From: Cirrosporium novae-zelandiae
Lineage: Eukaryota
NCBI GenBank assembly: GCA_026023565.1
Contig: JAPETS010000003.1
Coordinates: 124,001-188,000 of the forward strand
Length of the DNA: 64,000 nucleotides
Direction: 5' to 3'
Of this stretch, positions 1 through 64,000 are shown piece by piece; the first letter of the stretch is position 1; every line of letters begins with the position of its first letter. The notes under the pieces were generated by a model, which was given only the letters and a program-made list of their open reading frames with translations, had not been told where the DNA came from and made no database searches. The position numbers and the translations under genes were made by a program.

Positions 1-236
1 AGGGTTTATGTGATGTCATTCCCCAGCATCATGTGGCTGAAGCTTCCAGCCCCATGCCTTAGTGCTTCAGGTGTCCTCGGCGCCTGAGGCCTTGTGTCCT
101 GAAATTATCATCCATCAACCATGAACTTAGAGAATCCCACGCCTTCCCCAAAACTGACATTTATTTCTATTTCTCTAATCAATTACATTCCTTCTCCTTT
201 TCTATCCAGGTATGCTGAAATTTCTTTCTATGCGGA

Positions 237-1690
237 ATGAAGAAAACACTCCTTCTGTGCTTTATCCACGGCTTCAAAGTATGTCCTCAATCCCGCCACT
301 TGGTTCTTTTTGAGAAACACCATGCAGTACCTGTGCAGCTGCATTTTTACGTCTACAAGCCTAAATCTAACACGTTTTACTTCTTCAGGGGGGCGATGAT
401 ACATTTGGGGGATTTCCAAAACACCTTCGCAATCTCATCAGTCAAGAGCTTCCTCATCTAGATGTCCAAGCCGTGACATATCCCAAATTCGAGACTCGAG
501 GAGACCTCAATGACTGCGTGGCTAAGTTTCGAGAATGGTATGAGAAAAAAGACGATATGCAATTGGCTTCGTCGAAGCTTTGGAATCCAGAATTGCCCAA
601 CGAACATTGACAAGCTAACGTCCACCGTGTCCACAGGCTCCAAAACCGAGTTATCGATATCGAGGTCGCCCACTCGACCCCCAGCCCTACAGTCGATCCC
701 TCGGTTCGAGTAATCCTGATAGGCCATTCCATGGGCGGCATCGTAGCCGCAGAGACCATTCTTTCAATCATCTCGGAACAGCCTATATACAGCAGTCCCC
801 CGGCCCCAATGAATTCGACCGAAATGAGCGACGCTGAGTCAGACGACACCCCGCCGCTTCTCATGTTCCCCTACATCCAAGGTCTGCTCGCATTCGACAC
901 ACCCTACCTTGGCATAAACCCGGGCATGGTCGCACAAGGCGCAGAGGGCCACTACAGAACCGCCTCAACGGCGTACAACGCTTTCACAGAAGCGGCCTCT
1001 TTCTTTGGCGGCTGGGGCGCTAGCAAAGCTACGACCAACACCGAAATAAAATCTGCCGGCGCCTTACCCGCACCCCCCTCCTCATCCTCCCCCACCAATG
1101 GAAAATCCTCAAAAAGACCCTGGAGCACCTACGGCAAATTCGCCCTCGTCGCAGGAGCCGCCTCTGCCGCCGCAGGCGCCCTCTACACCCAACGCACCCA
1201 CCTAACTGCTGGCTGGAGCTTTGTAACCTCGCACCTAGAATTCGTCGGCTGCCTCGCCCGTGGCGAAGAACTCCGCCAACGCCTCACCCGCATCCTCAAC
1301 TTCTCCCGAACATCGGGCCTCGGCTTCGCTGAACTCTACACCTGTCTCTCGGACGAGAAACCCCAACACAAACACAACGAATACTCAGATGCGGCCTTTG
1401 GGAAGGAGAGGACGTTCTGCTCGGTCCCAAAGGAGGGCAGCGAGATGAGGAAGGGGATTTGGTGGAAGGAGGTTAATGAGAAAGCGAAAGATGAGACCAT
1501 AGCACATATGAGCATGTTTTTTCCAGAGGATAATCCTAGATATTTTGGAATGTGTGAAAGGGCAAGGGGGTTGGTTGTTGGGTGGGTTAAGGAGGGCTGG
1601 GTTGGTGCTGTGGTTGATGCTGAGGTTGATGCTAAGGTTGATGTTGAGGAGGATCAGAGGTCCGACATCGCCACCGTTGGTGCTCCTTGA
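237..1690 (+). CDS. alpha/beta-hydrolase (DUF676/lipase-like), 3 exons
   Basis: MKKTLLLCFIHGFK, intron 279-388 (GTATGT..CAG), GGDDTFGGFPKHL...KFREW, intron ~538-636, then ILIGHSMGG nucleophile elbow and LAFDTPYLG; joins ORF 731-1690. Confidence 0.8.
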
Positions 1691-2354
1691 GGGGGCTCCA
1701 ACCAAATCCAATCCAGCTAATCGGTAGACTACGAAATCACAACTACAAACACACAAACCCCGAATTTATATGAGCACATCATACCCCCCGACAGAAGAAG
1801 CCAGAATGAAAGAGCAAAAAAACAAACACAAGATCCCAGAAACATCATGGCATGAATGATTGAATGACGGGCGGACGAACGGGCGCACAGACGCGTGGGT
1901 GGATGATATGACATGGGCGAATACACAGAACGAAAGGAAGGGAAGAGAGGGAGGAAGCACGGTACCCCTTATTCATTCCCTAGATTCCCTATAAACCTAA
2001 CCATAACCACAACCACCAAACCTAATAATGAGATAAACGAAACGTATACTCCTCTTACCTCAATCTTACTTCACCTGGCGAGCTTTTATCTATAGATAGA
2101 TGGATAGATAATACAACAACAAAGAAACAAGAAAACAAATAAGAAAAATAAATCATGGTTAACATAACCGACCCAGACATAGGACTAGAACTAGAAACTA
2201 AACAACTGACCACCCTCCCGGAGAGCTTGTTGGTCACTTTCACTAACTTTCACTAAATATTACTAAAAATATTAACTACTCCCAGCTCCGACCCTCTCTT
2301 ATATATATAATATACCAAGGAACTAACCAAAAGTTTTTGGATGCAAAATGATCC

Positions 2355-2391
2355 ACTACCTACTACCTACTACCTACTACCTACTACCTAC
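2355..2391. repeat. 7-bp tandem repeat (CTACCTA)n, about 5 copies
   Basis: directly visible in sequence. Confidence 0.85.
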
Positions 2392-3362
2392 TTGTACCTT
2401 CCGAGTCATTGTTATTATTATTATTATTATTTATTATTTATTATTTATCTAAACAAACTCTAGGTCAGGTTAGTTAGTTGGAAAGTTTTGTTTGAATTTT
2501 TTTTTTTGATGAAAGGGGGGAGGGGGGAGGTGTTTTGTTAGGGTTGTTGTTGTTGTTGTTATTGTTGATAACTTGAAAAAGGAAGGGGTTTTGGTATTGG
2601 ATTTTTGGTGAGGTGGGAGTAGGTGGGAGTAGGTGATAGGGGGGGGGGTGGGTATGAATGGGATGAGATGGGATATAGACTATTTACCTAATCTCTCCAT
2701 ACATAGTCCTTTGGTACCTAGGGTAAGTTGGTTACCACCGACACAATTCCCCAAATCCCATATCCAATATCCAATATCCAATATCCGTACTTCTTTCTAC
2801 CTACATCCCCTCTCCCCTTTCACCCCTTTACACCACCACCACCATCATCGTCATCATCATCATCATCATCATCACTCATACCCTCCCTATTCCACCACCA
2901 CAACCAAGTTATATATATATATCCCTATCCCCCACACACAACACCCAAATATCCGTAACCTAGAATATCCCACATGAGCCCGTTCCCTTTCTCAAACTCA
3001 AATTAAGTTCTTAAAAGAGAGAGTCCCTTGCCATTCCTCTAAGCAAAGTAAATAAATATGATAGAACGAAAGCGAGAAAAAAAATGAATAAAAAAAGTTG
3101 TTAGAAAGTATAAAAGGAAAAAAGAAAAGGAATTTCTTGCTTATGGTTTTTTTTTTAAGGTCTAAAGTAGATTCTACCTCTGACCCCGACCCCTTTTTCT
3201 GGTATTCCGACGTTATCCAATCGATATACCTAACTAATATAGGTACATACATATATATAGTCTTTTTTTTGTATTACTGTGTCTCTCTTTGTCTTCCCAA
3301 ACATATACTGTACGTGCATATGCACATGCACCCCCCCTCCCCCCAACACACATATAACACTT

Positions 3363-6282
3363 CTAAATAACAATCCTCTCAACTTGGTACTTCCCAACCA
3401 TCTTACTCTTCTGCTCTCCCAACGCCTTCTCCCTAACCTGAAACTGCCGAATCTCGCCTCCCGCCCCTATAAACTTATCCGTCAACTTCCCCACGGCCGC
3501 TATCGCCGTCGCCTTCCCCGCCATCGGCAATATCCCCGTTCCGATATCCTGGTTCAGACTAGCTGTGAGCGGGATGGTCATGCCCTGTTTATTGAGCATG
3601 AGTTTTGAGGAGACGTGGCCCGCGGTTTTGACGTCGCCGAGCTGGGTGGCGTAGGTTAGGAGCGGGGTGAGGAGGCCGCGGAGGTAGGTTGATTCTTCGC
3701 AGACTTCGAGGGCGGTGGAGATGGTGGATTGGAGGGAGGGGAGGAGGGAGTTTGCCGAGTGGAGGGAGGTGGTGCTTAGGGTTGTTGAAGGGGAGGCGGC
3801 CGAGGAGGCCGGGGTTGGCAGGGTAGAGTGGATGAACCCTGAGGCGCCGAAGGACGTTATGGTTCTGTTGAGGAGGGCGATGACGGATCTTACGGATGGT
3901 TGTTGGGGTTGTTTTGGGGAGGTTGCGTCATCGGAGGGGAGGTTGGGGGTTGCATCTAAGTAGTCTGAGGCCCAGTCGCTGGAGGTGAGGTAGTGTTGAA
4001 GGATGGAGATGATTTCGAGGGTTTCGTAACGGGTAAGCTGGGAGCGAATAGCCTTGGTGATGGTCCGGGGGGGTTTGGAATTTAGTTTTTCAATGACAAG
4101 TGTGAGTGTGGTTAAAACGTTGGGCGGAAGTGGAACGGGCTGGTTGATGGGCGGGAAGCCGGTGCTCAGTTCATTTCCTGTGAGATCTTTTATCGGATCA
4201 GTTCCGTTTGTGAGCAATTTCTGCTGCGGGTTCTGTTCAGCAATTTGAATTAGAATTTTTAGAGCTTGGACTAGTTCCTCAGTGCTGAGGTTGACCTGGT
4301 TCTCTAACACAACTTCCAGCAGGTTGATTTCTTTTTGGGGTCCCACAAGCGCCTGCACGATTGAGCCTGGAGGGGCTGTTTTCCCTGATGACTGTCGGAT
4401 TGCAAGCTGAATGTTACTCTCCGAAAAATTACCAGAGTAGACAAGCCAACTGAATAGAGGTCGGAGATGTTTTTTCTGAAGCCGTAGAGTCTCTTTTTCA
4501 AAAGGTTGTGGGCTTTCTTCAGATTTAGCGATTTGCGTTTCCTTTTGCGTCTGTGGAGAAGAAAACACGAAAATCTTTGACAAGAGGTAGAGAATCTTGG
4601 GTCTATCTCGAGCCTCTATAGATCTTTCTTGGGCTGCTCGCTGGATATGGTGGTTCCGAGTGCTATAGTCTCGAGCTTCAAAAGCCTTAGAGATCCCAAA
4701 CTCTTTTCCCATCTCGATCGTGAACTCCTTGAACTTTGCTGCGCTGAGGAGTGCATCTAATGTTTCTTTTTGTTTATCCCAACGTTTTTGTTCCTCATCC
4801 GACATCCCTATATCCTCTCCAATGAACGGCCCAGAAGTCTTTGATTGATGCGCTCTTGAGGGTAGTGAGGTGGCTTTCAGGCCACGGCCAATGGAATCAA
4901 TCAATAGGCTGTCGGCTTTTCTTTTCCGACCACCTCCAACAGCGCTGATCGATGAAGGGGCCTGAAGTCCTACAAGCTTTCCGTTCTTCAAGCCAACGAT
5001 AAGATTTGTTTTAGGGAAATATGCCAAAAGCCGGATGGCGGAGTCGGCACTATGTCCTGCCGCAATATCTCGGCTCGCCAGTGGGAAGCTCCCAGAGGTA
5101 TCGATTGATCCCTGAACAGATCGATAGTGGGTATTGTAGGCCGTAATCGAGGATTGAGATGAGACCAAGACTGAGGATTCCGATAGGCGTAGGTACGTCA
5201 CAGACTCTTGTCCTTGTAGCTGTAGCTCTGAGGATACAGAGGGGGTATAACCTGATATATCAAACGCGACAAAGTGACTATCTGAAGATTGGTATAAAAT
5301 ACTGGATGTCGCGTGGAATGAGAATTGAACTTCATCAGTCGACCCATTGATAGTAGGCTGGGGCAGCTTCGAGGACATTAGATGCTGTAAATGGTTTGAA
5401 ACCCTCGAGTTACCGTTTCCATGTTGCGGATCTTGTAAGGCAAAGATATGGTAGCTGTAACCTTTATCCTTAGATTTCCCCGAAGACTTCGATACTAGGA
5501 GCAAAATTTGTATCGAGTTGGTGTCTTCATCCTCAAGACAAAGACTATTTTTCAAGTCATCCCGTCTACTTAAAACACCCTTGGATGCTACGGTGCTATC
5601 CATCACCGTAGCAAATACAATATTTGATTTCTTCAAAGATTTCTGCACTTCTTCATCTTGAGTCGAGGACGACAAATCAGCACTCCACCTCATCTTTTCC
5701 AGTGAACCTGGGATGACGGCGATCTGTCCATTTTTATGCACTGTAAGAATATCGGGAACATAAGTTTGCTCCTCGTCGGCCGTAAAGCTAGGACCTGGAA
5801 GCACATCCAGATGCACTATTTCGCTTCTCGCACTTTTCACCTCCAAAGCCTTGGCTTCGATATCGTGGCCATTCGCGTTTGTTTCCTTTTCTGAAAAACT
5901 AATTATTTTCGCCAACGGTCCATCTATAACAGAGCAGTAGGTAATTCGAGAAGGTTCTTGGGTTCTCGTCCTCTTTAATCGAATAGAGCATGGTGGGCAG
6001 GTAAAACATGCTTGAGGAGAAATGGCGTAAGAGGTAACAAATTTTGGCACTTGAACCTGTATAGTGATGAGCACATCTTCAATTCATGAACGACCATAGC
6101 TGTCATACATTATAAACATTAACGCTCTCCCCATCAATTGCGACAGCAAGCTCAGCTCTCTTCCGCTTTTTCGACCCCGCAAGGGTATACACCTCAGTCG
6201 CAAAAGTTCGCCCTTTGAGATTTAGAGATCGGGGAAGCTGGCTGAGCAGGTGGGGATTTCCGATGGCCTGATCTTCAACCAT
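3363..6282 (-). CDS. UTP8: Utp8-like U3 snoRNP / SSU processome (t-UTP) protein, 2 exons
   Basis: ATG at 6282 (MVEDQAIGNP...KKRKRAELAVAIDGESVNVYN), intron 6057-6108 (GTATGA..CAG) in phase with the 903-aa ORF; beta-propeller-like N-terminus and C-terminal VGKYQVERIVI resemble fungal Utp8. Confidence 0.72.
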
Positions 6283-6520
6283 GGCGACTATATTTTGTGA
6301 GGAGATGGCTGGCACGAAATCTGAAATCTAAAAAAACAGCGGAGATGAAATGTTGCGAGCGGTTTGGAGAAGAAATTCCAAACTTTTTTTGTCCAATCAA
6401 AAGTGATTTTTACTACACCTCATGCTTTATGTAAGCGAACCTTTCAAAAGTCCGAGTCAACCGCGATTTCAGGTCAAGTTGAAAGTATTATCGACTCCAC
6501 TCCACATAAGACTAGATGAA

Positions 6521-7064
6521 ATGTTGTACGAATTAATTGGTGTTGTGAGTGCCTTGGCATATTATCAATAGCATTGAACCTCTAGCTAATAAATAATTAC
6601 AGGTCCGACCGGGCAATATTCACGAGGTGAAAGAGTATGATCCTCCAACTTTAGAAAATACCCCCAGAACCTTGGAAGCTTGATAGCTAACCTCGTTCAG
6701 GATTGCCAAAACTGCTGGCAAGATTGTCCTTTCCACTGGAGGCATCATTCGTGGCTATACCAACTGGGGTCCATTCACCCTCCCTAAACCCACCGTCAAG
6801 CATCAAGCCCGTTACACCCAGGGCCACTACTTCATCATGCGCTTCGATTCTTCTGGCCAAACCCAGCAAAGTGTTAGAAGCACCCTCGCTCTCGATCCTA
6901 GAATGATTCGTTTTTCGGTTGTGAAGATGGGGTCAACGTTACAAGAAATCAAGGATGTTAGCGGCAAGGTATTCTGGAATAACAAGTCCATGCTCAGTCG
7001 ATATGTGGACGACAAAGCAAAGGCAACCGAGTTTGGACAAGAGATGGAGTCATTAATGGTTTGA
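6521..7064 (+). CDS. MRP17: mitochondrial ribosomal protein S6 (bS6m), 3 exons
   Basis: spliced MLYELIGV|VRPGNIHEVKE|IAKTAGKIVLSTGGIIRGYTNWG...GHYFIMRFDSS...LALDPRMIRFSVVK; S6 family motifs; introns 6545-6602 and ~6635-6700. Confidence 0.9.
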
Positions 7065-7296
7065 TGACCAAAAACTGTTTCAGGATATGTACAATACAGC
7101 AATCATATGGCCAAATGATATAAATACAATTCAGCCATTGGAAATCTACTACAGTAGGTATCAGGAGAGTCGCTCACTACCCTTACAAGGATACAAAGAA
7201 TAAGACTATCCCGCCAACCATTAGCTTCATGGTCGGCTTGCAAGTCTTCCGTTCGCCATAAGGACTCCAAATGCGTCAAGTGTGGTACGTCATGCG

Positions 7297-10152
7297 TTAG
7301 AATAAACCCCAACCCCTAGCCCGTTCCTTTGCCGCAGCTGCAGCTTGTCCTGAATTTGCTGTTCTCTTGCCCCTACTATCCAGTTGTCGCAAACTTTCCA
7401 TTTTTTCCAGAACCAATTCCAAGGTCTCCTTTCGCTTGATAACATCTAGGTGTTTTCGGATCTTTGGATCTTCCCTAGCGAACATCTCAACTTCTTGATC
7501 AGAAAGATGGCGTCCTAGCCTCATATCAAGCTCGCGAGGAAAGTTGTAGTAGAATTCCGAGAGGAGCTCAACATTGAGGAAAAGAACAGCGGTTGAAGTG
7601 AGTTTATCGGCAACCACGTCGAGGAAGATCTCCGGACAGTAGTATTTGTTCTTCTTGCTTGTACACTGTTTCGATTTCACAGCTATCAACCGCATCTTTA
7701 TGATGTCTTCCCTGTCCCGAAGGAAAACTGCCTCTCGACCTAAAGATGTTTAGTTAAATTCACCATGAAGATGGTAGAACTGACCTTTTTGAAGCAATGC
7801 AGAACTAAATCCGCCAGCCCCACCAGATCCATCGCCCTCCAATACAACATCTCCCTTTCTTACTCGGTCAATGAAAGACATTACGTCCCGTAGTTTCCTT
7901 CTGCCGCCGACGATATCCTCAATCTTCTTCTCGGCAACTTCGCAGGCTTTGAGCTCTTCCTTCAGAACCTTTCCAATGCTCTCCCGGCTTTTGGACCACT
8001 CATTGTCCTCAACTTCAATCTCAAATTTATAGGGTTTGATGCAATTCTCCACCTGGTCACTGGTGCTGAAGAATCGATCATTGAGAATCGCAGATGCAGC
8101 GTCCATTATGGTCTTTTGAGCGAAGGGGTGTGTTGCGAATGGTGATTCTGAAACAAGACGTTCAACATTCGACTGGATGGCATTGGCAACTACGGTAGTA
8201 GCCAATCGACCGATTCCCAACTTTGTCAAAGATGATGTCGAAGCATCCAATTTGCGATGCCAAAGTGGAGAATCTTGCTCTGCCTGAGGCAGGTTGGCCA
8301 AAGGCTCTGGGTCGGGAAGAGGTAGGGCCAGATCATCAATAGGCTTATTCCAATATCGCTGGGCCAATAGATCCAGGACCCGCTGGTCAAGTTCTTGCTT
8401 GAGCATCTCTCGTACCTCTGGTCGTCCAAAGTGTTCAGCAAACTTCTTGAAAGAGTGCTTAAAGGCATCAAGACTCTCAGCAAGGTAGGATTCTGCACTT
8501 AGAGGTCGATCATTATACTGGACTTTGAATTCATAGGTAGCTTCCTCGAGCTCCTGGTGGATAGCATCACTCGTAGACTGTAGGCTTGAAGCCATTGTTT
8601 GTTCGAGGACATGCATAAGCTTCTTTCGGAGCGTTGAGGTTCCGACGGCCAGATCCGAGCCAGGACCAAATTCATTGGGATGGGCTGAAAAGAATGCGTT
8701 TTCATTCTTCGTCAGAGCTGGCAGGATATTGTAATTTCCTCTAGTGAAGACTTTGGTTTGATGAGGAACCTTGCAAACCACCCCGACATAACCAAGTCGT
8801 AAAGGATAATTTCTGTCCTGAAGAATAGTAGCGCCTCTAACAGGGTCAACCAAATCCATCTTCGTGACAACTCCAATGGTCCGCTCTCCTCTTGGATCCA
8901 CTCTTCTACTAGCCCGGAGGGCGGTAGAATTGGCCAGATCGACATCAGCAGCAGAAATAGCAAGTATGACATTTGGCGCTTGAATATATTTATCACAAAG
9001 ATCAGAGATTTTTTGCTTAAGTTCCAGAGGTTGATCTTGTCCAACAACCTGTATATAACCGGGAAGGTCAATGAGAGAGAGGTCAGGAACAGTAGGAGAA
9101 TGAATAGAAAGTCGGATTGGGTCATCCGATACACATTGATCTGCGGGGACAGCCAAATTTAGATCCGTAAGGGTCCTTTGAATCTGGGTGAAGTCGGTGA
9201 TCTTTCCCAGGCCCAATTGAGGAAACACGCCATATTCCGATGCAACGTCTGGGGTATTGACAAGTGTCAGTTCAATTGGTCGTCTCGTAACCATATTCGA
9301 GCCCTTTGGTAGAAATTCATGGCCAACAATAGCTTCAAGTACGGAACTTTTTCCGGATGATTGGGATCCTATTACCACAATCGAGGGTAAAGTAAGCGTA
9401 TCGGATTGTCCCACCGTATGTAGAATATTTCTTATCTCGATCATTTTTTTCGTTAGCATCATCATTTGATCATCCTTTGCCATTTCAGGTTTTGGTCGGC
9501 CATCTTCTTCGGAAGAATCATCAAATCCAAAGGCTGCTGCAGTAGCAGCTCCGAGTCCTACGCCAGCACTGCTCTGCTTGGGCGAAGGACCTCCGGAGGG
9601 ACCTCCGGATGGACCTCCCCCAGATGATCCACCACCTTCACCTCCTTCGTCCATCCTGAAGATTTTTTGCAGCCACTCTGGGACCTCCATATCTTCCTTT
9701 GTCTTTTCCCATCCCTTGTGTGTTTGCTCTGCAACTCCCGAGAGAGTGGCATATACGTTTCCGGCAGCGCCAGTGACGGAGGCTCCAAGATTTTTCGCTG
9801 TTTCCAATGCATAGGTCCCGGCTTGTGCAGCTTGATACTGTATGTAAGCAAGGCCGGCAATCATGGCACCTCCAAACATTGCCGGGATCCTCGCGGCCTT
9901 CAACATCAGCTTCGGCAATGCTCGTGCGAATGAGTAAGAGCGCACCGGGGGCAGATGATGTATCTGAAATGCTCCCCATTGTCTTTCATTACGTCTGCCA
10001 TGTTGTGGTCTACGATGAGAGTGGAAGAAAGGGCGTGCACCTCGAAGGGTGGAATAACTCAGGCCGCGGATGAGGTGGACAGGTGCTCGTTGGATCAAGG
10101 CTTGCCGGGCCAAGGGAGACCCAAAGCGGGTGGAGATGAGTCGACCACTCAT
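7297..10152 (-). CDS. MGM1: mitochondrial dynamin-related GTPase Mgm1/Msp1 (OPA1-like), 2 exons
   Basis: Arg-rich presequence, TM segment, G1 GSQSSGKS, DLPG, TKMD; intron 7740-7784 joins the C-terminal exon (KYYCPEIFLDVVADKL...EFYYNFPRELD). Confidence 0.96.
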
Positions 10153-10359
10153 TGTAGACTCATCTATAATTAGGAAGGACTCATGATGAGAGGAGATGTA
10201 TATGTCCAGATGGGGATAATAGTATTGTATTATTTTAAAGAATAATTGTAAAGATTTTGATGAAAGTTGGCTGATTTGATTGCCACATGGATTTTTCGGA
10301 GTAGAGGGGCTAAGAAAAGACCGATGGGGGGGGGGATGGGGATTGGGATTGGGGGATTG

Positions 10360-10596
10360 GGGACACAGAGATCAAAGCGACTAGACCCAAAAAATGATCC
10401 CGGAAAAGTGACTTTAGAGAGACCCTCAAACAACATTAATTTTTATATATTTATGATTAATTTATTTTAGGGTCTTGAGGAAGCCTTCAAAATAAATCAT
10501 TATCGAAAACTTGATTTTTTTTAAAGGCTTCCCCCGGATCACATTTCTGGTTCCATCTTTGGGTCTGGTTGCTTTCATTTCTACCCATCAAAAGTA
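10360..10596. mobile_element. MITE-like palindromic element, family A (degenerate left end)
   Basis: 10558-10588 matches the reverse complement of 46879-46909 at 30/31 nt; internal hairpins (AGACCCT..AGGGTCT, GAAGCCTT..AAGGCTTC); right end followed by TA. Confidence 0.65.
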
Positions 10597-10665
10597 GGGA
10601 GAGGCACAAAGACCCGAGAGGGTAGCTAAATTGGCATACACGGCCAAACGTATCAGCCCTAATTA

Positions 10666-10672
10666 TCACGTG
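10666..10672. promoter_or_regulatory. TCACGTG E-box (Cbf1-like) upstream of DUG3
   Basis: exact motif about 420 bp upstream of the DUG3 ATG; Cbf1 sites regulate sulfur genes in yeast; a single 7-mer may be chance. Confidence 0.25.
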
Positions 10673-11089
10673 TCGATAATACTCTAGTCAGCCAATTGGA
10701 TTAACGTCCACTATGAAAGGAGTAATTATTATGTATTGTACTACTATGTACGTATGATACGGTGATACCCAAAGAGTCATCACCTACCTATAAGTATAAC
10801 CTACCTGACATATAACAAACAACCCAGACATCTAAATCAAATTTTTCATCTTATTTTTTTCAACTGCTCTTTTTTGTACCACCTACTTTCTATTTCTACC
10901 TCTTCAAATCCTATAAACCCCCTTTTGTCATCTGGCCTTAATTGACGCCATATGGGGAAGCTGACTGCTTCCTTTTAGTTATATCAATACTTCCCACTCT
11001 TGTAAATTGCAATATTTTCATCTTGATAGTTTTCCAACTGGGATTGTTGAATCATTTGTTGTTTTCAGCATTCTGTCTGAATCATCACA

Positions 11090-12507
11090 ATGTGTCGTTT
11101 CCTAGTAGGTGATGCCGTATAACCACCTACTTACCCCTAAATATTAACTAATAATCCCTCAATAGTTATACAAAGGAAATTCTGAGATCCTTCTCTCAAA
11201 ACTGATCCTTGAACCCACTCATTCAATTCTGACCCAATCTTACGACTGTCGATTACGTCTGGTACCTTGCCCCCCTCTAGGTTTCTTAGACCTGCTACTT
11301 AACCTGCTTTTCTAGGATACTCGTCGTCCCCACAATGGTGATGGTTTCGGTGTAGGCTACTATCCTCCCCCAACACTCTCCAAGTCGCCTTGTATTTTTA
11401 CCAGCACTACTCCAGCCTGGAACTGCATCAATCTCGAGCGCCTCGCCTCAAAGACGACATCCTCGTTGATTTTTGCTCATGTAAGGGCTACCACAAGTGG
11501 CAGTCTTGCTGATTCAAATTGTCATCCATTCAGCCATGGCTCATTGATGTTCATGCATAATGGCAACATTGGCGCATGGAGAAGAGTAAAGAGGGCGTTA
11601 GTAAGTAGTGTAGGTGAAAGGTGGTTCCTAGAGGTCAAAGGGAGCACCGACTCAGAATGGGCCTTTGCAGTCTTTCTCGACGAACTAGAGAAGGGAGGTG
11701 TCGACCCTAGTTCAGATCCTGGCGAGGGTGGATTTGGACATGCTACCCTCCGGAAAGCCTTACTAGGCACCGTTAAAAGAATCAACATGCTTGTCAAGCA
11801 AGCCACATCTTCGCCTTTATATGGCTCCAGCGACGACGAAGAGGACCTAGAGACTAGAAGTCTCCTCAACTTTGCTGTAACAGACGGCCACAGCGTCGTC
11901 TGCACACGCTACGTCTCGAGCAAAACCGACGAAGCTGCATCTCTCTACTTCTCATCTGGAACCGACTGGCGAGAAGTTGGCGGCAAAGGAAACTTCAAAA
12001 TGGAGCGACGTGATAAAGGTGCTGATATCGTGCTAGTCGCCAGCGAGCCCTTGACATTTGAACGAGGTAAGACCTTTTTCATTCCCCCTCCCAAATAGAC
12101 CAACCCAACCCCAACCACAAAAGAAGCAAACACATCATACAAACAAAATCCCCCCTTCCCTCACACCCAGAAAAAAAAATATCCCCCTCATTAACCGCAC
12201 AAACACAGACAATTGGGTAACCGTCCCCACAAATTCCACCTTAACAATTCACAACCAAACGGTAATGATCCACCCCATAATCGACGAATTCTACAACCGC
12301 GACCCCGCCTACACCCGCAACTCCGGTTTTGCCGTCAGCAAGGGTCTCGTTTCTCATGGCCCTGGTGCCACCATCCCTACCAGTAGTCGGGAGGAGAGCA
12401 CCCAGCAGGGTGGCTGTATGGGACTGGGGGTTGAGAGGGAGGGGGCCGGTGCTATGATAGAGGAGGTTGGGAGGAGGGTTAGGGCTTTGGAGGTTGGTGG
12501 GGTTTAG
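11090..12507 (+). CDS. DUG3: class II glutamine amidotransferase Dug3 (glutathione degradation), 4 exons
   Basis: N-terminal nucleophile MCRFL, RRPHNGDGFG, FAHVRATT, NCHPF, MHNG, GSTDSE, VASEPLTFER|DNWVTVPTNS; introns ~11105-11165, ~11262-11316, ~12067-12208. Confidence 0.93.
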
Positions 12508-12737
12508 TTGGGTGGATGTATAGGGTGTAAGGATGTAAGGGTATGATAGGACATGGGGCGTTTATTGTATTTCATTCTATTTCATTCTATCTTATTTTAC
12601 TACTACACCATTGAACCTGCCGCAAGCGAAAGCGATAACTAACGAGCGCGAAGCGATGCGATGCGATGCGGTGTACCCTGTTTATTTCTTCACTCATGTA
12701 CATGTACGATAAATGGTTGAATAATCTACCTAGGTAT

Positions 12738-13031
12738 CTAAGAGCGAGCATAACCTAACTCATCTAACCTAACCAAGTAAAAAGTGATATACATATATCT
12801 ATCTATGCCAGGAAAATCTTTTACCCATAGTCCAGCTATAATTCTCAACACCCCTTGGGTACCGACCTGGCGAACCAAGAAGATATATATAATGAAGGTG
12901 GTGAGAATTGTCCATACTCTGGTATAATTGACCTGTTGTTGTTGTTGTGGGGCCTCTGGTGGTGGTGGTGGTGTGCTGGGGTTCTTTTTTTGCTCATCAA
13001 TTCTGTCATCCTGTTTGTTGTTGGAGGCCAT
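12738..13031 (-). CDS. small hypothetical membrane protein
   Basis: ATG at 13031 (MASNNKQ...), Pro/Gln tract then hydrophobic VWTILTTFIIYIFLV; no family recognised. Confidence 0.35.
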   Translation of the reverse strand: MASNNKQDDRIDEQKKNPSTPPPPPEAPQQQQQVNYTRVWTILTTFIIYIFLVRQVGTQGVLRIIAGLWVKDFPGIDRYMYITFYLVRLDELGYARS

Positions 13032-14187
13032 ATTGTATGATTTTGGGTATAGTCTAGATAAAAGCACCAAGCTTTTACAGTAAAAGATACACATAAACAT
13101 TGTTATAAGCCACTTGCATCATTTGGAGCGTTAGTACAACGGCCCCTTAATAAGGCGGAGCTTATCATGAAAAAGTCTTTATCGAGATCATTTGATAGAG
13201 ACGACATGCAGAGATAGTAGGTAGATGGTTGGATCAATACACACATCACGAAGAGGGATGAATATAATACAATCTGGAAAATACATGTAACGTAAGTCAC
13301 CTAGAGAGTTGGTCAGCTACAGAAAAATGCATTTCCTGCATCCTGAAGCGAGTACTCGAGATCCTTCTCCAACCCTGAAATGCGGTTTGTCAATTCCTTA
13401 ATGGTTACCTGGTTCTTGGACTCTATAGATGCTACACATATAAGTGCATTTCGAGTAGGGGAGCTTGGCCCGGATACATTCCCTTGGCCAACCATTTTTT
13501 TATTTTAATTAAAATCTTAATACGAGTTTCAACAAAATACTTCATGCAGGCCTCAGTTGGAAGGTTAGTTGGGACCTTGGTCAAGATCCTAACATACGTC
13601 ACAGTCAAAAGATTAGCAAAATAAATATCCAAGAATGGTTTTGATAAACAAGTAAATATTATTAATAAATAGAAGAAATATCAAATCTCCGATCGCTCGA
13701 GTTGTGAAAATAAAAATATATTATCATAGCTTATGTTGATAAAACATGGTTGGTAAAGTAAATCTCGCAGAAAACGGATTTTGGAGTGTGGGTATCCCTA
13801 CTAAGTTAACAAATAAGAATGGTGGAAGCCCAATCATAAAAACCCCAATGGTGCTTTGTTTTATCACTCTCTAGAATTATCACCTTCCGCCTGGTTAGAT
13901 TTATCCAAATTTCCTCTTTCATGCCTTGTACAGCCAGAGGGATGCTTCGGGCATGCCTCTCATAAATTATTCTATGGCTAGCCCTCTCAATACTTCACTC
14001 ATCCGATTTTACTGTCCCAGTGGTCATGCACGAACGCAGATCTCATGTATTTATATCTCAAAACATGAACAATTTCTGCTGTATGAAAGGACGCTGTTTA
14101 AACGCAAATGCCCATTCTTCTAGCATTTTTTACTGCTATTCTTCATTTGTCATTTCATATACCAGAAATTTGTATACACCTGTGTCA

Positions 14188-15133
14188 ATGCTTCCATTCC
14201 CTACTCCTCTATATACATGCGAGCTATGTTTACAACAATTTACAACCAAAGCAGATAGAAGGCGTCATTCCACGCCCTATATAGCGTGCCCAGAATTTGG
14301 TTGTGATACCAAGTATCGCAAGGATAAATGGAAGGATATGAAAACTCATATCGAGAAAGCACATCGTGCACTATCTGTCGAACAATCTCAAGTGTATTTC
14401 AAAGGTAAGCTCCACCCGCAATTTCTTATCACAGATATGCACTATCCTATACTTAGGATTAACAAGATCGATACTGCATATATGCAGAAATAATTTTCTA
14501 CAGATGTGTGATGAATAACGATAAGCTGACGGCTAAAAAGCTCTATGTCCTGCTCTACAACCTGTGACAAACCTCTGCCCAAGGAACCGGCGAGGAAGTT
14601 CTCGCGTACCGAAGGCAGCATCAACGACCAATACCAATCCCTCTTCGTCCAATTCTCCCAATGTCCATTCTCCCGGAAATACTTTAATCGTACCGCCATC
14701 CCAGACCGGCGGCCTTAATATGGTTGATCCTGCCTCTTTGCAGAGGCCCAATCCCACCTCTGCTTTTACGAATCAGGATAGCCAGATTCTCCTAGGCGTC
14801 TGTGACAATACTCTGCAGGAGTATATCATCGGACACAACACTGTACTTTCCTCTTATATTAACTTCGCACTCCAAAATTTCGAGTTATGGTTGGCATATC
14901 TTAACGATCATAATACCGTTGACTATTCGTCCATTGACCACCTCACCAATGTCAGGGACCATGCCCAACAGAGTTTTGTTTTACTAAACCGTCCCATGAC
15001 TTTGGTTTTTACTGGCTTCGCACACAAATATTCTGATTTATGGTGGGAATATGTGAACAGGAGTACACTTCCTTTAGTGGGAAGTGATTATCAAACTACG
15101 CCCCCCGAAGGGGATGATACCGGATTCCCCTAA
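14188..15133 (+). CDS. C2H2-like zinc-finger protein, 2 exons
   Basis: YTCELC-x12-H and CPEFGC...HIEKAH; intron 14405-14540 (GTAAGC..CTGAC..AAG) places exon 1 in frame with ORF 14564-15133. Confidence 0.55.
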
Positions 15134-15871
15134 TCACAACGTGGGTGGTGATGAGGGATAGCCAGGCTATTGGGTGTTGCTAGAGGGGGGCTTGCTGAGG
15201 AGATGGTATAGAAAGAAGGCCAAAATGATAACATGATTCTCTTGGATAAATCTGTGAATGAAGGACGAAATTAACGACGCAATGAATGATAACTGATTTT
15301 TGATTTTATATGAGCCAATTTACTTCTTTTATCTACCCTTGTCCCCTAAAAGATTGTAGGAGTGATAGAGACCATTCCCTTTGTTCTATATCAATGTATC
15401 GAACCACGGCGCAGGAATAGCTAGCATAGCATGTCGCGCAGAGGTTTGTGAGCAGCATAACAATGAAAAAAAGATGATACATTTTTGAGAGTAACCTATT
15501 TCTTGCCATCAACACACCAGGGAAAGGTTCAAGGGAAATGAATGACCCCACTCCTCACCCCTCCCTCACTTCTCCTCGAGTCTGACAATAAAAACATCAA
15601 TAGTGACGGCTATTCCTCTAACTTTCCACAGCTTATGCCCACACTCTCATCTACCCTCACCTCATCCTACTAAATTGTCCCACTTGATAAAATCAACTAC
15701 CATGACAGTTTCTTCCTTTTTCCTTTAGTCACCTTGCCTCAAGGTCCATCGCATCATACCGCAGTAAGTACTGTATTCTGCTATAAGGCCATCAAGACTG
15801 ACTTGATCTTCGTTTGAAACCGCATAAAGGACTCTTTGAAGAGACGCTAACCAGCATCCAGGTGTTCCAAG

Positions 15872-17059
15872 ATGATCAGATTCAACGACTTTCCACGCGA
15901 ACTTCGCGACATGGTATACCATCTTTGCTTATACCGCGGCTCTATCCATCCCCACCGCACCAGGAAGCGCTATGTCTATGACGCTCCCATCGTCGAGATG
16001 AGAGATGATTTGGACGATGAAAGCAACCACTCCGGAGATGAGTCTATCACCACCATTCCAGACTCCATCGAAGAAGTACAGTCAGAGTGGTATGATTCTG
16101 ACCCCGTGAACTTGGCCGTACTGGGTCTTGACCGGGCAACCAGAGCAGAAGCTCTGGAGGTCTACCTTGGCAAGAACCTCGTCGTTTTCGGATGCACCAC
16201 ATACATGTGCGACAACAAAGATAACTACCAATGCCACAAATTTTTCATGACCGACGAACGGCTCAAATACATGAAGAGGTTGCAGCTGGATTATACCTAC
16301 CTTGAGCTCACGACAGAAGACCGCCATGAGATTGACGTCTACAGCATGAATTCGCTAAACTTTAGTGAGCAAGGATATCTGGGACACTCTGAAGAAGAAC
16401 GCCACAGGACCCTTCATAAAAACCGTAGGGCCGGACTGATTCACTGTGTGGCCGTCAGAATCGGCTGCTTGTTTCACTACACAAACCAATCACTCCTCTG
16501 CAATTTAAACCAAGTCGTGTTAAACATAGCCACCGCATTCTGCCCAGATCTGTGCTGCCGCCCCCTCCAGTCCGTAATACTCAACGACTTTGTGGATATC
16601 TACCGTCTTCTACTCAAAGGGGGCGGAAAGAGAAGAACCCTGTCGGTATCGGGTATCATATGCGGCGACGACGGAGAATTGCTCCAAGAGCAGTTTCACG
16701 ACAAATTCGAAACCACATTTCGCGGTGGTGTAAAGGACATCGAACGTGACTATGGGGTATACGATCCTGTCAAAGAGGAATTGCTGCCACCCAAACCACC
16801 ATTGCAAAAGTGCTACATTTTGAAGCTGACGGTCCCGGATAAAAAGACAATCTCCAAGCGCAGAGCAAAGATTCCACGTATGAGAGATGTGGAGGAGCTT
16901 CCATGTGTGGAAGATGATGAACCTCTTCCATGTATGGACGATTGTGGTTATGAGCCTTCATGTATAGGCGACGACTTCGTGAGTCCAATCTCGGAATCAT
17001 CAAGCAATCTTGAAGAAGAGTTCCAAGGATATCTGAAGGAGTATACAGAAAGTACTTGA
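15872..17059 (+). CDS. hypothetical protein with an N-terminal F-box-like motif
   Basis: 395-aa ORF beginning RFNDFPRELRDMVYHLCL (the LPxELRxxIY fungal F-box-like/2EXR-like pattern), later LGLDRATRAEALEVYLGKN. Confidence 0.65.
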   Translation: MIRFNDFPRELRDMVYHLCLYRGSIHPHRTRKRYVYDAPIVEMRDDLDDESNHSGDESITTIPDSIEEVQSEWYDSDPVNLAVLGLDRATRAEALEVYLGKNLVVFGCTTYMCDNKDNYQCHKFFMTDERLKYMKRLQLDYTYLELTTEDRHEIDVYSMNSLNFSEQGYLGHSEEERHRTLHKNRRAGLIHCVAVRIGCLFHYTNQSLLCNLNQVVLNIATAFCPDLCCRPLQSVILNDFVDIYRLLLKGGGKRRTLSVSGIICGDDGELLQEQFHDKFETTFRGGVKDIERDYGVYDPVKEELLPPKPPLQKCYILKLTVPDKKTISKRRAKIPRMRDVEELPCVEDDEPLPCMDDCGYEPSCIGDDFVSPISESSSNLEEEFQGYLKEYTEST

Positions 17060-18287
17060 GAAACCTTGATATTAGAAAGGTATGGATGGATAGGGGATAC
17101 AAGTATATCACCAAAAAAAGTGGAAGCAAAGGAAATAAATACCTGTGTTGTGTTTCGATTTCAGATACCCCCCCAATCCCATCCAAGATGAATTGGTTAT
17201 CATTGATAGGACACACTCACAGCCTTCTTCTTCCTTGCCTATAAACATTCTTGGTTTTGTAAACAAGATACCTAGGTTAGTTTCCTTTATCAAAAAAAAA
17301 AAAAAGGAAGATTATTCTACCCCCTTTTTTTTTTCGTCCATTTATTTATTTATGGCTTTGTTGTGTATGTGTATATGTATGTGTGTTTATCCATGTATAC
17401 GTATTTATCCATATATAAACATTTCGAGTGAGTGCCTACCACCTACCGCTTAATTGGAGTAGTTATAGTAGTAAGGTAAGTAAACGATCTACCTACCTAG
17501 CTAGTCTATTAAAAAAGCTTCAATTTTTTAAAACATGGGGGTGGGGGGGGAGGGAGGGGGTCCAAGGGGTTACTTATAGTTCGTTCGTTCGCATAGTAGT
17601 CTATTTAAGTTAATAAGTTAGTACATTTATCTACCTAGATATATAACGCTTTTCAATAAAAATAAAAATAAAAAAACCACCAAGTTAGATTTATCTGGAC
17701 CTCAAAAGAAAAAAAAAGTGAACTTTTAAAAAGAAAAAAAGAAAAGAAAAAAAGACCCTTTGTTCAAAACAAAAAAATCCAGTTTTTTCATATATATATA
17801 TATATATTAGTAGACGACCTAGGTTACCTAGGTAATTATTCCATCAACTGGATTTTTTTTTTATTTTGCGCTTTAAACTTTAGATTAGGCAATTCCCCTT
17901 CTCCTTCCCTTCCCAAAGATTCAACTTTTATCTAGATTTTTTAGGAGCTTTCAATTTTTTAATGTTATTATTATTAAGCGGCCCCGGGCTGGCTAGCTAG
18001 CTGTAAATCTTTTTAAATATATGCGAACGAACTCAGCAAGCAAGCAAGCAAGCAATCACACCCTTGCTTGGGCTTTTTGTTTAGATGGATTTAAAAAAAA
18101 AAGAAAAAAAAATTGGTTATATCTAAGCCAAGTAGTAGGTTAGTAGGTAGGTAGGTAGGTAGGTAGGTAGTTGGGGTCTTGAAAACATGAATGATTAAAA
18201 ATTTTAATAGATGATTATTATTAAAAATCTCCTACTCTTCCTCCTTCTCCTTCTCCTCTCCTTCCAACAACAATCCCACAGAGGGGG

Positions 18288-19400
18288 TCATAAAGCATCC
18301 TCCCCCGATATCTGAGCATGCTTAAAATACTTCATCCCGACCCAAGCCACAATAACCCAGACCCAAGCCATGACGCCAGTCAAAATAATTAATGGAGGGT
18401 AATAGCCCACGATGGGAAGGGTGGGATCGTCTTCGAGTTCGGGGGGTGCATAGGGAGTCTCCCCGACATCCCACGCCCAGCTCCAAACCCCCAGACAGCT
18501 ACCCATGCCGACCACGAATACAATCCAGGTGACAAGCAATATAATCCAGCCCCACCATTCTGTGTCTGAGTAATCCCATTCTTCGGTGGCGACAGAGATT
18601 TCCGAGTGGTTTGTGGCGAGGGGTGACCGGACCCGGTGGTCGGGTTTGGGGCGGGGGAGAAAGTCCGGTTGTTTGGGGAAATAGGAGTCGGGGGAGGTGG
18701 AGGGGGAGGTGTCTCCGGAGGTTATGACGGTGGATTTTATTGGGTAATGTGGAAATGGGACGAGGTCGTCCTCATCGGTGCTAGAAACATCGAGTTGGGT
18801 AGGACTGATGAGGGAATTAGGAGAAGTCATGGAATTTGTTCCTGTTATGTTCATGTTCGTGTGTAGGGAGGGAAGCGTTCCATTCGTATATGTATATTTT
18901 GTTGGGTCGAAGCTCGGTCTCGGTGTGGCATCGTCGTCATGTATTCCCAGTCTGGGGAAGGTAAAGCCGTTGTAGACGCTGGCTTTCGGGGTTCCATCAA
19001 ATCTTCCTGGAGCAGCAGTCCGTACCTGATCCAGGGTAGAGCGTCTTTCCCTTCCGTCTCCACGAAGGCGTCCGGTGCCCAGCAAGGCCGCCTTCCTCAA
19101 TGATCCTTTACGTCTTCTGGTCTTCTTCTCTTGATATAATGCAGATGCAAGTGCGGTTTTTCGAGGCGGTGGGTCCGCCCCATCATCATGGCCGTCATAA
19201 CTGTACGGAGCATTGCCATCCTGCGCAATGTTCTCCTGGCCACGCAAAAAAGGGAGCTTGGCTAGCAAACTTCCCGAAATGCTCCTCTTGTGTCCTGGTA
19301 CCTTCTCCTTTGCTCTTCCATTGGTCACGTCCTCCGAAGTCTGGCGGTTATGGCGGGGCTCGCTGTCGCCAGTCGCGACGTGGTTTCCATCCCCAATCAT
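18288..19400 (-). CDS. PIG-Y/Eri1-domain protein (GPI-GlcNAc transferase subunit) with a long disordered N-terminus
   Basis: C-terminal two-TM unit WWGWIILLVTWIVFVVGM...YYPPLIILTGVMAWVWVIVAWVGMKYFKHA is typical of the PIG-Y family. Confidence 0.75.
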   Translation of the reverse strand: MIGDGNHVATGDSEPRHNRQTSEDVTNGRAKEKVPGHKRSISGSLLAKLPFLRGQENIAQDGNAPYSYDGHDDGADPPPRKTALASALYQEKKTRRRKGSLRKAALLGTGRLRGDGRERRSTLDQVRTAAPGRFDGTPKASVYNGFTFPRLGIHDDDATPRPSFDPTKYTYTNGTLPSLHTNMNITGTNSMTSPNSLISPTQLDVSSTDEDDLVPFPHYPIKSTVITSGDTSPSTSPDSYFPKQPDFLPRPKPDHRVRSPLATNHSEISVATEEWDYSDTEWWGWIILLVTWIVFVVGMGSCLGVWSWAWDVGETPYAPPELEDDPTLPIVGYYPPLIILTGVMAWVWVIVAWVGMKYFKHAQISGEDAL

Positions 19401-19971
19401 CTTCTTGCGACATACTCAATTTCAATCTCGCGCATTTGAGCTTTTAGTAGATGGGGGAAATTAAGCTGAGCCATAAGTTTGATTCATTCTCGATTTTTAT
19501 CGCAATTGAATGGGCCGTTTCCTCGAGGGCGTTTGTTTAAGCAGTTTGCGAAATCTGAGCGTAATATCATGAGGCTCGAGCGGTGCCAGAGCGTTGCAGA
19601 ATGGGTGGAAGCACCTTGAGGTCTATTTATCTTGCTGGTGCTCAAAATATATTGATAATTCAATCGGGAGAACTGGTGGATGTTGAAAGCGAAAGAACAA
19701 ATAACAAATTTGGAGCGAAGAAAAATGCAAAAATGCAAAAATGCAGGTTGAAAGCAATCAGATCCTTGCCAAGAAGTTGTCCAAAGTTGTCTTCCAACCC
19801 ACGTCAAAATACCACCTGGCGACGACAAGGTCCTCAAAGGGCCAACGGATTATATCTAACCAACCGAATATCCCCTGACACTTTGCGTTATCTGGCAATT
19901 GAATTCTTTATCAACATTGGAAAAGGATCTACAGACAGATGTACTAATTAGCATCAAGTCACTGGGCCACC

Positions 19972-21544
19972 ATGGCCGCCTCAAACCTTCCCATCCCTAT
20001 TCCCCCCCGAACCCCCACACCTCCTTCTGACGATGAACCATCATCTGCTGGCTTGGGTGTAGAAGGTCTCTCGATGTCTCCGCCAAAGATTGTCTTTGAC
20101 GAGAATTCCCTGTCTCCTATGGTAGACACCTTTCCATTCCACTCGAACCATGGCCACGGACACGGACACACACATGGACATCACCCGTCTACATCCTCCA
20201 ACTTGTCCATCAACCCATTGAGCCCGTCTTTGTATGGTTCTCTATCGGAAAGTACGAACAACAATGCTTCAGAGGGCAACAATGGACCTTTCAACTTCCA
20301 GCCTACTGTGCTTGCCAAATCCCCCGTCATAAAATCAGTATGCCGCTTTCTTCTCCTCGTTTTATCACGATGCTAACGATACGAAACAGGGCATTGGCCA
20401 AAGGCGAGGTCATAAATACAAGCACAGCAGTGTTTCCCATCAGATCTTCCTTGAACCTCCTCCGCGAGCTCCTCTAGCCCTACCAAACTCCCTTCCAATC
20501 CCTACATTCAAGGAATGCAAGCGCAGCATGTCCGTTGAACAGAAGACGAGGTTCTGGTGGTCTGTCTGCCACATGTTGGTGGCGGGCTACACGCTGTGGA
20601 GTGCGCAAGGATCGTTGGCTCTCACCGCCTTGTCACACCTGATACTATACGATTCATTAGGAGCTTTAGTATGTGTAACGGTGGACGTGCTCTGCAACTT
20701 CGAAGTGTGGTCACGCTCCTCAATCCGCCACCCCTTTGGGCTTGCACGCGCCGAGGTGCTGGCCGGATTCGCAATGTCGGTTCTCCTGCTCTTCATGGGC
20801 ATGGACCTAATCTCCCACAACCTAACTCACCTCCTCGAATCCCTGCACGATCACGAACCCCACCGCACCCATCCACACTCGCGCATCTCAGCCGGAAGCG
20901 TGGACCTCGCATCTCTCCTCGCGATAATCGCCACCCTCATATCAGCCTTTGGCCTAAAAAACCACGCCCGCATAGGAAAAGCCCTCCAATTCACCCCGAT
21001 ATCCACCCTCCCATCGCTCCTCAGCAATCCCTCACACCTCCTAACCCTCTCCTGCAGCGGGCTCCTCCTGATCCTCCCCCTCCTCTCAATCGAAATGTAC
21101 AACTCCCTCGACAAGGTCATATCCTTTACTGCCGCAAACTTCATGTGCATCCTTGGCTTCCGACTCGCAAAGGTTCTAGGCTCTATGCTCCTAATGAGCG
21201 CCCCTACCGGAAGTGAAAACGGCACCGGAATCGCAGATCTCCTTCGAGATATCCAACACGATCCATGCGTCATGGCTGTCGAGGACGCCAAGGTCTGGCA
21301 GGTGCATTACGGACTGTGCATGGCGAACTTTAAACTCCGCGTCAAGAGGAGCGCGGCCTCGGGCATGGTGAGTTTGGGTTCTGGTTCGGGATCAGGGTCG
21401 GGGAGTATGGGCATGGAGGAGAATTTTGTGAGGCTAAGGGATAAGATTTCGAGTCTGGTGAGGAATCGGCTTGGGGGTGGGTATGGAAGCGGGAGGGGCC
21501 AGAAGTGGGAGGTTTCTACCCAGTTGACTATTGAGCAGGCGTGA
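19972..21544 (+). CDS. ZRG17: cation diffusion facilitator zinc transporter subunit (Zrg17-like), 2 exons
   Basis: intron 20338-20389; RRGHKYKHSSVSHQIF, LTALSHLILYD, SSIRHPFGLARAEVLAGFAMSV, His-rich loop, VWQVHYG. Confidence 0.82.
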
Positions 21545-21900
21545 CGGGGGTTGTTATGTGCGTATGTATGTATTTCTGTATAAGTATGTATGTATAGATG
21601 ATAGATGAATAGATTTGTGAGATGTCTCGATTCGCATGTAAATATATATATATGCCCATGTAATTAACCCTAGCGCGTAATGGATACATCTACTCGTATA
21701 TACATTTCCGCATACACTTATAGTATGAAATACCAAATACCAAGCACACCTACGACAATTGAATTTGAATTATACTTGGAATATTTATCTTTATTACCAT
21801 CTCTATATCCCTATTTATTTATCCCATGCCTATACCTATGCCTATGCCTACCTTTAAGGTTGAAGTAGATAAAGCGCTGTTGTTGGTGGTGGGATGAATA

Positions 21901-21936
<36 letters not shown>

Positions 21937-23127
21937 TGTATTGGTTTATTAGGGGAATAAAAGGTAAAAGGTAAAAGGTAAAAAGTAAAAGGGAGGTTGG
22001 GTGAGGTTTGGAGTCCTAGAGTAACGTCTAGAGAGAGAGAGAGAGAGATCCATAAGATTAATTGAATAAGTGAGGGGATAGTCTAGTTTGGGATAGTCTA
22101 TGTCATGAAAGAAAAAGAAAGGAAGGAAAAGAAAGGGTTCAGATAGTTCTATATATGTACTGTACACATATATATATATATATATGCAACATCAAAATTT
22201 ATACATAGTTGTTACGGATACCAAGCCACATACATGTGACCCTAGGTCATATGACCCATTGTATATAGATCCTCACCTTGCACCTTAGACCTAGCCTCGG
22301 CAGTCATCGAATACCACACCAGTTATACACCTAGATTGAGCCTCATAGAGCCCCATATCATAGGCGTCGTAACAATAGTCTATATATATCCACTTTTTTT
22401 TTTTTTTTTTTTTTTTTTCTTTGGTGGAAGTTTACTTTTTTCTAGACCTTTATTCATTTGGGTATTTTTTAATTATTTGGTTGTTTTGTTTGGGGTATTT
22501 GTTTTTTTGTTTTTTTGTTTTTTGGGGGGAGAAGGGAGAAGGGAGAAGGGAGGGAATAGATGAGAATGTATATATATATATATATATATAAAATAAAGAA
22601 GGGAAAATGTTTGGATTAATTGGGTGGTTGGTTAGTTGGGTTTTGGAGTTTGGAGTCTGTCTGTCTGTCTGTCTAAAGAAGAGGGGGGAGAAAGACTTGA
22701 GATCTAGGGGATTGGAGGAGTTGGTGAGTGAGTGAGTGGGTGGTTTAAGGTGGTGGTGCTATGAAGGAGGGAAGTAATAAAAAAAAAGAAATACACCTAC
22801 ATTTACACCTACTCGCCTTTTAACATTCATTCATTTATTACTCCCTACCCTTCTTACCCTCACCCTCACCCTCTCCCTCTTACTATTATTACCCCCTCAC
22901 ACTCCTAACCCCCTAATCTACTCTTACCATCTTACCGTTTTCCAACACAACACAACAATAACCAAGTTATAAGTTTACTAGTAGAATCCATATCCATATC
23001 CATATCCAATCCATCTATCCTTAATATTGGACTTGGTAATTATCGGATATATCCCCCAACGTCCCTTTTTTTTTGGTTTTTCTTGGTTGGTTGGTTGGTT
23101 AGATGTGGGAAGAAGAAATGTATGAGA

Positions 23128-23150
23128 GGGGGGGGGGGGGGGGGGGGGGG
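23128..23150. repeat. poly-G tract (about 23 nt) within a microsatellite-rich intergenic block
   Basis: directly visible; neighbouring (TATG)n, (GA)n, poly-T and (TA)n runs between 21.55 and 23.65 kb. Confidence 0.85.
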
Positions 23151-23687
23151 AAGAGATGTGAGATGTGAGGAAGGGGTGAGAGAGAGAGAGAGAGAGTTGA
23201 GGGGGAAGAAAGAAAGGGATAGATGATGGATAAGTCGATTTTGTATTTTGTGTTTTTAGATTTGGGGTTTTTATATATATATATTCGTTAATTAGATGTA
23301 TAATATGATGGGATAGGATAGGATAGGATACAATCTACCATCATTAACAGAAAAGACCGAGATACGAAATATCAAATAAGAAATTTAATCCCCCCCCCCA
23401 TCTAAAGCGAAACATAACCTACAGTACCTAAATAGTTCAGGTAGTACCAAGATCAAGAAATAGATATCTTATATAGCTACTCTTCTTTTTTTTTTTCCTT
23501 CCTTTCTCTTTTTGTTCCTTCTCCCTACCCTATTAGCTACCAACTACCCCTCAACTATCAAAAATAAAATAATGCAAAAAAAAAAAAGAGTTCAAAAATT
23601 CAAGATTACTTTATCCAAATACCAAGAACAAGAACCCCCCTTACCCCTTACCTCCCCTCTCTAACCCAACCCAACTCCTCAAACCCC

Positions 23688-26672
23688 CTACCCACCAGGC
23701 ACATACCGATCAATCTGGATCCAACCCTCCGGTTTCCTAGCCTCCCCTCTCTCAACCCTCTCTCTGCGCTCAATCTTTTCCCTCCTGTCATCCCTGATAC
23801 TCGCTGTGCTGAGACGGCGAGAGGTATGACTATCCCTATCTCTATCTCTGTCTCGGTCGCGGCCTCGATCTCGATCTCTATGAGAATTGGAATATCTATC
23901 GTATTTATCACGGTCACGAGTGGTGCTGGTGATGCTGCTTCTTCGATCGCGGTCGTCGGTTCGATCACCCTCCCTTCGGCTGTCACGCCTACCGCTATCT
24001 CGATCGTCTATGATTTCCCCCTGTTCGCGTGTGCTAGCGCTGTTGGGGCGGTGTGCTATTATTGTTGTTGTTGTTGTTGTGGCAGTTGTTGATTTGCGGT
24101 CGTCTTGTTCTCTTTCCTTGTCCCTGCCTCTGTCCCTAGGTTTGTCCTTGTCCTTATCCCGTCGATCCCGTGGCGATTCTACAATCTCGCCCGCTTCGTG
24201 GTCTTTGTCTTTGACAGTGGTGCTCTTGGAAGAACTTGATGGGACGTAGCGGTCATATGATTTTTCAGGGCTGTGAACCTGAGAGCGGGAGTCGTGGCGG
24301 GATTTGTAGGTGCGATCGCGATCTCTGTCTCTATCTCTGGTGTCCCTGTAGCGATCATAATCCTTGTCGCGGTAAGATCTCGAAGTCCGGGATGGACTTC
24401 TACTCCTATGTCTACGGTCTTTTTCCCTGTCCCTTTCACTAGCGTATTCCTTCCTAGAAGATGTGGGCTTTACAAAAGAGGCTCGAGAGCGAGAATGAGA
24501 GTGATCGTGACCGCGATCATGACGGTCATGAGTATCGTCGCGACGACGGGTACGATCTCTCTCGCTGTCGTGGTAGCTGTCGTAGTCTTTTTCGTGATAA
24601 GATCGCGAGGCCCTTGATGGGCTTCCGCTCTTTGCGTGCCTGCTTCTATCCCTATCGCTGGCATATCTCGAAGAGGAAGGCTTTGTATACGGGGCCGGAG
24701 AACGAGACGGATCGCGGTGCTCGCGGCCATGGTGGCGATCACGGCTTCTTTCTGTTCCTCTGACACGATCGTAGTCCTTATCCCGGGCATCATCGCGAGA
24801 GTAGGAATTCCGAGATTGGGAATAGTGTTCGTAGCCTTCACGTCTCCTATCCGTGTCTTTTTCTTTTTCCTTCTCTTTATCCATCACTCGCTCCTTGTCT
24901 TTTTCGCGTTCCGCTTTGTGCTCATGTTCATGACTACGTGTATAGTCATCTTCCAAGACACTCTGGTTAGCAACGGATGGAGGCGGAGGCATCGCTAAAG
25001 GCATAATTCTGATTTTTCCTTTTTCTGGTACCTTTTCCTCTACGTGAGATGGTTTAGCTAGCTGGGAACGTTTAAACTCCTCGGCTTCGGCCTCACGCTT
25101 TTTTCTGGCTTGGGCTTTAAGCAATTCTTCCCGCTCCATTGCCCTTTCGCGCTCTTTCCGCTTGTCGTTCTCATGATCATGATCATGGTGAAGGGGTTCG
25201 GCACGGCTATGGTCATGCGTCTCTGAGGTACGAGTCGCATTTGTATCACGAGTTGGAGAAGGGGACCGGGAGTGATGGTGATGACGAGATTGGGAGGTCG
25301 ATGCCGGGTTGGAAGAAGGTCTGGCGGCGAGATCATGCGAGGAGACGATAGAGCGGTGGCGATGATCCCGGTCTTTATTATCCCTGCTTCTCTCCCCATA
25401 CTTGTCTCGGTCTTTATCTCTGTCCTTATACTCTCTATCTCTCCTGTCTCGACTCCTCTCTCTGCTCCTGGTCTTTCCCCTACCCCTCTTTTCCATTCTC
25501 CTTCTCTCGTTTTCTCTTTCCAGTCTTGCTAGCCTTTCCTCATCTTTTTCTGCCTTTGCAAAATCAAATACTGTCTTGGTTTGTGATTTTGCAGCCAGTT
25601 CCTGGCCTTCTCGTAGAAGCAGAGCAAGTGCGGCTTCTTCAAGAGCCTTTTCGTCGACCGGCTCAGGGGTGCCTGTGGTGGCTAGTGGTTTGGCGGAGGA
25701 AGGGGAGCGCTTTCGGGTTGCTGAGATGGTGGACGTGGCTCTTGGAGAGGGGCGACGAGAGCGGCCAGATGTGCGATCACGGTCTCCAATTTTAGATCGT
25801 AATTCATCTTCTTCACGTCGTTGGCGCTCCTCTTCTTCTCGCTTTCGTTTTCGTTCCTGGCGCTCTTTCTCCCATTGTTCTTCCTCTTTCTTCCTTTCGG
25901 CACGTCTACGCTTCTCTTTCGCTTCCTCTTCAGCTCTTTGCGCCTCTCTCTCTTTGCGCTCCTGTTCCAGTCGTCTTCTTTTCTCCTCCGCCTTGATTTT
26001 TGCTTTTTCCTCTGCAATCTGCCTTTCTAGTTCATTCCTCCTGAGCCTAATTTTATCTCTTTCACTTTTCCTCGCTTGGCTCTCTCTTTCATAATCCGCA
26101 TCAGTTTTATTCCCCGTTCTTTCTTCCTCGGTAGCAATTTCGTCGCCTACTTCGGCACGTCGGAGTTCTCGTATGGCGTCAAGCGCATTTCCAAGATGGG
26201 CATCTAGCAGTGCTTCAATGTCGGCTCCGACAGTTTTGTAAATAGCGCTGCGATCGACGGCACCTTCAATTAGGGTGGCCGCTTTGCCGCGTTCACGAGA
26301 AAGAAGTGAGGGTTGCCGATCAATCTCAGATTCGGCAAGGTCAGTCAGAGAAGTCTTAAACTGTTCTTTAGCATCCTAGATATTAAAACATAATTATTAG
26401 TTTAGCTCATCGCAAATCTATGCACCCTTTCGCCGGCAATGTGCATGTGATAGAAATGTAGACGGGACACCAACACTTTGTTCATATGTTTTCCATACTT
26501 CCTTCCGGATATTATCAAAACCCCCCTGTTTCTTATAGGTATGAAGTAAATTGCTAATGGCAGATCTTTGTGCTGCAGTAAGTGGGAGGTCCGAGGTCTT
26601 GAGCTTCTTGCGGGGGCGCGCTGGAGCAGCTGGGGGAATAGATTCTGGGTGAGGATGCTCAACTGGAGCCAT
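23688..26672 (-). CDS. COMPASS Shg1/BOD1-domain protein with coiled coil and long Arg/Asp-rich tail (about 960 aa), 2 exons
   Basis: YKKQGGFDNIRKEVW...LLSRERGKAATLIEGAVDRS (Shg1/BOD1 signature); intron 26376-26474; hand translation shows exon 2 open from 26375 into ORF 23688-25496. Confidence 0.82.
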
Positions 26673-27094
26673 AATTAGTTACAGTTGCATACGATAATCT
26701 GTATTCAAGAAATTCAAAAGACTTTGACAAGATACATGAAATTATGAATTCAAGAAAGTTCGCGATGGTGAAGTAAGTAGATAGCTTTACAGGTGAACAA
26801 GGATCCTTAGAAAGGAAACTCGGCAAACGCGACGTTTCGGCCGAACCATTTCTCCAGCTTCCAGACCCCGACAACTACATCGGTTTCCTCCGGACAGTCA
26901 AGACCAGAGTCTCATTCCCAAAATATTCCCGTATCCTTCCTCCAATTGACCAAACACCCAGTATAAACTTCAAGCGATACTCTATAATCTCAATATTTTC
27001 CCGCTCAGGCTACTGAGCACGCCGAATTGGATTCCTCTGCTATCATAGCAGCTGTGCAATACTCCACTCTCCACTCCAATCAATCTGGTTCAAT

Positions 27095-27469
27095 ATGGTC
27101 GGAAAAGTCCTCTTCTGGAGTGGCTTCGGTGCGTGATATTCCCCTCTATGTTTCCAGAATTGGATATACAGGTCGTGGGGGCTAATACCGGAATAAATTC
27201 CTACAGGCCTCGCAGTCCGTATGTGGCAACTCGGCCTCGAAATGCGCCCCCTCTTCAACCGTGAATCCCTCTGGGTATGGCCCGTCTTCGCCGCCGCAGG
27301 AGGCTCCTTCGGCTACTGGCTTCAGGGCGTGGAAGCCCGGCAAATAAGAATCTTAAGTGACCGTAAAGATGCACTGTTAGAGAAACGGAGGAGAAGGGCC
27401 GAAAGGGAAGGGAAGCCTGTTAAGCTTGATAAAGTTGAGGAGGGAGCTGTTTTAGCAAGCACGTCATGA
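27095..27469 (+). CDS. NADH:ubiquinone oxidoreductase accessory subunit (NDUFC2/B14.5b-like), 2 exons
   Basis: MVGKVLFWSGFG|LAVRMWQLGLEMRPLFNRESLWVWPVFAAAGGSFGYWLQGVE; intron 27129-27206. Confidence 0.82.
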
Positions 27470-28031
27470 AACAAAAGTTGAATATATGATTAGTGTTAGA
27501 ACCATGAGATCGGTCAGAATGAAGGTGGGTGGGGAACTAAGATTCCAAGAAGAGATGGCGGGCGAGACCAGATGAATTTTGTACAGCATTTCTTATCAAT
27601 GAACGACATGTCCAAGCTTATTCTGATTATGTCTCGAATGCTCCCCTTTGAATCGTTAAAACATAAAAGCCCATTCATTGATATTCAGCCCTCGTCATTA
27701 CTATATCTCCAATTCTGACCCCTTAACCCCCCTATTTACTCACCTACTAACTTCCACATGTCATATCATAAAACCCAATCATAGCAGTTACTCTCGTATG
27801 TTCCTCATCCCTACAAAAACACGCGTTTGTTTTCATTTCTCAGTCGAGGGGTTGGACACAGGTAATCGAATATGTCATCAAGATGAACTGGAGTTGATCA
27901 ACGGATGGTTGTTTAGAATATCCTGACATTTATCTCTTTTATTTAACCTAATATCTCCCATAAAAGCTCTCCCTTACGCCCCCCTAGCTCCCCTAACTAA
28001 AAAAAAAAACAATCTAATCATTAAAAAGTAC

Positions 28032-28473
28032 AAAAAGTTCAGATATCCACCCCCCAGAGTCTGAGTTATTGGTGATAATCTTATGAAAACCCCACCTCAG
28101 GCCTGCTCATCCTGAGAGGGATTGTTCGTCCTCCCCCCTGTCGACATCCTCCGACGGTCATGTTGATTGTCGATGGTGGTCGATGGTTGGTTGGTGGTTC
28201 CGCCGTTTGGTGGGTGGTTCCGCCGTTTGGTAATCGCAGGTAATCGCAGGTAATCGTTCGTTCGTTCGGTCGTCGGGACGGTCGTAACCGTAAGGTCGAA
28301 TTCGGAGGATGTCGTCTGGATCGAAATTGGTGTATTTCGTTTTGGTTGACATGAATCGGATTCGAACTCACGGGTTGTCGTCTGGCAGTACGTCGCCGGC
28401 GTCCTGTACTGAACGGTTTACCGTTGAGCCATTGGTCTCTCGTTAGATAGCTTACCCAAATTCTAATATATTA
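28032..28473 (-). ncRNA. candidate Pol III (type-2 promoter) structured ncRNA or tRNA-derived SINE
   Basis: TATA-like TAATATATTA 28473-28464, A box TGGCTCAACGG 28431-28421, B box AGTTCGAATCC 28368-28358, 13-bp perfect stem, T4 at 28089-28086 and T5 at 28036-28032; no tRNA cloverleaf. Confidence 0.55.
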
Positions 28474-29114
28474 AGGGCCTCTGGATTCCTGTTCTAGCTG
28501 CTGGGGTCTCTTAGAGGGAGTAGGACTCTTGATTCCCTTCTCGGTCATACCCATATCTCCCTAGTGCTCATCACCTCTAGGCTTCTCGTTGTATCTCCTA
28601 CAACTCCTCTCATCTCAACAGTCTCCTCTCAAACCTGACCTCACCGCCCCCCCTCACCGTCCCCCTCTTCTCCTCACATCAACACCACCCTCTCCTAACC
28701 GACCGAGATATCTTCACGTTCCATCCCCACCCCCCCCTATTGAACCCACTAGCATCCCACCCCTTACCAAGCTTCTCATATCACATCCAAAAGAAAGGCA
28801 AAGGATATACATCTCCACAACTCTTCTCACCTTCTACTTACTAACGTTATCTTAGGTAAGTCTTCCCTTTTCTCATTTAACCCAAAGGTATCCAACCACC
28901 TACCTCATCCCTTACTCACCACTCACTCACCACTCACCCAACACCCACACCCACACACTTCTTCTCCTTCTCTTCACAATAATCCAAACCCACCCACCCA
29001 GCCATCATGATCCTCATCCTCATCCTCATCTTCCTTTCCAGTGTCACCAAACCAAACTTTATCTAAAGGGAATAAGGTATCCCTAACTTCAATTATTACA
29101 AACTTGAAGGGAGG

Positions 29115-29117
<3 letters not shown>

Positions 29118-29162
<45 letters not shown>
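29118..29162. repeat. (GA)n microsatellite, about 22 units
   Basis: directly visible. Confidence 0.9.
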
Positions 29163-29166
<4 letters not shown>

Positions 29167-29888
29167 AAAGAAAGTAAGGTAGGTAAGCACCTTTGTCATC
29201 TGACCGATCAACCAACTAACAAACTGACTAACTAGTATTAGAAACCAAGCGAGAGTTTACTTACTTCTTTTACTTTCGTATTCAACCCATATACCCTAAT
29301 ACCCTAATACTGGATGAAAGATGTAGGAAAGAATATACCTTAGTAGGCTTGATATGATAATAAATGCTAGCACCTAACCTTATACATAAACAATCTTCAA
29401 ATCATAGAACTATTTTTTTTCTTTCCCGATTAATACCCACCAAGATAGATCTCAACAACATACAATCAAAGTTCTTAATTCCTTCCTCAATGAGTCTCAC
29501 GCACGAACACAGACATCATGACTACATTCGTATTCGTGTTCGTACTCGAGTTTATGATACTACAGGTGGCCCATTGATATGCATGTTCCTTGTTGGTTGT
29601 AGATAAGGAGCGAAAGTATGAGTTGAAGATAATGGGGCGAGGCAAATTGTTAGTAGCAATGAATAATGTATTTGGTATTTTTTCTTTAATCAAACACAAG
29701 CCTCGCGACCTTCGCTATATGCCATCTTCAGCATCTTCAGTTTTACAAAAAATAAATGTAACCCTCCCCCGGAACACCTCATTCCCAGAATTTGAGACAT
29801 GACTGGTCCAATGCCCCGTCCATGAACGCTGTAAAAGCAAATAGATATTGTAACATGATATACCACCCGTTAACTAGAAACCAAGGAC

Positions 29889-30991
29889 TCAATAATTAGC
29901 CAGGCCATAACCTGAGGTTCTGTGCATGCTCGGAGTGTATTCCGATGCTGAGCCATCGTTATACACTGTGGCCCTTCTATTGTCGTCTTCTCCTGCGTCT
30001 TTGACCTCCCAGTTGTTGACCTTCGTGCCCACGCTAAATTCGAGATCTTCCCTCGTGATCGAGTCCCAGTACTAAGAAACCATGTTAGTAAATATCTACA
30101 AAGAGAGGCGTGGAAATCTTACTTTATAAACCATCATCACTGCCAGTAGATTGCAGATGGTCGCGAAAAAGAGGCCGTCGAGATAGTGGGAGAGTGAAAT
30201 ACAGAGAGTTGTGTTGAGTGCATATAGAATGACCTGGCCCATCACGAAAAAGAAAACACCAAAGGCAATATCTCCTAGTGGCCATCGATCTTGGAGCGTA
30301 TTCACAACCAGGATGATCTGCATCACCACGTAGACGAAAATGCAAATGGCATTGATAATGTAGGTAACCACGAATAATCCCAGGGTATTAGTCGGTCCTA
30401 ATCCAGCCCAGCCCTTGAACGTCAATAGAGATACGGCACCAGAAACAAGGAACATGCTCGTCGAGGCCAGTCGCTCAAGCCAAACTGATAGACTTGTGCC
30501 ATCCTCGTAGAGCTGGAATCCAACGAAACCATTGATAAGCAGGCAAGTGCACAGGGCGCTGGTGAGTCCATTTTGAATAGCTACAAAATATGAATATGCG
30601 CCTTCGCCTGGAAGTATAACGCCAGCATCGAGGAGAAGCGATACGAGGGTAAGGAGCATATATAGGTAAAAGAAAGAGGTGATTTCTTTTCGACCTAAAA
30701 ATAGAAATTTGATTCAGCATATCTTCATGCAGAATCAGATGACCTGAACATACCGACGGCAGTAAACTTTGAGCGGACATGTATTATCATAATCACTGTC
30801 ATTCCCAGGGCCATTAAATGTATAACGTCGGTGGCAGTTTGAAATAGGATAGTGTTGGCGACCTCAATACTTCGTGCATAACAATCAGGCTGGATGCCAG
30901 TCCCGCCGGTGATGGGGGAATCTCCTCCGACGAGAGCACATAAAGGCAACGAAGATTGTTGGCATATTGTATCAAAGTCCCCAAAACCCAT
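29889..30991 (-). CDS. CHS7: chitin synthase export chaperone Chs7, 3 exons
   Basis: [18 protein letters not shown]...[14 protein letters not shown]...[13 protein letters not shown]...[36 protein letters not shown]; introns 30695-30753 and 30072-30122. Confidence 0.95.
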
Positions 30992-33900
30992 CTTGCTGTC
31001 GCCGTCGCCGCCGTTGGGCAAACACCTTGTGAGAGGAAGGGAGTATGGTTTGATGCGACTGCTGTTTGGCGTCCTAGGGGACTATTCGACTCCGATGACA
31101 ACCAAGGAATGACCTTTGCGAGCGATTCCTGGTATAAGGTTCCTGACCTGGTTTCAACGAGGGAGTAATTTCGCGACCTCGAAGGAACGAGTGTTTGGAT
31201 ATTCTCCGTCAAGGCGGATACAAAAAAATAAAACGAAAGTGTAGGTGCCGTGGCTGTGTATACTGTCGTGACTGGTGTAGGTTAAGTGTTGTGGTTTCAA
31301 GCCTGGGGCAACCAAAGTAACCTGTTACCAATACGAAGGGTACGGTACATGGTACATGGAATAGCCGGAATCATCGGAACAATCGGAAGAATCAGCGATT
31401 TTCCCCGCCACGCTAACACCCAATAGAGAGTAATGTCCTCGACAAAAGCCCTAAAGCCTTATTTTAGTAAAATAGAAGCCCTAGAGAAGTTCTTCGCTGA
31501 TATCATACTCTCCTCCGTCCATTGGTGAAAAGTCTACAAAGTCACAGTACTCGAGGACAAACCCCGTGACCGTCTAGCCATGTGCGTACTTTGCAATGTG
31601 TAAAGTGTAAACTATAAGTCTATGACCCGTAATTTGACTTCACCCTTTCTAGAGACACAAAAGGCTTTCAGCCTCGACAAAATCCAATCACACAAATGGA
31701 TTCGACACCCTGTCAATCGGCCAAGGAAATTTGATTACTCTGACGTTTATCATTTTCCTAATGGTTTCCAGAGCCGGTGGGAGAGAATGCAACACCAATA
31801 ATGACATCGACCGCAGGTAAATTGAAAAGTGATCAGATACGAAATAGCGCTAAGTACTCCCCTTCTAATTTCAATTTTCCAGCATTGATCCTATTTGATC
31901 CTTCTACTCCCGTCCGTCCTCGCACCACCTAACAACCGTGCGCCAGACATTCGATACCCATCCCGACAAAAGAAAAACATACAGACGCGTTGCATTTCAT
32001 CATATCCTTCTCAATCCAGCCAAAATCAAACATCCGAAGCACTCTCGGTGTCGTAAGAACGACAACTCCGGGCAAAGAAAATCGCACCAGCGACATGTTA
32101 TCGCCTTTTATCCTTGCATAGACACGCCGCATATCCGACATCTTACGTTCCATCATCCCTAGGACCAAAGGTTCCGACCTAGAGATAGCAAAGTCGAAAT
32201 AGTTTCTTGGGATACAATGTCAAGTCAAGCCATGTCGTCAAATATAACAATGGATGGCGGTGATGGGGGGAGACGGTATAGGCAATGGTTGCAGCAGGCA
32301 AGATACCCCTCAATGATCATGAACCTGATATGATTAGTAAACCGTCATTAAGAAGAGGTGGCTAGAATCTACCAAAGAGCTGCCCTATTCCATATTTCAT
32401 ATCATCTTGTGCCCGTGCACATAGGGCATTGTCCGGGTTCCACAATGTACCGTTCGTGTGGCCCCCTCGAGCATACACTACTCCTGTCACCCTCCGTCAC
32501 AACCCTGAAGAAATGAACCGACGGGTTATGGCAGCCATCATAGATGTAGTAATTCTTGTAGTATTCACACATGGTGGAAGATAAGCTATAGTCCAGCTAT
32601 AGTGGTGAACAAAAACTTGGGATCTAGAAGGAACATTAGCCATGTAGAGATGATGATAGCCAGCTAGTTACTCACAACGACTTGGACGATGAAGACAGCG
32701 CTCGCCAGGTAAGTTTGGGGTTGAGGGTAAAAGATCACAAGCTCATCGAACCGGCGATGATAATAAGTATTAACAAGGACAGTTCTGTTGATCCAGTGGG
32801 ACTTCACCGTGGTCTTGTAGTTCAATGGCCCCTTGCATTTTGACTACATGGCATGGTATTTAAAGGGTAGGCCCTGCAGGGTGATGAGGAGCTCGGGGAT
32901 GGTTGTAAAAAGAAGAAATAGGAAGGAGGAGCTCTGATAAGAAGCGAATCCCAGATTGTTGGAAGCAACGCCCAAGCACCTCGCAACCAGGCGGGGCCCA
33001 TGTTCCCATTAGAAGTTTGTGGGATCAGGAGAATAGGTTTGGATATGAATGTGATGCACAAGTTTCATTGGCATGGTCGTTAGGAAGAAATCCCAACGAT
33101 TCATCGTTGACCAGAAGGGGGTGGGTCTAAACCCTGAAAATCGACGATGAACTAACATCTCTCTGCTTGTTCAGGCATATCCGGAAACACAGTTCCAGCC
33201 CAAAGATGAGAGACGTCGTGTCTTTTGTCAATGTCTGTTCGCACGGAGATAACTTCTCTTTGGTCGCAAAGGCCCGAGCAAGTTTCACCTATCGTCTGAA
33301 TTGTAAGTTACGACTTTTTGGAAATTGTATTGTTGTTCGCTTTGGCCATGACTTCATTTCTTTTGGCTTTTGGGGAGACGAGACTGAGTTTGCAATGATC
33401 GGCCCAGCCTGGGTCTTTGGGTTAGGGAGCGCGTTAGGAGAGTTAGCATCTGATCGACTACTGTACTGGAGTATTGTTTGGGGGGAATAAAAACTTCAGG
33501 AACTTCGGGCTTTCAACGGTTTCCTACTCGTTAAAAAGGATGGACAGGAGGTCCTGGTCACACAAGCCTGATAGGGATCTTATAGAGGTCAGTGCGATGA
33601 TTGAGAAGCTTCCATCAACTTATCAGTTCTACTGAGTACTCGACGAGTATTTTGTTAAATGCATATTTACCCATGTTATGTCACCCGGCATCAAGCGACG
33701 ATGCCGTGTCGCCCGTACATACATACAGCAGATGGATTCCGTGAAGATATTCAAACGCTTGGACAGGGAATCATTCCATCATTTTATAATACTAACCCTT
33801 TTGAGCATACCCCCAAGGCTTTAGATCCTGGTTGCCACGGTCCGAGCTGCAACTTGACCACGAACACCCTTGAAGGCCTGTCGAGAAGATCATCGAGATA

Positions 33901-36900
33901 CCGATACACAATTCTTTTTTTGTTTTTTGTTTTGTTGAAATTTTCCCCCCCAAGTAGACGGTGCCGTTCCGCCTTTGTCCCGCGATAGCTTGGTGAAACG
34001 TTCCTAACTTTACTGAGCAGCTACGATGTACGTCACTCGTTGTTAACATTGTCAGCTCGGTCCGCCCCCAAGGGATCACTTTGGTTATTGTTAGCATTGT
34101 TGGCTGTAACTCGATCCCTCCGTATTCCCGAACTTCTTCGGTAGTCCAAAATAATGACCTTTGAACTTTGACCTATTCCTGTAGTGCTAAGCAACCACAT
34201 CACAGGCAAATGAGCTTCACAGTAGGAACCATTGCTGTGTTGGACGAATAACTTAGTCCCCCCCCTCAACCAACACTATTTCACCGCGCACGGATCTTGA
34301 ACCATCCACTCACCATTGATCAGTGTCGCCTTGTTTTGTGTTGGTGCGTAAACACATGCGAATACCTTGTCTTCCAGTTGGGTCCCGGATATTCCATATC
34401 TAGACATCAGCCAAATATATCATAAACAGACAAATAATACCGCCGATTTTCAAAACTATTAGGGGCCATCACTTTGGAAATTCCGAGGCGGGGCAGGCCG
34501 GTAGCTAGCTATCAGTACATGGCTCCAATCCGCCTTAGCACACGTTGCACAATCAAGATGCTGATATATCTGAGATATTATTTTGCCTGCAGTTATTGTG
34601 CCCTGTTACTCTGAAGAATATCCTAGCAAGGGATCAAAAACGAAAATTAGTAAAGAAACAATTATTAGGAACCATGCAATGCAAAGCCGACCAATGTCAA
34701 AAGGTGTAATATGTTATAGGAGTGGCGTTAGATAGCCCGATAAGTATAGATACAGATATAGATATTATCTTCAGCTTTGTAAATACATTTCGAGTATGAC
34801 TACAGCCGACGCCCATCGCGACGGGCCGCATTGATCGTCTCTTCGGGATCATCGATGTTAAATTTGGTGCAACATTTCTAGAACACTTCTGCTAGGGGAA
34901 ACCCTGAGTCGGGTACATTCTGCTACATCCTCAGCATCACAATTTTGACCATCGTCTTCAGAAGGCCGTGCTCTCTCTTGGCTCATAGTTGCAGCAATCG
35001 TGTCATTTTAAACCCTAGATAGCTTTTATTATCATCACAAGGGCGTTATCTTAGTTCATGCGGACAACTTTGATGCGCGAGACTGAGGAGACGGCAAATT
35101 CGAGCTGGCCAGTAAGGTCTTCTTAGAGCAATTAACAGTACAGAGGACTTCTCAAATAACTCGGGGGTGCTTAGAGCCATCAGTTTGTTCTTTGCAGCCA
35201 TTACCATCTAATATTCTCTCAATTTTTCTGTAGTCTCCATGAAGGCTCTCTACGCCCAGACACAATAAATTCACAAGAGCATTCACCAAAGTAGGCATTC
35301 TCGGAAGACTAGAGTTAAACAACCTCAGAAACTGGTATCATGTTTAGTAGACGATATCGCCACGATATTGCTAAAGAAAGAACAAAAGGCCATTGGTTTT
35401 TAGTTCCTTGTTATCATGTTCTTCCTTGTTAACCTCAATTGTAAGTTGCATACGATGTTATACGATCATTCGGCGTGTTCGATGGACAACATAGATTCGT
35501 AATAGAGCAATCTACAGCTTCGAGCCGACCGTCATCAACGGAAACACGAAAATCCGGATTGAAGTGAAACGCTCTTATCTGTCGTGACACGCTGTAAAAT
35601 ATTGAGAAAGCATAGTCTCTAGCAACTGCTGCGTAACGAAATAGCATGAAGGCGTCGTGGTCTCGCATGTTGATGTGTTACGTTATCCGCATATGGCAAC
35701 CTCGTAAGATGGCCAAAGAGGGTTTTTGCAAGCGTGTGGAGCTCGGTATAGAATCTGATATCGTGAAAAGCTCTGCTCGATGAAGCATCAACATCCGTCT
35801 GTGTGCCTTGCCCTAGATGGCAGGCTGTATAGAGGTCAGCGTCTGTCACTATCATCAACATTAGCAAAAGAGCTAAAAATGGGGGTTAATACGCCAATCC
35901 CGATCTACTCATAAGGATTACTACTTGTAGAAGGTCAAAGAGGTGTAAAGTGCATTTTCTGGTGTTTCTGGTTTAAATGTCTGTTTTTGGCTGGAAAGTG
36001 CTTTGGTAATGTGGCTATGCTTATATGAAGCAACCGGTTGCAACATCATAATTACCGCTGGGATTGCCTTAAAGTTTAACGGCTATATCACGGAAGGAGA
36101 AATTGGGCACCAGCGTGTTATATACCTTTATAGGTAGCCTGATGAATTCCTATACGTCCCTCGTCTTGTGGGGGTAGAAGCTGAGATATGAAACCAGATA
36201 CAATCATAATAAGGTGTCTTGGGGTTTCCAAGCCAAGGGCCAAGGCTCAAGGGTTAAGTATTTCAGAATGCCGGCATTGGACATTAAGAAAGATGATGCT
36301 TGATAAATAAAACGTGCTAACAAGGATTGAGGATGATCAGTAGGGTTGGAGTCACAATCTCACTGCTGCTAATTACCTAAGTACCTAATTATGACTTTTG
36401 GGAAAGACTGTGTATGTGGAAATAGACGCAATAGGCGTAATAAGCGCAATAGACGCAGCAAACAGGACAAGCAAAGCTGTGGTAGTTAATTAGGCGACAA
36501 ACGCTAATGTTACTTCGTGCCTTAGGCATAACTATACCGAAACGGCTTCGCAACTTTATAGATATGTCAACACTCAAGTAGAGAAAACAAATTCTTTAAA
36601 TCACGAGAGCTGCTACTTTACTAATCCCTGCTTTGCTATTTATCCGAATCTCCATGGATGCTACCTTTCTCTTTCTAGGGAAAGGCGCACTATGTACTTC
36701 TGATACCTATTTCCAATAACTTAGTCCTCAAAACATACATGTATTTTAACTATCATTATTCTTCGACTCAACACACAGGAAGGTTCAACGTATAAACAAT
36801 CGTGCTAATTCCATCAAAAAAAGGTATATAGAGCAGTATTATAACCTTCATAGCTGGATGTTGTATTGAGCTAATGCAGCCATCACGGTATTTGAGATGG

Positions 36901-39900
36901 CCTTGAATGTGCCATAGTTCCTATTGATCAACGACTTTTGACAAAGCCATCCTATAATTTGCGGATATCATATCCTGATTTTTCCCTCTCATGACTATGA
37001 CTTGTGGCAGTGGTATCGAAAGGGATGATACAGCGTATGTCTGGTTTTAACGCGATTCATATATTCATTAACCTCATTCGAATATACTTGGAAAAATCAT
37101 CCAACCATTAAGATTCCAAGATCCTTCGAAGCCATAGAGATTCACATGAGCCACGTGGCAGTACACGCCCCTTCCACTAGAGCTTGCCATCGGGAATTTT
37201 CATTCCCATCATATCGTCGCAAAACTCATAGCTCGGGGACCATAGGATTGCTCACAACACTCGTGCGAGAGTGATGCCCCCTTTCATAAGTGCCATCCTT
37301 CGCCCTCGATAAATCCATGTCAATATTTGGATTTAAGTGTTCAGCCTCCAACTTGGCCCTTTGAATGAGCCTACACTCATCGTCGTGTGACGCTCTCACA
37401 TGACATCCAGCTACTGTGTGCCATGGTGTGTCTGGATTCTGTCTGGTATTTTATATTTACCATTCCTAGCCGGGCTATAGCAGACCAAACCGAGAAAATT
37501 CAAAGGTGCTTTTGGTATACGGTAGCACTTTGACCGAAAGCCCGCGGGTGCTTTGCAACTGGAAACAAGCTCGAGCTCAGGATGGAAGGCGATGGATGAC
37601 AGGGGATACTCAGGGCCCCTGTGCCAGTCTATCCGGCAGCTTTTCGTCAAGATGGCCTTCCAATGACGATGAAGGACCCGCCGAAAGACGTGATAAGAGA
37701 AATTGACGCAGGATATTCCAACGTATTACACCGAGTCTAACAGACCCACAAGAGAAGCTTGGATGTGATACGCGTTCAGTGACCTTGTCATACCTATCAA
37801 GCTCCACAGCCTCGTCGGGTCGGCAAGTCTACTTTAAATTTGTTCACTTGAGGGAGGGAACATCAAACCTCATAGACCGGATGAGGGCAGCAAAGTCCCC
37901 ATGATGGCTCGAGACAACCTCGCTAGGGAGGGGCACCCAATATATGCACCTCGAGACGATGCTTGTGCATGAAAGCCAAGGCTTCAACACGACCAAGACT
38001 CAATAAAATCATCTTCGTCACATGAAACGACAACGGGGAATTCAAGTTTTCAAGTTCTCAAAAAAAAAGTAGGAATCATACCCATGCATACAATAACGAG
38101 GAACATCAACAAAATAAGAGGTATTCGCGGAATTCATACATCTAGCTACGTATATGTACAGGGTAGTTAAGAATTCAAAAAAAAGGGTAATCCGAGTCCA
38201 AACATAATTAACCTAACACTTTCACGGATCCCCCTATTGGATTATCCGGATATATATTCCGTGAAGACCGAAACATGAATTGAGTTCTTTCCCCTCGCAC
38301 CTATTCTCCACTGAATGGCCAGCCAGTCCTTGATTCAAAAAAAAAAAAAAAGAAGGCCAACCAGCATGCGATCCAAGCACACAACCGAACCGGTAGTCCG
38401 GGAACAAACACACCCACCCCACAAAACCCCCCCTCCCCTGTCTTGAATCCGAAACTAAGAGAAAAAATTCCACCCCTCACTCAGAAGGAAGAAGAAGCAC
38501 CCTTCGAGTAAAAAAGGGAATAAGGAAAGCTTTGAAGCTTGAACTACATAATTTATCTATATTCTTTGAAAGGAAGGGGAGATGGTATTAGTTGTACTCA
38601 ACTGCATATCTCAGAATCCTAACCGACGAAAGGAGTTTCCACCCCCCTTCTCCCCTCCCCAAAAAAAAGAACCCCAACATTTGTTGTCCCCTCCCTTACT
38701 TAGCCCATCTTTTTCATCCCTCCTCGAGGCATGAACCGTATTGAAGTATAATAACTCAGCGAAACTTTTCCCGATATCTCAAAACGGAAATAACCTCTCC
38801 CTTCCCCCCCCCCCACCCCTTCCATTTCCCACACAAACACAAACACAAGTTTCAATTTTCATTTTTTCATTTCTCAAACATCATCCCCTGAACTGTCCCC
38901 GGAAGGCTATCGCCCGCAGGGGTGTCATATAAGGATTATAATAGACCAGATAACTATTTTCAGGCAGAATCAGGTATCAACTGTCTGAATGAATAATGTT
39001 GAGCCTAAGATCTTATCATTGGACTGATTGACCTTTTAGTTTTACCCCCCCCCCTTGCTAGCGATAGCCATTGGAAGACGCTCTAGGGGATGATGATTTC
39101 GATTTCGATTTTGAAACTCGGTTCGTTAATATGGGAGGGAGGGGGGGGGGTTAGGGATAAGGAATAGGGAATAGGAAGGGAGCCTAATTAACATCCGATC
39201 CGAGTTCCTTGTTGCCGTCAAAGAATTAAGATATTTGCTCCTAGATAGATATTCAAGCTAGGTTGGTTAGATAGGTAGGTAGTTAGATAGGGGATCTATG
39301 ATGGGATCTCTACTTTCCTTACCTTATCCTCTTATCCCTCTTATCCCTCAGTCTAAGCACCAAGTACCTATAAAAGAAACCTAGCTACCTACACACAAAA
39401 AATAACAACAACAATAATAATTCGAAATCAATCACCCACTGAAGGGATTATGATTATGATTATACATACATACCCCTCAATGGACATATATGAGAGATAT
39501 ATATAGAGAGAGAGAGAGAATGAGAGAGAGAGGGGGGGGAGGGAGGGAGCTTCTTGCTTCTCTGTACATACAAATATATATAGGTATGTATCTTAGGTAT
39601 ATATATATGGGGAATCACCACCCCCATTTCATAATTACTTGACTTACTCACATGCTTATACACACACATACCACATACACACAAATGGAAAGGGAAAGGA
39701 AATGGGGGGGTTTTTTTGATTATTTTTTTTGTGTGTGTGCGTGCATTGATTGGGATGGGGATGGGTATGTGGATGGATGAGTAGGTAGGTAGGTAGATAT
39801 GTAGTTAGGATTGGGATATCTATTTTATCTAGGTACCTACTCTACCTTACCTGCCCTTACTTACTCTTCTTACATCTTACATCTTACATTTTACATTTTA

Positions 39901-41308
39901 CATCCTTATATCCCATTCAACCTTTTCAACAAACCTTCTATGTGTGCATGTTGTGTGCATGAACTCTCAGCTCCTAGCTCCTAGCTCTTGAGATTGAGAG
40001 AGAGAGAAAAAAAAAAAGGGAAAAGGGAGAAGGGAGAAGGGGTGTATATATATATATATATATATACATACGATAAAACATAAATGCTTTCATGGATATA
40101 GATATAAATCCCTAATGCCCCAAACCCCAAATCTCCCCCCCTCTCCCTCTTCCACTTCCTTTTCATCCCCCCCCCTTCGTCCTAGAACTAAACCTCAAAC
40201 CTCTCAACATTTCCAATAACCTCTACCCTCCATATAGCCTCTCCATATAGTCCACCCTCCCATAAAAATATATACTTCCATTCCATGCTTATTCAAAGGA
40301 CCTTGAGCCTCAAGACCTCAACCGCAGAAAAAAATCGAGAGAAAGAAAGGGAATGTGTTATTTGCTAGGGCACGTAGGGCTAGAGTGGTTGGTGGTATGG
40401 TATGGTAATTCTTTAAGGGGGTGTGGGTGGGTTTTGAGTTTATTTTTATTTTATTTTATTTTTCGTTTTTTTTGGGGGGGGAGAGGGAGAGGGAGAGGGA
40501 GAGGGACTAGGGATTTATTCATCCTATTATATAGAGATAGATATGGTGGATAGTGGCATGTATGTATTTATAACAGTAAAGTACCTAGGTAAGTAAGTAA
40601 AAGTGAGAAAGCGGCTGGGGAAGGTTATGGTTTAGATTGGGTATTTATGTGCTGGATAGATAGATGTATTATGCATCTACATATGAAGCACAATGGAATA
40701 GACATTCAAAGTCTCCCAAATAGGAGAGGATAAGAAGGATAGCATAGCATAGTAGAGCCCAAATCCCACAGTTCCCTCATTTACTTTAGCCAAATTTACA
40801 GTATGGAACATTTTATGGAATAGTTTGAGATGATGATTATGCCTAATTCGATTTCCCTCATTGGTGAATGCACCACGTATCTGCAATCGGGGGTGTAATG
40901 GAAATAAAAAAAGGAATGAGGCAAAAAAAAAGAAAGAGGAAAAGGAAAACAGGCCCCCTTTCCTCCTCCCCCCCTAGTTATTCACCCACTCAAGTTTTAA
41001 CTAACTCAAGTTATCGAGAACCCATTGTGCAAAAGTGAAAAAAGTGTAAATGTAAGCTGTCCACCTTGTGTCTGTGCCATTCCATCAACATCTTTTTGCA
41101 TCCATCTTCCAAATAATGTTCACCCACAGTCTGAGAAATTCCGAGTCCCTCCCAAGGGAGAACAAGCAGATTATATCCATCCATAACATATGAAGTGGAA
41201 CATGAGAGCGAAAGAGAGTATCACATGCTGCTAGGCAAACCCTAAAGCAGATGAACTTGCAGTAAGAAAGAGACAGTCAACTACCACAGATCACTAGATC
41301 TCGCCACC

Positions 41309-43414
41309 TCATGAAGGCGACCCTTGATATCCACCAAAGTTGTTCCCATTGAAGCCACCAGGAGCATTTGGCTGTCCCCAGCCGCCAGGAGGTCCCTGAT
41401 TGCCACGAGCATACCCGCCAGGCATCTGTCCGCCAGCCATTTGAGCACCAGGCATTTGTCCAGCTGGCATTTGGCCACCACCCATCTGACCGGTTGGCAT
41501 TCCGTATCCTTGGCCAGGCATTCCCGCCCCCCCAAAGGGAGCTTGGTCTTGGCCCCATCCCCGAGCACCAGGAGATGGCCCTAAGCAGTATTAGTATAAA
41601 GCCAGAACTGAGAGGTTGATGAGACATGTCTACCTTGTGGAGTCATTCCTTGGGGGGTCATGGGCCCTGCTGGTCCACCATACTGAGGGAAATAAGCAGA
41701 CGGTGTCTGTGGATATGCGGATGCACCACCTTGTTGTGGTGAATATTGCTGATCAAATGAGCCCGTAGGCGGTCTATCCTTCCCCCACTAAAAGGAGTTA
41801 GATTCGAAGATGTAATGATAAAGTGAAGGAAGACTTACGCTGCATTTGAGAGGGCGTCCATTGACATTGTACCCACTAAGTTGGCAGATGGCCATTGCGG
41901 CATTCTCGTGGGTGTCCATTTTGATGAACGCAAATCCACGATCGGCTTGGAAGCGGGTCTCAACAACATATCCAAAGTTCTGGAACAAAGGAACAATGTC
42001 GTTTTGAGTGGTGTAGGGTGTTAAGTTGCCTACGTAGCAAGTGGTCTGATAACTGGGAGTTTGTGCCACAATCATATCGTAGCTCTGAACTCCATGGGTA
42101 GGGTACTGGTGATGGCCATATGGAGGGTTGGGTGGCATGCCCATTGCAGCCATAGCTTGCTGCTGGGAGAACGACGGCTGGCCCTTTTGATTTGCCCAGT
42201 TGCAGCGGATGGCACGGGAGCCTAACCATTCACCATCCATAGAACTTAGGGCCTTCTCCGCATCAGCTCGATCACGGAATGCGACAAACCCATATCCACG
42301 AGAACGACCCGTTTTCATATCCCACATGACTCTCGCCTCAGACACGCCACCAAAAGCAGAAAAAGCTTGCAACAAAACTTCATCGTTAACTTCGTTACTA
42401 AGGTCACCAACAAAGATGTGGAAATGCCCCGAAGTATCTTCTTTGCTTGTTGTATTAGACTGATAAGCCCAGTTGACGCGAATTTCCTGTCACATTAATG
42501 AGCTCATGCTAAAGATTCAAAAGGAACTTCACCATGCTACTTTCAACTTACCGTGTTATGAATGCGACGACCATTCAACGTGGTCATGGCACGTTCAGCT
42601 GCTCCTGGATCATCATACTCCACAAAACCATAATTGGTTCCCTTGCTCTGAAACTTGGTCCAAGGTTAGCATGACTTGTTATGGAACAAGATTAGGTAAG
42701 GCAGCAGCACTAATCCCTCTACGGCTACTATATCATGGCACCGACGAAGATAACCTAGATATTGTCCGATACAAACATTTCACTCCTTTGATGGAGGTCC
42801 GGCTTTGAAAGCAAGATGTGAATGGAATCAATCATCTTAGAGGAGTCTGTTGTGCGCCAGGCACAAATGAAACTCTTCTCAGGACGGCAATGCTGAAGTT
42901 CATCTCCAGGAGGAGGATGAACTTGGGATCACGGACACGTGCGAATGTCCCAAAGGCAATGGAGTGGAAAGGAGTTGACATAAAGAAATTCACATACTGG
43001 AAGAGAATTTTCACTCACGCTTACGTTTTTATCTGGTATGATTTTAACGCTTTGCACATGTCCAGTTGTTTCAAAGATTTGACGCAGCACATCCTCAGTT
43101 ACTCGAGGATCCAACCCACCAACATAAAGAGCACGCTTATTAGGTTCTGGAGCAGCACGTCGGACAAACCCCCCACCACTAGTAGGAGACATCATGGAAT
43201 TTGATACACTCCCTCCCATAGGCGATGTAATCGCTGTAGGGATAGGATTTGTGTTTTGTGGGATCACCACTGGTGGCAAAGGAGGGGGTGGCATATGTGC
43301 CGGGTTACTCCCCGCACCTTGTTGGCCATTATCCATAGGTTGACCGGGTGGACCACCAGGCATCTGAGGCGCCGGGGGCATTGCTGAAGATTGAGGATTC
43401 GCTGTATCTGCCAT
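41309..43414 (-). CDS. PUB1: three-RRM poly(U)-binding protein Pub1 (TIA-1/TIAR family), 5 exons
   Basis: RRM1 ALYVGGL..NYGFVEY, RRM2 HIFVGDLS..SRGYGFV, RRM3 CYVGNL..RGFAFI; Q/G/P-rich tail; introns ~42654-43024, 42487-42551, 41788-41838, 41581-41633. Confidence 0.93.
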
Positions 43415-44594
43415 GACTGTATGGAACCAAGGGGTATCACTGCGAAACTAAAGCACCGTATTCTGAAGAAAAGATCCAACCCGAAATAATTTTTGTCAAG
43501 AAGGACAATGAAAGAATGCTGAAGAACCGGAGGAATGCTGTTAAGTCTGACTAGGAGAAAAATCATTAGGAAAGGAACCGAGATCCATGGCACACACAAG
43601 AGACTCTTACTGCAGTGACGAAACTTGTCTAAACTTGTCTTCACACACGTGTCGCAAAGGACCAGCTTATCGACAGAACAAAGCTGAAGTTGTGTTGTGG
43701 AAAAATCTTTTTTTTGATATCCAAATTGAGAAGACGTGAGAAGTAGTTTTGTTTGAGAATAGTGCGAGATGTAGCTGTCGAAGTCGAAATCGATAAAAGC
43801 TACGAGATGGAGAATGAAAGAAGATACGACAAGAGACTTGAGATGAAAGACGACTCCAAGATCCTAAAGAAGGCCCGGTAGGGAGCGGGCTATGTAGTCG
43901 CTGTTGGTCGTCCTGAAAAGATGTGAGGCTAGGAGAACAGGTAAAGAAGAGAGTTGACGGGAGGATAAGCGTGGGGAAAATGAGGAAGAAAGAGAAGATT
44001 GACAGTTAAGAGCTTTCCATCTGTCAAGATGGTGAGTGAATTCAGAAACCAAAATAGGTGGTGCAATTAGATTCTCGGTTAACCACGGCAGCTAACGATA
44101 TTAGGAAAAGTTGAAAAAAACGGGGCGGGGTCACAGCTTTCGCGGTAGATGCCGATGGTATTGCCTCATACCCCTTTGTTATTATGGTACTGCATGGGGG
44201 GGGATGCTTGGGGGTCATTGGGGGAGAAAGAACTGGCCTTTGGTTTCAAGCATACAAGAAAGAAAAGCAGGGTCCATACCACTCCGAAAGCTAACCAGGT
44301 AATTACCATGTTTACTTCTGCAAGTATTATCCATCATCATCGCCACAGGATTTGAAAAGAACATACCATACATGGCATATTACCCACAGATTACCACCAG
44401 TGCACATTGAAATTTGCAGGTGGACCAAGCGTCGACCCAAATCATTCAAACGCGGAGTGACGAAAGTGTCCCCTTGACTTCCCTTGTAGAATCATTATTA
44501 TTTAAAACCCCTCCCTTCCTCCCAAAACACTTGTATCGCAGTCAGCTTTCTCGATTTCTCTACAAAAAACACGTTTTATAGACCAACAATCGAT

Positions 44595-45789
44595 ATGACT
44601 GCAAAACCTCCAGCCTCCAACGATCCGTTGGATATTCTCCCAGCCATGCTCAACGATATGGTGTGTAATCCATTATCGTTGCTGATTACTGTCTAAACCC
44701 TGTATTGACTATAATCATAGCTCATTCAAACCGGGAAATTGTTTCGAGATCCATCCCTGCATAGCTCCAAGACTCCTGTCAATGGACAGGTGCAACGAGC
44801 CATGGAACATACCAATGATCGTTATCACGAAGCCCTAGATACCCTTGAGCTCGAAATTGTCAGAATCCATTTTCCAATAATCTACTAAATCAATGCTGAC
44901 AACCACTTAGACGCGCGCAAAAGCAATTATGGAACGAGATCTGAAGGCTATTCTGTCGCGGCGGTCTAGGGAAGAGCAGGAATTTGCTGCAGAGAAGGCT
45001 CGTATTCTAGGCCAACAAGTAAACGCAGAAAGCCCTTCGAATCTCTCAAAAGATGATACGGAGAAGCCCAAGGCGACTAACGGTATCAACGGTGGACTAG
45101 AAAAGGCCGAGGATGTGCAAATGACTGAGGCTCCAACTCAGGCGGAAGGTTTGCGTACGCAGGCGCAGGAACATGCAAATCAAATATCCGATGTTCCAGG
45201 CCCTAATGCGTCTACTCAATCAAGTACACAACCAGTAGAGAAAGCGAAACCAACTGATGTTGGGGCTCAGCCTGGAGCAAACCAGCAGCTGCCTTCACCA
45301 TTGCCACAAGGAGACCATGTCGGGACTACAGAAACGATTGATCTCGATCTATTTGGTTCTACATCCGGGCAGCACGATACCACCGATCTAAACTTCAACA
45401 TGGACGACTTTATCACCAACGGGACCGACGATCAACCCTTTTCCCACCAACAGCACGCGGAGACATCTACCACATCTGCTGATACAAATGCCCCAGCAGC
45501 TGCTCCGGAAGATCTCCTTTCGCTTCTCCCGGGGTTGGAATCGTATGTTGGTAATGATTTCCCAAATCCATCAGCAGATTTTGTGATACCGGAAACGCAG
45601 CATAACGGGAACGGGGGTGGTGAAGAGCAACACCCACCAGCCGAAGACAGCGCCCATCATGAAAATAGTAATATGCCAATGGGCTCTAACTTTGACGACC
45701 TTTTCTTCGAGGAAACTGCAGATCTCGGGGCTGATTCACTAGCAGAAATTGGGGATTTTAATGACGACTGGTTCAAGATTGGAGACTAG
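44595..45789 (+). CDS. hypothetical protein, possibly Mediator tail subunit (Med2/Med29-like), 3 exons
   Basis: spliced MTAKPP...MLNDM|LIQTGKLF...RYHEALDTLELEI|TRAKAIMERDL helical N-terminus, then a long acidic disordered tail ending FDDLFF...DDWFKIGD; introns 44661-44720 and ~44859-44910; the Mediator assignment is tentative. Confidence 0.55.
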
Positions 45790-45965
45790 AAAGGAAGAAT
45801 ATATGAATGATTTTATTTAGTCCAATAATGTGTGATGATTACAATCCTAAAGCATAAGCCACGGGAAGCTCGGTTAGTCAGTCAAGTAGTAGATGCACGG
45901 ACCACAGTACAGTACGCAGTAATGGGAGAGTCAGCGAGGTTGTCAGCAAGGCACAGGAGATTCGA

Positions 45966-46067
45966 CGAGATGTGATGGGATATGATGAGATACGATGGGA
46001 TACGATGGGATACGATGGGATACGATGGGATACGATGGGATACGATGGGATACGATGGGATACGATA
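45966..46067. repeat. 10-bp minisatellite (TACGATGGGA)n
   Basis: 7 perfect copies at 45991-46060 with degenerate flanking copies. Confidence 0.95.
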
Positions 46068-46402
46068 GGTTACATTTCATCAGTCAGCCAACTTTATGGT
46101 TAACCTGCATGGCACGTGACGGGGGTTTGCAGAAAGGCTTTACTTCTTTCCTACGTCATTGGTTGAATTGCTGCATGAGCTCCCGCATCCCAGCCCTTGC
46201 TCATCCACCAAAGGTTCAACTCACCTCCAGCCCCGAGACGTACTTCAACCTAGCTTTCCCGACAAAAATGCAATTCAATTCAAAAACAGACCAAGTCTTT
46301 ATATCCATTGCCAGGAGCCCACTCGGTCCCTCGCTCTGTCATTTGTCTTTTAATCTTTAATTCTTTCGGTGAAGCTGAACTGACCTTAACCCTCCATCCG
46401 AT

Positions 46403-49400
46403 ATGACAACCTCTAGAGATCCAGTAGATCCAATCGCTGAATATTCTAGTCATGATGATCAACCGAGAAGGTTTCAAACTGCAGGGACACAGCACAGCCA
46501 GGCGGATTCACAGGCAAAAAAGCCTTTTATACTTAAACGATGGAAAGATAAGCTTGGATTGGACATCCCTACACTGAAATCCATGTTGAAGTGTGTGGAA
46601 ATGCCAATGTCTATTACATGTGTTGTACTAATTCGGTGCTAGAGGTGCAATCCCACCTACCGTTGCTCTTGCAATGTAAGCCCCATAATAGAGTTGTGAG
46701 GGGGGCATTGTTTTAATCATATTTTAGGTATCAGTCGGATGCTGTAGCTAATCAGTATGGAAACCTGGGCTACCTTGTTGCTATTGCTTCCATGCTATCT
46801 CTTTCTGTCCAGCCTCGTGCCAAGTTCATCCAAACAATGATTCTCGATATTGTGAGCTATCACCCAGTCCTATTTTCCATGGGTAGAAATGAAAGCAACC
46901 AGACCTAAACAAGTACTCCACATTACGTCTTGGGTAGCCTTCAGACAAACAAAATTATAATTTGAATCGACTTTGTTTGAAGGCCTCCTTAGGGCCACTT
47001 TTGGGTCTGATAGTTTTCATTTCTACCCATCCAAAGTACAGTCGTACCATTCTTAAGGAGTGGCTGACCTGGAAAAGCTAGGTGTCTGTATTGGAGCTTC
47101 ATTTGCATTACTCATGATGTACAGCAGCATCAAGGCGAGAGAACATGGTACCAACCGCTCGTCAGCTACGACCCAGAGTAGCGCTGGAGGAACCAAAGTC
47201 GTCCCATATAATGGTTCTGCTAGTGCTGTTGTTGGGATATGGCTGTTCTTTAATATATATTTGGCTAATACGTGGGTTGGTCGAATATTCATTGTCAAAT
47301 TTTCACTGACATTGGCAGTCTCCGCGCTTTCCGTCCCCAGTACATTATGCCAACAATCCTTTACTGCATATTCATTAACGTGGCTGCCACCTATTCAACC
47401 CAGTTCACGAATATGACTCAAGTATATGCTTTCGTCCAACAACTACTGGAAGCTTTTTTAACTGGATTCGGTCTCGCAACTGTTACGTCTTTCCATATAT
47501 TCCCACTAACTTCTCGGCATATTGTCTTCAAAATCTTAGAAGGTTATGTGGCTGGGCTTAAGGGGGCATTGGCACAACAAGGTGCCTACATGCGGAGCTT
47601 GGAAACGTTGGAAACTTGCGGGCCTACCTTAGAAGAGGCAAAGACTCGGACTTCAACGAGGACGAATGGAACGTTGTCAAAGCCTAAGACGAGAGACCCG
47701 GATGCTGAACGCATGGAGCTAGCAGAGAAGCTCAAAGGCCTTTCAGTTGGCTTGAGCGCAAGTTTCGGAAAATTTCGCACCGAAATGATTTTTGCTCGAC
47801 GGGAAGTTGCCCGGGGTAAGCTTGACTACAAGGACTTGAAAGAAATACAACGATTATTTGGTAACCTTCACATTCCCGTCGTCGCTATGCTGACTGTAAA
47901 TGATCTTGTGGAGCGAATCGCAAGGGAGCAGGGCTGGAGGGAGGCACAAGGGTCAGTTGACGACGAGCAAGAAAATAAATGGAACCTCGATCCAACAAGA
48001 ATAAAAAAGCAACAATGGAACACCATCATGCAGTTGATGCATGAACCTTTTGCAGTTCTAACGCAAGCAATGGTTGAGGGACTTGATCATGCCTTATTAA
48101 TACTTGAAATTTCAAACCCCCCGAAACCAAAAAAGTCATCTCCTAACGACGATCTTGAGGCTAGAGGTGACCGTCCCAGGCCCGGTCAGCCAGGATTTGC
48201 CACCTATTTTGAGAGTCAGATTGAAGATTATATTAACATTCGCGGTGAGCACATGAAGAATTGGGCTGAGCAGAAAGATATGGATCTCTCCACCGACAAC
48301 ATTTCCGAATGCTTCACGGAGCATCGGAGGCACCAGAGACATTTATTTCTAGTGCTATATGTATGTCCTCATCTGCATGACTTCAAGTACAGTTCCAGGT
48401 CATTAGTATTTAGCCCGTAGGCGAGTGTACTTTATCCCCTTCATTTCCCCTAAAGACCTCCCTAATAGGACTGGGTTGCTTCTGCCATTTTTCACGCCTG
48501 GACATGTCCCGGGCTCTTAAATGTATGAAAGGGCTAAATACTAATGGCCTGATGCTGTAATGAATTACATCTAGATCCAAGAACTAACAAGCGTTTAGAT
48601 AGAATATTTATTTTGGGCCGCTAGCAAAGCGATACTCGAGCTAGTCCGGTTCGCCGACTTGAAGGTTGCAGATGGTACTATGAAGAAAAAGCGTCTTCTA
48701 TTCCCAAACAAACGGAAAATGGTACAATGGATCAAGTCTCTCACAGAACTAGAAGACTCCAATCCAGACCACACACCGGAAATCCAAGAAATCGGGGTGA
48801 ATATCGTATATGTGGGCGATGGCCTGAGCAAGAAAAAAGACCCCGAACATCTGCCCCCGGCGAATTTATTTGAATCTGCGACAGATAAAATCAGAGCAGT
48901 CTCACATTTCCTCGCCTCCCCGCAATCGGCCTTTGGTTTCAGGGCAGCCTGTGCAGTCATGACAATAGCAATTATTCTGTTTTACCGCAACACACAACAC
49001 TTCTTCATCGAGCAGCGCCTTTTCTGGTCGATGATTATGGTGTCCATTAGCATGACCACCACGGCCGGCTCTGGCATCTTCGGCTTCGCTCTTCGGATAT
49101 TCGGGACCTTTGCCGCCATGTGCGCCTCCTTTATCATCTGGTACATTGTGGACCGCCACACGGCAGGCATTCTCGTGTTCCTGGCTCTCTGGCTCTCCTG
49201 CGCACATTACACCCTCCTGAAATTCCCGGCCATGGTCATGGCCAGCATGATCAGCATGATAACTGTCATCTTAATAATCGGATACGAACTACAAGTCCGG
49301 AAAGAAGGCGTCGTCAAATCCACATCGAACGGGCAACGCTACTACCCGCTCTACGAGCTCGCTCCGTACCGCCTAGCCGTAGTCTGTGGCGGCCTGGCCG

Positions 49401-50384
49401 TCGCCTTCGTCTGGACGTTCTTCCCGTATCCCATCACCGCGCGGTCGGCGCTGCGCCACGGCCTGGGATCGGCCCTGTACCTTCTCGCAAATTACTATTC
49501 CTGCCTGCACACCACGGTCAACATGCGGATCCAGGGCCGTGAAGGCGACATGGCGTTGAAGACGAGTCCGGGCCGCAAACTCGAGAAGACCCGCGAGACC
49601 ATCTTCGGCAAGGAAATCCAGCTCATCAATAATTTGCACCAGCATATTGCGTTCACGAAGTGGGAGCCGACCTTTGGGGGTAAATTTCCAAAGGATAGAT
49701 ATGAGGACATTGTTGATAACGTCCAATGGTACGTCCATACCCCCACACAACCACAAATAAAAAAAGAAAAAAAAAACAACCAACTAACCCCCCCCTCCCA
49801 GCATGATCCGCCACCTCGCACTAATATCCTACTCAACCCAATCCTTCCGCCCCCACACCTTCCACCCCACCCCCATCTCCCCAAACTCAAACTCAAATTC
49901 AAACTCTCCCCCAAACTCCGCCTGCTGGCTCCCCTCTCTCCTAACCCTCCTCTCCAACCTCTCCCACAACTCCCACCGCCTAACCTCAACCCTCTCCCTC
50001 CTCTCCTCAGCCGTAAGCTCCAGCAACCCCTTACCCCCTTACCTCGCTCTAACCCTCCCACGCTCCTTCTCCATGGTCGACGAGCTCGAGTCCCTGGACC
50101 GTGAGATCCTGGGTGCCAAACATGTTACTGAACCGGGGTATACGGCGTTTGCGGTTATGCAGCTTTCGCAGAAGATGGTTAGGGATGATTTGGAGAGGTT
50201 GGTGAGGGATGTGGGGGAGTTGGTGGGGGAGGTGGATTTTGAGTTTAGGGTTGAGCTTGTGGGGGGGAGTACGGAGGGGACGACACTTACGGAGAGTAGT
50301 TTTGATGGGGAAGACGGTGATGATGGTGATGATGTGGGGGTTAGCGAAACGAGGTTGGAGGGTGAGAAAAGTAAGCACGATTAA
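46403..50384 (+). CDS. FUSC/aromatic acid exporter (ArAE)-like integral membrane protein, multi-exon
   Basis: LGLDIPTLKSMLK..., KDPEHLPP, SAFGFRAACA, QRLFWSMIM, LIIGYELQV, LAPYRLAVV, EPTFGGKFP, final exon ELVGEVDF; several GT-AG introns (e.g. 46852-~47080, 48361-48598, ~49729-49801). Confidence 0.82.
46873..47036. mobile_element. MITE-like palindromic element, family A, intronic
   Basis: TIR ATGGGTAGAAATGAAA / TTTCATTTCTACCCAT, inner arms GCCTTCAGACAAA / TTTGTTTGAAGGC, flanked by TA at 46871-72 and 47037-38. Confidence 0.75.
48390..48557. mobile_element. MITE-like element, family B (Tc1/mariner-type ends), intronic
   Basis: CAGGTCATTAGTATTTAGCCC (48396-48416) versus GGGCTAAATACTAATGGCCTG (48531-48551), 20/21 inverted match; ends TA|CAG...CTG|TA. 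Confidence 0.72.
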
Positions 50385-51627
50385 CGGTTCTTTGTTATTA
50401 CATTTCCTTTCTTCTCTCTCTCTCTTTCTCCACTTTCCAAAAGTGCAGTTAACTTACTTTTATCAACAACAACGACAAATGAATTAAATAAAAAATATTT
50501 TGGAAACCAAGCTTGAATCGCATTAAAAAAGAAGATCAGCACGACTACTAACTAGACTATATAACCCGTTTTCTTGTTACTACTACTACTACTACTACTA
50601 CTACTACCATTCCCCTTTCCCCCCTTCTTCTTCTTTTCTTCTTTAAATGTTTTTGTTACTCGGTCCTCTACTTACTTACTACTACTAATAGTAGGGGGTG
50701 ATGTAACTAGTATGTGTGTATGTGATATTTTGTTTATATGTATGATTGATGCGTCTTAAAGTCTCAAGGTGTAAAGAGAGAGAAAGAGAGAGAGAAAGCT
50801 CAGCTTTAAGTTAGTAAAGAAGGGTGCCACTAGAAGGAGGAGGAGGGGCATTGCATATATATACCCTAACACACAAATTCCCAAAATAAAATAAAAAGAG
50901 GATTCATAAAATAAATTCCCTTTCCCCCGAGCACTGACTAGCAATAACAACCTACATGTCTAATTAATTAATTAATTACCCAACACTACTTACGCCCACA
51001 CCCCCCCAAAAAAAAACATCCTAGGAAGACCCCCCCCCTCCCTTTAAAAAAAAACTCAATTTTCAAATTTTCAAAAACAATTCCAATTTAAAAAACCCCT
51101 TAATAAAAAATATACATGTATAAAAAAAAATTTGATTTTTGGTTTTAAAGAGGGGGGGGGGGGGCCCTCCTTTTCCCTAGAGAAAAATGATAATTCAAAT
51201 CAAATCAATATTTTTTTTTTTTTTTCCCCTTTTTTTATTAGCTTAACTAACTATTACTATTACTACTACTATTACTACTACTATTACTAACAGCGTAGCC
51301 AAGTTATATATATATATATATATCTTAATACTAATACTAATACTAAGCTAAATAAAACATCCACTGCAAGTAGTAGCTTGATATAAATATCCCCTCGTCT
51401 TTTTTTTTAAAAAAATGTATGGAAGTGTTTCAGTGGGGGGGAGGGGAGGAATGGTGATGGTGATGGTGATGGTGATGGATGGATTAGATAGGGGGTATGA
51501 GGATGATAAATTGTTATTGTATGGTATGGTATGATATGGTATATGCAACCTATATCTACATCTACATCTATATCCTCTCTCTCCATCCACCCCCCACCTT
51601 CACAACCCACAACCCTGACCCCAACCC

Positions 51628-53396
51628 CTAAACCATCAGTTCCAAATGCCTCTTCCCCGCGACCCGATCCCCCCACTCCTCCATCCACGCCTTCACGAAC
51701 CTAACCTCCTCCCTCTGCGTATCCCTCACCGGCTTCGGCGGCAACACGTCCGTAGTCTCATTCGCAAACAACCCGTTTTCATCCCAATGGTGCACGGCGC
51801 CCTCAATAAGGATGAACGGCTCGCTGGTGGTGCTGGACCGGTTGCGCACGCCCGCGATGAAGGGGGATGCGTGTGGGGTGGCTGGGCGCCAGGGATCGGC
51901 TTCCCCGTCTATGAATGCGAGACGCGGGTACGAGATGTTGAAGCCGCCGTACCGGTTTATGCGGGAGAGGTCTGGGGGGGTGGAGATGTTGAAGGCGTCG
52001 TTGCAGATGAGGCTTAGGTATTCGAGATCGATGGTGCGGGATATGAGGGGGAGTTGGGAGGCGGGGACGCCGGAGCCTGTTTGGAGATAGCCCCATTCGG
52101 TGCAGTATTGGTAGGGCCAGCTGCGCCAGGTTTGGCTGATATCGTCCTGCGCGTAGAAGGTAGCGTTGTGGTTTGAGAAGCAGGAGTCTTGGGTTGCGCC
52201 GCTGGTGGTGCAGGGGGCGACGGAGGTGAGATTTAGCCAGTTGATGTAGTTTTGCATTTGCGTGGTGAGGGTGGAGGAGGCGTTGGGGTAGCCGCCGGCG
52301 GTGATTAGGGATTCGATTGTGCTGGTGCTGGCGTTGGTGTTGACGCTGGGGTATAGGATTGTGTGGGCTGTGATGTTGCCGCAGTAGTAGGAGAAGCTGA
52401 GATCTGTGACCTCTGGGTCCCAGTTCCGGCTTTGCCAGCCTTGGATCCCGCCGCTGAGGACGTTGGCGAAGTCGTTGTCATACGTGACATTCTCCAACCC
52501 GAAGGCGGCTTTCAACTCCTGGGTTTTCTGCGTGTCATTTAGGCCGATTAGGATGTTGTCCACGATGTGCGTGAGCGTTTGGGTTGTGGAGATGCATTCC
52601 GAGGGGCCATAGACCCGGATGGGTTCGTAGTACTGCCAGTAATCGTAGATGGCTTCGACGACCCCGGAGGAGGAGATGGTGCCCCAGAATATATCTGGAT
52701 ATTGGGTTCTCAGGAACGCGTTGAACGCGCCGGCATATGAGCCTCCGTATCCGATATACGCAGTGTTCGGCGCCGTGAGGTTGTAGGTCTCGAACCCCGC
52801 AAACACCACGTTCTGGGCGAAATACGCCTCGTCTGCTAATGCCTGCTCCGTGGTCAGGAACCGGAGGTTCTTGGTAGATAGGTCGGATGTCGGCCAGCTT
52901 TCACCATAATAGCGGTGTTCGAGCACGACGCCGATTCCATTTGTCGCTTGTGCCAGCTGGGCGAGGAGGCCCTTTTGCAAGTAGACCAATCTTTCCGTCG
53001 CATCGGTTTCGCCGCTTTGCAGCACAATCACGGGGCCACCAGGTTGGTAGTTACTGGCATCGAACCAGTAACGGAGGCTAAACGTGTCGTTGGTGTGGGG
53101 TTCGTACTGTGATTCGGTTTGGAAGTGGTCGATGGGGACTGAAATGTTGTAGGTGGGATAGAGCGTGCTTGGGTCTACATCGCGTTTGAGAAGATTGGAT
53201 TTAGCCTGGAGGTGAATTGGTCAGTATGGAAGAGCTGGATAGATACAAAGTATAGAATCGGAATTGAAGTTTTGTATGTAAGGTGCTGACTTACGGCCTC
53301 GCTCTTCTTTCGAAGTTCGCTAATTGACTGTGAACGTAACGTTGCTGTTGCAAAGGTCACGAGCGACAGGTAGAGGACGATGAGCTTGACAAACAT
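51628..53396 (-). CDS. secreted serine peptidase, family S28, 2 exons
   Basis: signal peptide MFVKLIVLYLSLVTFATA, intron 53206-53294, PIDHF, LEHRYYGES, GGSYAG, WPYQYCTEWG, DGEADPW, AVHHWDE. Confidence 0.93.
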
Positions 53397-53822
53397 GGTT
53401 TTGTTTTGTTGGCGAGGGCCAAAAGACTGTGGATTGGTCTTGGGGATGCCATTGTGGACGTGTAGATAGTATAGATTGATAGGGAACACCCATGTCAAAG
53501 CGATGAAATAGGAAGCTGTGATATCATCATCACCACCATAAGATAAGCTAAAGCTACACACCCATCACAAAAATTATATTTAAAAAATCTCATATATAAG
53601 AAAATATTTATCTCTACTTTATTTATTTCTAAAAAAAATTCTAACTCGATTGATTATTATTAAATTTTTGAGTTATATAATGTAAAGAAGTTCTATAATT
53701 AGTTAAACAAACGAGTAGTTTGTCTAATATAGGATGCGGCCTTTTTTTTTTCTATTCGTGTAGATGGTAAGATATTAATTGTAGTAATTAGTACTGATTA
53801 TAAGTCCAAAATGTCAAGATTC

Positions 53823-54428
53823 TCACTCCTCCTGAACATCCCCGTAATAAATCTCCGATCCCTCCGGACTCACACCCGCGCTTCTAAAATCCCAGCCCCT
53901 AGCCTCCAATTCCTCCGCCTCCTCATCCTCCAACGTCTCTTCTTCATCCACAAACCTCGTCCGGTGGTCTAAGAACAGACCCCTATACAAAGCAATCTCA
54001 AACGCCAGAATCTGGACCTTCAAAACCAGGATCTGGCGCTTATAGTACTGTTCTTGAATAGGGAGATCGACGTTCCCCAACATCTCAATATCATATCTGC
54101 ATCCCTGGATTCGGTGGCACATTTCAAAGAGGTCTTGAGCCCAACTGCCCCAGTGAGGGTTGTTGTTGTTGCTGTTATTGTCGTTGCTTTGTGCAAAGGT
54201 GGCTATGTTGTCCATTTCTGCTAGGAGCTCGGTTCGTTCGTTGCGGAAGAAGTCGCTTGAGCGGTCTGGGATGCATGTTCGGTCCATGAGATGTGCAATG
54301 TGATGAATACAGAAGGATTGACATTTCATGCGGAGGTTTTCGGCCATGGTGAGGAAGAGGGATATGGTGTTCCCGTCTCCGTTGAGGTAGTTAGGGGGGT
54401 GTTGGGAAGCATGGGGAGGGAAAGCCAT
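53823..54428 (-). CDS. hypothetical protein (201 aa)
   Basis: single ORF with ATG, helical and acidic C-terminus; no family recognised. Confidence 0.5.
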   Translation of the reverse strand: MAFPPHASQHPPNYLNGDGNTISLFLTMAENLRMKCQSFCIHHIAHLMDRTCIPDRSSDFFRNERTELLAEMDNIATFAQSNDNNSNNNNPHWGSWAQDLFEMCHRIQGCRYDIEMLGNVDLPIQEQYYKRQILVLKVQILAFEIALYRGLFLDHRTRFVDEEETLEDEEAEELEARGWDFRSAGVSPEGSEIYYGDVQEE

Positions 54429-55568
54429 GATAAGGTATGAGGAGAGGGGGGTTGGGGGGTTTGATTAGAGAAATAAAGTACAGGTAGGTTTGGGAAATAT
54501 GAGAAGGAATTTATATCGCCAGAAGCTGAGCAATCTGGAGGTTCTGGAAACAAGAAAATGTACATGGAGCCATTGGATCATTGAACAAGCGTCAAACGGC
54601 CACATATCGAAATAGCGACAGAGTAGTTGAAAACAGGGTTTGAAATAAGGGTTGTCTTCATTGGTGCTCTGTCAGGTTTCATTATTTGAAGTCTTGAGGC
54701 TTGAGCTTCGAGCATATCCAAAGCTATGATCCACAAACAATATTTTTTCTGTTTATATCATTTCAAACGAACCAAACCAGATTCTGCAGTCTAGCAGATA
54801 GGCCCATATTTTGCCTCAGGCTTGTTGTTCGTTCTGCGTTTGTCATAGCCATGCTAACATGTGAGTCTCTGGGGGTAATTATAGCTGCAGTTCCAGTACA
54901 TTCACATCTAGACGATATTGTCATGTCCGTGGATAGTCCTCTCTAATTGGGGAGGCAATAAACGAATCGGTAGTCAACGATTCGAAGATATTCCAATATC
55001 CATCTAGTTGCAGCTCGGATTTTTACAATGAAATATCACTCATAGACCTGGCATGGTTAAGAGAAGATGTGGACGATTAAATGTTCCATAGGTAACAGAT
55101 AAAGAGTCGATGATTATGCCAAACTTGGGAGATAAAATAATCAACTTCCCCAACGATATTCATCGTTCATAAAGGTCTCTTTAACATCTTATAGACAAGA
55201 GCTAGTGTTACTCAAAGCCTTATACTGCTGGGAGGTCTCTTGAACACATGTTGTGCATTAACATGAAAGAGCAGTAACATTGTTACGATCAGAACCGAGC
55301 ATGAATCTATTGGTATTAGGAACCAGACTATTTAAACGTAATGTCGTTACAGATCTAACAAGGCTATTAGTACGTATAATGACTGTAATGTTGACAGGAT
55401 GGATAAAATATCAAAACGGAAGTCTTACATGCTAATGAGCATCAGAACCATAGTGACAGAATAAATGGTTGTAGTTGGTTGAAAATTGAAAATAACTTTT
55501 GCCTCGGGCATCAAAATACAAGTACTAGGCTACTAATTAGCATTGGCCTTCCCGCATACGTTCAGTAC

Positions 55569-56555
55569 TCATGTCACCCAATGCTTCTTCTTATTCTTAT
55601 TAAGCTTAAGCACTCTCTCCGCATTCCTATGCGCTATCATATCAAACTCTTCTTCCGTAACCAATCCGCTCTTTCTCAATTCCTCCATAAATTTCAACCC
55701 CGTCTCGTTACTTGAGAACGGGTAATCCACGCTATACATGATCCGGTCAATCCTCGTAGATCTTAGCAAGCAAGTCATTGGAGTCATTGAAAACATGCCA
55801 GACGTGGTAACCAGTATATTCTCATTCCAAACCTGACGAAGCCCACGCGTTAGGTTGAGGCCCCATGTCGAGGTCATGCCGACGATATGATCCAATTGGC
55901 AGGGTAGCATTTCACCCATGTGGCCAATGATGATTTGAAGGCGGGGATAAGCGTCGAAGAGACCGGAAGCAAATAATCGAAGCACATGTAACCCAACTTC
56001 TTGGTGCCAGCCGATACCAGCCGTGCTCATGCTATAGGCAGCCGAGTTGGGGAAATTACCTTTGTAGTGTTCTGCCATGTCCTCACCGGAAAGGGAGGGA
56101 TGCAGATATATTGGAACTTTGAGTTCTACAGCACGCTCAAAAATAGGCCAGAAGGAGATGTCATCATAGAAGCTCCCTCGGCATTTGTTGTCTATCATAG
56201 CTCCAACAAATCCGAGATTTTTCACACAGCGGACCAGCTCGTCCGTGGCGTAGGGAGGATCATGCATCGGAAGCATGGCCCAGCCAACTAGACGGCCGTT
56301 TGAGTCTTTACAAGCTTGATAGAGCTCATCATTGGCTTTGCGGCATAGGTCGACGGGGATGTCGCCGCGGCTAGCCGAGTGTGACACCACTTGAATCAGT
56401 ATATTGCCGTTGTCCATATCCTGAACACGCTCGGAGCTTAGGCATTCGAGCTGTTTGGATACTTTAGAGATTTTCCGGGTGAAATCTTGATCTTTGACAG
56501 CATCACGAACGGTTGGGGACACAAAGTGCTCCTCGAGAGTGATCAGGGGTGGCAT
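55569..56555 (-). CDS. amidohydrolase-2 family aromatic acid decarboxylase (2,3-DHB / orsellinate decarboxylase-like)
   Basis: MPPLITLEEHF metal motif, PIYLHP, IIIGHMGE, TTSG, YSVDYPF. Confidence 0.88.
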   Translation of the reverse strand: MPPLITLEEHFVSPTVRDAVKDQDFTRKISKVSKQLECLSSERVQDMDNGNILIQVVSHSASRGDIPVDLCRKANDELYQACKDSNGRLVGWAMLPMHDPPYATDELVRCVKNLGFVGAMIDNKCRGSFYDDISFWPIFERAVELKVPIYLHPSLSGEDMAEHYKGNFPNSAAYSMSTAGIGWHQEVGLHVLRLFASGLFDAYPRLQIIIGHMGEMLPCQLDHIVGMTSTWGLNLTRGLRQVWNENILVTTSGMFSMTPMTCLLRSTRIDRIMYSVDYPFSSNETGLKFMEELRKSGLVTEEEFDMIAHRNAERVLKLNKNKKKHWVT

Positions 56556-57757
56556 GATTGGTAGGGGATAATGGACAGACACTGGAATTGTCCGTCTTAT
56601 ATAGAGATTAGCAGATGGGTAAGTAACCATAAACTGAAGTTCATTTAATGCTAGCATCAAGTGGGTTGGAGAGAACAACAATTGTTCTTTTTAATGTCCG
56701 AAATGTTTGAGATGTGCAAGGTACAAGAGCTCGGATTGCGTCGGTGCGAACCCCTCCCGGGTCCAATATTGACATCACACTCTGCGCAATGGTATCATCC
56801 AGTACCTGAGTATAATGGTCTGATGACCAAAGTATCATAATCCAAACCATAATAAGCTCCAATGAACATGAAGATTTGGGTTTGACAAGCCAATTGATCG
56901 TTGGATTTGGCTAAGACCTTGAATGGAGGAAGATATATAACTTGGATGCAGTACCGTGACTGGGCGGGGCTCAAAGTGTCTTGAAGTTCAGCTGTAGATA
57001 GATGACCGTTTTAAAAGTTGGCTTAAGACAGGATGAAGGAATCAAACCAGCCTGCTCACTGTCACGAGGTGTGTATTGGTGGTTAGTTGTACGTGTAGTA
57101 TTCCTTGATCGACTAGGGAAAGCGGAGGTTTACCTTGACTTGACATATCTATTGTTGCCGCAATCCTTGAAACCCTCTTTGAGGAGACAAGACAGGGTGG
57201 AGTCACGACCAGGAATGATTGAATATGTACAGTATTATTATTTCTCAGCAAGCAAAAGATTTGTGACAAATCCTCGGCACAGAAAACACCACTGTCTGTC
57301 GGCCCTAACAATTTCCTCAATATTCTCCTCGTCTGGTTGTGCCGTGCCGTATCTCTCTACTCGAGTAACACGCCCCCGGGTAGATCTCCCAAAATGGAAA
57401 TCTTCCCCCCCCCCCCCCCCCAGGTCTACACAGGATACCGACTCTTTAAATCTTGAAGGGTCCTAGGATTTGTGGGTGTATCTAGTGGAAATTCGGGGTA
57501 ATTATCACCTGGCGATGGGGGGGGGATTGTGGGGAGTATTTAAGACATGGTATAGGACTCAACTCCATCGGCTTTGGGTTGCATTTAAGAAATCGAATGC
57601 GATACCCTTCGTCCGCAAGAACCAAGATCCCTTTTTTCTTTCTAGTTTCTGTCTCAAGATTTTTTACGAACCTATACTTTCTAAAAGGCGTGTTTGAACA
57701 TCCGTCATCTCCACTCAAATCATTTTTATTAGGCTTTATTTGCAATACTGTATCAAC

Positions 57758-59360
57758 ATGCTTTCGATACTTCGTCGTTCCATTCGCCCAGCCATTCTAA
57801 CTACAAGAGCCATAGTCACAGGTAGTCGATATGTTTCAACCGCCCAGACAAAGAAGGAAGGAGACATTTCTTCCGTCTTTGTATCTCTAAGCGGCGGAGA
57901 AGCTGAGCCATTACCACGGCGTTTCGCAAATATTAAACGTCACCTAATTGAGGGCCACGAGGATGCCGTTCAAGAGAGTTGGCAGAGATTGCTGGCCTCT
58001 CTGCGAGAAGAGATCCCTATTATCGAGGAGATGGGCCCTGGCATTGTCCCAGAGATCGACTTCAAGGATATCGATAACCCTCCTGAAGACTTTGTCAGGG
58101 ACCATAAGAAACGAGGTGTTGCTGTTATTAGAAATGTAGTTCCTGAAGCTGAGGCATTGCAATATAAGACAGATCTTAGGGAATATATTAGGCAAAATCC
58201 TCAAACTAAAGGTAAGAGGACACAGTTGTTATTTTATGAGAGGATGCTAAACCACCTTGCAGCATTTCCTCCGGATAACCCTCAGGTCTTCGAGCTATAT
58301 TGGTCTCCTTCACAAATTCGTGCCCGAGCGCATCCAAACCTAATCAAGACGCAGCAATTTCTCATGTCATTTTGGCACTCCAAAGACCCAAATGCTCTGA
58401 TATCAACCTCCCATCCCACAGTATACGCAGATCGAGTTCGAATCAGACAACCTGGTGACGCTAAATTCGCTCTTGGGCCCCATGTCGACGGAGGAAGCGT
58501 TGAACGCTGGGAGCCAAATGGGTATGGCCTAGGCGGCGTGTATAATAAGATTTTTGAAGGAAATTGGGAGGAATACGATCCCTGGGAATCGAGCTGCCGG
58601 CTCCCCGTCCAGTCGGATCTGTATAACGGTGCTGGCGCTTGCTCAATGTTCCGGATGTATCAAGGATGGTTGAGTATGAGCACAACAAGCCCCAAAGAAG
58701 GAACGCTCCTTGTGAACCCTCTCTTATCGAGAGCCACCGCCTATTTTCTTTTGAGACCGTTCTTTTCCCCTAGAAAAAGGCCCGATGCACTTTCTAGATC
58801 CAGCTTCCTAGAATCAAATAACTGGATATTCGATGCCGAGCCCACTCCAACGATCCAGGGATGTGCATTAGGACACTGCCAAGAGCTAAATTCGACCTTA
58901 CACCCCCATCTCAATCTTAATAAGTCCATGGTAGATGTGCCGAAAGTGAACCCAGGAGATTACGTGGCGTGGCAATGCGATGGAATTCATGCCGTCGATA
59001 AGGTTCATGTCGGCAAATCCGACTCCAGTGTTCTTTATATCCCATGTTGTCCGCTCACAGAGCTTAACGCTGAATATCTAGTTCGTCAACGAGAGGCGTT
59101 TATCAATGGTGAAACCCCTGTAGTAGTCAGATGTATGATCAGATGCTAATCGGGTTATAGGCACTCCAGGACCCGACTTCCCAGGAGGAAAGGGTGAATC
59201 CGAACATATTGGAAAGAAGACGGCAGGTGATATTCCCGAGCTCGCAGGCGAGAAAGGGATGCGGGCATTTGGATTGTTGAAGTGGGATTCCAGAGACGAG
59301 GGGCTCACCAATGGGCAAAAACAGATGCTTGAAAGAGCAAACGAGATTTTGGGATTTTAA
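57758..59360 (+). CDS. DUF1479 (YbiU/Gig2-like) putative Fe-dependent oxygenase with mitochondrial presequence, 3 exons
   Basis: MLSILRRSIRP presequence, YADRVRIRQPGD, GPHVDGGSVERWE, CSMFRMYQGW, WQCDGIHAVD; introns ~58212-58262 and ~59109-59160; stop TAA ends at 59360. Confidence 0.9.
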
Positions 59361-59696
59361 GGTCCCAATAGAAAGTAGGTGCATGATATAACATTCACCA
59401 TCGGGATTATGGGGCCTGGAAATGCAAAGCAGTGTTTATCCCGGCTTCGGCTATAACTAAAAGTCTGACGAGTATTCCTTTTTGCATGTTGGAATTGACA
59501 ACATGGCCAAATTTCATGTTGATGATAATTTATTTTATTGTCCGCATGTCGCCTTCAGGTTATGGCGGACATTAAATTTCATGTTAGATTCATATTTCAA
59601 TGGTGAATATTCGTAACATGAAGGACTTGCCAAATTAGTTTTTGCAGCTTTGAAGGTATTCGATATCACGTACCTTAGGATATCAATATGGTTTTA

Positions 59697-61962
59697 TTAT
59701 TTCCAAGAACCTTCGGGGCTCATGCCATTCATGAAAAATGGATCTGCGAAATTCATTGGAAAAGTCAGGTCTGGATATTCTCCCAGTAGGTGATCGATAT
59801 CTTCAAATGCACTGTTATACTGCGACCACTGAAGCGGGTTCCCGCCAAGGCTGCCTTGAGGGAGAACGAACCCCGAGGTATCTGATAGATGGCTAGAATT
59901 GACTTGATTAGGGACTGTTACTCCCCAAGAATTCGGCGGTGAAATATTATTGTTCTGAATGGGCTCTCTTTGATCAGTCGGTTGTGTATTGCTGGTAACC
60001 TGTTTTGGGGGGGAATATACTGTCGGCCCCGAGGGTTGAGGGTAGACCGCAGCAGCAGTTTCTTTTGGTATAGAATCAAATTTAGATAGTGCTTTATGGC
60101 CTAGCCCAGCCATAGCATTTCCTGCCCACCACTTCTTACCAAGATTAGCCAACAATTGACAGCACTCTTCAATCTCGGTACGAGCTCTATCTTTATGAAC
60201 TTTCAACCTATTTTGCCGAAGATGCCTATATGCTACACTCAGTGATAGTGATAATACATAAGGTATAAGGTGTAGTGGCGGTAAATTTTTGGGGCATTCT
60301 GATTTCAAGATAGACACCACTCTGAGAGCAGAGAGACTTTGGCGGACATAAGACTCCGATGTATGAACTGATTCTTTCAATGGTCTGGAACGGTAAGACA
60401 GAATTGCTACAGCATGATAGAACAACTCAAGCAAGGCTTCAAATAGTCAGTGAATATGAAACAAAAAACCAACTTATTGAGATGGGGAATGCCGAAGTGC
60501 GATACATTCAAAGAACATAATCAGGAAATTGGAAATTTCAGAAGACTGCATAAGTCCAAGGTGGCATAGCCAGCATGCTTCAAAGTAGAGATTCAAGCTC
60601 ACCAATAGTTGGATGGTCCAACAAGCCATCGACGGTAGTTACCTCGGAGCCAGCACCCATCCCAACAATTTCATCGAAACTGGGAAAGTCACTTTCCCAT
60701 CCAGTTGAATTAGGCAGAACACCCGGCCTATAGTAATTAATTACTTTGTCTAGGACTTCGGCTATCCGGAGCCATATACCAAAGGCATGATCTTTTTGAC
60801 TCAACACAGAGGAGAATTCCCGTGGTCTAATATCACGGTCGTTTAACAGAACGGGTCTACTGTTGGTAGCGGTATGGAGTTTATCGAGGCTCCATAGACA
60901 CCAAAAAAGCTTTTGGTGGCTTTGCGGCTCAGCCTCTTTTCGAGCGCGACCGAGATGGAGACCTAATGAACATGCATGATGGATGGCCTGTGTTAGGTGC
61001 ATGGAAGCATCCTCTGCTCCATTGTGCCCTTCCAGGTGCAGCGAGAGTAGGCACAGAATTCGAATCAAAGTGAGCTTGTCTGATACGACCTTGTTGTTTA
61101 TTGAAGCAGAAACGACACTATACAACCGCTCAGAAAATTCTCGAGGGCCGCGAGGTGTCGTATCTCCAGGAAATTTGAGATATGGGGCTGCCCGATCATG
61201 TTTTGCAGCTAGCAGACAAATAGTCTGGACAAGGAGTGTTGGGACGGTATTATTGGCATAAGCCGCTCTGAATTCGCTTTCGTCCACTATTGGCAAAATT
61301 ATATGTATTGAAGAGAAGTACAGATCGACCAATGCAAGTAAATCCGAGGTTTCTGGCAGAACAGTGGCACCGATAGCATCCAGGTATGTGTTCATCGACC
61401 ATTGAACTGTTGGATCTAGCCGCATCCTACCATACCGAGGTGCCCATCGGCATCTTTCAACCTGAGATTTTATTGATTTGCCAGCCTTGTCCTTTTTTGT
61501 TCCGCTCTCTTGTTCATCAGGTTGCACCCAAAGGCCAATCTTATCCTGGCCACGATCTTCATCATGCCCCTGAGAGTGCGGTCGTTCCAACAGAACAGAT
61601 TCTGGATTCAAATCGCCAATAAAGCGCGATGCCTCTGGAGATGATGGAGGGCTCGTACTCGGAGATGATCGGTCGGTAGTGTTGTCCCGAGAGGTACTTA
61701 ATCCGGGATCGAATTCAGGCGAGATCGGAGGGGCATTATGGGATGGAGTAGGTGGGCCGTGAAGTTCTAACAATGTAGTAAATTGAGGATGAGATTCTCC
61801 AGTATCTTTTGTGACAGAAGCTCTTATTGATTCTCCGGGTTCATTTTCTTGTTCAGGGAATATATGCTTGCAGCGCTTTCTACGCTTCTTGCAAATATCG
61901 CATGCTTTATGCACTCGTTTTCTATTCCGATAAAGCTCGCTATTCGCGGCGAAGGTAATCAT
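59697..61962 (-). CDS. fungal-specific transcription factor (Fungal_trans domain) with an atypical half Zn-cluster, 2 exons
   Basis: RKRVHKACDICKKRRKRCKH, LYFSSIHIILPIVD, AIHHACSLGLH, LFWCLWSLDK; intron 60437-60602 in phase with ORF 59697-60434. Confidence 0.85.
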
Positions 61963-62193
61963 GGTTAGCTGGAGTGTAACCTGATTACATGACAGGTATC
62001 TGGAACTTATAGTATGGTGAAAAGAAGATGTTAAATATAACAAGAACAATGAAAAGACAGCGATTGTTCTAGTTTAAGTGGAGTGGAGTTCAAGTCCCCA
62101 AGTTCTCATCTTTATAATTCCGGGGAAGGATTTTAGGCTGTCCGAAAATTCCCATGTTACCGGCAACCCTGGCAGTGGAGAAACCCCCGTACT

Positions 62194-62217
62194 CCCCGAA
62201 CATGACCCCGAACATGA
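62194..62217. repeat. 12-bp direct repeat CCCCGAACATGA x2 in the transcription factor promoter
   Basis: directly visible; flanked by further CCCCG motifs. Confidence 0.8.
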
Positions 62218-63018
62218 CCCCCGGTGGACGAGGTCTGATAACCCCGCTGGATATATCACGGGTTAAATCCAAAGAGTTTTCATGTCAGCCATTTAGCACG
62301 TATTTGTCCATAGTTACCATGGATCAATAATATATAACATCCGTTACCTTCATACCCCAAAATACCCCAAACATGTATGCAATGGCTAAAATATCATCAT
62401 AGGCTATTTACCCTCATAATATAAGGTGACAACAGCACAAGGCTAGAATAGAAACTAAGGCTGAAAGAAGAAGGTAATGACGTGGAATAGATAGGCTATA
62501 CGGGCCGCTGGAACGAGAGACTGGTGATTAACGGTTATACTCGAGTATTCCCATCTACAAGAGCATTCCACAATCTTGGATAAGATCCCTATAGCCTAAA
62601 TTCCAATCCATTCATTGGTATAAATATTCATAGTCTGCCACCGAATAACCTTAGTCTCGGAGAACCTGACTCTCGGAATTATTGGAATTCTTCTATTCCT
62701 CATCCTCTCGCATCCATTCTCCTGACCCCATCAAAAAAGGAAAAGAAAAGGAAAAAACAAGTTATTCGTTGATGATATATGCCACTTTCACATAACCGCC
62801 TGAAGAGGCTATCAGAAAAGGATCAGACTAATTAATAAGCTCATGCGAGATCCCAATCAATCAGTTTTGTCGAAGCGAATTAATAATTCCACCAACGCCA
62901 TCGCTTAAACCTGGCATGAAACATGATCTAATGTGCCGCCGCGGCGCAGTCAGCTTAACAGCCTGAATTAGAAAAGAAAAGGACGGACTGCTCCATCCCA
63001 CAGCTAATCGCGGAAGGC

Positions 63019-64000
63019 TCAGAAGATGTTCAGAATCTCTATAATACCCCCGAGAATCGAGATATTTGCCGTGTATAAGCCACGTCGAAGTCCCCTTGGG
63101 TCAGGACCATGTTTATCAAGAATTCCATGAAAGGCCATCTTGGTTCCATCAGGATTGATGGCTGCACCGCCTGGGCCGATGAGGTCTGGATAAAATCCCG
63201 TCTTGAGCAACGGTATTTCTGCCCGCGTATAAGGACCAGTAATCTGATCAGCCACGGCATAATTCACATCATAATTAGGTGTCGTAAAGCAATTGCTACT
63301 ATACGAGAGCACATATTTTCCATCGCTTGTTTTGATCAAATCAGGAGCTTCAATTAGAGGCCCGTCAGCATCTATTCGGTCAAGAATTTCCACAGGGTCT
63401 CCTTGGGGAGTGATACCATCTGCCTCGACAGCTTGTAACATTATAGGAGTCGGCTGGATTGGGGGTACTGTATTTCCACACACTCCACCGTGGCCATTGC
63501 TATTGCCATCAACCTTGTACACAACATAACGTTGCCCATCGGTATCTTGAAACCCAGCGGGGTCAATTGCACCCCCCTGGTCTAGGGGACACGCGAAAAC
63601 GTCCTCCCTGGGTATATAAGGGCCTTGGATGTTTAGGGACATTGCAGCGCCCACACAGTGTTTTCTTGGATTTGAATACATATTTGCGCAATAGTACATA
63701 ACAAAAGAGCCATCATCCTGAAGAAAAAATGACAGTCAGTCTCAGATCCGAATTCACATTAAATCAATGTACACGGAAGTATTTTCATACCAGTTGCACG
63801 ACATCAGGGGCCCATATCCCCTTGTTCATTGCCCACTTGGGAAGGGTTGGTAAGGCATCTATCTCGGTCAAATTCCAGTTTCCGAAATCTGTAGATGTCG
63901 CAAATGGAATGTGTAAGTTGTCGTTATTGGTAGAAAATGCATACCAAGAATCGTTAACTTGAATAATGGCTGGGTCAGGGAAATTCTCATCAATAACAGG
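63019..64000 (-). CDS. glycoside hydrolase family 43 (5' end outside the window)
   Basis: NFPDPAII, IWAPDVVQL, intron 63718-63790, GGAIDP, LIEAP, IGPGG; the GH43 catalytic D/D/E motifs. Confidence 0.9.

Follow-up and report, generated by a model that had tools for sequence, protein, structure and literature searches.

A low-copy dispersed repeat with Pol III-type signals between NDUFC2 and CHS7 of Cirrosporium novae-zelandiae, possibly a T-tailed SINE-like element

Promoter motifs of the Pol III type without an accompanying tRNA raise the question of whether they mark a gene for a novel RNA, a copy of a mobile element or neither of these. The case considered here is located on the minus strand of the 2.6-kb gap between two convergent genes, NDUFC2 and CHS7, in the genome of C. 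novae-zelandiae, where a TATA-like box is followed by an A box, a B box and several runs of T (Table 1). An earlier note on this DNA had described the locus as an orphan gene for a highly structured non-tRNA RNA, with a SINE as the other option. The whole stretch of 64,000 nucleotides that contains it (the window) was analyzed for known RNAs, folding, chance occurrence of the motifs and repetition in the genome. With moderate confidence, the locus is considered to be one copy of a low-copy dispersed family, most likely a T-tailed, SINE-like retroposon transcribed by Pol III, or what is left of one.

The neighbouring genes had been labelled NDUFC2 and CHS7, and both labels proved to be right by matches to PDB chain 7zm7_b and to the Pfam family Chs7, respectively. 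Relatives of CHS7 share at most 77% identity among the longer-than-query proteins searched, and those with a name belong to lichen-forming and black-yeast ascomycetes, in line with a filamentous ascomycete that has no near sequenced relative among them. Low-complexity sequence is abundant in the region.

Table 1. Coordinates of the element, its signals and its neighbours (positions are those of the window)
Feature	Position	Strand	Remark
NDUFC2 (complex I subunit)	frame ending 27469	+	PDB chain 7zm7_b, E 4.6e-28
CHS7	frames 30099-30713 and 30725-31081	minus	Pfam Chs7, E 1.8e-78 and 1.8e-27
Repeat unit, 412 nt	28031-28442	minus	also present on other contigs of this genome; same extent as the transcript predicted for Pol III to the first T5
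TATA-like box TAATATATTA	28473-28464	minus	at -31 to -22 if the start is near 28442
A box TGGCTCAACGG	28431-28421	minus	pattern match
B box AGTTCGAATCC	28368-28358	minus	52 nt past the A box
13-bp inverted repeat, 5' arm CGACATCCTCCGA	28302-28314	minus	in a block conserved with contig record 6
Variable middle, short tandem repeats (periods 10, 20, 10, 4)	28169-28273	not assigned	tandem-repeat search
13-bp inverted repeat, 3' arm TCGGAGGATGTCG	28142-28154	minus	in a 59-nt block conserved with contig record 6
3' module, found in the largest number of copies	28031-28137	minus	contig records 2, 3, 4 and contigs of depths 365.9, 411.6, 355.8
T4 run	28089-28086	minus	other copies without a listed difference inside
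T5 run, first	28036-28032	minus	inter-copy similarity stops here
T-rich tail (T5 28027-28023, T11 28009-27999)	27999-28030	minus	backup terminators or SINE tail
Possible upstream duplication copy AATTTGGGTAAGCTA	28448-28462	minus	degenerate; 11/14 match, one gap
Possible downstream duplication copy AGTTAGGGGAGCTA	27985-27998	minus	14 nt directly after T11

All minus-strand coordinates previously given for the TATA-like box, the A and B boxes and the T4, T5 and T11 runs were checked and are correct; the second T5 run at 28027-28023 of the same strand was missing from that list. For the chance test of the box pair, an A box had to be followed by a B box 25-75 nt apart on one strand. The A-box pattern was found twice in the 64-kb window versus 2.78 expected occurrences, and the B-box pattern once versus 0.23, with 20 of 100 shuffles containing at least one. 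The ordered pair occurs once versus about 2e-4 expected as the product of the two box rates, from which a chance pair is estimated at about 0.1 per 36-Mb genome. The pair is beyond chance for a 64-kb window and is suggestive, although it is not conclusive alone when many windows are scanned.

No tRNA gene was detected by ARAGORN and no Rfam family at gathering score, both in the whole window. When the region 27500-29000 was searched at E<=10, no tRNA, 5S, SRP, RNase P or snoRNA match was obtained within the element, and the sole Rfam match was a chance-level sR15 (27759-27812, E 6.2) outside of it. The earlier statement that the locus carries no tRNA and no known RNA signature is therefore borne out by ARAGORN and Rfam. 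By inspection, GCTC has no GAGC partner and GTGAG/CCGAT provides three of five T-stem pairs. A tRNA gene or pseudogene was rejected due to the absence of a cloverleaf with D and T stems (ARAGORN, Rfam, inspection), and the small RNAs of Rfam (SRP, RNase P/MRP, U6, 5S, snoRNAs) due to the absence of a covariance-model match within the element. A C/D-box snoRNA in the 3' module (AGGAUGA at 28113-28107, CUGA at 28042-28039) was likewise discarded, as it lacks a terminal stem and indels between copies fall in what would be the guide region. The exact head pattern had no match in collections of metagenome, prokaryotic genome and viral contigs, in which fungi are few, and the exact 21-nt core of the 3' module had none in the metagenome contigs, which hold few fungi as well. 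A full-text search of the literature with six words of 16-17 nt from the element gave no match.

The repetition of the locus was analyzed by aligning the contigs (~36 Mb) of one DNA sequencing run, which may underlie the assembly, at 80% likeness to positions 27100-30700; copies were counted as contigs, the summed depth not being equal to a copy number. In total, 15 pieces were aligned, of which six are at least 99% alike and represent the locus itself, and nine are less alike. Among the matches listed, at least about six other contigs carry the element, with roughly 80-97% identity to 28030-28442. Both flanks are single-copy, the bins outside 27947-28551 being covered by single contigs. A second copy within the 64-kb window was not found by blastn with a word size of 7, the matches being only short and of low complexity (the best one 30 nt at 83%, in a T-run). 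From two further DNA runs, only pieces of ~40 nt within CHS7 aligned to 27100-30700. With copies on other contigs, the locus is no single-copy orphan gene, and the term "orphan" has to be dropped. The earlier note had proposed to tell an RNA gene from a SINE by copy number; the several other contigs speak for the SINE branch of that rule, without proving that the element is a SINE.

The copies differ in how much of the unit they retain. Contig record 6 (3710 nt) matches 28296-28442 with 15 differences and two gaps and 28102-28160 with two differences; in between, 58 other letters replace the 135 nt of the window (28161-28295). Contig records 2, 3 and 4 match from 28030/31 to 28127, 28120 and 28092, respectively, with 6-8 differences and 1-5 gaps each; by our own reading, the loose end behind 28120 apparently stays similar for ~16 nt further. 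In two contigs (depths 365.9 and 411.6), the 3' module is joined to 25-27 nt of the A-box segment (28406/7 to ~28432), and another contig (depth 355.8) has indels in this module. The 3' module contains a CUCAGG/CCUGAG hairpin and the T4 run, which is probably a leaky Pol III terminator.

The boundaries of the repeat coincide with the predicted start and terminator of a Pol III transcript. The shared stretch starts at 28442, with the A box 11 nt and the B box 74 nt further on and the TATA motif 21 nt upstream, and it ends in three contigs at 28030/31, right after the first T5. As runs of at least five T occur 243 times in the 128,000 strand positions of the window, the chance of a boundary 0-2 nt after such a run is about 0.006. 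In contig record 6, TATATATTA stands at the same 21 nt upstream of the shared start, with a spacer that is unrelated (5/21 matches), so that the TATA box has the same spacing in both copies with a visible upstream flank, i.e. in the window and in contig record 6. The ATATATTA motif occurs seven times on both strands of the window (128,000 strand positions). Past the shared end, three other contigs continue with unrelated but T-rich sequence with minus-strand runs of 7-13 T. The T5 of the unit and the T-rich sequence beyond it fit a T-rich tail and gene terminators equally well. Terminal inverted repeats were not seen at the ends of the unit on inspection, and these and a Helitron-type end were rejected accordingly. 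A Pol III-type unit was accepted mainly because of the boundary coincidences, which are independent of the A/B motif pair. The promoter anatomy of the earlier reading thus holds and has gained independent support from the boundaries, whereas its single-copy gene for a highly structured RNA does not stand.

The predicted folding energy does not stand out from what the base composition leads one to expect. A 348-nt RNA has an MFE of -99.5 kcal/mol (z -1.43, 10 of 100 shuffles as low), and the predicted transcript of 410 nt (28441-28032) one of -115.0 (z -1.25, 24 of 200 shuffles as low). For the strand opposite the 348-nt stretch, better folding was computed (z -2.85). Six stems had been proposed; all six pairs of complementary segments are present, including the perfect 13-bp one, but only two of them appear in the MFE structure, namely the CGAAAU/AUUUCG stem (p 0.98) and the CUCAGG/CCUGAG hairpin (p 0.94). 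The stems of the 5' multibranch have pair probabilities of at most 0.10, and the 13-bp stem, with a pair probability of 0.000, is unpaired in the thermodynamic ensemble. Forcing all six stems costs 11.8 kcal/mol. With these z-scores and two of six stems, the description as "highly structured" could not be maintained. In the repeat search, the perfect 13-bp inverted repeat extends to 18 nt at 89%, and the 147 nt between its arms are largely short tandem repeats.

For the head of contig record 6, 11 of the 15 substitutions were listed, those near the ends of the pieces being left out. The B box is without a listed difference, while 28354, 28355, 28370, 28371 (an insertion) and 28373 beside it differ; 11 unchanged bases at ~9% divergence are not significant, with an estimated p of about 0.35. 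According to our own mapping, the closing stem proposed between TGG and CCA is altered at two of the three CCA positions and loses two of its three pairs. The change at 28412 breaks the terminal AACGG/CCGUU pair, barring a compensating change in the zone not listed, and that at 28407 is G-U-compatible in CAGUAC/GUACUG. Across copies, the listed differences comprise ten transitions and eight transversions, and many indels of 1-3 nt are found between copies in 28046-28090. From the sequence comparison, the divergence looks like neutral decay more than like a constrained fold. RIP as the cause of the differences was rejected, as 10 transitions among 18 listed changes show no RIP-like excess.

A possible target-site duplication was sought in the flanks of the copy in the window. 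An anchored match of 11/14 with one gap is reached by 37 of 4414 genomic 14-mers (~0.008) and by 22 of 3000 shuffles in a post hoc test, which was defined after the match had been seen; with three possible T-run anchors, p becomes about 0.02-0.03. An unbiased comparison of the 60-nt flanks of this copy only is not significant: equally high scores came from 245 of the 2000 shuffles and from 103 of the 640 genomic controls, and when the gap costs were varied, between 234 and 664 of the 2000 shuffles scored as well. The signs of a duplication at this copy are weak and mixed.

The reading as a SINE-like element was preferred because of the A-then-B promoter anatomy, the repetition, the boundaries, the T-rich tails and the neutral-looking divergence, and also because of the transcript-sized unit, the replaced or tandem-expanded middle and the possible target-site duplication. 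[quoted passage not shown] We infer transcription, polymerase and copying route of the element as follows. TFIIIC would bind both internal boxes, B (28368-28358) and A (28431-28421), and TFIIIB would be set on the TATA-like box ~30 bp upstream, so that Pol III could initiate near 28442-28440. The polymerase would pass the weak T4 and stop at the T5 at 28036-28032 or at the T5/T11 just beyond, and the resulting RNA would be ~410-440 nt in length. Copies would spread via reverse transcription of this Pol III RNA into T/A-rich sites.

Several observations speak against this SINE-like reading. Besides the head without tRNA, 5S or 7SL origin and the non-significant flank comparisons, about six other contigs are few for a SINE, TATATATTA at the same 21 nt in a second copy recalls the fixed TATA-like boxes described for genes (PMC7279448), and conserved ends around a variable middle could reflect selection on the RNA. 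As a rival reading, a small dispersed family of genes could encode a functional ~410-nt Pol III RNA restricted to this lineage; the genes might stem from a SINE or act as SINE master genes. We regard this as possible, if rather unlikely. Such genes would combine a TATA at about -30, both internal boxes, a conserved stretch at the 5' end, the conserved ~105-nt 3' module and T-run terminators, with the middle as a tolerated, repeat-expanding loop. The identical 21-nt spacing of TATATATTA in the window and contig record 6 despite an unrelated spacer argues for it, as does the scarcity of ATATATTA, together with the long T-runs in every downstream flank listed and the B box of contig record 6, unchanged while five adjoining positions differ. 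The A-box segment and the 3' module still align in more diverged copies, and the 13-bp arms sit in conserved blocks that bracket the variable middle. Precedents are described for the rodent 4.5SH/4.5SI RNAs (PMC7279448) and for Neurospora milRNA precursors (PMC3547838). On the other hand, the copies are ~4-20% different with many small indels inside the 3' module, the folding energy is ordinary with four of the six proposed stems at p <=0.10, and in contig record 6 the TGG/CCA stem and a single pair of AACGG/CCGUU are disrupted, against just one G-U-compatible change. Furthermore, there is no Rfam family and a weak hint of a target-site duplication, and the TATA comparison comes from one other copy, where insertion into preferred target sequences, with duplications of constant length, could look like a conserved box. 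In its most specific form, which we put forward tentatively and consider unlikely, this would be a lineage-specific Pol III gene family of a filamentous ascomycete, whose ~410-440-nt RNA has a TATA at -31/-22, A and B boxes, a ~105-nt 3' module ending in a hairpin and a U-run, and a freely expanding middle bracketed by the 13-bp repeat. It could be a counterpart of 4.5SI/4.5SH or act as a leader-type promoter for a 3' mature RNA, as in the case of SNR52.

A dispersed repeat without Pol III transcription, such as a piece of some other transposable element or a duplication at the DNA level, with fortuitous boxes, TATA and T-runs, is improbable. Each box singly is within chance for the window, a chance pair is estimated at 0.1 for the genome with many windows scanned, and the region is rich in low-complexity sequence, all of which would suit it; yet it needs an A-then-B order at workable spacing near one end of the repeat, a start placed 11 nt ahead of the A box and 21 nt beyond the TATA, and an end at the T5 (~0.006) as three independent coincidences, and the ends of the unit show no terminal inverted repeats. 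Far less probable is a Pol II unit, either a long non-coding RNA or a short ORF that would follow a CA-rich 5' UTR and begin at 28162 in a good start context (caacATGacc). The segment 28300-28163 is indeed CA-rich like fungal leaders, and the ATG at 28162-28160 opens a frame of 26 codons by our own reading. This short ORF was rejected as not coding-like, since copies carry indels of 1-2 nt downstream of the ATG, the 129-aa open frame is without a Pfam match, and no coding-like continuation precedes the convergent NDUFC2. Hardly tenable, finally, is the single-copy orphan Pol III gene between NDUFC2 and CHS7 for a highly structured novel RNA: its motifs are real, no known RNA family covers it and the 64-kb window holds no second copy, but the stretch lies on several other contigs and its structure is within the expectation for its composition.

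A Pol III-type repeat family was missed by tRNA and Rfam scans in a fungal lineage with few described SINEs, and the case shows that copy number should be checked before a seemingly orphan A/B-box gene is called a novel RNA. If the element is a true T-tailed retroposon, a tail type documented in plants and animals would extend to an ascomycete and would point to a partner reverse transcriptase. If the copies are genes that keep a TATA at a fixed place upstream, their product would add to the Pol III RNAs of fungi as a new one confined to this lineage, and they would offer a concrete case for how SINE-like units become genes.

In yeast, A/B-box promoters drive the non-tRNA RNAs RPR1, SNR52 and SCR1, which are single-copy, conserved and represented by curated Rfam families. 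Unlike these, the element described here has no RNase P, SRP or snoRNA match in Rfam within its bounds, even at E<=10. Pol III is described to transcribe milRNA precursors in Neurospora, for which sensitivity to a Pol III inhibitor was measured and which are, like the element, intergenic, with TATA-like elements, poly-T stops and stem-loops (PMC3547838). According to the same source, most milR loci are reported outside of repeats and milR-1 is without A and B boxes. In contrast to those precursors, the element has a single long perfect stem (13 bp), which is short for Dicer and thermodynamically disfavoured.

The rodent 4.5SI and 4.5SH RNAs are reported as lineage-specific and SINE-related, with A and B boxes and a TATA-like box common to the gene copies (PMC7279448; PMC10137851), a combination that the predicted unit would resemble. 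For the 4.5SH and 4.5SI genes, specific TATA-like boxes at -31/-24 are described, whereas SINE copies are said to have random sequence there, and tRNA genes of plants and S. pombe are listed with a TATA at -30/-24 (PMC7279448). These rodent RNAs are given as 94-98 nt long, abundant and experimentally shown (PMC7279448; PMC10137851), while the RNA of the element is predicted at ~410 nt and its TATA was compared in two copies.

Fungal SINEs are described with sizes of 140-900 bp and 1 to ~160 copies (PMC5063351), among them nrs1 with 500 bp and 11 copies (PMC5063351; PMC2104539). By their descriptions, Mg-SINE, Foxy, nrs1, EGH24/Egr1 and AfuSINE2/3 are like the element in size class, low copy number, A and B boxes and intergenic location (PMC5063351; PMC2104539). 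The same accounts report them as tRNA- or 5S-derived and let Mg-SINE mimic the 3' end of the MGL LINE (PMC5063351; PMC2104539). SINEs ending in TTT, TTTTT or a T-rich sequence are documented for plant Au-like SINEs and some AFROSINEs, with RTE-clade LINEs mobilising them (PMC6007223). As presented there, a T-tailed SINE begins with a tRNA-derived head, is flanked by clear target-site duplications and shares its 3' end with a known LINE partner (PMC6007223); the element differs from them in its non-tRNA-like head, the weak duplication evidence, its presence on about six other contigs and its ascomycete host. Like the T-tailed SINEs of that account, whose insertion sites are T-rich (PMC6007223), it is short and dispersed and carries internal promoter boxes of the Pol III type, and it may have in common with them a T-rich tail instead of poly(A).

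Relative to shuffled sequences, the complement of the proposed RNA, which would be read from the minus strand of the SINE-like Pol III-type repeat between NDUFC2 and CHS7, folds better than the RNA strand itself. For the plus strand of 28086-28433, a z of -2.85 was obtained and none of 100 shuffles was equally good, compared with a z of -1.43 for the proposed RNA strand. This is probably a G-U effect, the plus strand being G/T-rich. Within the NDUFC2 3′ region, sR15, an archaeal C/D-box family, is matched weakly at 27759-27812 on the minus strand, with 16.5 bits against a gathering score of 40 and an E-value of 6.2; the match was taken as chance.

Two further runs, X2 and X3, were compared, each from a different organism sampled in the study that also produced X1, the DNA run whose contigs hold the element's locus. 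No comparative information could be gained from them, as the only sequence in common with 27100-30700 is 36-42 nt with 80-90% likeness at 30120-30161, inside the CHS7 coding region. Neither organism is a close relative.

Other features in the window
Feature	Position	Strand	Remark
895-aa open frame, extreme R, D, E, S, K content (RS/RD-type low complexity)	23688-26375	-	
Short exon-like frame	26418-26678	-	Pfam COMPASS-Shg1 start matched, E 7.4e-07
Long pyrimidine-rich (CT) tract	28560-29190	+	GC skew down to -0.74

The 895-aa frame is located downstream of the short exon-like frame, and both probably form a single intron-containing gene. The CT tract is terminated by a (GA)n/(CT)n microsatellite, at which the X1 contigs are interrupted (skipped repeat 28982-29190). 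The tract resembles the CT-box type of fungal promoter region, but between it and the CHS7 3′ end there is no convincing gene.
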